DNA of 43,746 bases from positions 1-43,746 of the forward strand of contig JAFLDI010000001.1 in the NCBI GenBank assembly GCA_017302485.1, in the 5' to 3' direction. The position numbers and the translations under genes are program-made. The stretch is from Burkholderiales bacterium (lineage in GTDB: Bacteria; Pseudomonadota; Gammaproteobacteria; Burkholderiales; Burkholderiaceae_C). The notes below the pieces were generated by a model, which saw only the letters and a list, made by a program, of their open reading frames with translations, searched no databases and was not told the origin of the DNA. Shown here one piece after another: positions 1 to 43,746 of this stretch; the stretch's first letter is position 1, and each line of letters begins with the position of its first letter.

Positions 1-68
1 CCGCGGCGCTCGCCGCGTCATGGCGCGAGGCGCTGAAGGCGCGGGTCCCGCAACTCAGCTTTCGTTGA
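1..68 (+). CDS. possible 3' end of a gene entering the window (...AALAASWREALKARVPQLSFR*)
   Basis: Open frame from position 3 to TGA at 66-68, convergent with nnrS. Too short to assign. Confidence 0.3.
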   Translation, partial: AALAASWREALKARVPQLSFR

Positions 69-123
69 TCGTCGGGCCGCACACGGCCCTGCGACGTCGA
101 CGTCGACCGAGACTTCTCGGCCG

Positions 124-1443
124 TCAACGCTTCTCGATTGCGGCAATGATCGGTGACCGGGACGAACGCGAGCGGGCTCTGGGCGGTTGGCCCAGCCAGC
201 GGCCATGCCGCAGCAGCCAGAACGCGGTCACGAAGCTCCAGGCCACGGCGGCTGCAGGCAGCCAAACCGAAGCGGCCTGCGGCCAGAGCAAGGCGCATAG
301 CCGGGCGAGCACGGCGGTCTGAAGCACCACATAGAGCAGGCGAGCGACACCGTCGATCGCGCGGGCGATTCCCTGGTGCGCGGCGCTTACGCGTGTCGCC
401 ATGGTCAGCAAGGTGCCGCCCAGGTAACCCATGCCCAAGGCGTGCAGGCCGGCGAGTCCGAGCCGCCTGGCGCTCTCATCGGACAACGCGGGGAGTGCCG
501 CAGCCGTCAACAGCAGCAACGCCAGCAGCCACCACAAGGCCGCGCCGAAGAGCATCCTCAGCATGGGCGTGCGCATCGCGGGGTGTCCCACCCAGCAAAG
601 TGTGAGGCCAGCACTGGCGACGCACACGACGACCAAATGGCCGAAGCCAACGAACCGCAGCCACGGGGGCAGCGGGGCCATGTTGGGCAACAACGCACCG
701 ACCACCTGAACAGGGACGAGCGATACCAGCAGCCACAGCGGCCAATGGGGCCAGCCTCGATCCAGCGCCGGCCACAGGCCATCGCCGAGGAATGGAAGCA
801 TGCGATGCGAGGCCGCCACGAACACCAAGACGGGTCCGCACCACAACCCGGCCTGTGCCAGAGGCTGCAGCCACTCCACGCAACCGGTGGCCAATGCCAG
901 CGCTGCGGCCAAGAGTGTCAGCGCCATGGCTGCCATGGCGATGGTGATCAGAGCGACGTGCACGCGCTCTCCGGAGCGACCCGTGCGCAGCAGGGCCAGC
1001 GCCCGTTCGACCAGAAGCGACTTGCCAATCGCAGCCGCGAGCAACATGGCCGCAACGGCTCGAGCGTCCACCCCGGCAAGCGGCAGTGCCAGCAGCCAGC
1101 CTGCCGAAAACAATCCCACTCCCACGCAAAGCTGGCGCGTGTCGATAGGGGTGGTATGTAGCCACCGCGGACCTGCGGTGAACACGAAGCCGGCCACGAA
1201 CAGGGGCATGGCGCCCAGGCTGAACCAGAGTCCGTGCCACGCCACCAAAGGCACCAGATGCTGAGAATCACCGGCGCGTGGCCCAGCGAGCAACTCGGCT
1301 GCCCACCAGCCGGCGCTGACCGCCCACTGCACGCCGGCCCAGAAGAAGCACAGCCGATGGGGCGAGCTGAGCAGCCGTTGGGCACGCCAGCTTGGCGCGC
1401 GGGTCGACTCGGCTGCAGCGGCCTCAGGGGGCGGAAAACTCAT
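124..1443 (-). CDS. nnrS: NnrS family membrane protein (copy 1)
   Basis: About 12 hydrophobic segments. PHRLCFF N-terminal motif, WHGLWFSLG, and LHALGMG...MATRVSAAHQG match the NnrS pattern (LHAL...MxTRvslGHtG). The start overlaps the upstream stop. Confidence 0.8.
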   Translation of the reverse strand: MSFPPPEAAAAESTRAPSWRAQRLLSSPHRLCFFWAGVQWAVSAGWWAAELLAGPRAGDSQHLVPLVAWHGLWFSLGAMPLFVAGFVFTAGPRWLHTTPIDTRQLCVGVGLFSAGWLLALPLAGVDARAVAAMLLAAAIGKSLLVERALALLRTGRSGERVHVALITIAMAAMALTLLAAALALATGCVEWLQPLAQAGLWCGPVLVFVAASHRMLPFLGDGLWPALDRGWPHWPLWLLVSLVPVQVVGALLPNMAPLPPWLRFVGFGHLVVVCVASAGLTLCWVGHPAMRTPMLRMLFGAALWWLLALLLLTAAALPALSDESARRLGLAGLHALGMGYLGGTLLTMATRVSAAHQGIARAIDGVARLLYVVLQTAVLARLCALLWPQAASVWLPAAAVAWSFVTAFWLLRHGRWLGQPPRARSRSSRSPIIAAIEKR

Positions 1444-2156
1444 TCAGCAGACGCCAGACCCACGTCGGCCAGCCACCGCCGCCAGGCCAGAGCCGCCTGC
1501 CGAGCCAGTGTGCCGGACCGGGCCGCCGTCTCGGCGCGCAACGCGGGCACGTCGACGCCGGTCTGGGCAAGTTCCAGCGCGTGGCCCACCAGCCATCGCT
1601 CGAACGTGGCACTGTCCAGTTCGGGATGGCATTGCAGGCCCAGCACATGCTGCTGCCACCGGTAGGCCTGATGCCGGTACGACGCCGTGCTGGCCAGCAG
1701 CTGAGCACCTTCGGGCAGGTCGAAGGTGTCGCCGTGCCAGTGCAGCATCGAGGTCAACCTGCCGGCCAGCGGAGCCAGGGCCGAAACGCGCCCCGCAGCG
1801 CTCAGCTGCAGCGGCGTCCAGCCGAGTTCCTTCGAAGGCCCTGGGTACACGCGAGCGCCCAGCGCGGCGGCGATCAGCTGAGCTCCCAAGCAGATGCCGA
1901 GCGTGGGCCGACCGGCCAGCATACGCGTTCGCAGCCATCCGATCTCGTGCGCGAGCCAGGGGTAGGCGGCGACCTCGTAGACACCGATGGGGCCGCCCAA
2001 CACCACGACCAGGTCCGGGGCGACGGGATCGACATGGGCCAGATCCGGACTCCAGCCGTCCAGATAGTGGGGCGCGATGCCGGATTGGTCCAGAACGGGA
2101 GCGAGGGTGCCGAGGTCCTCGAATGCGACGTGCCGGATGGCGAGGCTGCGTGTCAC
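1440..2156 (-). CDS. class I glutamine amidotransferase-like protein (GuaA-like, standalone)
   Basis: IRHVAFEDLG, VVLGGPIGVY, GICLGAQL nucleophile elbow, WHGDTF and LQCHPE triad motifs. GTG start at 2156 follows a GGAG. Confidence 0.85.
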   Translation of the reverse strand: MTRSLAIRHVAFEDLGTLAPVLDQSGIAPHYLDGWSPDLAHVDPVAPDLVVVLGGPIGVYEVAAYPWLAHEIGWLRTRMLAGRPTLGICLGAQLIAAALGARVYPGPSKELGWTPLQLSAAGRVSALAPLAGRLTSMLHWHGDTFDLPEGAQLLASTASYRHQAYRWQQHVLGLQCHPELDSATFERWLVGHALELAQTGVDVPALRAETAARSGTLARQAALAWRRWLADVGLASAE

Positions 2157-2193
2157 GATGAAACCGGCTCCCGAGGTCTGGGGGCTGAGGAGG

Positions 2194-2432
2194 TCATGGC
2201 ACCGCCGCCTGCCGCGTGCGGCCCAGAAACCCCGAAACCAGCCCAAGAAGCGCCGTGCACCAGGCCGCCACCGCGATCGAGAGGAACATGCGCGGAACGG
2301 CATCGAGGAACCCGATCCCCATTGCCTCGATCATGCGCTCCGTGCTCGCAGCGTACCTGCTGAGCGGGAGCAACGCGCCCCAGTAGAACGTGCATAGCGC
2401 AGCGGAAGGCGCCGGTAGGCACGGCGCCACAG
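2194..2432 (-). pseudogene. frameshifted C-terminal remnant of a TDT/SLAC1 (tellurite resistance/dicarboxylate transporter) family gene
   Basis: One frame reads LWRRAYRRLPLRYA. After a 1-nt shift near 2390 it continues FYWGALLPLSRYAAST...FLDAVPRMFLSIAVAAW, which resembles the TDT C-terminal W..VFPLGMY region. No N-terminal part is present. Confidence 0.55.
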
Positions 2433-2490
2433 CGCCGTGCTCGTGGTGAAGCGTCGTGGGAGTGACTCTCCATGTTTCAACGACGCCGGC

Positions 2491-3678
2491 TCAGGTCGAC
2501 TTGACCGTCTGAAGTGACGATTGCGAGCGGTACAAGGCGGCCACCAGGTCCGACTGGGTCACCATGCCGGAGAGCCGGCGCTGCGCGTCGACGACGGGCA
2601 AGTGGTGCATGCCCTCGTCGGAGAGCCTGGGCACCAGCTCGACCACTGCGTCTTCCTCTGTCACGGTGTGCACGGGGCTGGTCATGATCTGCCCGACGAC
2701 CTCGGCCTTGTCGGAGTAATCGCCCGGCGTGGGCGCCAACAGCTTGCGGATGCGCTGCCCCAGGCTCAGGTGATCGCGCGGGTCCAGCCGGGCGTGCTTG
2801 AGGAAGTCCACCAGTGTGACGACGCCGATCACCCGCCGGGCACGGTCCACCACGGGCAGCGCCCGGATGCGGTGGCGGTGGAGCAAGGTCCAGGCTTCCT
2901 GCAGCGGTGTGGCGAATTCAACCGTGACCAGATCGCGCGACATGATGTCGGCGCAGCGCACCTTGCCGAACTGCCGCTCCCAGGCCAGCCCCTGGGCGTG
3001 CCGCAACACCTGTTCCAGCGACTGGCTGTCGATGTCGAACAGCTCATTGAAGCTGCGCAATGCGGCGTCCAGGTCGTCGGTGGTCATGCCGATGCGGTCC
3101 TGCGGCGCCGCATCGGCCGTGCGATGGCGGTTGGCATGGACCACCGGATGCGGTGCCACGTGGTTGTGCGTCAGGCGCCGCCAGACCAGCGCGCACGCGA
3201 CGAGCATTGCCGAGTTCAACGCAATCGGCGCCAGCGCGAACCCGTATCCCAGCTGGTGCACCTCGGCGCCACCCACCACCGCCGTGAGGGCCACCGCGCC
3301 GCCTGGCGGATGCACGCAACGCAAGGGGAACATCAGCGCCAGTGCCAGGCCGGCGGCCAGCGCAGCGGCCACGGGCGAGGCGCCCATGGTGCGGTAGATG
3401 AACACACCGACCAGCGCGGCCGTGAGATTGCCCACCACCGCCGGCCAGGGCTGGGCCAGCGGGCTGCTGGGAACGGCGAACAACAGCACCGCCGAAGCGC
3501 CCATCGGCGCGCCGAGCCACACCGAGTCGGCCCCCCACGCCCACCAGCTGAAGCCACCTGTCAGCAGAAGCCCAAGCACGGCCCCCGCAACATCGCGCGT
3601 TCGCTCGCGGGCATCGACGGTCTGCCGCTGGAAGCCCAGCCACAGCAGCCCTCGGCTGTTTTCCAGCAGATTCTTCAT
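2491..3678 (-). CDS. HPP family membrane protein with C-terminal CBS pair
   Basis: APMGASAVLLFAVPSSPLAQPW and CVHPPGGA (HPP motif), then two CBS repeats (DIMSRDLVTV...LPVVD; QIMTSPVHTV...LPVVD). Confidence 0.9.
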   Translation of the reverse strand: MKNLLENSRGLLWLGFQRQTVDARERTRDVAGAVLGLLLTGGFSWWAWGADSVWLGAPMGASAVLLFAVPSSPLAQPWPAVVGNLTAALVGVFIYRTMGASPVAAALAAGLALALMFPLRCVHPPGGAVALTAVVGGAEVHQLGYGFALAPIALNSAMLVACALVWRRLTHNHVAPHPVVHANRHRTADAAPQDRIGMTTDDLDAALRSFNELFDIDSQSLEQVLRHAQGLAWERQFGKVRCADIMSRDLVTVEFATPLQEAWTLLHRHRIRALPVVDRARRVIGVVTLVDFLKHARLDPRDHLSLGQRIRKLLAPTPGDYSDKAEVVGQIMTSPVHTVTEEDAVVELVPRLSDEGMHHLPVVDAQRRLSGMVTQSDLVAALYRSQSSLQTVKST

Positions 3679-3740
3679 CGTCGCGCAGGGAGTCAGGATG
3701 GTCCAGACGCGTGACTATCCCACGAAAGTTGTCCGGGGCC

Positions 3741-4007
3741 CTATTGGACCCGATCCACGATCATCGACTTCGCGATGGCGATGCCGGATCTCAACGCGCC
3801 CGCAGCCGTCGCGTCCTCGGTCACGTACTCCGCCGACTGTTCATGAGGAGCGTTGGCGGGTGCATGCACCACCACCTGCACATAGCTTCCAGAACCATTG
3901 GCAATGGTTCTGGCCCTGACCTCGAAAACGCAGCCCCAGTGGGCCGACTGCGCGTACGCATGCTGGGGCGCGTCCGACGCGAGGCATTCGTCTGTGCGGG
4001 GGCTCAT
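3741..4007 (-). CDS. hypothetical protein, 88 aa
   Basis: ATG at 4007 overlaps the DUF3079 stop (ATGA) and the ORF fills the gap before the HPP gene. No recognisable motif. Confidence 0.5.
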   Translation of the reverse strand: MSPRTDECLASDAPQHAYAQSAHWGCVFEVRARTIANGSGSYVQVVVHAPANAPHEQSAEYVTEDATAAGALRSGIAIAKSMIVDRVQ

Positions 4008-4249
4008 TGCGCGGGAGGGGGCTCGGTCCCCGTTACAGCACCCTGCACAGGGACAGTCTCGGCGCCAGCGCCTGCCGGCGGCTGCGGGTGGGTTCCCCAA
4101 CTCTCCCAGTCCGCTCCGAAGAGTTCGGACGGATGAAGAGTGGCCACGCTCCCGTTCCCGCACATCATCGAATCGGCCGCACAGTACCGGTCGCATCCCC
4201 AGCAGATCCGCTCAGGATGCGCAGGCTTCACCGGGAACCGCTTGCTCAT
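4004..4249 (-). CDS. DUF3079 family small Cys-rich protein
   Basis: MSKRFPVKPAHPERICWGCDRYC...CGNGS..TLHPSELFGADW matches the family pattern. Confidence 0.85.
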   Translation of the reverse strand: MSKRFPVKPAHPERICWGCDRYCAADSMMCGNGSVATLHPSELFGADWESWGTHPQPPAGAGAETVPVQGAVTGTEPPPAQ

Positions 4250-4259
4250 CGCGCGGCCG

Positions 4260-5225
4260 CTACCCTTGCCGTGCAAGCGAACTGTCGAACTGCGGGAACA
4301 GCACTGTGTTCTCCAGTTGAATATGCTTCTGCAGGTCTTCGGCAAAAGTCTTCGTTGCCGTGCAGAGCCGAACCCATGTTCTGCAGGCGCCCGCCGGCGG
4401 CGTGGCTTGCCGCGTCAGTGCCATCAGCTGCGTCAGCCGGTGGGCGTGTTCCTCATGCTCCGACATCATCACGCAGATGGGGTGGGTCACGAAGGAGCTT
4501 CCGCCTCGCGCCAGCATCGGAAAGAGCACGCCTTCTTCCTTGGCCATGTGATCCAGCAATTCCGAGTGCATCTGCTGCAGAAGCACGGTCAGACCCCGCG
4601 GCACGTCCGGATGATCCGCATGGACGGATTCCACCTTGGTTGCCAGCTCGATCAGTTCGGGCAGCTGCTGACGGTGGACCTCGTGGAAGCGCTGCAGGAT
4701 GTACTCGATCAGCGCCGAAGGCTCGGTGGGTTCTGTCTTGCCGGCCGCGCCGCCGGGTTCGGGTGTGCCGCCTTCAGAGAAACGCGACTCGACCCGCTCG
4801 ATGTTCTGACGATGGGCCTGCAGCATCGCCTCCAGGTCTGCGCGTGCTTGCGGGACATCCAGCCGGGGGAGCAAGGCTTCGAGCTTTCGCACGACCCAGG
4901 CTTGACCCCGATTGAGGAACTGCAGGCGATCCTCGACATCGGCGATTGCCATGGCCTTGCCATGGAAGGCGCCCGTCGCGCTCGAAGGCGTGGCGCCGAG
5001 GGACTTGATCGTCCGCATCAGCATGCCGCACCAGTGCACTTCGTCCTTGTGAATGTCGGCCACCAGGGCGGCCAGCTCCTGTGAGTGGATCTCGCGGCCT
5101 GTCTCCATGGCCACGCGCGCTCCTGCGCGCTCGGCTTCGAGCAGTTCATTGAGCGCGGCCAGCAACTCGACGCGAGCGGTCTCATCGAGCGAGGGCCGAT
5201 TCCGCTGCGGTGAATGTGGATCCAT
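4260..5225 (-). CDS. fusion of a ferritin-like (DUF6306-type) domain and a RIC/YtfE-like hemerythrin domain
   Basis: N-terminal LNELLEAERAGARV...DEVHWCGML...FLNRGQAWVVRKL. C-terminal LIEYILQRFHEVHR...HMAKEEGVLFPM...EHEEH...HIQLENTVLFP, plus the PPAGACRTW loop typical of RIC. Confidence 0.8.
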   Translation of the reverse strand: MDPHSPQRNRPSLDETARVELLAALNELLEAERAGARVAMETGREIHSQELAALVADIHKDEVHWCGMLMRTIKSLGATPSSATGAFHGKAMAIADVEDRLQFLNRGQAWVVRKLEALLPRLDVPQARADLEAMLQAHRQNIERVESRFSEGGTPEPGGAAGKTEPTEPSALIEYILQRFHEVHRQQLPELIELATKVESVHADHPDVPRGLTVLLQQMHSELLDHMAKEEGVLFPMLARGGSSFVTHPICVMMSEHEEHAHRLTQLMALTRQATPPAGACRTWVRLCTATKTFAEDLQKHIQLENTVLFPQFDSSLARQG

Positions 5226-5244
5226 GACTTCTTAACCTCGTTGT

Positions 5245-5751
5245 CTAGGCGATGAGGGCCGTCCGCGCACCCGCAGCAGCGGACTGGCAGAACAGGGGAA
5301 ACAACACCTCGTCCTCGAGGCGGATGTGTTCGGCCAGCTCGCGGGCGAAGTCGTCGGCGCCTTGGATGAGCTGGATCAGCGTCTGTTGCGCCGCGCCCGT
5401 CGCATCGGTCGCGCGAAGTTGGCTCTGCAACTCCTGTACGGCCGGCAGATGCTCGCCGTGCTCTCGATGCAGATCCTCGATCAGGCGCCCGATGAGCGTG
5501 TTGCCGCCCTGTTCCATCATCGGGAAGAGCCGCATCTCCTCCTTGAACATGTGCTGCTCGAGCGCATTGCCGATCGAGGCCAGTTGCTCGACCACGCCGA
5601 CATGGAGACCGAGCGCGACGGCCTGGCTGGCCAGGGGCAGCAACTGCGCAAGCGATCGCCGATGGGTGTCGTGGTAGCGGGTCTGGATGTGCTCGATCAG
5701 TGTCGCCGCCTGGGCGGCAGGATCGATGCGAGAAGCGTGTTCAGCGGGCAT
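5245..5751 (-). CDS. hemerythrin (HHE) domain protein, RIC-like without ScdA_N
   Basis: LIEHIQTRYHDTHR, HMFKEEMRLFPM, EHGEH and HIRLEDEVLFP di-iron ligand motifs. Confidence 0.85.
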   Translation of the reverse strand: MPAEHASRIDPAAQAATLIEHIQTRYHDTHRRSLAQLLPLASQAVALGLHVGVVEQLASIGNALEQHMFKEEMRLFPMMEQGGNTLIGRLIEDLHREHGEHLPAVQELQSQLRATDATGAAQQTLIQLIQGADDFARELAEHIRLEDEVLFPLFCQSAAAGARTALIA

Positions 5752-5789
5752 GGCCGGGCCAGTCTGGGCGAGCTGGCGACGTTGCAACG

Positions 5790-5803
5790 TTGACGCAAGT
5801 CAA
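5790..5803. promoter_or_regulatory. FNR/DNR-type box TTGAC-GCAA-GTCAA
   Basis: Perfect 5-4-5 palindrome close to TTGAT-N4-ATCAA, in the divergent hemerythrin/narK intergenic region. Confidence 0.8.
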
Positions 5804-5827
5804 CAGCCCGGGCAAAACCGCCCGGAA

Positions 5828-5843
5828 TAGTTCTTCAGAACTA
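5828..5843. promoter_or_regulatory. NarL-type 7-2-7 site TAGTTCT-TC-AGAACTA
   Basis: Perfect inverted heptamers with a 2-nt spacer, each 6/7 to TACYYMT. narXL lie in the same cluster. Confidence 0.65.
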
Positions 5844-5955
5844 TGTACCGGCGTGGCCCCATCGTTCTTCTGCCGTGCCGCCCCTAGCCACCGGTCGGAT
5901 GGTCACGGACATCGGCCGGGCGGACAGTCTCGCCAACCCCGGTCGAGTCAGCATC

Positions 5956-7257
5956 ATGGCTTCCCATACCAATCCCACCGCCATCCCAGCCGTTATCCCA
6001 CGCCAGGCGTGGTCCGTGCTCGTCGTGAGCACGCTGGCGTTCACCGTCTGCTTCATGGTCTGGATGATGTTCGGCGTCATCGGGATTCCGCTGAAGAAGA
6101 CTCTGGGCCTGTCCGCTACCGAGTTCGGCCTGCTGACCGCCACCCCGGTGCTCACGGGTTCGCTGATCCGCGTGCCCCTGGGCATCTGGACCGACCGCTA
6201 CGGCGGCCGCATCGTGATGGCGCTGCTGATGGCTGCCACGGTGCCGGCGATCTGGCTGATGAGCTACGCCACCGCCTACTGGCACTTCCTGGTCATCGGC
6301 CTGTTCGTGGGTCTGGCGGGCGGCTCCTTCTCGGTGGGCACGCCCTATGTGGCGCGCTGGTTTCCGAAGTCCCGACAGGGCATGGCGATGGGTGTGTACG
6401 GTGCCGGCAACTCCGGTTCGGCCGTCAACAAGTTCGCTGCGCCGGTGCTGCTGGCCATCGGCGGCTGGACGCTGGTGCCGCAGGTCTACGCCGCGGTGAT
6501 GCTCGGCACCGTCATCCTGTTCTGGCTGGGCAGCGCCAGCGATCCCAAGCACAGGGTGCCGTCGAGCGTGAAGTTCACCGACCAACTGAAGATGCTGAAG
6601 GACCCCAAGGTGCTGAAGTACTGCCAGTACTACAGCATCGTCTTCGGTGGCTATGTTGCGCTGGCCCTGTGGATGGTGCAGTACTACGTGGGCGAGTTCG
6701 GCCTGTCGATCCAGGCCGCCGCCCTGCTGGCCGCCTGTTTCAGTCTGCCTGGTGGCGTGCTGCGCGCTGTGGGCGGGATTCTCTCTGACAAGTTCGGCGC
6801 CCATCAGGTCACTTGGGGGGTGCTTTGGGTCAGCTGGGTGTGCCTGTTCCTGCTGAGCTACCCGCAGACCGAGTTCACGGTGCTCACCGTCAACGGCCCC
6901 CGCACCTTCCAAGTGGGCCTGAACGTCTACGTATTCACAGCGCTGATGTTCATCCTGGGCATCGCCTGGGCCTTCGGCAAGGCCAGCGTCTTCAAGTACA
7001 TCGGCGACGACTACGCCGGAAACATCGGCACCGTCAGTGGCATCGTGGGCCTGGCAGGTGGCCTTGGGGGCTTCGTGTTGCCGATCCTGTTCGGTGCATT
7101 GATGGATCTGACCGGCATCCGCTCGAGCGCCTTCATGCTGCTGTACGGCGTGGTTTGGGTCTCGTTGATCTGGATGTACTGGACCGAGGTGCGCAAGACC
7201 GAAATGATGGGCCGCAACGCGCCCGCATCGCCCCTGTCGCGCAGCTTCGCGCGCTGA
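5956..7257 (+). CDS. narK: nitrate/nitrite MFS transporter, NarK1 type
   Basis: 12 TM MFS with conserved Arg in LIRVP and VLRAVGG, and GLAGGSF/GAGNSG nitrate-signature regions. Confidence 0.9.
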   Translation: MASHTNPTAIPAVIPRQAWSVLVVSTLAFTVCFMVWMMFGVIGIPLKKTLGLSATEFGLLTATPVLTGSLIRVPLGIWTDRYGGRIVMALLMAATVPAIWLMSYATAYWHFLVIGLFVGLAGGSFSVGTPYVARWFPKSRQGMAMGVYGAGNSGSAVNKFAAPVLLAIGGWTLVPQVYAAVMLGTVILFWLGSASDPKHRVPSSVKFTDQLKMLKDPKVLKYCQYYSIVFGGYVALALWMVQYYVGEFGLSIQAAALLAACFSLPGGVLRAVGGILSDKFGAHQVTWGVLWVSWVCLFLLSYPQTEFTVLTVNGPRTFQVGLNVYVFTALMFILGIAWAFGKASVFKYIGDDYAGNIGTVSGIVGLAGGLGGFVLPILFGALMDLTGIRSSAFMLLYGVVWVSLIWMYWTEVRKTEMMGRNAPASPLSRSFAR

Positions 7258-7274
7258 GGGCAAGGAGAACTCTC

Positions 7275-8933
7275 ATGAATGCCACCACCACGGCAACACA
7301 GGGGACGGCCAAGCATGGCGGCTCAGCGGCCGAAATCGCCGACTGGCGCCCCGAGGACAACGCCTTCTGGGAGGGCACCGGGAAGAAGGTGGCCTACCGC
7401 AACCTGTGGATCTCGATCCCCGCGCTGCTGTGCGGCTTCGCGGTCTGGGGCATGTGGGGCATCATCGCCGTGCAGATGCTCAACCTGGGCTTTCCGTTCA
7501 CCCAGGACGAGCTCTTCACGCTGACCGCCATCGCCGGCATCGCCGGCGCGACGATGCGCATCCCGGCCTCGTTCCTGATTCGCCTGGCCGGCGGGCGCAA
7601 CACGATCTTCCTGACCACCTCGATGCTGCTGGCGCCGGCCATCGGCACCGGCATCGTGCTGCAGCACAAGGACTGGCCGCTGTGGGCCTTCCAGCTGATG
7701 GCGCTGTGGTCGGGCGTGGGCGGCGGCAACTTCGCCAGTTCGATGTCCAACATCAGCGGCTTCTTCCCGAAGCGGCTGCAGGGCACGGCGCTGGGCCTGA
7801 ACGCGGGCCTGGGCAACTTCGGCGTCACCACGATGCAGATCGTCATCCCGCTGGTGATGACCGTGCCGCTGCTGGGCGCCTTCGGCGGAGAGCCGATGAC
7901 GCTGCTGAAGGACAGCGGCTGGATCTTCGGGAAGATCGCCGCCGGCACGCCCACCTGGGTGCAGAACGCCGGCTTCGCCTGGGTGTTCTCGCTGGTGCCG
8001 CTGGGCGCGCTCTGCTGGTTCGGCATGAACAACCTGAGGACGGTGTCGCCGAACTCCGGCTCGCCGGTCGTGGCCTTCGCCAAGATCACCTACCTGTACA
8101 CGCTGGCCTTTGTCCCGACGATCTTCATGCTCTGGCTTTACCTGCCCAAGCCCACCGGCCTGGGGCTGCTGAACATGTGGGTGGCGATTCCCCTGGACAT
8201 CCTGATGGCGCTCGCCGTGGTGCGACTGGCGGCCTTCGGCGAGATGAAGGAGGGCGTGAAGAAGCAGTTCGCGATCTTCAAGGACAAGCACACCTGGTCG
8301 CTGACCGCGCTGTACATCGTCACCTTCGGTTCGTTCATCGGTTTCTCGATGGCGCTGCCGCTGTCGATGAAGGTCATCTTCGGCGTCAGTCACGTGCCCG
8401 ATGCCAACGGTGTGATGCAGCACACCCTGAACAACCCGAACGCGCCGACCATCCTGGCCTATGCCTGGATCGGCCCCTTCGTCGGCGCGGCCACTCGGCC
8501 CATCGGCGGCTGGATCTCCGATAAGGTGGGCGGCTCGATCGTCACGCAGGTGATCACCGCGGTGATGGCCCTGGCCGCCGTCGCGGTCGGCTACGTGATG
8601 ATGCTGGCCTACGGCTCGGCCACGCCGGAGCAGTACTTCCCGATGTTCCTCGGGCTCTTCCTGGTGCTGTTCTTTGCCAGCGGCATCGGCAACGGTTCCA
8701 CATTCCGCACCATCGGCGTCATTTTCGACCGTACCCAGGCGGGCCCGGTGCTGGGCTGGACGTCGGCGGTCGCCGCTTACGGCGCCTTCATCGCGCCGGT
8801 GCTGATCGGCCAGTACATCAAGGCAGGCGCACCGCAACTGGCGTTCTACGGCTTCGCGGTGTTCTATGCCCTGTGCCTGGTGCTGAACTGGTGGTTCTAC
8901 CTGCGCGGCAACGCCTACGTGAAGAACCCCTGA
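7275..8933 (+). CDS. narK: nitrate/nitrite MFS transporter, NarK2 type (long form)
   Basis: DWRPEDNAFW...RNLWISIP, GVGGGNFASSM, GLNAGLGNFG and GIGNGSTF motifs. AGGAG RBS before ATG 7275. Confidence 0.9.
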   Translation: MNATTTATQGTAKHGGSAAEIADWRPEDNAFWEGTGKKVAYRNLWISIPALLCGFAVWGMWGIIAVQMLNLGFPFTQDELFTLTAIAGIAGATMRIPASFLIRLAGGRNTIFLTTSMLLAPAIGTGIVLQHKDWPLWAFQLMALWSGVGGGNFASSMSNISGFFPKRLQGTALGLNAGLGNFGVTTMQIVIPLVMTVPLLGAFGGEPMTLLKDSGWIFGKIAAGTPTWVQNAGFAWVFSLVPLGALCWFGMNNLRTVSPNSGSPVVAFAKITYLYTLAFVPTIFMLWLYLPKPTGLGLLNMWVAIPLDILMALAVVRLAAFGEMKEGVKKQFAIFKDKHTWSLTALYIVTFGSFIGFSMALPLSMKVIFGVSHVPDANGVMQHTLNNPNAPTILAYAWIGPFVGAATRPIGGWISDKVGGSIVTQVITAVMALAAVAVGYVMMLAYGSATPEQYFPMFLGLFLVLFFASGIGNGSTFRTIGVIFDRTQAGPVLGWTSAVAAYGAFIAPVLIGQYIKAGAPQLAFYGFAVFYALCLVLNWWFYLRGNAYVKNP

Positions 8934-8966
8934 GCGTACCCCGGTCAGCGCTCACCTCGATTCGCC

Positions 8967-10355
8967 ATGTCCGCCGCGATCATCCACCACTGGAATCCTG
9001 AAGACCCGGTCTTCTGGGAGCGCCAGGGCGAGGCCGTTGCGCGTCGCAACCTCTGGCTGTCGATCCCGGCGCTGGCGCTGTCGTTCGCGGTGTGGATGCT
9101 TTGGTCGGTGGTGGTGGTTCATCTGCCCGCGGCTGGCTTCCGATACAGCACCAACCAGCTGTTCTGGCTGACGGCGCTGCCCGCCCTCTGCGGTGCCACG
9201 CTGCGCATCTTCTATGCCTTTGCCGTGCCGGTGATTGGCGGCCGCCGCTTCACTACGCTGGCCACCGCGAGCCTGCTGCTGCCGGCCGTGGGCATAGGCC
9301 TGGCCGTGCAGGATCCGTCCACGCCATTCGAATGGATGGTGGTGCTGGCGCTGCTGTGTGGGCTGGGTGGAGGCAATTTCGCCAGTTCCATGGCGAACAT
9401 CAGCTACTTCTTTCCCAGCGCACGCCAGGGCTATGCGCTCGGCCTGAACGCGGGGCTAGGTCACCTCGGCGTGGCCGGTATGCAGCTGCTGGTGCCGCTG
9501 GCCATCAGCGCGAGTGTCTTCGGGATCTTCGACGGTCCGCCTCAGTCGACGGCGCAGGGACCGATGTGGCTGCAGAACGCGGGCTTCATCTGGGTGCCGC
9601 TCATCCTGGCCAGCACGGCTGCGGCCTGGTTCGGCATGGACGACCTCGCCGACCGTCACACCGGAATGGCCGAGCAGGCGGTGGTCTTCACCCGCCGGCA
9701 CAACTGGCTGATGTGCTGGCTCTACCTCGGCACCTTCGGCAGCTTCATCGGCTTCTCGGCGAGCCTGCCGATGCTGGCCCAGAGCCAGTACCAGCGCGCC
9801 GATGCGATGCACCTGGTCTGGCTGGGGCCGCTGATCGGCGCCGTGCTGCGCCCGTTGGGGGGCTGGATGGCCGATCGCTGGGGCGGCGCGCGCGTCACCT
9901 TCTGGGTCTTCGTGCTGATGGCTCTAGCCGCCTTGGTCGCTCTGCTGTGTCTGCCGACGGCGAGCGTCTCGGGCTCGGAGGTGTCGAGCAGCGGCTACAC
10001 CGGTTTCCTCGCGGCCTTCGGTCTCCTGTTCGCGGCGTCGGGCCTCGGCAACGGCAGCACCTTTCGGATGATCTCCAGCCTGTTCGTCGCCGAGCGCCTG
10101 AAGAGGGCCGATGAACTGCCCTCGGCGCGTGCGCAGGCTGCGCGCGAAGGTGCAGTGGAGGCCGCAGCGGCGCTCGGTTTTGCCAGCGCCATCGGCGCCT
10201 ACGGCGGCTTCTTCATCCCCAAGAGCGTGGGCTCGTCGCTGGCGATCACCGGCAGCGCCTCGGCGGCGCTGGTGATGTTCATCGGCTTCTACCTTTCCTG
10301 CATCGCGTTGACCTGGTGGGCGTACAGCCGCCGCAACGCGCCTTACCCCTGCTAG
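8967..10355 (+). CDS. narK: nitrate/nitrite MFS transporter, NarK2/NarU type
   Basis: WNPEDPVFW...RRNLWLSIP, GLGGGNFASSMANIS, GLGNGSTF and AIGAYGGFFIPK motifs. Confidence 0.9.
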   Translation: MSAAIIHHWNPEDPVFWERQGEAVARRNLWLSIPALALSFAVWMLWSVVVVHLPAAGFRYSTNQLFWLTALPALCGATLRIFYAFAVPVIGGRRFTTLATASLLLPAVGIGLAVQDPSTPFEWMVVLALLCGLGGGNFASSMANISYFFPSARQGYALGLNAGLGHLGVAGMQLLVPLAISASVFGIFDGPPQSTAQGPMWLQNAGFIWVPLILASTAAAWFGMDDLADRHTGMAEQAVVFTRRHNWLMCWLYLGTFGSFIGFSASLPMLAQSQYQRADAMHLVWLGPLIGAVLRPLGGWMADRWGGARVTFWVFVLMALAALVALLCLPTASVSGSEVSSSGYTGFLAAFGLLFAASGLGNGSTFRMISSLFVAERLKRADELPSARAQAAREGAVEAAAALGFASAIGAYGGFFIPKSVGSSLAITGSASAALVMFIGFYLSCIALTWWAYSRRNAPYPC

Positions 10356-10412
10356 TTCATCTGCTGGATCCCGCACGCGGAAGACCCATTCCAAGCCTTC
10401 AAGGACGACGAC

Positions 10413-13400
10413 ATGAGCCACTTTCTGGACCGCCTCACCCACTTCTCGCTGCCCAAGGAGACCTTCGCCGGCGACCATGGCCTGACCACCGGTGAGGACC
10501 GCACCTGGGAGGACGCCTACCGCAACCGCTGGGCCCACGACAAGATCGTGCGCAGCACGCACGGCGTGAACTGCACCGGCTCGTGCTCGTGGAAGATCTA
10601 CGTCAAGGGTGGCATCGTCACCTGGGAGACCCAGCAGACCGACTACCCGCGCACGCGCTGGGACATGCCCAACCACGAGCCGCGTGGCTGCGCGCGCGGC
10701 GCCAGCTACAGCTGGTACCTGTACAGCGCCAACCGCGTGAAGTACCCGATGGTGCGCGGCCGCCTGCTCGAGCGCTGGCGCGCGGCGATGAAGACCGCCA
10801 AGACGCCGGTGGACGCCTGGGCCACCATCGTCGAGAACCCCGAGGCGCGGCGCGACTACCAGAAAGTGCGCGGCATGGGTGGCTTCGTGCGCAGCAGCTG
10901 GGACGAGGTGAACCAGATCATCGCAGCCAGCAATGTCTACACGATCAAGAAGCACGGCCCCGATCGGGTGATCGGCTTCTCGCCGATTCCGGCGATGAGC
11001 ATGGTCAGCTACGCCGCCGGCAGCCGCTACCTCAGCCTGATCGGCGGCGTGTGCATGAGCTTCTACGACTGGTACTGCGACCTGCCGCCCAGCAGCCCGC
11101 AGGTGTGGGGCGAGCAGACCGATGTGCCTGAATCGGCCGACTGGTACAACAGCACCTACATCATCGCCTGGGGCAGCAATGTGCCGCAGACGCGCACGCC
11201 CGATGCGCACTTCTTCACCGAGGTGCGCTACAAGGGAGCGAAGACGGTGGCCGTCACGCCTGACTACAGCGAGGTCGCCAAGCTCGCCGACATCTGGCTC
11301 CACCCCAAGCAGGGCACCGATGCCGCGCTGGCGATGGCGATGGGCCACGTTGCGCTCAACGAGTTCTACTTCAAGCAGCGCAGCCCGTATTTCGACGACT
11401 ACGCGCGCCGCTACACCGACCTGCCGCTGCTGGTGATGCTGAAGGAGCACACGCTGCCCGACGGCCGCAAGACGCTGGTGCCCGACCGCTACCTGCGCGC
11501 CTCGGACTTCAACGGCAAGCTCGGCCAGCAGAACAACCCCGAGTGGAAGACCGTGGCCTTCGACACCGGCGGCCGCGCGGTGCTGCCCAACGGCAGCATC
11601 GGCTTCCGCTGGACGCCCGAGGGCGGCCCCGACCAAGGCAAGTGGAACCTCGAGAACAAGGAGGCGCGCCACGGCACCGAGGTCAAGCTGAAGCTGTCGG
11701 TCCTTGAAGACGGCGATCAGGCGCACGAGGTGGTGGACATCGGCTTGCCGTACTTCGGCGGCGTCAGCAATCCGCACTTCACGACCAATGTGCAGAACGG
11801 CGAGGTCAACTTCGTCAAGGTGCCGGCGGTGCGGCTGCGCCTGGGCAAGGAAGGCGATCACCGCGAAGCGCTGGTGGCCACGGTGTTCGACCTGCAGGCC
11901 GCGCAGTACGGCATCGACCGTGGGCTGGGCAGCGGAGCCAAGAGCTACGACGACGACGCGGCCTACACGCCGGCCTGGGCCGAGAGCGTGACCGGTACGC
12001 CGCGCGACCAGATCATCACCGTGGCGCGGCAATTCGCCGAGAACGCGCACAAGACGCATGGCAAGAGCATGGTGATCATCGGCGCGGCGATGAACCACTG
12101 GTACCACTGCGACATGAACTATCGCGGTGTCATCAACCTGCTGATGATGTGCGGCTGCATCGGCCAGAGCGGCGGCGGCTGGTCGCACTACGTGGGCCAG
12201 GAGAAGCTGCGCCCGCAGACCGGCTGGACGGCGCTGGCCTTCGCGCTGGACTGGATCCGACCGCCTCGCCAGATGAACAGCACCAGCTTCTTCTACGCGC
12301 ACACCGACCAGTGGCGCTACGAGAAGCTCGGCATGGAGGAGATCGTCTCGCCGCTGGCCGACCGCAAGGCCTTCGGCGGCAGCATGATCGACTACAACGT
12401 GCGCGCGGAGCGCATGGGCTGGTTGCCCAGTGCGCCGCAGCTCAAGACCAATCCGATGCAGGTGGTCAAGGATGCCACCGCGGCCGGCCTGGACCCGAAG
12501 GACTACGTCGTGCAGGCGCTGAAGGACGGCACGGTCGCGATGAGCTGCGAGGACCCCGACGCACCGCAGAACTGGCCGCGCGTGATGTTCGTCTGGCGCA
12601 GCAACCTGCTGGGCTCGTCGGGCAAGGGCCACGAGTACTTCTGCAAGCACCTGCTGGGCACGGAGAACGGCATCCAGGGCAAGGACCTGGGCGCCGACGA
12701 CGCCAAGCCATCTGAAGTGAAGTGGCACGCCGAGGCCCCGGTCGGCAAGCTCGACTTGGTGGTGACGCTGGACTTCCGCATGAGCACCACCTGCCTGTAC
12801 AGCGACATCGTGCTGCCCACCGCCAGTTGGTACGAGAAGAACGACCTCAACACCAGCGACATGCACCCCTTCATCCACCCGCTGAGTGCCGCGGTGGACC
12901 CGGTGTGGCAAAGCCGCAGCGACTGGGAGATCTACAAGGGCTTTGCGAAGGCCTTCAGCGAAGTCTGCGTCGGCCACCTGGGCGTCGAACGCGAGGTGGT
13001 GCTGACGCCGCTGATGCACGACAGCGCGGCCGAACTGGCCCAGCCGTTCGACGTGAAGGAGTGGAAGAAGGGCCAGTGCGATCTGATCCCCGGCAAGACC
13101 GCGCCGCAGATCGGCGTGGTCGAGCGCGACTACCCGAACGTCTACAAGCGCTTCATCGCGCTCGGCCCCTTGATGGACAAGCTGGGCAACGGCGGCAAGG
13201 GCATCGGCTGGAAGACCGGTACCGAGGTGGAGCAACTCGGGCAGCTCAACGGCACGACGCTGACCGAGGGCGTGACGCAGGGCATGCCGAAGATCGTGAC
13301 CGACATCGACGCCTGCGAGGTCATCCTGCAGCTCGCGCCAGAGACCAACGGCCATGTCGCGGTGAAGGCCTGGGAAGCCCTGGGCAAGCAGACGGGTCGC

Positions 13401-14219
13401 GACCATACCCACCTGGCGCTGTACCGCGAGGACGAGAAGATCCGCTACCGCGACGTGCAGGCGCAGCCGCGCAAGATCATCAGCAGCCCGACCTGGAGCG
13501 GCATCGAAAGCGAGACCGTCAGCTACAACGCCGGCTACACCAACGTGCACGAGCTGATCCCCTGGCGCACGCTCACCGGGCGCCAGCAGTTCTACCTGGA
13601 CCACCCCTGGGTGATCGCCTTCGGCGAGGCCTTGAGCAGCTACCGTCCCCCGGTGGACCTGAAGACGACGGCCGGCATCCACAACATCAAGCCGAACGGG
13701 CACCAGGAGATCCTGCTCAACTTCATCACACCGCACCAGAAGTGGGGCATCCACAGCACCTACAGCGACAACCTGCTGATGCTCACTCTCAACCGCGGGG
13801 GCCCGGTGGTGTGGCTGAGCGAGGACGACGCCAAGCGCTCGGGCATCGAGGACAACGACTGGGTCGAGGTCTTCAACATCAATGGCGCCATTGCGGCGCG
13901 TGCGGTGGTCAGCCAGCGCGTCAATCCCGGGATGCTGCTGATGTACCACGCGCAGGAGAAGATCGTGAACACGCCCGGTTCGCAGATCACCGGCGTGCGC
14001 GGCGGCATCCACAACAGCGTGACGCGCATCGTGCTCAAGCCCACGCACATGATCGGTGGCTACGCGCAGTTCAGCTACGGCTTCAACTACTACGGAACCA
14101 TCGGCACCAACCGCGACGAGTTCGTCGTGGTGCGCAAGATGGCCAAGGTCGACTGGCTGGACACGCCCGCCGACGACCACCTCTCCGCCGCCTATCAAGG
14201 CCAGGGCGAGAACCCCTGA
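10413..14219 (+). CDS. narG: respiratory nitrate reductase alpha subunit
   Basis: 1268 aa. STHGVNCTGSCSW FS0 motif, SFYDWYCDLP Mo-ligand region, TPHQKWGIHSTY. No Tat signal. Confidence 0.99.
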   Translation: MSHFLDRLTHFSLPKETFAGDHGLTTGEDRTWEDAYRNRWAHDKIVRSTHGVNCTGSCSWKIYVKGGIVTWETQQTDYPRTRWDMPNHEPRGCARGASYSWYLYSANRVKYPMVRGRLLERWRAAMKTAKTPVDAWATIVENPEARRDYQKVRGMGGFVRSSWDEVNQIIAASNVYTIKKHGPDRVIGFSPIPAMSMVSYAAGSRYLSLIGGVCMSFYDWYCDLPPSSPQVWGEQTDVPESADWYNSTYIIAWGSNVPQTRTPDAHFFTEVRYKGAKTVAVTPDYSEVAKLADIWLHPKQGTDAALAMAMGHVALNEFYFKQRSPYFDDYARRYTDLPLLVMLKEHTLPDGRKTLVPDRYLRASDFNGKLGQQNNPEWKTVAFDTGGRAVLPNGSIGFRWTPEGGPDQGKWNLENKEARHGTEVKLKLSVLEDGDQAHEVVDIGLPYFGGVSNPHFTTNVQNGEVNFVKVPAVRLRLGKEGDHREALVATVFDLQAAQYGIDRGLGSGAKSYDDDAAYTPAWAESVTGTPRDQIITVARQFAENAHKTHGKSMVIIGAAMNHWYHCDMNYRGVINLLMMCGCIGQSGGGWSHYVGQEKLRPQTGWTALAFALDWIRPPRQMNSTSFFYAHTDQWRYEKLGMEEIVSPLADRKAFGGSMIDYNVRAERMGWLPSAPQLKTNPMQVVKDATAAGLDPKDYVVQALKDGTVAMSCEDPDAPQNWPRVMFVWRSNLLGSSGKGHEYFCKHLLGTENGIQGKDLGADDAKPSEVKWHAEAPVGKLDLVVTLDFRMSTTCLYSDIVLPTASWYEKNDLNTSDMHPFIHPLSAAVDPVWQSRSDWEIYKGFAKAFSEVCVGHLGVEREVVLTPLMHDSAAELAQPFDVKEWKKGQCDLIPGKTAPQIGVVERDYPNVYKRFIALGPLMDKLGNGGKGIGWKTGTEVEQLGQLNGTTLTEGVTQGMPKIVTDIDACEVILQLAPETNGHVAVKAWEALGKQTGRDHTHLALYREDEKIRYRDVQAQPRKIISSPTWSGIESETVSYNAGYTNVHELIPWRTLTGRQQFYLDHPWVIAFGEALSSYRPPVDLKTTAGIHNIKPNGHQEILLNFITPHQKWGIHSTYSDNLLMLTLNRGGPVVWLSEDDAKRSGIEDNDWVEVFNINGAIAARAVVSQRVNPGMLLMYHAQEKIVNTPGSQITGVRGGIHNSVTRIVLKPTHMIGGYAQFSYGFNYYGTIGTNRDEFVVVRKMAKVDWLDTPADDHLSAAYQGQGENP

Positions 14220-14247
14220 ACCGGCCGATCACACAAGGAGCATCGCA

Positions 14248-15771
14248 ATGAAAGTACGCGCACAGATCGGCATGGTGCTGAACCTGGACAAGTGCATCGG
14301 CTGCCACACCTGCAGCGTGACCTGCAAGAACGTGTGGACCAGCCGCCCCGGCGTGGAGTACGCCTGGTTCAACAACGTCGAGACCAAGCCGGGCATCGGC
14401 TACCCCAAGGAGTGGGAGAACCAGGACCGCTGGAACGGCGGCTGGGTGCGCAAGGCCGATGGTTCCATCGTGCCGCGCCAGGGCGGCAAGTGGCAGCTCT
14501 TGATGAAGATCTTCGCCAACCCCAACCTGCCGCAGATCGACGACTACTACGAGCCCTTCACCTTCGACTACGACCATCTGCAGTCGGCGCCCGAGATGCA
14601 GCACGCGCCCACCGCCCGGCCGCGCAGCCTCATCACCGGCAAGCGCATGGAGAAGATCGAGTGGGGCCCGAACTGGGAGGAGATCCTGGGCGGCGAGTTC
14701 GCGAAGCGATCGAAGGACAAGAACTTCGACGCGATCCAGAAGGACATCTACGGCCAGTTCGAGAACACCTTCATGATGTACCTGCCCAGGCTGTGCGAGC
14801 ACTGCCTGAACCCGGCTTGCGTCGCATCGTGCCCGTCGGGGAGCATCTACAAGCGCGAGGAAGACGGCATCGTCCTGATCGACCAGGACAAATGCCGCGG
14901 CTGGCGCATGTGCGTCAGCGGTTGCCCGTACAAGAAGATCTACTACAACTGGAAGAGCGGCAAAGCCGAGAAGTGCATCTTCTGCTACCCGCGCATCGAG
15001 GCCGGCCAGCCCACGGTGTGCAGCGAGACCTGCGTCGGCCGCATCCGCTACCTGGGTGTGCTCCTCTATGACGCCGACCGCATCCAGGAGGCGGCCAGCG
15101 TCGAGCACGACAAGGACCTGTACCAGGCACAGCTCGACATCTTCCTGGACCCGAACGATCCGAAGGTCATCGCGCAGGCGCGGGCCGACGGCATCCCCGA
15201 CAACTGGCTGGAAGCCGCGAAGAACAGCCCGGTCTACAAGATGGCGGTGGACTGGAAGGTGGCGCTGCCGCTGCACCCCGAATACCGCACGCTGCCGATG
15301 GTGTGGTACGTGCCGCCGCTCAGTCCGATCACCGCCGCGGCCAACGCCGGCCAGGTCGGCACCAATGGCGAGATCCCCGACGTCAACCAGCTGCGCATCC
15401 CGGTCAAGTACCTCGCCAACCTGCTGACCGCGGGCGACACCGTGCCAGTGGTGCGTGCGCTCGAGCGGATGCTGGCGATGCGCGCCTACCAGCGGGCCAA
15501 GCACGTCGACGGCAGCGCCAATCAGGCCGCTATCGAACAGGTGAAGCTCAGCGTGAACCAGGTCGAGGAGATGTACCGCGTGATGGCCATCGCCAACTAC
15601 GAGGACCGTTTCGTCATCCCGACCACGCATCGCGAGTACGCCGAGAACGCCTTCAACGTGCGCGGCGGCTGCGGCTTCAGCTTCGGCAACGGCTGCAGCG
15701 AAGGGGTCACCGAGACCAGCCTGTTCGGCAGCGAGAAGAAGCGCACCATCCCCATCAAGGCCACCGTATGA
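14248..15771 (+). CDS. narH: respiratory nitrate reductase beta subunit
   Basis: MKVRAQIGMVLNLDKCIGCHTC, CEHCLNPAC, CRGWRMC and CIFC Fe-S motifs. AGGAG RBS. Confidence 0.99.
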   Translation: MKVRAQIGMVLNLDKCIGCHTCSVTCKNVWTSRPGVEYAWFNNVETKPGIGYPKEWENQDRWNGGWVRKADGSIVPRQGGKWQLLMKIFANPNLPQIDDYYEPFTFDYDHLQSAPEMQHAPTARPRSLITGKRMEKIEWGPNWEEILGGEFAKRSKDKNFDAIQKDIYGQFENTFMMYLPRLCEHCLNPACVASCPSGSIYKREEDGIVLIDQDKCRGWRMCVSGCPYKKIYYNWKSGKAEKCIFCYPRIEAGQPTVCSETCVGRIRYLGVLLYDADRIQEAASVEHDKDLYQAQLDIFLDPNDPKVIAQARADGIPDNWLEAAKNSPVYKMAVDWKVALPLHPEYRTLPMVWYVPPLSPITAAANAGQVGTNGEIPDVNQLRIPVKYLANLLTAGDTVPVVRALERMLAMRAYQRAKHVDGSANQAAIEQVKLSVNQVEEMYRVMAIANYEDRFVIPTTHREYAENAFNVRGGCGFSFGNGCSEGVTETSLFGSEKKRTIPIKATV

Positions 15772-16460
15772 GCAAGCCCTTTCCCCTGACGCTGCGGGTG
15801 CTGGCGCACCTGCTGAGCTATCCGGACACTTCTCTGCGCGATCACTTGGCCGAGATGACGGCAGCGCTGCAACGCGAACGGGCGCTCGGCCCCGATCGCC
15901 TGGAAGAACTGTCGGCCTTGATGCAGCACCTGCGCGGCGCGCGCGCGATGGACGTCGAGTCGCACTACGTCGAGACCTTCGACCGCGGCCGCGGCACGGC
16001 GCTGCACCTGTTCGAGCATGTGCACGGCGACAGCCGCGACCGTGGGCCGGCCATGATCGATTTGCTGCAGACCTACGAGCAGGCCGGCCTATACCTCGCG
16101 CCGGGCGAACTGCCCGATCACCTGACGGTGGTGCTGGAGTACGCCTCCACGCAGCCGCCCGCACAGGCCCGGGCCTTCCTGCGCGAGCTGACCCACATCC
16201 TGCAGGCGATCTTCAGCGCGCTGCTGCGCCGCGAGAGCCCCTATGCCAGCGTGCTGGCAGCGGTGCTCGAGCTGGCCGGGGAGAAAGCCCAGGCGGTGAA
16301 GATCCCCGACGAGCCCGGCCTCGATGAATCCTGGGAAGAGCCGGCGGCCTTCGGTGGCTGCTCCACCCAGGGCCAGGCCAGCCCGGGCCAGCCGCAACCG
16401 ATCCAGATCGTGCGCGCAGCCGCGCGCCAGGCGTCCACCCAGCCGGGAGCATCGGCATGA
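15768..16460 (+). CDS. narJ: nitrate reductase molybdenum cofactor assembly chaperone
   Basis: YVETFDRGR..LHLFEHVHGDSRDRGPAM and ELPDHL motifs. ATGA overlap with narH. Confidence 0.95.
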   Translation: MSKPFPLTLRVLAHLLSYPDTSLRDHLAEMTAALQRERALGPDRLEELSALMQHLRGARAMDVESHYVETFDRGRGTALHLFEHVHGDSRDRGPAMIDLLQTYEQAGLYLAPGELPDHLTVVLEYASTQPPAQARAFLRELTHILQAIFSALLRRESPYASVLAAVLELAGEKAQAVKIPDEPGLDESWEEPAAFGGCSTQGQASPGQPQPIQIVRAAARQASTQPGASA

Positions 16461-17182
16461 ACACCCTCCACACCATCGCCTTCACCGTCTACCCCTACGT
16501 CTGCTTGGCGTTCTTCCTGATGGGCAGCCTGGCCCGCTTCGACCGCGACCAGTACACGTGGAAGAGCGACAGCTCCCAACTGCTGCGCGCCGGCCAGCTG
16601 CGCTGGGGCAGCAACCTGTTCCACGGCGGGATCCTGTTTCTTTTCTTCGGTCACCTGTTCGGCCAGCTGACCCCGCACGCGGTGTACGGCCTGGTCATGA
16701 CGTCCTCGCAGAAGCAGTTGCTGGCCGTGATCGCCGGCGGCGTGGCCGGCGGCCTGTGCTTCATCGGGCTGACGATGCTGTTGCACCGCCGGCTGTTCGA
16801 CCCGCGCATCCGGCTCACCAGCCACCGCACCGACATCGCGATCCTGGTGATCCTGTGGGTGCAGCTGGCCATCGGCTTGTCGACGCTGCCGTCTTCGCTG
16901 CACCACGCATCAGAACCCACCACCATGCTGCGCCTGGCCGAGTATCTGCAGGGCATCGTGCTGCTGCAGCCCAATGCGGCGCTGGTCGCGGGCGTGGAAT
17001 GGCATTTCCAGCTCCACATGCTGCTGGGCATGACGATCTTCCTGCTGTTCCCCTTCAGCCGCCTCGTTCACGTGTGGAGCGGCTTCGGCACCGTTGCCTA
17101 CCTGTTCCGCCCGTATCAGATGGTGCGTTCGCGCCGGCTCAACGTGCCGGCCCGCCAGAACCTGCCGCGCCGCGCCGGCTGA
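16457..17182 (+). CDS. narI: respiratory nitrate reductase gamma subunit (di-heme cytochrome b)
   Basis: RFDRDQYTWKSDSSQLL. Heme His in FHGG..FFGH, QLHM and FPFSRLVH. Confidence 0.97.
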   Translation: MNTLHTIAFTVYPYVCLAFFLMGSLARFDRDQYTWKSDSSQLLRAGQLRWGSNLFHGGILFLFFGHLFGQLTPHAVYGLVMTSSQKQLLAVIAGGVAGGLCFIGLTMLLHRRLFDPRIRLTSHRTDIAILVILWVQLAIGLSTLPSSLHHASEPTTMLRLAEYLQGIVLLQPNAALVAGVEWHFQLHMLLGMTIFLLFPFSRLVHVWSGFGTVAYLFRPYQMVRSRRLNVPARQNLPRRAG

Positions 17183-17212
17183 GCGTGTGGCCCATCGACA
17201 CAGGAGTACGCC

Positions 17213-17992
17213 ATGGATGCATCGGTTTCCGGTCTCGCGCAGGTCAACGGCGTGGTGCTGGCCTATCCCAACGAGCAGTTGACGGCCGAGGCCCTGCGCC
17301 AGCGCGCTTGCGCCGAACTGCTTCGGCAGGCGGCCATTCGCGCCGGGCTGCTGGCCGAGGACGATCCGCTCCCGCTGGGAGGTGCAATGACCGAATCGGC
17401 CAGTGCGGCCATTGAACGGCTGCTGGACCGAGAACTCCACCTGCCCGAGCCGACGGAAGAAGCCCTGCGCCGCCACAACGCGGCTCAGCGGGGGCGCTAC
17501 ACGGTCGGGGAGCGGGTGCTGATGCGCCACATCCTGTTCGCTGTCACGCCGGGCGTGGATGTGAATGCCCTTCGGCAGCGCGCCGAGGCTTGCCTGCTGG
17601 ACGTGCGCTGCGCGACGCCCGACAGCGAGGATCGCTTTGCGACCGCCGCGAGATCCACCTCCAACTGCCCCAGCGGGGCCGAGGGCGGCAACCTGGGCTG
17701 GTTGACCAGCCCCGAGTGCGCGCCCGAACTGGCCGGCGAGATCTTCGGCAAGCCCGAGATCGGCGTGCTGCCGCGGCTGGTGCACAGCCGCTTCGGGTTG
17801 CATGTCGTCGAGGTGCTGGCGCGCGAACCCGGGGTCGAGCCGCCGTTCGAGGCGGTGAAGTCCGCGGTGGCTCAGGCCTTGCGACAGCAGGCCTTTGCGA
17901 CCGCGCTTCGCCAGTACCTGCAAATGCTCGCGGCCGGGGCGACGCTGGTGGGTGTCGACCTGGACGCCGCCACGTCGCCGCTGGTGCAGTAG
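17213..17992 (+). CDS. PpiC/parvulin-type peptidylprolyl isomerase (NifM-like, nar-associated)
   Basis: RHILF, SNCPSGAEGGNLGW and SRFGLHVV parvulin motifs. Lies directly after narI. Confidence 0.88.
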   Translation: MDASVSGLAQVNGVVLAYPNEQLTAEALRQRACAELLRQAAIRAGLLAEDDPLPLGGAMTESASAAIERLLDRELHLPEPTEEALRRHNAAQRGRYTVGERVLMRHILFAVTPGVDVNALRQRAEACLLDVRCATPDSEDRFATAARSTSNCPSGAEGGNLGWLTSPECAPELAGEIFGKPEIGVLPRLVHSRFGLHVVEVLAREPGVEPPFEAVKSAVAQALRQQAFATALRQYLQMLAAGATLVGVDLDAATSPLVQ

Positions 17993-18006
17993 CCGGAGGA
18001 CCGAGC

Positions 18007-18339
18007 ATGGCGCACCGGCATGCGTCCTCCGGGGAGATCGTCGAGCTGAAGGCGCTGGGCGATGCGCTGGAGCAGCACGTCACCCACGCGCTGATCAAGT
18101 CCGCTCAGCTGGAACTGGTCAGGCTCGTGCTTCCCGCCGGCAAGGCGCTTCGCGAGCACCGTGTCGCAGGGGAGATCACCGTGCTCTGCGTGGAAGGGGT
18201 GATCGACATCCGTGTCAACGGCAGCGACCGGCGGCTGGCCTCAGGCCAGCTCATTCACCTGGGTGCCGGCGAGCCGCACGCCGTGCGCGCGGTGACGAAT
18301 GCGTCCGCGCTTCTGACGATCTGCCTGGTGGCGCCGTAA
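18007..18339 (+). CDS. cupin domain protein
   Basis: EHRVAGEITVLCVEG...GEPHAV cupin motifs. GGAGG RBS. Confidence 0.8.
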   Translation: MAHRHASSGEIVELKALGDALEQHVTHALIKSAQLELVRLVLPAGKALREHRVAGEITVLCVEGVIDIRVNGSDRRLASGQLIHLGAGEPHAVRAVTNASALLTICLVAP

Positions 18340-18359
18340 GGGTCAGTCCGGCAGTGCCT

Positions 18360-18764
18360 TCACCCCAGCTGCACCGCGCGGCCCTGGCGATCGAAGGGGA
18401 TCATCCCGCCCAGGCCACCGGCCTTCACGGATTCGACCATGCCCTGCAAGGCGCTGTCGATCTGGCTGCTGCCAGGCGGCTGCTGTCCTGTGCCGGGCAG
18501 CGCGGCCGCGAAGACCAGCACCCACGGTTGACCCATTGCGGCGGCCTCTTCGCAAAGGGCTGCGAAGTCCGCCAACTCGGCGGGATCCTTGTCCACACAC
18601 ATCAAGGGCGACAGTTCCCCGGACTCGCCGGCTTCGAAACTCCGGCGTTGGTCTGGGGTGGCGTCCGCCGGAAGGCTGGCCCCGGCAAACACCAGCAGCA
18701 ATCGCTGCGCTTCGGGCTGATGCCGCGCCGCGGCCAGCAGGTCGTTGAAATGGCTGATGCTCAT
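18360..18764 (-). CDS. conserved hypothetical protein
   Basis: MSISHFNDLLAAARHQPEAQRLLLVFA...LSPLMCVDK. I recall this family near anaerobiosis genes, often mislabelled as a ribonucleotide reductase subunit. At 134 aa it is too short for that. Confidence 0.65.
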   Translation of the reverse strand: MSISHFNDLLAAARHQPEAQRLLLVFAGASLPADATPDQRRSFEAGESGELSPLMCVDKDPAELADFAALCEEAAAMGQPWVLVFAAALPGTGQQPPGSSQIDSALQGMVESVKAGGLGGMIPFDRQGRAVQLG

Positions 18765-18792
18765 GGTCGCGAGCTTATCCCCATCCCGGACC

Positions 18793-19212
18793 GTGTCTGA
18801 ACTGCTGCCCTGGTACCCGCATATCAAAATGGCCCACATCTCGCTGGTCGTGGCCAGCGGCATGTTGTTCGCCTGGCGCGGCGCGATGGTCCTGGCTGGG
18901 CACGCCTGGGTCATGGGTCAGCGCTGGCGGGTGCTCAGCTACGTCATCGACACGGGGTTGCTGGTCGCGGGCGTCACGCTGTGGGCCACGCTCTCACTGA
19001 ATCCGTTGATGCAGCACTGGCTGGCGGCCAAGCTCTGGCTCTTGCTTGTGTACGTGGTCCTCGGCTCGATGGCGCTCAAGCGCGCGCGGTCGCCCGTCGT
19101 CCGGCAGACCTGCTTTGTGGCCGCTCTGGCGGTCTACGGTTTCATGGCGTCCGTTGCATACATTCACGATCCGCTGGGGCTGCTTCTGCCCTGGGTGTCC
19201 CATGGCGGCTGA
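18793..19212 (+). CDS. SirB2 family membrane protein
   Basis: YPHIKMAH...SGMLFAWRG, SYVIDTGLL.AG and WLAAKL...YVVLGSMALKR motifs. GTG start chosen at 18793. Confidence 0.8.
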   Translation: MSELLPWYPHIKMAHISLVVASGMLFAWRGAMVLAGHAWVMGQRWRVLSYVIDTGLLVAGVTLWATLSLNPLMQHWLAAKLWLLLVYVVLGSMALKRARSPVVRQTCFVAALAVYGFMASVAYIHDPLGLLLPWVSHGG

Positions 19213-19270
19213 GACCCTGACATGGCCTGGAAGCGTCAGCGCCGAATGGGGTCTCCATTACACTGACGAC

Positions 19271-21148
19271 ATGCCAAGGTCATGGAATCTTTCCGCCAAG
19301 CTCGGGGCGATCGGCGCCGCGTTGCTGCTGATGGCCTTCGCCTCGATCGGGCTCACGCTGTGGGTGACCTGGCAGCTGGAAGGCGGCGCGGCGGCGGTCA
19401 ACGAAGCCGGCCGCATGCGCATGCAGACCTGGCGCCTGGCGCAGACGTTGGAGCGCGCCGACGAGCGGCAGAAGGGTGCGCTGTTCGAGCAGTTCGACAG
19501 CAGCATCGGGGTGCTTCGCACGGGCGACCCGGCGCGGCCGCTCTTCGTTCCGCACGATCACGCCTCCCAGGAGGCCTTTGCCTTGGTGCAGCGAGAGTGG
19601 GATGTGCTGAAAGCCGCCTGGGGCACGTCGACGGCACCGGGTGCGGAGCGCGCGGCGCAGCAGGCCGACGCGTTCGTGAGCCGCATCGACACCTTCGTCT
19701 CCGCCATCGAGAAGCACCTGTCCGGCCTGACGGCGATCCTGAACGCCGTGCAGTTCGTGATGGTGGCTCTCACCATCGGCAGTGCGATCGCCTTGCTGTA
19801 CTCCGCCTACCTGTTCATCTTCAATCCACTGTCCCGGCTGCAGGCCGGGCTCTCACGGGTGGAGAAGGGTGATCTGGCGGCGCGCGTCGTACCCGGTGCC
19901 GACGACGAGTTCGGATCGCTGGCCAAGGGCTTCAATCGCATGGCGGAGACGCTTCAGGGGCTGTACCAGAACCTGGAGGGCAAGGTCCAAGAGAAGACCG
20001 AGCGCCTCGAATCCCAGCGCGCGCGGCTCGAGGCGCTGTACGAGTCGGCCGCGTTCGTGGCCCGTGCTGACACGCTGGAAGCGCTGGCGCAGGGGATTGC
20101 CCGGCAGGTCCGGCAGGTGGCGCGGGCTGACGCCTCAGCCGTGCGCTGGTCGGACGAGGCCAACCGCAAGTACCTCCTGCTGGCCTCCGACTGCCTGCCC
20201 CAGTCGGTCATCGATGAGGAGCACTGCATCCCGACCGGTGACTGCCTGTGCGGCCAGCCCCAGTCGGGTGCGATGACGCGGGTGATCCCGATTCATTCGG
20301 AAGGCACGGCGTCGCGACTGGCCCATTGCGCGCGCGAGGGCTTCGAGTCCGTTGTCAGCGTGCCCGTCCGCCTGCACGAGCGACTGGTCGGCGAGATCAA
20401 CCTCTTTTACCGCGATACCCGGCCGCTGGCCGATGAAGACCGTGTCCTGCTGGAGACCATCGCCAGCCACCTGGCCGGCGCCATCGAGAGTCTTCGGGCA
20501 GCGGCCCTCCAGCGCGAGACCGCTGTCGCCGAGGAACGCAGCTTCATCGCCCGGGAGCTTCACGATTCCATCGCCCAGAGTCTGGCGTTCCTGAAGATCC
20601 AGCTGGGTCTGCTGCGCAGTGACATCCGCAGCGCCGATCCGGCCCGCATCGAGAAGACGCTGGCCGAGCTGGACGCGGGCGTGCACGAGAGCCTGGGCGA
20701 CGTGCGCGAGCTGCTGGTGCACTTCCGCACCCGCACCAATGCGGAAGACATCGCGCCCGCGCTGAAGACAACCCTGCAGAAGTTCGAGCACCAGACCGGA
20801 CTGACCACCCACCTCGACATCGAAGGCGAGGGCATGCCACTTCCGGCGGACGTCCAGGTGCAGGTCCTTCACGTGGTGCAGGAGGCGTTGTCGAACGTGC
20901 GCAAGCATGCCCGTGCCCGCGAGGTGTGGGTGGAGGTGCAGCAGTCACCGCAGTGGCGCGTCGAGGTGCGCGACGACGGCTGCGGTTTCGAGGCCGACGG
21001 CACCGGGCCCGACGAGACCCATGTCGGCCTGCGCATCATGCGTGAACGCGCGCAGAACATTGGCGCCTCGGTGGAAGTGGCGTCGGTGCCGGGCTCGGGC
21101 ACCTGTGTGGTCCTGAAGCTGCCGGAGCGGCTGGGGATGGCGGCGTGA
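19271..21148 (+). CDS. narX: nitrate/nitrite sensor histidine kinase
   Basis: P-box AAVNEAGRMRMQTWRL, HAMP domain, GAF-like region with Cys cluster (DCLCG), ARELHDSIAQ H-box and HATPase. Confidence 0.93.
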   Translation: MPRSWNLSAKLGAIGAALLLMAFASIGLTLWVTWQLEGGAAAVNEAGRMRMQTWRLAQTLERADERQKGALFEQFDSSIGVLRTGDPARPLFVPHDHASQEAFALVQREWDVLKAAWGTSTAPGAERAAQQADAFVSRIDTFVSAIEKHLSGLTAILNAVQFVMVALTIGSAIALLYSAYLFIFNPLSRLQAGLSRVEKGDLAARVVPGADDEFGSLAKGFNRMAETLQGLYQNLEGKVQEKTERLESQRARLEALYESAAFVARADTLEALAQGIARQVRQVARADASAVRWSDEANRKYLLLASDCLPQSVIDEEHCIPTGDCLCGQPQSGAMTRVIPIHSEGTASRLAHCAREGFESVVSVPVRLHERLVGEINLFYRDTRPLADEDRVLLETIASHLAGAIESLRAAALQRETAVAEERSFIARELHDSIAQSLAFLKIQLGLLRSDIRSADPARIEKTLAELDAGVHESLGDVRELLVHFRTRTNAEDIAPALKTTLQKFEHQTGLTTHLDIEGEGMPLPADVQVQVLHVVQEALSNVRKHARAREVWVEVQQSPQWRVEVRDDGCGFEADGTGPDETHVGLRIMRERAQNIGASVEVASVPGSGTCVVLKLPERLGMAA

Positions 21149-21813
21149 CCCAGCCTGAAGCCATCCGGGTGCTGGTCGTCGACGACCACACGCTGTTCCG
21201 TCGTGGATTGATCTCGTTGTTGTCCGGAGATGCGCGCTTCGAGGTGGTCGGCGAAGCCGGTGACGCGAACGAGGCGCACCAGCGGGCCCTCGCGACCCAG
21301 CCTGACGTGATCCTGCTGGACAACCACATGCCCGGTGTCAACGGCGTCGATGCGCTGCCGGGGTTCAAGGCCGCCGCGCCGCAGGCACGTGTGCTGATGC
21401 TGACGGTCAGCGAAGACGAGCGTGACCTGGCCGCGGCACTCCGAGGCGGCGCCCGAGGCTACCTGCTCAAGACCATGGACAGCGAGATGCTGGCGGCGAT
21501 CATCCAGCGCACGATGGCCGGGGATTCGGTGGTGAGCCCCGAGATGACCAGCAAGCTGGTCAGCGCTTTCCAGGCCGGGCAGGGCGAGGCGATGCCGCCG
21601 CCGGCGATCGATCAGGACCCGATCCACAGCCTGTCGCCACGCGAACGCGAGATCCTGGCACTCATCGCCAAGGGGGCCAGCAACAAGGAAGTGGCGCGCG
21701 AACTGAGCATCGCCGAGGCGACCGTGAAGATCCATGTCCAGCACATCCTGCGCAAGCTGAACCTCAGCTCGCGCGTACAGGCCGCGGTGTACTTGGCCGG
21801 GCGGTCCGGATGA
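21145..21813 (+). CDS. narL: nitrate/nitrite response regulator (REC + LuxR HTH)
   Basis: VVDDH...LLDNHMP...GYLLK and LSPREREIL...SNKEVAREL. Overlaps the narX stop. Confidence 0.92.
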   Translation: MTQPEAIRVLVVDDHTLFRRGLISLLSGDARFEVVGEAGDANEAHQRALATQPDVILLDNHMPGVNGVDALPGFKAAAPQARVLMLTVSEDERDLAAALRGGARGYLLKTMDSEMLAAIIQRTMAGDSVVSPEMTSKLVSAFQAGQGEAMPPPAIDQDPIHSLSPREREILALIAKGASNKEVARELSIAEATVKIHVQHILRKLNLSSRVQAAVYLAGRSG

Positions 21814-22434
21814 CGATGCAGGCTGTGCCTCCGGGCCCGGATCCGCTGCCCGCGTCGGCTGGGCAGGACCTGTTGCACCTGCTCGGCCAGCGCTTCTCGA
21901 CCGGACCCAAGTACCTCGCGGCGCCCGGACCGACCATGGAGGCTTGGATGCGCGCGGCCCGGGTCGCGGAGCGGGCACCGGACCACGGCGCGCTTCGGCC
22001 GTTCCGGTTTGTCATCGTCGGCGACGATCAGCGGCTTGCGCTATCAGAGTTGTTCGCGCAAGGTGCCCTGGAACGTGGTCAGCCGCCCGACGACGTCGAG
22101 AGGGCCAGGGCGCGGGCCTTCAACGGCCCCTGGGCTGGCCGCTCTCGTGGCCCGCATCTGCCCCGATGTCCCCGACGTGTTGGTGCACGAACAGTGGATG
22201 TGCGTGGGCGCTGGACTGATGAACTTCTTGAACGCCCTCCATGTGATGGGCTTCGCGGCGAAGTCCCTCAGCGGCCTCTCGGTGTCGGATGAAGCGATCA
22301 AAGCCGCCTTCTGCGACTCGGACGAGAGCCTGGCCTGCTGGATCGTTGCCGGGCGACTGCGGCAGCCAGCGCACCCCCGGCAGCGAGAGCCCGTCGCCCC
22401 TCTCCTGGAGACCTGGCGTCCGACAAAGGCCTGA
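21810..22434 (+). pseudogene. nitroreductase (YdjA-like) split by a +1 frameshift
   Basis: QRFS...APDHGALRPFRF in one frame. At GGCCCCTGGG (about 22125-22134) coding continues in another frame as GLAALVAR...EQWMCVGAGLMNFLNALHVMGF. Removing one C restores an ORF of about 207 aa. Confidence 0.75.
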
Positions 22435-22514
22435 TGGGCTTCCGTGGACAGTCGAACCTAGATGCTGCAGGCGTTGCCCGGCGGGGTGACTTGCCGCGTT
22501 GGCCATGTGGTCGC

Positions 22515-22652
22515 GCCAACAGCAACGAAGTGACGCGCGAGGTCTGCATTGCCGAGGCGATCGTGAAGACCCATGTCAAGCACATCCTACGGCATCCGAT
22601 TCTCCGCTCGCGCGTTCAGGCCGTGGTTTACCTCACGGGCTGTTCGGGTCGA
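22515..22652 (+). pseudogene. decayed copy of the narL 3' end (LuxR HTH fragment)
   Basis: Ungapped 138-nt alignment to 21676-21813: ANSNEVTREVCIAEAIVKTHVKHILRHPILRSRVQAVVYLTGCSG versus ASNKEVARELSIAEATVKIHVQHILRKLNLSSRVQAAVYLAGRSG. The TGA position reads CGA. Confidence 0.8.
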
Positions 22653-22698
22653 CGCGGGGCTCCACAGAGGCGGCGCCATTGGCATCTCACGGACACTT

Positions 22699-23010
22699 CT
22701 AGCCCGTGCTCCAAGCGCGCGGGCGCTTCATGCCGGCAATCTTGCAGGCCTGAGCGACGTAGCCGTAGGGAAACAGTTCAAAGAGGCGCTTTCGACCTTG
22801 GCCGGGGTATCGCTGTTCGAGGTGACGCATGACATGCCGGGCGTCGGGCGTGACCTGGCGCTCTTGCTGCTGTTCGCGCATGAAGCTGATCACGAACCAG
22901 TGATCGTCTGTCAATGCGATTCCCTGCTCAGCCGCGATCTGGCCAGCCCACGTTGAAGTCCAGTCGGTTGGCTCCACGAGATAGCCTTCTTCGTCTTGCC
23001 GGGGCATCAT
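22699..23010 (-). CDS. TusE/DsrC family protein lacking the C-terminal Cys
   Basis: DEEGYLVEPTDW, LTDDHWFVI and LFELFPYG..QACKIAG motifs, ending RPRAWSTG. GGAGGAG RBS. Confidence 0.85.
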   Translation of the reverse strand: MMPRQDEEGYLVEPTDWTSTWAGQIAAEQGIALTDDHWFVISFMREQQQERQVTPDARHVMRHLEQRYPGQGRKRLFELFPYGYVAQACKIAGMKRPRAWSTG

Positions 23011-23092
23011 GGTCTCCTCCAGGAAAGAAAAGGGGTGCGCTTTCAGTTGCCGGTCGTCGCGCTCGTCCCTTGGGTGCGAATGAGAAGTCGGT

Positions 23093-23644
23093 TCAACGCT
23101 CAGCCACGCGAGTACGTCGGCGCCGCATCGCCACGCCGATGCGGTCCAGTTCGGTCTCGCCCAGCAGGCGTGCGGCCATGGGCAGCAGTTCGCCTTCTTC
23201 ACGTCGGATGTGCGCCTCGTAGCGCTCAACGAAGGAAGAGACCAGTGCGGCGTCGACGATGTGGCCAGTCATCTCGCTGACGCTCAAGAGTTGAGGGCGC
23301 AGCGCGCCCCAGAGTTGCTCGAGCTTGCGGTGGTCGCCGCAAAGTGACGCGGTGAGTTCCCGAAGACACACCGCGTCCGACCCTGCCATCGATTCCAACA
23401 ACGCCGGGAACAGATCGTGTTCCTCGTCTTCATGGTGGTGGCGTGCCGCTGAATCGAAGTAGCGCATGATGGCTCTGGCTGCTTCCTGCGCGTCACGGTC
23501 GGCGCCGTGACGCTGAAGGTGGGGCAAAAGGCGCTGCAGGGTGGCGCACTGGTGCTGGACGCGACCGTGACAGGCAGCCAGCATCTCCAGCGGCACTTCG
23601 AAGCCAACGGCGGGTGCGCTGTGGCCTGGGATGGCGTGGGTCAT
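23093..23644 (-). CDS. hemerythrin domain protein
   Basis: PLEMLAACHGRV, YFD..ARHHHEDEEHDLFP, DH and HIRREEGELLP motifs. Confidence 0.88.
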   Translation of the reverse strand: MTHAIPGHSAPAVGFEVPLEMLAACHGRVQHQCATLQRLLPHLQRHGADRDAQEAARAIMRYFDSAARHHHEDEEHDLFPALLESMAGSDAVCLRELTASLCGDHRKLEQLWGALRPQLLSVSEMTGHIVDAALVSSFVERYEAHIRREEGELLPMAARLLGETELDRIGVAMRRRRTRVAER

Positions 23645-23671
23645 CGAGTGGAGTCTCCGATCGGTCGGTCT

Positions 23672-24181
23672 TCACGCGCCGCCTCGGGGGCGGGCTACGC
23701 GGCCGGCCTCGGTCTGTCCTGTCCCCAGCGCGCGCCGGCGGCTGGCCGGTGGCGCGATCGTCCGGCTTCGGGGCAGGGTGGGGCCCTGTGTCATATCCGC
23801 CAGCGTGGCGCCGTCCAGGGCCTTGAAGTAGCCGGCCAGCGCATCGTCGAAAAGGTGCTTCAGCCGGCAGGCCGGCGATAGCGTGCACGCGTTGGTCGTG
23901 GCGTCGAAGCACTCCACCAGGCGAAAGTCGGTCTCGGTGGCGCGCACCACATCGCCGATGCGGATCTGATCGGGCTCTGCCCGCAGCCGCAGCCCGCCGC
24001 CGCGTCCGCGCGTGGTCTCGAGCAGGCCACGGTGCGCCAGGTCGTTGACCACTTTCATCAGGTGATTCCGGGACAGCCCGTGCTGCTCGGCCAGTTCACC
24101 GATCGTGACCAGGCGGTCCCGATGTGCGGCGCAGTACATCAGCACCCGCAAGGTGTAGTCCGTGTATTCGGAAAGGCGCAT
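23672..24181 (-). CDS. nsrR: Rrf2 family NO-sensing repressor
   Basis: MRLSEYTDYTLRVLMY, SRNHLMKVV and RGRGGGL motifs. Three Cys in LVECF...NACTLSPACRL. Divergent from nnrS. Confidence 0.85.
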   Translation of the reverse strand: MRLSEYTDYTLRVLMYCAAHRDRLVTIGELAEQHGLSRNHLMKVVNDLAHRGLLETTRGRGGGLRLRAEPDQIRIGDVVRATETDFRLVECFDATTNACTLSPACRLKHLFDDALAGYFKALDGATLADMTQGPTLPRSRTIAPPASRRRALGTGQTEAGRVARPRGGA

Positions 24182-24188
24182 GGAACCT

Positions 24189-24219
24189 CTTAAAGATGCA
24201 TGCAGTGTATTGCTTTAAG
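24189..24219. promoter_or_regulatory. candidate NsrR operator
   Basis: CTTAAAGATGCATGCAGTGTATTGCTTTAAG. It has a good AAGATGCAT left half-site, a weak right half and palindromic CTTAAAG/CTTTAAG flanks. It is an AT-rich patch just upstream of nsrR. Confidence 0.55.
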
Positions 24220-24297
24220 GGCCGGATGTCATTAACATGCACACACCATACAGCTTTAGATTCGGCTTCGTCGCTTCCCCGAAGCCAGGTCTCCATC

Positions 24298-25536
24298 ATG
24301 AAAAGCCCGTCAAGCGACATTCCTCTCGTCCCGCAGGCCGGCGTGCCGAGCGCTGACGCCAGGGCGCCGAGCATGGAGTTCCCGCTGCCTGGCTGGCCGC
24401 TGTTCCGGCTGGGCTTCCGTCCGTTCTACCTCGGCGCGGCGGCCTTCGCGGCGCTCGCGGTGCCGTACTGGGTCGCAGCCCTTCTGGGCGTGGCGGCGCT
24501 GCCGGCGACGATGCCCCCGCTGTTGTGGCACGCCCACGAGATGCTGTTCGGCTTTGCGGTCGCGGTGATCGTGGGTTTCCTGCTGACGGCCGGAAAGGCC
24601 TGGACCGGCTTGTCCACGCCGCGCGGCGCCACCCTGGCCGTGATGGCGGCAATCTGGCTGGCGGCGCGGCTGGCAGCGCTTGGTGCGCCGTACGCCGTGT
24701 ACGCGTTGCTCGATGCCCTGTTGCTGCCTTGGGTGGCCGGAGTGTTGCTGCGGGTGCTCTGGAAGTCGGGGAACCGCCGCAATCTCCCGTTGGGTGCCGT
24801 GGTCGTGCTGCTGGCGTCCTCCAACCTCGCGTTTCATGCGGCGACGCTGGGATGGTTCAGCATCGACCCCCTGCGCGCGCTGCACGCCGGCCTCGCTTTG
24901 ATCGTGACGATCGAGTGCGTGATCGCCGGGCGCGTCATCCCGGCCTTCACGATGTCGGCACTGCCGGGTCGGCAACTCCAGACGCCGCCTTGGCTCGAGC
25001 GTGCTGCGCTGGCCACGACCGCGTTGTCGCTGGCGGTCTGGGTGCTGTTGCCCGTCAACCCGATCACGGCTGCAGGCCTCAGCTTGGCGGCCCTGCTGCA
25101 CACATTGCGGCTGTGGCACTGGCAGCCCTGGCGCACGAAGGCGCGGCCCATCCTGTGGGTGCTGCATATGGCCTACGCCTGGCTGCCCTTGGGCTTCGCG
25201 CTGCTCGCAGCCGCTCAAATGGGCTTCGTGTCGACGTCTGCCGGCATCCATGCCCTTGCCGTCGGCGCCACGGCTGGACTCATCGTTGGCATGATCACCC
25301 GGACCGCGCGCGGCCATACCGGCCGGCCGCTGAAGGCGTCACGGCTGGAAGTGACGGCCTATCTGCTGGTCCTGGCTGCAGCCGTGGTCCGCGTGGCCCT
25401 GCCGCTGCTCGCACCGGCACTCACGGCCGACGCGCTGATCGTGGCGGCAGTCGCCTGGTCACTGGCGTTCACCCTCTACCTTTGGCGCTTCGGCCCTTGG
25501 CTGATGGCCAGCCGGCTGGACGGCAAGTATGGATGA
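24298..25536 (+). CDS. nnrS: NnrS family protein (copy 2, canonical)
   Basis: LGFRPFYL, WHAHEMLFGF, GFLLTA, GRVIPAFT and IHAL...MITRTARGHTGRPL motifs. The start could be 24298 or 24373. Confidence 0.93.
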   Translation: MKSPSSDIPLVPQAGVPSADARAPSMEFPLPGWPLFRLGFRPFYLGAAAFAALAVPYWVAALLGVAALPATMPPLLWHAHEMLFGFAVAVIVGFLLTAGKAWTGLSTPRGATLAVMAAIWLAARLAALGAPYAVYALLDALLLPWVAGVLLRVLWKSGNRRNLPLGAVVVLLASSNLAFHAATLGWFSIDPLRALHAGLALIVTIECVIAGRVIPAFTMSALPGRQLQTPPWLERAALATTALSLAVWVLLPVNPITAAGLSLAALLHTLRLWHWQPWRTKARPILWVLHMAYAWLPLGFALLAAAQMGFVSTSAGIHALAVGATAGLIVGMITRTARGHTGRPLKASRLEVTAYLLVLAAAVVRVALPLLAPALTADALIVAAVAWSLAFTLYLWRFGPWLMASRLDGKYG

Positions 25537-25652
25537 CGCGACGCAGCGCGCTGACTCCTCGGCAAGCCGATCGAACCCTGAGGTTCTTCAACGCATCTCC
25601 AAGACGCGGCTGCGCTCGCGGTGATGCCCAACTCCCCCCCTGAAAGGCCCCA

Positions 25653-25967
25653 ATGACTGCCACCCTGATCCAACCGACCCATGTGCTCGATCTGCGGACC
25701 ATCCCGCCCCGCGAGCGCCACCCGCTGATCTTCGGCCGCTTCGACAGCCTGGCCGTCGGGCAGGCGCTGCAACTGGTCAACGACCACAACCCGCAACCCT
25801 TGCACTACCAGTTCGATGACCGTTCCTACGGGCAGTTCGAGTGGACGGTGCTGGAGGCCGGCCCGTCGGTCTGGCGCATCCAGATCGCCCGCACCGCGGA
25901 CGCCGCCAACGCGCAACCCATTGCGCGCGGCGATTCCTGCTGCTCGGGCGGCGCCTGCTGCGGCTGA
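25653..25967 (+). CDS. DUF2249 domain protein with Cys-rich tail
   Basis: LDLRTIPPRERHPLIF, LVNDHNPQPL and GPSVWRIQI motifs, ending CCSGGACCG. Confidence 0.85.
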   Translation: MTATLIQPTHVLDLRTIPPRERHPLIFGRFDSLAVGQALQLVNDHNPQPLHYQFDDRSYGQFEWTVLEAGPSVWRIQIARTADAANAQPIARGDSCCSGGACCG

Positions 25968-25985
25968 CCCCGGGCGTCGTGCGCG

Positions 25986-26309
25986 ATGACCTTCGTCGTC
26001 ACCGAGGCCTGCATCCGGTGCAAGTACACCGATTGCGTCGACGTCTGTCCGGTCGATGCATTCCGGGAGGGGCCGAACTTCCTGGTCATCGACCCGGACG
26101 AGTGCATCGACTGCGCCGTCTGCGTGCCCGAGTGCCCGGTAAATGCGATCTATGGCGAGGAAGACGTGCCCGCCGATCAACAGCACTTCACGTCGCTGAA
26201 CGCCGAGCTCTCCCGGGACTGGAAGCCCATCACGAAGACCAAGCTGGCACTGCCCGATGCCGAGGAATGGAGCCGGATCGAGCGCAAGCTCGACCAGCTG
26301 AAGCGATGA
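25986..26309 (+). CDS. fdxA: 7Fe ferredoxin (Azotobacter FdI type)
   Basis: [24 protein letters not shown]...[14 protein letters not shown]. Confidence 0.92.
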
Positions 26310-26355
26310 CTCGCGCCTCGACCTTGTACCGCCGGAATCCGCGCGAGCGCTGAGC

Positions 26356-27822
26356 ATGTCCAAGCCTGCGAAGGTTATCCCCATCATGTCAGTAAGCGCT
26401 GAAGTGGAGGACAGCGCTCAGTTCGTCTCGATGTACCAGAAGCAACCGACGATCTACCCGCGGGCGGAGAAGGGTTGGTTCGCGAACTGGCGCTGGGTGT
26501 TCGTGTGGCTGACGCAGCTGCTGTTCTATGGGTTGCCTTGGCTGCAGTGGAGTGGCCGGCAGGCCGTGCTGTTCGACCTCGATGCCCAGCGCTTCAACAT
26601 CTTCGGCCTGCTGCTCTATCCGCAGGACCTGATCTTCCTGGCGGCACTCCTGGTGCTGTCCGCCTTGGCGCTGTTCTTCTTCACCGCCGTGGCCGGCCGC
26701 CTGTGGTGCGGCTACACCTGTCCGCAGACGGTCTACACCGAGATCTTCATGTGGGCCGAGCGGAAGATCGAGGGAGACCGGGTCGCCCACATGCGCCTGG
26801 ACCAGCAACCGTGGCGGTGGAACAAGATCTGGCGCAAGGGCGCCAAGCACTCGGCGTGGCTGTCGATCGCCTTGTTCACGGGGTTCAGCTTCGTCGGCTA
26901 CTTCACGCCGATCCGCGAGCTCGCAACGGACCTGGCGAGTTGGAACCTGTCGGGATGGAACGCGTTCTGGGTCCTGTTCTACGGCGCCGCCACCTACGGC
27001 AACGCGGGCTTCCTGAGCGAGCAGATGTGCAAGTACATGTGCCCTTACGCGCGTTTCCAGAGTGCATTGATCGACAAGGACTCGCTGATCATCACCTACG
27101 ACGCGAAGCGAGGCGACCCGCGCGGATCGCGCTCGCGCAAGGCGGACTCGGCCGCTCACGGACTTGGTGATTGCATCGACTGCACGCTGTGCGTGCAGGT
27201 GTGTCCCACCGGCATCGACATCCGCAACGGGCTGCAGAACGAATGCATCGGCTGCGCGGCCTGCATCGACGTCTGCAACGACGTGATGGACAAGATGGGC
27301 TATGCCAAAGGGCTCATTCGCTACTCCACGGAGAACGGCGTGGTGAACGGCTGGACGCGGCTGCAGATGTTCAAGCGCGCGCTGCGCCCGCGTGTGCTGA
27401 TCTACGGCGCAGTGCTTTCGGCGGCCAGCGTCACCTTCGCAGCCAGCGTGGCGATGCGCAGCCCGTTCAAGTTCGATGTGGTCAAGGACCGTGGCGCGTT
27501 GGCCCGTGTGGTGGAGGAAGGCGCGGTTGAGAACGTCTACCGCATCCAGATCATGAATCGCACGGAGGCTCCGCAGACCTACCGGGTTGACGCCTCCGGG
27601 ATCGACGGGTTGGAGGTCGTGGCAACGCCTGCCAGTGCCGGCCCGGCTGCCGTGACGTCGATGTCGGTGAGCTTGCGCCTGCCGTTCGTCGTGGCGCAAG
27701 GGCTCGCAGGCCGGTCGGTGCCCGTGATGTTTGCGGCCGCGGGCGTGGAGTCCACCTCCGGCACCAGCGCAGACCGATCGGCCGTCCAGTTCGAGAAGTC
27801 GACGTTCTTCATCCCCCGCTGA
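26356..27822 (+). CDS. ccoG: cytochrome c oxidase accessory Fe-S membrane protein CcoG/FixG
   Basis: GRLWCGYTCPQTV, EQMCKYMCPYARFQ, DCIDCTLCVQVCPTGIDIR and ECIGCAAC motifs, plus a FixG-type C-terminus. Confidence 0.93.
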   Translation: MSKPAKVIPIMSVSAEVEDSAQFVSMYQKQPTIYPRAEKGWFANWRWVFVWLTQLLFYGLPWLQWSGRQAVLFDLDAQRFNIFGLLLYPQDLIFLAALLVLSALALFFFTAVAGRLWCGYTCPQTVYTEIFMWAERKIEGDRVAHMRLDQQPWRWNKIWRKGAKHSAWLSIALFTGFSFVGYFTPIRELATDLASWNLSGWNAFWVLFYGAATYGNAGFLSEQMCKYMCPYARFQSALIDKDSLIITYDAKRGDPRGSRSRKADSAAHGLGDCIDCTLCVQVCPTGIDIRNGLQNECIGCAACIDVCNDVMDKMGYAKGLIRYSTENGVVNGWTRLQMFKRALRPRVLIYGAVLSAASVTFAASVAMRSPFKFDVVKDRGALARVVEEGAVENVYRIQIMNRTEAPQTYRVDASGIDGLEVVATPASAGPAAVTSMSVSLRLPFVVAQGLAGRSVPVMFAAAGVESTSGTSADRSAVQFEKSTFFIPR

Positions 27823-27991
27823 ACTGCGAGGGCCCAAACTGTTGCGCGAAGTCGCGGCGCAGCAGAGCGGACGCGGTAGTGCTCGATTCGTTCGCCGAGC
27901 CTTGACAGGACTGGGTTCGCTCAGCGCTGACAGACCAGCCGACGGGCCCGGCTTGGTCACCTTCGATCGCCACCTTGTGCAGGCCGTTCAG

Positions 27992-28390
27992 TCAGATGCG
28001 TTGCCGGAGCATGCGGTGGGCGGTTGCTGCGATCCCCGCCCACAGCAACGTGCGCAGCGCCATCGCGCCGACGGTTCGCGTCTCGTACGCACCGCCACTC
28101 CATGCATGGACGCCGAAGGCGGCGAAGACCAGACCGGTTGCGGCGGTGATGAAGACGGCCAGCGGTACCGACCAGCGCCGCCGCTGCCAAAGCCCCAGAC
28201 CGCAGGTCACGTAGGCGAACCCGGCGACGAAGTTGAACCAGAGCACGAAGGGCACAATGGCCCCGGCGGCCAGGCGCGCTGCTTCGCCACCGAACAGTGT
28301 GCGACCGCCGGACAGGACCGTCAGCAACCCGAAGAGCACAGCGACCCCTGCCAGTGACTTCAGCAGCCAATCCGCCTTGGATGTGCTCAC
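27992..28390 (-). CDS. small 4-TM membrane protein, last gene of the exporter operon
   Basis: Hydrophobic, VPFVLWFNFVAGFAY. AGGAG lies 7 nt before GTG 28390. Confidence 0.7.
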   Translation of the reverse strand: MSTSKADWLLKSLAGVAVLFGLLTVLSGGRTLFGGEAARLAAGAIVPFVLWFNFVAGFAYVTCGLGLWQRRRWSVPLAVFITAATGLVFAAFGVHAWSGGAYETRTVGAMALRTLLWAGIAATAHRMLRQRI

Positions 28391-28435
28391 GCTCTTGCTC
28401 CTGGTTGACGGCTGGTGCAACCGGGCTGAATCGGG

Positions 28436-29143
28436 TCAGAGGCTCAAGCCTTGCCCCGCCTCTTCTTCGGTCCGGCCGTCGCGAATGTGATAGATCCGCT
28501 TGAAGGTCGGGATGATCTTCTCGTCGTGGGTTACCACGATGATGGCCGTGTGGTACTTCGTGGCCATCTGATTCAGGATGCGCACGACGGCCAGGGCCCG
28601 TTCGCTGTCCAGCGGCGCAGTGGGCTCGTCGGCCAGAATGACCGGCGGCCGGTTCGCCAGGGCGCGCGCGATCGACACGCGCTGCTGCTCGCCGCCGGAC
28701 AGCTCCGAAGGCTGTGCGCCGGCACGGTGGTCGACGTCCAGGGCCTTCAGCAGTTCACGAGCGCGCGTCCGGGCCTCGGTGTTCGGTCGCCCCGCCAACA
28801 TCGGCAGCAGGGCGACGTTGTCGGTCACGTCGAGGAACGGGATCAGGTAGGGCGCCTGAAAGACGAAGCCGATGCTGTCGCGCCGCAGGGCGCGCAGATC
28901 CGTGATCTTCCAGCCGTCGTCGTAGATGGTTTCGCCGCCCAGGACCATCCTGCCGCCACTCGGCTCGATGACCGCGCCCAGGCACTTCAGCAGCGTGCTC
29001 TTGCCCGAGCCGGATGGGCCGATCAGGCCCACCACCTCGCCCGGCGCCACCGTCATGTTCACGTCTTTCAAGGCGTCGACGGCGGTGTCACCCTCGCCGT
29101 AGCGCTTGCGAAGATGCTCGATGCGGATGCCGAGTTCGCCCAC
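28436..29143 (-). CDS. ABC transporter ATP-binding protein (LolD/MacB type)
   Basis: [25 protein letters not shown] and VVTHD motifs. Confidence 0.95.
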
Positions 29144-29144
29144 C

Positions 29145-30371
29145 TCAGCCTCCGATCGCCGCGGCCGGGTCGACCTTCAGCGCGACGCGGATCGCCAGCG
29201 TGCTGGCCAGCGCGCAGATCACCACCACCGCCACCAGTCCGCGCACCGCGTCGCCCGGCTCCAGCAGCACGTACTTCGGGAAGATCGGGGCCCAGAAGGT
29301 GGCCGCCACCTTGCCAACCACGAAGCCGATCAGGCCCAGGCCCAGTGCCTGCTGCAGGATCATGCCGGCGATGGTGCGGTTGCGCGTGCCGATCAGCTTG
29401 AGCACCGCGATCTCGCGGATCTTGCCCAGCGTCATCGTGTAGATGATGAAGGCCACGATGGCCGCGCTGACGATGGCCAGGATCACCAGGAACATGCCGA
29501 TCTGCCTGGCCGACGTCGCGATCAGCTTGGCCACGAGGATCTCTTCCATCTGCTCGCGCGTGAAGGCTTCCAGGTGCTTCCATCGGCGCACCGGTTCGGC
29601 CACCGCCTCGGCGTCGATGCCGGGCTGCACCTGCACGAGGATGGCGTTGACGTTGCGGTTGTTGGCCTGCGACGCCTGGATCGCCTCCAGCAGCCCCGGC
29701 ACGCCCGGTCGGTTCAGGCTCGGGTTGGCCGCGGTGCGGGCGCGCTCGTTGACGATGGCGTCGTTGTCCTTCAGGAACTGCGCTTCCTGAGCGTCCTTCA
29801 GCGGGATGAAGACCATCGGGTCGCCCCCCGACGACACCATGCGCCGCGTCAGTCCGACGACCGTGTAGTCGTGGCGGCGGATGCGGATGCGTTCGCCCAG
29901 GATGAAGCCCGTGCGCACGTCGGCCACGGCTTCGTAGTGGCTGCGCGTGATCTGCCGGCCAGCCACCAGGTAGCCTGGCTCGCCCGGCTGGCCGGGCTCG
30001 AAGCCAACCACCATCGCGCGCACATCGTCATCACCGCTGCCCGCCGGCGCCAGGCCGCTGACCGAGGCGCGCCGCACCTGCATCGTCAGGTAGGTCACGT
30101 TGGCGGCGCGCACCACGCCGGGCAGTCCGAGCACACTGCGCACAGCGTCGTCGCGCAGGCTCGACGATTCCGCGTAAGGTCCCTGCGTGTCCTGCTGCAC
30201 CACCCACAGGTCGGCGCCGCTGTTGTTGAGCAGCGCCCGCGCGTCGTCCACCATGCCGCGGTATACCCCCGCCATGGTCAGGGTCACGCCGATTAGCAGG
30301 CCCAGGCCGATGCCGGTCAGCACGAACTTGCTCCAGGAGTGCAGGATGTCCCTGCCGGCCAGGCTGATCAC
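29145..30371 (-). CDS. ABC transporter permease (MacB/FtsX type)
   Basis: N-terminal TM, large periplasmic domain, REIAVLKLIG motif, three C-terminal TMs, ending VDPAAA. Confidence 0.9.
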   Translation of the reverse strand: MISLAGRDILHSWSKFVLTGIGLGLLIGVTLTMAGVYRGMVDDARALLNNSGADLWVVQQDTQGPYAESSSLRDDAVRSVLGLPGVVRAANVTYLTMQVRRASVSGLAPAGSGDDDVRAMVVGFEPGQPGEPGYLVAGRQITRSHYEAVADVRTGFILGERIRIRRHDYTVVGLTRRMVSSGGDPMVFIPLKDAQEAQFLKDNDAIVNERARTAANPSLNRPGVPGLLEAIQASQANNRNVNAILVQVQPGIDAEAVAEPVRRWKHLEAFTREQMEEILVAKLIATSARQIGMFLVILAIVSAAIVAFIIYTMTLGKIREIAVLKLIGTRNRTIAGMILQQALGLGLIGFVVGKVAATFWAPIFPKYVLLEPGDAVRGLVAVVVICALASTLAIRVALKVDPAAAIGG

Positions 30372-31558
30372 GGCTGCCGCCCTGCGAGTGCGTCGACCAC
30401 GGTGATGCGGCTGCGCTCGCCGAGTTCCTTCTCGCTGTGCACGACGACGGTCGTGCCGGGCTTGATGCCGTCGAGCACCTGGACCTGACCGTCCAGGCTT
30501 GCCTGGCCGACGCGCAATGGCACGAATCGCAAGGTGCCGGCGTCGAGCACCCAGACGCCGGCCTGCGCCTGGCGGCGCTTGATGGCGGCATTGGGAAGCA
30601 GCACCGCCTTCGCGGTCGGCGGTAGCGACAGGGTCACCTCCGCCAGTTCACCCACCGACAGGCCAGCGGGCACCTGGTCGAAGCCGATCTGCGCCACGCG
30701 TTCCTCTGTCACGCTGTCGCTGAGGGCCTCGACGCGGGCGACCTTGCCGGGGAGGGGGCGGCCTGGGTTCGAGCGCAGGACGATCTGAGCAGGCAGGCCC
30801 ACCGCCAAGCCGCCCGAGCGCGCTTGGTCCAAACGCACCTTGACCCATAGCGACGAGGGCTCGATCACGCGCAGCACCGCCTGCCCGGCCACGACCGTCG
30901 AGCCCGGCTCGGCATCGCGGCTGGTGACGACGCCGTCGGCAGGGGCCAGCAGGCGCACGTTCGCTCGCTGCTGGCGCAGGCCGGCGCGTTCGGCCGCCAG
31001 GCGCTGCTGGTCCTGCCGGGCTGCGGCCAGGTTGGCTTCGGCCGCGGTGACGAGGGCGTCAGCCGACGCCTGCTCCTGCAGCCGTGCCTCGACGGCACCG
31101 GTGCTGATGAAGTTCTGCCGGCCCAGTTCCACGTAGCGGCGCGCATTGACGGCCGCCAGTTCCCTGCGCGCCAGCGCGTCGCGGCGCTGCGCCTCGGCAG
31201 CGGCCATGGCGCTGCCGGCACGCGCGACCGAGGCGTCAAGCGCGGCGGTGCGTTCGTCCAGGTCCACCGGGTCCATCTCGGCCAGCGGCTGGCCGGCCTT
31301 GACCGTGTCGCCCACATCGACGGCCACCGACCGAACCCGGCCGGCCGCGGTCGGCCCGATGAGATAGCTGCGCCGGGCCTCGACCGTGCCGATGCCGAAC
31401 AGTTGAGGGGTGATCTGGCCCTCGGCCGCCTGTACGACCGTGACACGTATCGGCGCCAACGGCCCGGACCGCATGACCACGTAGGCCATGGCCACGACCA
31501 GCAGGACGCCGAGCCCGATCAGCGCGAGGCGGCGCGATCGGATCGATGAGGCTTTCAT
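30368..31558 (-). CDS. efflux periplasmic adaptor (membrane fusion protein)
   Basis: N-terminal anchor, lipoyl-like VDVGDTVKAGQPL and LLAPADGVV halves, coiled-coil hairpin. Confidence 0.9.
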   Translation of the reverse strand: MKASSIRSRRLALIGLGVLLVVAMAYVVMRSGPLAPIRVTVVQAAEGQITPQLFGIGTVEARRSYLIGPTAAGRVRSVAVDVGDTVKAGQPLAEMDPVDLDERTAALDASVARAGSAMAAAEAQRRDALARRELAAVNARRYVELGRQNFISTGAVEARLQEQASADALVTAAEANLAAARQDQQRLAAERAGLRQQRANVRLLAPADGVVTSRDAEPGSTVVAGQAVLRVIEPSSLWVKVRLDQARSGGLAVGLPAQIVLRSNPGRPLPGKVARVEALSDSVTEERVAQIGFDQVPAGLSVGELAEVTLSLPPTAKAVLLPNAAIKRRQAQAGVWVLDAGTLRFVPLRVGQASLDGQVQVLDGIKPGTTVVVHSEKELGERSRITVVDALAGRQP

Positions 31559-32154
31559 CGCGCCTCCCCGAGGCCGCGCCGGTAGAGCTCGAAGATGGCG
31601 GTGGCCTGCTGGCGCATGGCCGCGGGTTTGCCGGTCAGCATCGATTGCATGACAAGACCCTGGACCAGGCCGATGAAGCTGGTGGCCGCGGCTTCGGGGT
31701 CCAGGTCCGGGCTGACCTGTCGCTGGTCGATCGATTCGGCCAGTTGGCCGAGCAGCAGCTTGCGGTAGCCCTGGAGCAGGCCACGCACCTCGAGCTTGGC
31801 CGCCGAGTCGGCGGGTTGCTGGAGTTCGTGGAAGATGAAGCGAGGCACGCCCGGATGCGCGATGACGAACTCGACATGTGCCCGGAACATCGCGGCCAGA
31901 GCGTCCAGGGGTGTGGCGGCTTCGTCCGCTGCGGCTTGCAGCTTCTGCAGCAGGGTTTCGCGCACCCAGCGCATGGCGGCCAGCCAGATCGCGTCCTTGG
32001 TGGGAAAGTGCTTGAACACTGCACCCTGCGTGACGCCGATCGCCGCGGCGATGTCGCCGGTGGTGATCAGCGCAGGGCTCGATTCGCGTGCCAGACGCAG
32101 GGCGGCTTCGACGATCTCGGCCTGGCGTTCTTCCGTGGAGAGGCGGGTCTGCAT
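31555..32154 (-). CDS. TetR/AcrR family regulator
   Basis: ERQAEIVEAA...ITTGDIAAAIGVTQGAVFKHFPTKD HTH. ATG 32154 is preferred because 32187 lies inside the operator-like repeat. Confidence 0.92.
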   Translation of the reverse strand: MQTRLSTEERQAEIVEAALRLARESSPALITTGDIAAAIGVTQGAVFKHFPTKDAIWLAAMRWVRETLLQKLQAAADEAATPLDALAAMFRAHVEFVIAHPGVPRFIFHELQQPADSAAKLEVRGLLQGYRKLLLGQLAESIDQRQVSPDLDPEAAATSFIGLVQGLVMQSMLTGKPAAMRQQATAIFELYRRGLGEAR

Positions 32155-32170
32155 GCTGGTCAGCGCATTC

Positions 32171-32192
32171 GGTAAGTCATCAGACACTTACC
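32171..32192. promoter_or_regulatory. candidate TetR operator GGTAAGT-N8-ACTTACC
   Basis: Perfect 7-bp inverted repeat 17 nt upstream of the tetR start, in a divergent intergenic region. Confidence 0.7.
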
Positions 32193-32339
32193 ACTATACT
32201 CCGATTGAGACATACCCACTGCTGTATCGAGAAGTGCACGTCGACCGCCGCTGCGCGACACTGGCGGCATGCACCTGTCGGCGCGGCAGGCGGGACTGTC
32301 TTCCGGCCATTTCGGCCACAACGACACGGAAGGTCTGAG

Positions 32340-32750
32340 ATTTACGGATTCACCACCACGCTCACGGGCCTGTCCTTCGACGACGCCCTGGCCAAGACCA
32401 CGGCGGCACTCAAGGCCGAAGGGTTCGGCGTGCTGAGCGACATCGATGTCCAGCGCGCGATGAAGGAGAAGCTGGGCGCCGACATGCTGCCCTACCGCAT
32501 CCTGGGCGCCTGCAATCCGCCGCTGGCACACCAGGCCTTGCAGGCCGAGCCGGACATCGGTCTGCTGCTGCCGTGCAATGTGATCGTCCGCGAGGAGGCC
32601 CCCGGCCGCGTCGTGGTCGGCTTCCTGGATCCGCAGACCATGGTCGGTCTGGTCGGCAAGCCGGGTATGAAGACGGTCGCGGACGATGCGGAAAGCCGGC
32701 TGCGCCGCGTCTGCGAAGCCCTGGGTGGCGGACCCCCGTTGGCGGTCTGA
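32340..32750 (+). CDS. DUF302 domain protein, apparent ATT start codon
   Basis: EGFGVLSDIDV, YRILGACNP and IGLLLPCNV motifs. GGAAGG-6nt-ATT precedes YGFTTTL, with no in-frame ATG/GTG/TTG nearby. Confidence 0.8.
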   Translation: MYGFTTTLTGLSFDDALAKTTAALKAEGFGVLSDIDVQRAMKEKLGADMLPYRILGACNPPLAHQALQAEPDIGLLLPCNVIVREEAPGRVVVGFLDPQTMVGLVGKPGMKTVADDAESRLRRVCEALGGGPPLAV

Positions 32751-32802
32751 GACGCGCGCTGCCGCTCGGATTCGATCGGAACTGTCGCGGTAACCTCGGC
32801 TG

Positions 32803-33849
32803 GTGCAGCCCAAGGACATCGTCATCGTCACGCCCGCGTTGGCTGACGCGAACAACGGCAACTGGCAGACGGCCCGACGCTGGGCCCGCATGCTGCGCGG
32901 TTCGTACAACGTTCGCCTGGCGTCGGACTGGCATGGCGGCGACGAAGCGCTCATGATCGCGTTGCACGCCCGCCGTTCCGCCTCTTCGGTGACCGCCTGG
33001 CGGGCGCGCCGTGCCCACTGTCCGATGATCGTGGCGCTGACCGGCACTGACCTGTACCGCGACATCGCCACTGACGAGACTGCACGGTCATCGCTGGAGG
33101 CAGCCGACCGACTGATCGTCCTGAACGAACTGGGCATCCGATCCTTGCCGCAGGCCCTTCGGGCGAAGGCGCGGGTGATCCTGCAGTCGTGCCCAGCCTG
33201 GCGGCGGCTCGACAAGACATCGAAGCACCTGCGCGCGGTCATGGTCGGCCACCTGCGCGAGGAGAAGTCGCCAGGGACGTACTTCGAAGCGGCGCGGACG
33301 CTGGCATCGCGTCCCGAGATCCTGCTCGACCATGTCGGCGCGGCGTTGGGTCCGCATTTGGGTCTCGAAGCTGCGGAGTTGATGCGGGCCTGCCTCCAGT
33401 ACCGCTGGCTCGGCGGCCTGCCACACGCGAGTGCGCGCCGGAGAATCCAGGGCGCGCATGTGCTGGTCCATCCCAGCCGCATGGAGGGCGGCGCGCACGT
33501 GGTCATCGAGGCCGTTCGCAGCGGCACGCCCGTGCTGGCCTCTCGCATCGATGGGAACGTGGGCCTGCTCGGTGAAGACTACGCGGGCTACTTCCCGGTG
33601 GGCGATGCCGCCGGCCTCTCCACCTTGCTGCAGCGGGTTCGGGACGAACCTGCGTTGCTGACCCGGCTCCAGGAACAGTGCGCGGAGCGTGCCGCGCTTT
33701 TCGATCCGGCGCGCGAGGCCGACTCCTTGCGCGGCGTTGTTCGCGAGCTCATGGATGGCACTGAGGTGCGGACCGACCGGGAGCAGCCGGGAAACAGACC
33801 TGTCGCCCTCGGGAGACGCTCGCCCAAGGCTGCGGGATCGTTGCCATGA
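32803..33849 (+). CDS. senB: SenB-type selenosugar synthase (GT-B glycosyltransferase, TIGR04348-like)
   Basis: IVTPALADANNGNWQTARRW, IALHARRS, LTGTDLYRD, VGHLREEKSP, SRMEGGAHV and GLLGEDYAGYF motifs are characteristic of SenB as I recall it. Confidence 0.85.
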   Translation: MQPKDIVIVTPALADANNGNWQTARRWARMLRGSYNVRLASDWHGGDEALMIALHARRSASSVTAWRARRAHCPMIVALTGTDLYRDIATDETARSSLEAADRLIVLNELGIRSLPQALRAKARVILQSCPAWRRLDKTSKHLRAVMVGHLREEKSPGTYFEAARTLASRPEILLDHVGAALGPHLGLEAAELMRACLQYRWLGGLPHASARRRIQGAHVLVHPSRMEGGAHVVIEAVRSGTPVLASRIDGNVGLLGEDYAGYFPVGDAAGLSTLLQRVRDEPALLTRLQEQCAERAALFDPAREADSLRGVVRELMDGTEVRTDREQPGNRPVALGRRSPKAAGSLP

Positions 33850-34469
33850 CGGGGTCCCGTCACCCGAGCTTTCCGTTGGCGCTGCTGCCGTGCCTCTCCG
33901 GACTGGAACTGCAGCCGGCGCAGTGGCTGTTCCGGGCGGGCACGCCACCCCGCTACATCCACTTCATCGAAGAGGGCGCCGTTCGCCTGGTGCGGCATGG
34001 CCGCCAGGGCGAGGAGGTGGTGCTCCACGATGCCCGTCCGGGCGAGCTTCTGGCGGAGGCTTCGCTGGACAGCTTGCGCTACCACTGCGACGTGGTTGCC
34101 TCTGAAGCCAGCGTCGTCCTGCGCGTCGCCAAGGCCGACTTCCAGCGGCTGCTGACCGACGACGCGGCGTTCGAGCGCACCTGGATCGCCCTGCTTGGAG
34201 CGCAGCTGCGCACGGCACGAACGCGCATCGAGCGGCTGTCGCTGCGCAGCGCCGAAGAACGCATCCGGCACCTCCTGCTCTCCGAAGGCCGCGGTCCGGG
34301 CTGCGAGCTGGTGGTCGCCGGCACCCTCAAGGATCTGGCGCGGCAACTGGGACTGACCCACGAATCGCTGTACCGGACGCTGGCGCGGATGCAGAAGGAT
34401 GGTGTCATCGACCGCCGGGGCCTGCGGCTGCGACTGACGCCGGGCGGGGCCTCGAAGCGTATGATTTGA
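33846..34469 (+). CDS. Crp/Fnr family transcriptional regulator
   Basis: cNMP-like EEGAVRLVR...GELLAEASL domain and C-terminal HTH LKDLARQLGLTHESLYRTL. No FNR N-terminal Cys cluster. ATGA overlap with senB. Confidence 0.88.
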   Translation: MTGSRHPSFPLALLPCLSGLELQPAQWLFRAGTPPRYIHFIEEGAVRLVRHGRQGEEVVLHDARPGELLAEASLDSLRYHCDVVASEASVVLRVAKADFQRLLTDDAAFERTWIALLGAQLRTARTRIERLSLRSAEERIRHLLLSEGRGPGCELVVAGTLKDLARQLGLTHESLYRTLARMQKDGVIDRRGLRLRLTPGGASKRMI

Positions 34470-34475
34470 ATCATA
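34460..34475. promoter_or_regulatory. Crp/Fnr-type palindrome TATGAT-TTGA-ATCATA
   Basis: Perfect 6-4-6 inverted repeat overlapping the regulator's stop codon, centred 42.5 nt before ATG 34510. Confidence 0.65.
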
Positions 34476-34509
34476 TGCCTTGCTGGCGCAGCGACTGCAA
34501 GATGCCGGC

Positions 34510-35031
34510 ATGAGTCGTCGGAAGTCCGTACCCTTGAAGCTCCTGTCCGCCGCAGCGGTAGCGATCCATGCCGGCTGCGCAGCACCCTCCGGTGATCATG
34601 TGGCCCATGTCCATCCGTCGAGCCCCGCTGCCCCCGTCGGCATGGCGCACTCGCAGGCCGACGACCCGCGCGTGATGGTGCGCTTCCCCGACATGCTGCG
34701 GGCACACACCCTGGCCAACATGCGCGATCACCTGCTCGCGCTGGCGGAGATCCAGGACCAGCTGGCACGCGGCGCCTTTGACAAGGCCAGCGACATCGCC
34801 GAACAGCGGCTGGGCATGTCGTCGCTCGGCCTTCACGGCGCACACGACGTGGCGCAGTTCATGCCCCAGGGCATGCAGGCGGCCGGCACGGCGATGCACC
34901 GCAGCGCGAGCCAGTTCGCCATCGTGGCCAAGGACGCCTCCGTGACCGGTGACCTCAAGGGCAGCGTCGCGGCACTGGCCAGGGTGACGCAGACCTGCGT
35001 GGCTTGCCACGCGGCCTATCGCATCCAGTAG
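34510..35031 (+). CDS. class II (c'-like) cytochrome c, possibly a lipoprotein
   Basis: Single C-terminal heme motif TCVACHAAYR in a helical protein. N-terminal signal with lipobox-like HAG-C. Confidence 0.8.
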   Translation: MSRRKSVPLKLLSAAAVAIHAGCAAPSGDHVAHVHPSSPAAPVGMAHSQADDPRVMVRFPDMLRAHTLANMRDHLLALAEIQDQLARGAFDKASDIAEQRLGMSSLGLHGAHDVAQFMPQGMQAAGTAMHRSASQFAIVAKDASVTGDLKGSVAALARVTQTCVACHAAYRIQ

Positions 35032-35082
35032 CCCCGGTTCACCTTGCGTGGCGGGGTCTTCGTGTGCCCGCCGCGGCGCGGG

Positions 35083-36225
35083 TCACTGCCTGGCGACTCG
35101 ACGCCAGGCCGCAAAGAGCGCATCGGTGGCCTCGTCGATGTCTGCCACCTGCGAGGTGCGACCGACAGACAGACGCACGGCGCCGCTGGCTCGTGCCGCG
35201 TCGATGCCCATCGCAGCCAGCACGCCGCTGACCGCATCATGCTCGGAGTGGCAGGCGGATCCCACCGATGCGGCCACCGTGTCGGCGACCTCGGCCAGCA
35301 GGCCGCGCCCGCTAACACCGGGGAAGGAGACATGCAGCGTATTGGGCAGCCGCAGTTCCGGATGCCCGTTGAGCTGCAAGCCCGAGACACCGTCTGCCAG
35401 CCGTGCATGCAAGCGTTCGCGCAGCGCTCGCAGTCGATCCGTCAGCGCTGGCAGCTCGGCTGAAGCCAGCGCCGCAGCCGCCCCGAGCGCGACGATCAGG
35501 GCCACGTTCTCCGTGCCGGGGCGCAGGCCCTGTTCCTGATCGGCGCCGTGGAGGATCGATCGGATCGGCGTTCCGGTGCGCACGTACAAGGCACCGATGC
35601 CCTTGGGCGCGCTGAACTTGTGCCCGGCCATCGTCAGCAGGTCCACGCCGAGAGCGCCGACGTTCACCGGCAGCTTGCCTACCGACTGCGCGGCATCGGT
35701 GTGCAGCAGGATCCCGCGCGGGCGCGTGATCGCCGAGATGTCGGCGATCGGCTGCAACGTGCCCACCTCGTTGTTGGCGTGCATCACCGAGACCAGCGCC
35801 GTGTCAGGGCGAAGGGCCCGCTCGACCGCCGCCGCGGAAACCCTTCCGTGCGCGTCGACAGGGACGACCGACACCTCCCAACCATGATCCCGCAACGCCG
35901 CCGCCGGTGCCGCGACCGCCGGGTGCTCGATCGCGCTGATCACGAGGTGCCGCCGAGATGGCCCGATGGCACGCGCCACGCCCAGCAGCGCCAGGTTGTT
36001 CGCTTCGGTCGCGCAGCCGGTGAAGACGATTTCCCCCGTCTGCGCGCCGACCAGCGTGGCAACCTGTTTGCGCGCGCGGCTCACGGCCTGGGCTGCCCGG
36101 CGACCGAAGGCATGGCTGCTCGACGGGTTGCCGAACTGCGATCGCAGCCACGGCGCCATGGCGTCGAAGACTTCCGGCGCGACTGGCGTGGTGGCGTTGT
36201 GGTCGAGGTAGATCGGGTCGGTCAT
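35083..36225 (-). CDS. cysteine desulfurase / selenocysteine lyase family (group I NifS-like, PLP)
   Basis: IYLDHNATTP, GNPSS, EHPAV, NNEVG, HTDAAQ, AGHKF (PLP Lys), RPGTEN and SVGSACHS (catalytic Cys). Confidence 0.93.
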   Translation of the reverse strand: MTDPIYLDHNATTPVAPEVFDAMAPWLRSQFGNPSSSHAFGRRAAQAVSRARKQVATLVGAQTGEIVFTGCATEANNLALLGVARAIGPSRRHLVISAIEHPAVAAPAAALRDHGWEVSVVPVDAHGRVSAAAVERALRPDTALVSVMHANNEVGTLQPIADISAITRPRGILLHTDAAQSVGKLPVNVGALGVDLLTMAGHKFSAPKGIGALYVRTGTPIRSILHGADQEQGLRPGTENVALIVALGAAAALASAELPALTDRLRALRERLHARLADGVSGLQLNGHPELRLPNTLHVSFPGVSGRGLLAEVADTVAASVGSACHSEHDAVSGVLAAMGIDAARASGAVRLSVGRTSQVADIDEATDALFAAWRRVARQ

Positions 36226-36260
36226 GGCGCGATTCGACAGGCGATGATCATTTGCCGGTT

Positions 36261-36280
36261 ATTCTAAAGGCCGTTAGAAT
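36261..36280. promoter_or_regulatory. candidate ArsR-family operator ATTCTAA-N6-TTAGAAT
   Basis: Perfect 7-bp inverted repeat in the 62-bp divergent gap between the desulfurase and the ArsR-rhodanese gene. Confidence 0.75.
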
Positions 36281-36287
36281 GTAGTTC

Positions 36288-36950
36288 ATGGACAACCGCA
36301 CCCTCAAAGATCTCTTGTACGAACAGGTCGCCCGGGTCGGCAAGGCCCTGGCCAGCCCGAAGCGGCTCGAAATCCTGGAGATGCTGGCGCAGGGCGAGAA
36401 AGCCGTCGAGACGATCGCCGGCGAGGTCGGCATCGACGTCAAGCTGGCCAGTGCCCACCTGAAGGCGCTGAAGGAAGCGCGACTCGTGCAGGTGAAGCGC
36501 GACGGCAAGCGCATGATCTACCGGCTCAGCGGCGCCGATGTCGCCCAGCTTGGCGTTACGCTGCGCCAGGTGGCCGAGGAACACCTGGTCGAACTGCGGC
36601 TGGCCTTGCAGCAGATGATGGCCGAGCCGGAGCAACTGGCGAAGGTGGGCCGCAAGGAACTGCTGGCGCAGGCCAAGCGCGGCGAAGTCGTGGTGCTCGA
36701 CGTGCGTCCACCCGAGGAGTTCGACACCGCACACCTTCCCTATGCCCGTTCGGTGCCACTACCCGAACTGGCGCAGCGCCTGGCCGAGCTGCCGCGCGAC
36801 GTGGAGATCGTCGCCTACTGCCGCGGTCCGTTCTGCCTGATGTCCGACGAGGCCGTGAAGCTGCTGCGCGAGCACGGCTACCGCGCCCGCAAGACCTTCG
36901 ATGGCGTGAGCGAATGGCAGGCCGCAGGGCTGCCTGTGACCCGGCGCTGA
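36288..36950 (+). CDS. ArsR/SmtB HTH - rhodanese fusion regulator
   Basis: KALASPKRLEILEML..GEK...ASAHLKAL, followed by VLDVRP.EEF..AHLP and AYCRGPFC rhodanese motifs. Confidence 0.92.
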   Translation: MDNRTLKDLLYEQVARVGKALASPKRLEILEMLAQGEKAVETIAGEVGIDVKLASAHLKALKEARLVQVKRDGKRMIYRLSGADVAQLGVTLRQVAEEHLVELRLALQQMMAEPEQLAKVGRKELLAQAKRGEVVVLDVRPPEEFDTAHLPYARSVPLPELAQRLAELPRDVEIVAYCRGPFCLMSDEAVKLLREHGYRARKTFDGVSEWQAAGLPVTRR

Positions 36951-36978
36951 GCACGAAGGCCCACCCTGGAGGATCGCC

Positions 36979-37332
36979 ATGACCTTCTCCCTGTTCATCG
37001 TCAACGACGCACCCTACGGCAATGAGCGGGCGTACAACGCGCTGCGCCTGGCCGGCGCGCTGGCTTCGCGTGACGGCCAGGCCGCCGTGCGCCTGTTCCT
37101 GATGGCGGATGCGGTCGGCTGCGCCAAGAGCGGGCAGAAGGTGCCCGAGGGCTACTACAACGTGCAGATCATGCTCGGCAAGGTGGCGCGCAAGGGCGAG
37201 GTCGGCTTGTGCAGCACCTGTATGGACGCCCGTGGCCTGCGTGACGACGAACTGGTCGAAGGGGCCAAGCGCGGCACCCTGGCGCAACTGGCGGACTGGA
37301 CGGCCGAGGCCGACAAGGTCCTGGTGTTCTAA
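36979..37332 (+). CDS. DsrE/YchN-like sulfur relay protein
   Basis: PYGNERAYNALRLA, VRLFLMADAV, LCSTCMDARGL and ADKVLVF motifs. Confidence 0.9.
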   Translation: MTFSLFIVNDAPYGNERAYNALRLAGALASRDGQAAVRLFLMADAVGCAKSGQKVPEGYYNVQIMLGKVARKGEVGLCSTCMDARGLRDDELVEGAKRGTLAQLADWTAEADKVLVF

Positions 37333-37350
37333 GTCCCGGCGCTCGCGTCC

Positions 37351-38424
37351 ATGATTCCCGAACTCGGTGTCATCGAGGGCTACTTCGGCCGACCGTGGGC
37401 GCACGAGGACCGCAAGCAGGTTCTGACGCGGCTGCGTGAGATGGGTTACGCCTGGTTCCACTACGCACCCAAGGCCGACGCCTGGCTGCGGCGGCGCTGG
37501 CGCGAGCGGCACCCGGATGCGGTGCTCGCTGAACTGGCCGATCTGTCGGCGCATTGCCGCGGCCTCGGGATGCGTTTTGGCGTGGGCCTGAGCCCCTACG
37601 AGCTCTACCGCGACTTCACCGGCGATGCACAGCGTGCCTTCGTCGACAAGGTGCGGTCGCTCGGCGCGATCGGCATCGACGACCTCGCGATCCTCTTCGA
37701 CGACACGCGCGGGGATGTGCCAGACCTGGCGGCGCGCGAAGCCGAGATCGTCCACGCGGCAATCGCGAACACCCGCGCAAGCCGGGTGCTGATGTGCCCG
37801 ACCTACTACTCCGACGACCGGATGCTCGATGTCGTGTTCGGTGAGCGCCCAAAGGGCTACCTGCAGGACCTGGGGCGCCGGCTCGATGCCGAGGTCGGTG
37901 TGTATTGGACCGGAGAGGAGATCTGCGCCCGCGAGTTCAGCCCGGGGCACCTCACGCGCGTGGCCGAGGCGCTCGGTCGCAAGCCCACGCTCTGGGACAA
38001 CTACCCGGTCAACGATGGGCCACGGATGTCGCGCTTCCTGCACCTGCGCGGCTTCACGGGCCGGCGCCACACCATCGCCGGCCACGTCGCGGGCCATGCC
38101 ATCAACCCGGCCCTGCAGGCGCACCTGAGCCTGATCCCGGCAGCGACGCTGGTGGCCAGCTACAGCGAAGGCGACGGCTATGCCTACCTGAGCGCGTTTC
38201 GCGCAGCCGCGCGCTCGTTGGCCGGCGAACCGCTGGCCGCGATGCTGGACGAGGACCTGCATGCGCTGCAGGACCGAGGCTTCGACGCCCTGGGCGAACC
38301 GCCAGATGACGAACGTGCAAGGCTGCGGGCGCGTTACGCGGCGGTTCAGCACCCGATGGCCGCCGAGGTCGTTCGTTGGCTCGATGGCGCCGACACCGTG
38401 GATGGCTGGGTCGAGGACGCCTGA
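37351..38424 (+). CDS. GH84-like beta-N-acetylglucosaminidase (O-GlcNAcase catalytic domain only)
   Basis: GVIEGYFGRPW, YAPKAD, GLSP, AILFDD (catalytic Asp-Asp), CPTYY, YWTG and LWDNYPVND motifs. No signal peptide. Confidence 0.88.
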   Translation: MIPELGVIEGYFGRPWAHEDRKQVLTRLREMGYAWFHYAPKADAWLRRRWRERHPDAVLAELADLSAHCRGLGMRFGVGLSPYELYRDFTGDAQRAFVDKVRSLGAIGIDDLAILFDDTRGDVPDLAAREAEIVHAAIANTRASRVLMCPTYYSDDRMLDVVFGERPKGYLQDLGRRLDAEVGVYWTGEEICAREFSPGHLTRVAEALGRKPTLWDNYPVNDGPRMSRFLHLRGFTGRRHTIAGHVAGHAINPALQAHLSLIPAATLVASYSEGDGYAYLSAFRAAARSLAGEPLAAMLDEDLHALQDRGFDALGEPPDDERARLRARYAAVQHPMAAEVVRWLDGADTVDGWVEDA

Positions 38425-38448
38425 GCACCACACCCCAAGGAGACAAAC

Positions 38449-39204
38449 ATGTTCTTTCGCCAACGCGCCGCGGCGAACGCGACGTTGTCCTATCTCTTCG
38501 GCTGTGCCGGCCACCAGATGGCCATTGCCGTCGATGTCGTCGCCGGTGACGAGGGCTGGTTCGTCGCCGAGGCCGAGCAGGCTGGTGCGCGCCTGGTGCA
38601 CGTCATCGACACGCACGTGCATGCTGACCACTACTCGGGGGGCCTGGAACTGGCGCGGCGCACCGGCGCCGCCTACCACCTGCACGAGAGCAACCGGGGT
38701 CGCGTGGCCTTCGACTTCGCCGCCCTGTCTGACCGCCAGCGCATCGAGGCGGGCAACGTCATCGTCGATGTGATGCACACACCAGGGCACACGCCCGACA
38801 GCATCTGCCTCGTCGTGCGCGACCTGCGGCGCGGCGACGAGCCCTGGTTCGTCATCACCGGCGACACGCTGTTCGTCGGCGCGGTCGGTCGGCCTGATCT
38901 GGCCGGCCAGGAGCGCCAGATGGCCGCGCAGTTGCACGACACGCTGCATCAGAAGCTGCTGCGCTTGCCGCCCGAGCTCGAAATCTACCCTGGCCACCAG
39001 GCCGGCAGTGCCTGCGGGGCCGGACTGTCGGGCAAGCCGGCGTCGACGATCGGCTTCGAGACGCGCTTCAACCCGATGCTCGCCATGGACAAGGCAGCAT
39101 TCGTCGACGCGCTCACTGCCGAGTTCCCGCCGCCGCCGGCCGACATGGCGCGCATCGTCGAGGCTAATCTGCGCGGCGTGGTGCCCGCTGCCGCGCTGGT
39201 GTGA
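38449..39204 (+). CDS. MBL-fold protein, persulfide dioxygenase/glyoxalase II-like
   Basis: DTHVHADHYSG, HTPGHT, TGDTLFVG.VGRPDL and YPGH.AGSACG motifs. AGGAG RBS. Confidence 0.88.
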   Translation: MFFRQRAAANATLSYLFGCAGHQMAIAVDVVAGDEGWFVAEAEQAGARLVHVIDTHVHADHYSGGLELARRTGAAYHLHESNRGRVAFDFAALSDRQRIEAGNVIVDVMHTPGHTPDSICLVVRDLRRGDEPWFVITGDTLFVGAVGRPDLAGQERQMAAQLHDTLHQKLLRLPPELEIYPGHQAGSACGAGLSGKPASTIGFETRFNPMLAMDKAAFVDALTAEFPPPPADMARIVEANLRGVVPAAALV

Positions 39205-40487
39205 GGCCCATGCACTTCGGCATCCGCGTCAACCTGACCCAGTTCCTGCAGCAACTGCTGCAGGTGCTGCTGGTGGGAATGACCATCGGCCTGATGCGCA
39301 ACGTCGTGCCGGCGCTGGCCGAGGGCGAGTTCGGCGTGCCGCGTGGGTCGTTCATGCTGCTGGTCGCCTTCGTCGTCGCCTTCGGCTTCGTCAAGGGCGC
39401 AATGAACTTCATCGCCGGCCGCCTGGCCGAGCGCCTGGGCCGTAAGCGCGTGCTGCTGCTGGGGTGGCTGGTGGCACTGCCGATCCCAGCGCTCATCTAC
39501 TTCGCACCAAGCTGGTCCTGGGTGGTCTTAGCCACCGTGCTGCTGGGCATCAACCAGGGCCTGACCTGGTCGATGACGCAGACGGCCAAGCTCGACTTCA
39601 CGCGCGCCGACCAGCGCGGCCTGGTCATCGGGCTGAACGAGTTCTCGGGCTATGTGGGCGTGGCATTGGCCGGCGTGGCCACCGGCTACCTCGCGACGGC
39701 GCTCGGCCCGCGCGAAGGGCTGCTGTGGTTCGGCGCTGCGGTGATCGGGCTGGCGACGCTGCTGTCGTGGCTGGCTATCGCGGAGACGCTGCCCTGGGCG
39801 CGCGACGAGGTCAAACGTCATGCATCACCTTCAGCCACCGCGCTTCGCCCGCGCTACCCCAGTGGCGTGGGCGCGCAGCCCTCGACGCGGGAGATGTTCG
39901 CGCTGATGAGCTGGCGCGACCGGCGCATGGCGGCGCTGTGCCAGGCCGGTCTGGTGGAGAAGTTCGTCGACGCGCTGGTCTGGGCCTTCTGGCCGGTCTA
40001 CCTGCACCAGCGCGGCGTGGACCTTCCTGGCATCGGCTGGATCGTCGGCGTCTACGGTTTCACCTGGGGCGCGGCGCAGTTCTTCACCGGCAGGCTGTCG
40101 GACCGGCTGGGGCGCCACCTGCTCAACGCCTGGGGCATGTGGGTTTGCGGCGCTGGTGTCGCACTGATGCCGCTGGGTTCGGGCGCGGCGTGGTGGAGCG
40201 TGTCTGCCGCCGTCGCGGGCCTGGGCATGGCGATGCTGTACCCCAACCTCAGTGCCGCCGTCGCGGACATCGCGCATCCGAACTGGCGTGCCTCGGCCAT
40301 CGGCATCTACCGCTTCTGGCGTGACCTGGGCTACGGCATCGGGGCACTCGGGCTGGGGCTGGCCGCCGCTCTCGGCGGCCGGCTGGAAACGGCCTTCTGG
40401 TTCGTCGCCGTGGCGATGCTGGCTTCCGGTGCGGTGCTGTTCCGATGGGGCGAGGAGACGCACCCCCGGCTCAACCCTGCGACCTGA
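39201..40487 (+). CDS. MFS transporter
   Basis: About 12 TMs, with motif A-like GRLAERLGRKR and GRLSDRLGRH. Overlaps the MBL stop. The start could be 39201 or 39210. Confidence 0.9.
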   Translation: MRPMHFGIRVNLTQFLQQLLQVLLVGMTIGLMRNVVPALAEGEFGVPRGSFMLLVAFVVAFGFVKGAMNFIAGRLAERLGRKRVLLLGWLVALPIPALIYFAPSWSWVVLATVLLGINQGLTWSMTQTAKLDFTRADQRGLVIGLNEFSGYVGVALAGVATGYLATALGPREGLLWFGAAVIGLATLLSWLAIAETLPWARDEVKRHASPSATALRPRYPSGVGAQPSTREMFALMSWRDRRMAALCQAGLVEKFVDALVWAFWPVYLHQRGVDLPGIGWIVGVYGFTWGAAQFFTGRLSDRLGRHLLNAWGMWVCGAGVALMPLGSGAAWWSVSAAVAGLGMAMLYPNLSAAVADIAHPNWRASAIGIYRFWRDLGYGIGALGLGLAAALGGRLETAFWFVAVAMLASGAVLFRWGEETHPRLNPAT

Positions 40488-40514
40488 TTCGTTCCTCAAC
40501 TTCCGGAGACACGC

Positions 40515-40973
40515 GTGATCACACGCAGACTGACACTGACCCTCGCGCTCGCCGCAGCAGCCTTTGCACCGCTGGCGGCGCATGCGCAGGCCGACAAGGC
40601 CACCCTCAACGCGCTGGAAGGCTACTTCGACTTCGTCGATGCGAACACCGGCACGATCCTGCCCGAACAGATCCCGGCCGAGGACTACACGAAGTTCCAC
40701 GTGCTCGACGTGCGCGACGCAGGCCAGTTTGCCAAGGACCATATCCCCGGTGCCGTGAACATCGAATGGCGTCAGGTCTTCGCGCAGCGAGCGAAGCTGC
40801 CGAAGGACAAGACCATCCTCCTCTACTGCAACACCAGCTCCTTTGCCTCGCAGGTCGCGATGGCTCTGCGCATGGATGGCTTCGAGAACGTGCGCTTGCT
40901 GTACGGCGGCTACAACGAGTGGAAGGCGCGCGGCGGCTTGGATGCCCACGCGCGAGTGAGCAAGAAGAGCTGA
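40515..40973 (+). CDS. exported single-domain rhodanese
   Basis: Signal peptide TRRLTLTLALAAAAFAPLAAHA, then VLDVRD...HIPGAVNI, active loop YCNTSS and LYGGYNEW. Confidence 0.88.
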   Translation: MITRRLTLTLALAAAAFAPLAAHAQADKATLNALEGYFDFVDANTGTILPEQIPAEDYTKFHVLDVRDAGQFAKDHIPGAVNIEWRQVFAQRAKLPKDKTILLYCNTSSFASQVAMALRMDGFENVRLLYGGYNEWKARGGLDAHARVSKKS

Positions 40974-41095
40974 AGCTTGAGGGTCGTGTGCGCTCGTTCG
41001 CGTGACCCGGCCGACGCTTGCTGTGCATCGGCCGCGCAGCAGTGGCCGCACTCGCCGTGACGATCATGGCGATCTCGGCGGGTGGCACGCCGTCC

Positions 41096-41959
41096 ATGCC
41101 TTACCGCGGCACCGGGGCCGCCTTCGGCCTGGCGGTCTCCGTGGCGTTGCATGCGCTGCTGTTTGCCGTGGCGGCCGGACACCTGTCGATGCGCAAGCCA
41201 CATCGGCCGGCCGACGAACCGACGGTGATTCAGCTGAGCTTGTTGCCGCCGCCCGAAGCAGTCGTGCGCGAGGCGCCGACTCCGGCGCCTGCACCCGTGC
41301 CACCGGCTCTGCCCGTCCCGACCATCGCGGCACCGAAAGTCGTACCGGTGCCTCCGCCAGAGACGCCACGCCAACCCGCCACGATGGCGGCTCCTCCTGC
41401 GCCCACGGCCGAGGAGTGGGCCTTCGCCAGCCGGTACACGCTCAAGAACAGCAAGGCCTACCGCTATACCTGGGGGCAGCAAGTGCGTAGCATGATGGGC
41501 ACCGCCGTCGAAGGACCTGACCAGGGCATGGTGCGCTTCCGGGTGGAGATCGCTCCCGACGGTTCGCTGGCCAGCCTCGACACCGTGTGGTCCACGTCGC
41601 CTGTCGCTGAGCGACTGGCCCGCCAGGCCATCGCCAACATGCCGCGCTGGCCCGCCACGCCGACGGGGCGGCCCCTGGTCTTCGAGAAGACCATCTCGTT
41701 CACGCCGTTTGCGTCGGACGGTCCACCGCTCTATAAGGACGACTGCTTGCCCGACCCACCGGTGTTCAGCAACCCGTTTGCGTGGGACGGACAGTCAGTG
41801 CGTGAGCCCGTTGGCGCCAAGCCGACCGAGAAGCCGGATCCCCAGTCGCTGGAGGATTGCCTCAGGCAGTTGCCGCAGGACTCGATCGAAGCAGAGACCG
41901 CGCGCGACCAGCGCATGATGAAGCAGTGGGGCTGGGGGGCCAGCAGGCTGAGACGATGA
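41096..41959 (+). CDS. TonB/TolA-like membrane-anchored protein
   Basis: TM with SVALHAL (SxxxH), Pro-rich linker, then a TonB-C-like GMVRFRVEIAPDGSL domain. The start is uncertain (41018-41096). Confidence 0.65.
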   Translation: MPYRGTGAAFGLAVSVALHALLFAVAAGHLSMRKPHRPADEPTVIQLSLLPPPEAVVREAPTPAPAPVPPALPVPTIAAPKVVPVPPPETPRQPATMAAPPAPTAEEWAFASRYTLKNSKAYRYTWGQQVRSMMGTAVEGPDQGMVRFRVEIAPDGSLASLDTVWSTSPVAERLARQAIANMPRWPATPTGRPLVFEKTISFTPFASDGPPLYKDDCLPDPPVFSNPFAWDGQSVREPVGAKPTEKPDPQSLEDCLRQLPQDSIEAETARDQRMMKQWGWGASRLRR

Positions 41960-42026
41960 GTTCAGACACGCCACCCGTTGCGACGCGGCTGATGGGCCAG
42001 AGGAACGAGACCGATTCCTCAAGGCC

Positions 42027-43361
42027 GTGGCCGAGGTCACTCGCTGCCGAACCTCCACTCGCCTTGTGGTTGCCACTGCAGACGCTGAGGACAGACAGCT
42101 GGAGCTGATCCTCTCGGCTACCCGCGGACCGCGCAGCGTGATCGCCGTGTGTCGTGATGTGAGCGAGCAGGTGCGCGCTGAACAGGCGCTGAGGACGGCC
42201 GCCGAGGCCGAGCAACGACGGCGCGACTACAGTGAGTTCCTCTCTCGGGTCAGTCACGAGTTGCGCACGCCACTGAACGCCGTGCTGGGCTTCGCGCAAT
42301 TGCTGCTCCAGGAGGCTGCCCCCGTCCTGCCGACTCACCAGGTGCACTGGCTGGACCAGATCCGTCGCGGCGGGCAGTACTTGTTGTCGCTGATTGAGGA
42401 TGTGCTCAGCCTGACGCGAGCGGACGCAGGGCATCACCGCCTCGAACCGATGGCGACGTCAATCTGCTCTGCATTGCGCGACGCCACGGATTTGCTGGCC
42501 CCGCTGGCGGGCACAGCAGAGGTTGCCTTCAGCTTGCCAGATGACGATGCAGCTTCCATGGTGCTGATTGACCGTCGCGCGCTGCGCCAGGTGCTGGTCA
42601 ATGTGCTGGGCAATGCGGTCAAGTACAACAGGCGTGGCGGGACCGTCTGGGTCGAACTGGAGCGGATCGGCCTGGAGTGCAGGGTGTCCATACGGGATGA
42701 AGGTCGGGGGATCGAGCCGACCGACCTGTCCAGACTGTTCGTGCCCTTCGAGCGGCTCGGTGCGGAGCATGGCAGCATCCCGGGCACCGGCTTGGGCTTG
42801 GCCATTGCACGGCGGCTCATCGAAAGTTCTGGCGGGTGGATCGATGCCGAAAGCCCTCCAGGCAGCGGACTGCGCGTACGCATTGGCTTGCCACTCAGCG
42901 GCTGCGCCATCGGGGACACCGCGGCCATGGACATGGCGACACTGGACCTGCCAGCAGTCGTTGAATCGCTGGAGGTGGGCCGCGGCGCCCGGCATGCTGT
43001 CTTTGTCGAGGACAACGAGGTCAATCTGCAGTTGATGGAAGCCATCTTCCTGCGCCACCCAGAATGGGTACTTCAGCTGCATGACGACGCTCCGTGGGCG
43101 CTCAACGCGGTCCTTGCCGAGCCACCGGTGCTGCTGCTGCTGGATCTGAACATGCCTGGATTGAGCGGCATGGCATTCATTCGTGCCGTGCGCGCCGAGC
43201 CTCGTTGCCGCCATCTGGTGTGTGTGGCGGTCACGGCTGATGCCTCGGAACAGACGCGACGCGACGCGTTGGCTGCGGGCTTCGATGACTTCTGGACCAA
43301 GCCGATAGATCCTCGAAAGGTCGACGGCTTTCTCACTCGCTTCGGTTCACTGAACGTCTAG
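42027..43361 (+). CDS. hybrid sensor histidine kinase/response regulator, 5' end truncated or frameshifted
   Basis: PAC-like VIAVCRDVSE, FLSRVSHELRTPLN H-box, NAVKYN, DEGRG, GTGLGL and a receiver domain (EDNEVN...LLDLNMPG...TKP). Confidence 0.85.
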   Translation: MAEVTRCRTSTRLVVATADAEDRQLELILSATRGPRSVIAVCRDVSEQVRAEQALRTAAEAEQRRRDYSEFLSRVSHELRTPLNAVLGFAQLLLQEAAPVLPTHQVHWLDQIRRGGQYLLSLIEDVLSLTRADAGHHRLEPMATSICSALRDATDLLAPLAGTAEVAFSLPDDDAASMVLIDRRALRQVLVNVLGNAVKYNRRGGTVWVELERIGLECRVSIRDEGRGIEPTDLSRLFVPFERLGAEHGSIPGTGLGLAIARRLIESSGGWIDAESPPGSGLRVRIGLPLSGCAIGDTAAMDMATLDLPAVVESLEVGRGARHAVFVEDNEVNLQLMEAIFLRHPEWVLQLHDDAPWALNAVLAEPPVLLLLDLNMPGLSGMAFIRAVRAEPRCRHLVCVAVTADASEQTRRDALAAGFDDFWTKPIDPRKVDGFLTRFGSLNV

Positions 43362-43572
43362 TGGATGGGTCCGGTGAACGCCAGATAGATGATCGCAGCA
43401 CCGGGGGCGATTCAGCGAGCGGCGCTCTGCAGCGGACATCATTACTCCCGCGGTTCACCATTGTTGCGCCGCGGTGTTGGTACGTTGCCGGGCAATGGGT
43501 GTGCTGATGCTGCGATGTTCGACGGCTCTGCGGGCAGGCGACGAGGCTGACAGGCTCGGGGGAGCAGCTGGT

Positions 43573-43586
43573 TTGATCGTCCACAA
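43573..43586. promoter_or_regulatory. FNR-like box TTGAT-CGTC-CACAA
   Basis: One perfect half-site and a 3/5 second half-site, upstream of ubiU, which is typically anaerobically induced. Confidence 0.5.
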
Positions 43587-43641
43587 AACCATGCGCGCCG
43601 AGCGTCCCTAGAGTCCAGCGCTTCGCTGCCTCGAATCATCC

Positions 43642-43746
43642 ATGAGACCGCCCCCTTCCGTACCTCAGCTGGTGTGTCCAGCAGGCTCGTTGCGAGCCCT
43701 CCAACTGGCTGTCGATGCCGGTGCCGACGCGGTCTACCTGGGCCTG
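43642..43746 (+). CDS. ubiU: U32 peptidase family, anaerobic ubiquinone biosynthesis protein UbiU (N-terminus, truncated by window edge)
   Basis: My translation, absent from the ORF track: MRPPPSVPQLVCPAGSLRALQLAVDAGADAVYLGL, which matches the UbiU start (ELLCPAG.L.AL.AA...GADAVY.GL). Confidence 0.75.
   Translation, partial: MRPPPSVPQLVCPAGSLRALQLAVDAGADAVYLGL

Follow-up and report, generated by a model that had tools for sequence, protein, structure and literature searches.

The 43,746-nucleotide stretch of a Burkholderiales genome analysed here (the window) carries an intact orphan senB and, in a separate transcription unit, a stand-alone GH84 gene. The reading that we favour, at a probability of roughly 0.4, is SelD-fed synthesis of SeGlcNAc with the GH84 enzyme as a selenoglycoside recycler, the GH84 step being proposed. 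The link between the two genes runs through a shared ArsR-rhodanese cassette and is no fixed gene pair. Nearly as likely is that they are unrelated cargo of a stress-gene island, GH84 being a salvage hydrolase for O-linked GlcNAc that was inserted once behind an arsR promoter and senB a stray piece of a senABC cluster drifting to loss. We found no description in the literature of a selenium-sugar being recycled by a cleaving enzyme; bacterial selenosugars were found there only as intermediates of selenoneine and ovoselenol, and no degrading enzyme was found named.

All gene calls between positions 32803 and 40973 hold, and they form two units: DUF302, senB, crp and cytochrome c' genes, which converge on nifS, and the arsR operon, to which GH84 belongs. 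The Crp/Fnr-family regulator (33846..34469, forward strand; PF00027 and PF13545) overlaps the senB stop, a junction also present in a decayed copy at locus L025, and is followed by a cytochrome c'-like protein (34480..35031, forward) with a CxxCH motif (Cys173, Cys176) and a PF01322 match (E 2e-4) below the cut-off of that model. The window lies on contig C1 of an assembly (G000) that is 81% complete in 513 contigs. Contigs from four studies bridge the DUF302-senB, senB-crp, cytC-nifS, nifS-arsR and GH84-MBL junctions, which are thus not assembly chimeras; among the pieces listed none spans the whole stretch, and the source sample may be that of run X1. In the RNA runs only 12-16% of the words were present. 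The island carrying the orphan senB is common to other genera, and over 21 kb the window is 76-87% collinear with the nar/NO-stress island of another genus, as unrelated cargo would have it. The gene island with senB and GH84 is probably mobile, and its host is a sludge bacterium.

The senB gene (32803..33849, forward) encodes a GT-B selenosugar synthase that scores 447.5 bits against TIGR04348 (cut-off 300) and is matched by the PDB entries of SenB at E values of about 1e-96 to 1e-99. All the UDP-sugar and selenophosphate residues listed in PMC10891094 are present (N20, T23, H58, R61, T83, T85, R155, K158, E231, and E239), the equivalents of D86, Q131, and H235 are likewise kept, and Glu takes the place of V157, the usual state (93 of 95 sequences). 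In a FastTree phylogeny of 95 sequences it is nested among canonical senABC copies. It is a real and intact SenB, with Se-glycosyltransferase activity predicted from its sequence. Judged by HMM, structure-sequence match, and active site, it is a full member of the family described from the senABC cluster of Variovorax paradoxus (10.1101/2022.04.13.486033; PMC10891094; PMC11237966), and its selenophosphate is probably SelD-derived. Unlike that cluster, the window has neither senA nor senC at the locus and the assembly no intact senA, and senB belongs to an island found in other genera too, next to a sulfur-handling operon that includes GH84. A whole-genome tblastn with SenA and SelD gave no match on contig C1, so the preliminary description was right in reporting an intact SenB-like gene without senA or senC in the window, and blastn at word size 7 found no senA or selD remnants flanking senB.

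Drift to loss, as the cargo explanation supposes, is seen in other copies: the orphan senB is decayed at L025 and missing before crp at L024 and L028. The nearest orthologue (85%) is at L103, where dsrE, GH84, and the greater part of the MBL gene are gone, and the senB dN/dS between window and L103 is 0.41, compared with 0.145 for arsR and MFS there (Fisher p 0.0004), a relaxed selection that also suits that explanation. The changes divide into 15 nonsynonymous and 23 synonymous on the window lineage and 18 and 6 on that of L103, which suggests relaxation on the L103 side, an assignment to which we give little weight because the outgroups are saturated. Against drift, the window SenB is altered at none of 91 near-invariant positions.

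The supply of selenophosphate was sought in the rest of the genome. No selD was found anywhere in the 81%-complete assembly, and a match to the selD model on contig C289 is HypE-like and sits among hyp genes. The genome does contain selU (349 bits), and selD is present in 29 of the 32 other genus genomes and in 24 of the 25 high-quality ones, the sole exception among the latter being also without selU. Moreover, contig C438 stops at one edge and contig C152 at the other edge of a 12-kb block that in the closest relatives, G006 included, holds alr, egtD, egtB, and selD; no orthologue of any of the four was found in G000. The presence of selU, the genus counts, and this gap at the selD locus together imply that selD very probably lies in the assembly gap, and hence in the organism; the gap probably also contains egtD and egtB.

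On the opposite strand to senB, and divergent from arsR, lies a group I NifS-like Cys/Sec desulfurase (35083..36225, reverse; PF00266), which scores better as a cysteine desulfurase (300 bits) than as a Sec lyase (238 bits). Aligned to 3gzc and 3a9x, it keeps the His after the catalytic Cys (H389 in hSCL). Such a His alone confers no Sec specificity, the determinant being Asp146 (PMC3266270), and at the putative 146 position, placed by us after the EH motif, there is Pro and not Asp; the earlier label of NifS/Sec-lyase-like is right as to NifS, but the enzyme appears to lack the Sec-specific Asp. A sigma-70-like promoter (36252..36280, forward) lies over a 7-6-7 inverted repeat (36261-36280), which is single in the window (0.03 expected) and in the genome, precedes 25 of 29 family arsR-rhodanese loci with at most two mismatches, and was never found at senB in the family loci. 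It is likely the ArsR operator governing arsR and nifS.

Behind this candidate operator comes an ArsR/SmtB repressor fused to a rhodanese with a CRGPFC loop (36288..36950, forward; PF00581, PF01022; NF033788 77 bits, cut-off 55), whose Cys residues are confined to the rhodanese domain and which scores 48 bits against the BigR model (cut-off 155). It is followed by a DsrE-family sulfur carrier (36979..37332, forward; Cys78, Cys81; PF02635 78.5 bits), GH84, an MBL-fold persulfide-dioxygenase-like (PDO-like) protein (38449..39204, forward; PF00753), an MFS transporter (39201..40487, forward; PF07690 144 bits), and a single-domain rhodanese (40515..40973, forward; PF00581 73.5 bits) with one Cys and a signal-peptide-like N-terminus, likely periplasmic. 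The top PDB matches of the MBL protein are 3tp9 and 3r2u, the latter presumably CstB-like, and then ETHE1-type and BpPRF entries. With an operator over its promoter, a PDO, a rhodanese, and a carrier, the operon would have the layout of an ArsR-type sulfane-sulfur-responsive operon. With the BigR, SqrR, and PigS systems and the operons of PDO with rhodanese described in PMC9774590, the window has in common an ArsR-family repressor, a PDO-like enzyme, a rhodanese, DsrE, and a transporter, and differs in the ArsR-rhodanese fusion and in the glycoside hydrolase. The neighbours listed in the preliminary description (NifS, DsrE, two rhodaneses, PDO-like protein, and MFS) are therefore all there, but neither rhodanese is a plain cytoplasmic donor to SenB, one being the sensor end of ArsR and the other signal-peptide-like.

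These neighbours had been taken as a feed of persulfide or sulfide that dispenses with SelD, in which SenB receives sulfide, persulfide, or selenide directly from NifS, DsrE, and rhodanese and turns it into thio- or seleno-GlcNAc, a low-molecular-weight thiol or detoxification product. The absence of selD from the assembly is in its favour, as are the NifS catalytic loop (ASVGSACHS), which resembles that of mammalian Sec lyase, and plasmid pBPS33-1, where senA-like and senB genes stand beside an ArsR-rhodanese cassette and selD is missing from the surrounding 12 kb. We consider it very improbable nonetheless: selU and the assembly gap imply SelD, the selenophosphate pocket of SenB is unchanged, senB is outside the unit of the operator, and the free rhodanese has the look of an exported protein. 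In published in vitro assays, SenB formed product neither with sulfide nor when SenC or ATP was left out (10.1101/2022.04.13.486033).

A consumer of SeGlcNAc other than GH84 would be a selenoneine synthase. An intact senA was found neither in the assembly nor in the two closest relatives (five genomes were searched with the senA-like protein). The only senA-like gene is divergent and split over contigs C20 and C471, scoring 204 and 43 bits where the cut-off is 420, and of the SenA active-site residues (His71/167/171, Tyr363, Asn395; PMC11237966) it lacks equivalents of the third His (His171), the catalytic Tyr363, and Asn395. A DinB match on C376 was read from its sequence as a GNAT-DinB-type protein and rejected as SenA. 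SenB could still work in trans for ordinary selenoneine or a related selenoimidazole pathway that runs through a senA missed by the assembly, the C20/C471 gene, or EgtB, with GH84 irrelevant or trimming a hercynyl-SeGlcNAc side product. The incomplete, fragmented assembly and the probable position of egtD and egtB in the gap leave room for this; the senA-like gene has a 71% identical counterpart in G006, senA and/or selD are adjacent at 77 of the 80 nearest SenB loci, and 146 of the 165 family genomes with senB have a SenA/EgtB-type match (E 1e-105). The low scores and lost residues of the senA-like pieces speak against it, as does the finding that senB is missing from the closest relatives, G006 and G026, in which only EgtB and the divergent gene were seen, and we regard it as unlikely. 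The ovoselenol (ovs) cluster, with senBC, ovsA, and ovsM (PMC11030361), is a precedent for a senB that feeds another consumer and can be chromosomally separate from it, whereas the present assembly yielded no intact non-heme-iron selenoxide synthase and the consumer proposed is a hydrolase.

That hydrolase (37351..38424, forward; PF07555 184.8 bits) is a protein of 357 residues from a Burkholderiaceae clade, without a signal-peptide-like N-terminus. Its catalytic D117 and D118 and its GlcNAc contacts, mapped by motif from human OGA (G67, K98, D174, D175, N280, D285, N313; PMC10636738), show no variation among 14 clade and 71 outside sequences wherever these cover them. The earlier assignment to a stand-alone GH84 holds, and the Asp-Asp site is kept. 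The AF2 model (pLDDT 94) is a TIM barrel whose top Foldseek match is TtOGA of Thermobaculum terrenum (5DIY, E 9e-24). Barrel, Asp-Asp pair, and GlcNAc contacts are common to TtOGA and OgOGA (2XSA, 7KHS), from which the window protein differs in an identity of about 25-29% in structural alignments, a shorter chain, a fixed place in an ArsR-rhodanese operon, and fixed changes beside the catalytic site: 118 of 120 homologues have Thr next after the acid/base Asp, where 69 of 71 outsiders have Met, and Arg157 and a WVED-type tail also mark the clade. At a dN/dS of 0.14-0.25, the gene is a conserved cassette member under purifying selection, as judged from substitution rates.

The clade is monophyletic (FastTree support 1.0) and nests among alphaproteobacterial GH84s, some adjoining nagA. 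Its monophyly means that one insertion explains its place, in agreement with unrelated cargo, and in G158 the slot between dsrE and MBL is filled by an MFS gene instead. The nagA-like genes in 9 of 13 cassette genomes also fit a salvage hydrolase, but as a test of a nutrient role this count, beside 12 of 41 genomes with distant GH84s, is not discriminating. On the other side, GH84 stays behind arsR (at a distance of 15-1587 bp in all 12 other loci for which there is sequence upstream) through three rearrangements that give three gene orders, at dS up to 0.8 and under purifying selection, and no GlcNAc uptake or catabolic genes were recognised beside it. GH84 was found elsewhere in the order in 0 of 112 genomes, viral contigs contained no relatives of GH84 or SenB, and the 7 plasmid records of GH84 are all below 60% identity.

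In the favoured reading of SelD-fed synthesis and recycling, host SelD, probably missing only from the assembly, would supply selenophosphate to SenB, which, we infer with reasonable confidence, is expressed and makes SeGlcNAc with no selenoneine synthase to consume it; a knockout of the downstream synthase does cause SeGlcNAc to accumulate (PMC11030361). The ArsR-rhodanese protein would use its rhodanese Cys to sense sulfane sulfur or selenium, releasing nifS and the dsrE-GH84-PDO-MFS-rhodanese genes from repression. GH84 would then act on Se-linked GlcNAc with a good leaving group, be it free SeGlcNAc, a mixed diselenide or selenosulfide, or, in senA hosts, hercynyl-SeGlcNAc, handing selenide to the carriers of the operon and GlcNAc to salvage. 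Cleavage is the weak step of the proposal. Human OGA and CpOGA leave Cys-S-GlcNAc in place and GH84s do not cut alkyl S-GlcNAc, chemistry that by analogy argues against general eraser activity, and a review holds glycosidases unable to break Se-glycosides (PMC7558951); one paper states in its title that O-GlcNAcase cleaves thioglycosides without acid catalysis. A SeGlcNAc hydrolase would be an unusual glycosidase, since Se-GlcNAc bonds usually resist such enzymes; it would close the selenosugar cycle and could bear on how GH84-type enzymes turn over selenosugars in animals. More speculative still, and on balance doubtful, is that the clade is dedicated to hydrolysing selenoglycosides, with SenB, SelD, and GH84 as a reversible SeGlcNAc buffer of selenium from which a sensor would trigger release to DsrE, NifS, PDO, and rhodanese, the selenosugar being an end product with its own turnover and no selenoneine.

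The conserved writer/eraser pair of senB and GH84 that had been suggested was not borne out by linkage across genomes. GH84 was near none of the 80 nearest SenB loci (just 24 of them with 5 kb on both sides) and senB near none of 71 loci of distant GH84s; L103 has senB but no longer GH84, and at L025 it is the orphan senB that has decayed. GH84 is missing from 162 of 165 family genomes with senB, and senB from 36 of 41 genomes with distant GH84s; of 32 genomes in the genus, 4 have senB, 1 has GH84, and none has both. In other genomes of the GH84 clade senB is present in 11 of 13, compared with a family rate of 165/400 (41%), although this is not an independent count because the hosts are related sludge Burkholderiaceae. 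Intact senB stands beside GH84 at 2 of 13 other clade loci, both with full senABC and probably from one event. The sen genes joined the GH84 cassette at two different sites: upstream of it lies the orphan copy of the window and L103, of which L025 keeps a remnant, whereas L025 and G314 have a full senC-senB-senA downstream.

Sen genes adjoin the ArsR-rhodanese cassette far more often than chance: senB is within 12 kb in 6 of 24 genomes (0.17 expected), from at least 4 events, and 5 of the 6 linkages are in genomes without GH84. Plasmid pBPS33-1 is a further case of this linkage. This repeated linkage tells against unrelated cargo. Whatever GH84 does, an ArsR-rhodanese operon with a defined putative operator recurs beside sen clusters, and a GH84 clade is fixed inside such an operon. 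Downstream of the last rhodanese, the window encodes a TonB-C-like membrane protein (41018..41959, forward; weak TIGR01352 match, below cut-off), which by co-occurrence across loci is a frequent flank of the ArsR-rhodanese cassette.

We tentatively favor, with a probability of about 0.4, a reading in which SelD-fed SenB would make SeGlcNAc, the co-travelling ArsR-rhodanese operon would handle reactive sulfur or selenium, and GH84 would recycle Se-linked GlcNAc. The preliminary description holds as regards its observations, every gene it called in the window (contig C1 of an assembly, G000, that is 80.8% complete and comprises 513 contigs) being present and correctly identified by profile matches; its interpretation is supported in part, and not for the SelD-free feed of SenB or the direct senB-GH84 pair. 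The genes form three units, DUF302-senB-crp-cytochrome c' on the plus strand, nifS on the minus strand, and the cassette arsR-rhodanese-dsrE-GH84-MBL-MFS-rhodanese on the plus strand, with the main junctions bridged by contigs of four studies, and their relatives carry the labels Aquabacterium, Rubrivivax, or Burkholderiales. SenB (32803–33849) scores 447.5 bits against TIGR04348, retains the residues for the donor and for selenophosphate given in an excerpt of PMC10891094, and shows 0/91 changes at positions near-invariant in 93 other SenBs. The GH84 protein (37351–38424) keeps the catalytic Asp-Asp pair and the GlcNAc contacts, and its predicted fold, a confident model, resembles TtOGA and OgOGA. 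NifS (35083–36225) is IscS-like as a whole, while its catalytic loop closely matches that of mammalian Sec lyase, which also supplies the second and third PDB matches for the C-terminal 81 residues. The DUF302 gene (32328–32750) has ATT (32340) as its start codon, preceded by a GGAAGG site; in three runs, contigs from related strains have ATG at this position, so a start-codon mutation in G000 is likely. Right before the senB GTG lies a TAACCT motif (32790–32802), common to the window, the nearest senB orthologue (L103), the senB remnant of L025, and a canonical cluster; this motif may be senB's own −10 element, on a nearly leaderless transcript.

The supply of selenium was first thought to be a persulfide or sulfide relay. 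No orthologue of selD, selA, or selB turned up in a genome search of G000 (80.8% complete), nor did ARAGORN annotate a tRNA-Sec; selU is intact. Of the 32 other genomes of the host genus, 29 carry selD; among the 25 of high quality, 24 have selU together with selD and the remaining one has neither. Around selU, G000 and its close relative G026 are 94–97% identical. In the other closest relative, G006, alr, egtD, egtB, and selD share a 12-kb block flanked by genes that terminate the G000 contigs C438 and C152; none of the four has an orthologue in G000. Since alanine racemase is normally essential, the absence of alr makes an assembly gap the most likely reason for the missing block, selD included. 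SenB of V. paradoxus required SenC and ATP in vitro and yielded no product with sulfide (10.1101/2022.04.13.486033, in excerpt). Given selU, the probable C438-C152 gap, and this in vitro need, a SelD-free feed of SenB is unlikely.

The only senA-like gene in G000 is divergent and split over two contigs (C20:8402-8671 and C471:11868-12815; loci L184 and L183), its pieces scoring 204 and 43 bits against a cut-off of 420, and its protein is without the third His, the catalytic Tyr, and the Asn-Phe pair of SenA (residues as in an excerpt of PMC11237966). This SenA-derived protein, to which loci L267 and L268 also belong, is 71% identical in G006, and genome searches of G006 and G026 found no senB. 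In genome G019 a more decayed senA-like copy lies divergent from selD with no senB between them, a gene order which suggests that the host genus lost senB from an ancestral senABC. As the senA-like gene is the only one and so divergent, SeGlcNAc would be without a known sink in G000 if selD is present and senB expressed; SeGlcNAc build-up is described for an ovsA mutant (PMC11030361, in excerpt). The window case is not unique, since 19 of the 165 senB genomes of the family have no strong SenA match (E 1e-105). Further senB genes without senA or selD nearby are found at L191:8958-9995 and L150:2532-3482.

Co-localisation counts indicate that senB and GH84 are not directly paired. Among the nearest 80 metagenomic SenB loci, senA and/or selD are adjacent in 77 and GH84 is present in none (5 kb of sequence was available on each side for 24), and senB is found in 0/71 distant GH84 loci, i.e., those outside the Burkholderiaceae clade of the window GH84. 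Searching the genomes of 50 of 80 GH84 loci (9 clade, 41 distant), we found senB in 8/9 clade genomes versus 5/41 distant ones, all five Marinobacter, and senB lies somewhere in the genome of 11 of 13 other clade hosts, which are related to one another. Across 400 family genomes senB is present in 165 and GH84 in three, all with senB but linked in one; GH84 was found in 0/112 order-wide genomes. In L103 the nearest SenB (85%) directly precedes arsR, and dsrE, GH84, and most of MBL are lost from the copy; between L103 and the window dN/dS is 0.41 for senB and 0.145 for arsR and MFS. The orthologous orphan senB of L025, a GH84-clade locus, is a 98-codon remnant, with a full senABC 1.6 kb beyond GH84.

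Linkage to the cassette was much more frequent than expected, senB lying ≤12 kb from ArsR-rhodanese in 6/24 family genomes versus 0.17 expected (25 have both genes, with positions listed for 24). Three of these six share one genus, which leaves at least four events; genome-level co-occurrence alone is not significant (25/47, p 0.08). In the Hydrogenophaga plasmid pBPS33-1 (L262, NZ_CP044550.1, 57958-63969), the order is arsR-MBL-MFS-rhodanese, then a senA-like gene, then senB, and neither selD nor GH84 lies within 12 kb of the cassette; in L139, senB and a SelD fusion lie next to nifS-VTT-desaturase. The pBPS33-1 cassette lies in a region that confers resistance to Hg, Cu, Cr, and As. Between nifS and arsR of the window, a putative sigma-70-like promoter lies over a perfect 7-6-7 inverted repeat, single copy in G000 (≤2 mismatches) and found upstream of 25/29 family arsR-rhodanese loci. 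Every match in the loci analysed is beside an arsR-rhodanese start, so that the window GH84 is probably under the ArsR-rhodanese repressor and the window senB probably outside its control; in L103 the end of senB is directly at the operator. The window from 10.8 to 31.7 kb is 76–87% collinear with a contig of G314, a genome of a different genus, which also bears the cassette and an antirestriction gene and so points to a mobile island. That these genes are unrelated cargo of the island is nearly as likely as GH84 being a recycler.

The clade of the window GH84 is large, the best 120 clusters listed all being ≥77% identical, and branches from within the alphaproteobacterial GH84s by a long stem. 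In all 12 other loci for which sequence upstream is available, clade GH84 follows arsR (L023 and L190, both among the 12, are 99% identical), and dN/dS is 0.14–0.25. Close to the catalytic residues in sequence, Thr119 is found in 118/120 clade members versus Met in 69/71 outside, and Arg157 in 89/101 with the motif versus Pro in 65/71. A type III SQR-like gene accompanies the clade cassette at L026:7749-11062 and L030:6850-11059, 16974-18896; in L030 selB is also 6 kb away. As to chemistry, a selenide or selone would probably leave more readily than an alkyl thiolate. Hercynyl-SeGlcNAc, a SenA side product in vitro (10.1101/2022.04.13.486033, in excerpt), would be a candidate GH84 substrate in senA-bearing hosts. 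According to excerpts, Cys-S-GlcNAc is not cleaved by OGA (PMC10636738; 10.1101/2023.07.31.551258) and a review terms Se-glycosides glycosidase-resistant (PMC7558951), and by the title of Macauley 2005, cited in PMC10636738, OGA cleaves thioglycosides without acid catalysis. In the literature searched, mostly outside subscription journals, we found no report of a SeGlcNAc hydrolase or of an ArsR-rhodanese-domain fusion with selenite. The thioglycosides of the 2005 work were reportedly aryl thioglycosides. Among the matches listed, none on selenoneine and rhodanese concerned a sen/ArsR-rhodanese link by title or abstract opening, none on GH84, rhodanese, or DsrE included GH84, and none on selenosugars and GH84 had a selenium term. 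The component parts are known, and one proposed step is new.

Upstream, the window holds a nitrate-respiration and NO-stress block (124–31558) with nnrS, hemerythrin-domain genes, narK, narGHJI, narXL, Rrf2, a FixG-like gene, and a MacAB-like exporter. Downstream, the window encodes a TonB-C-like protein (41018–41959) of a kind that, across many genera, neighbours the gene for ArsR-rhodanese (L224, L225, L234, L235, and L237-L242).
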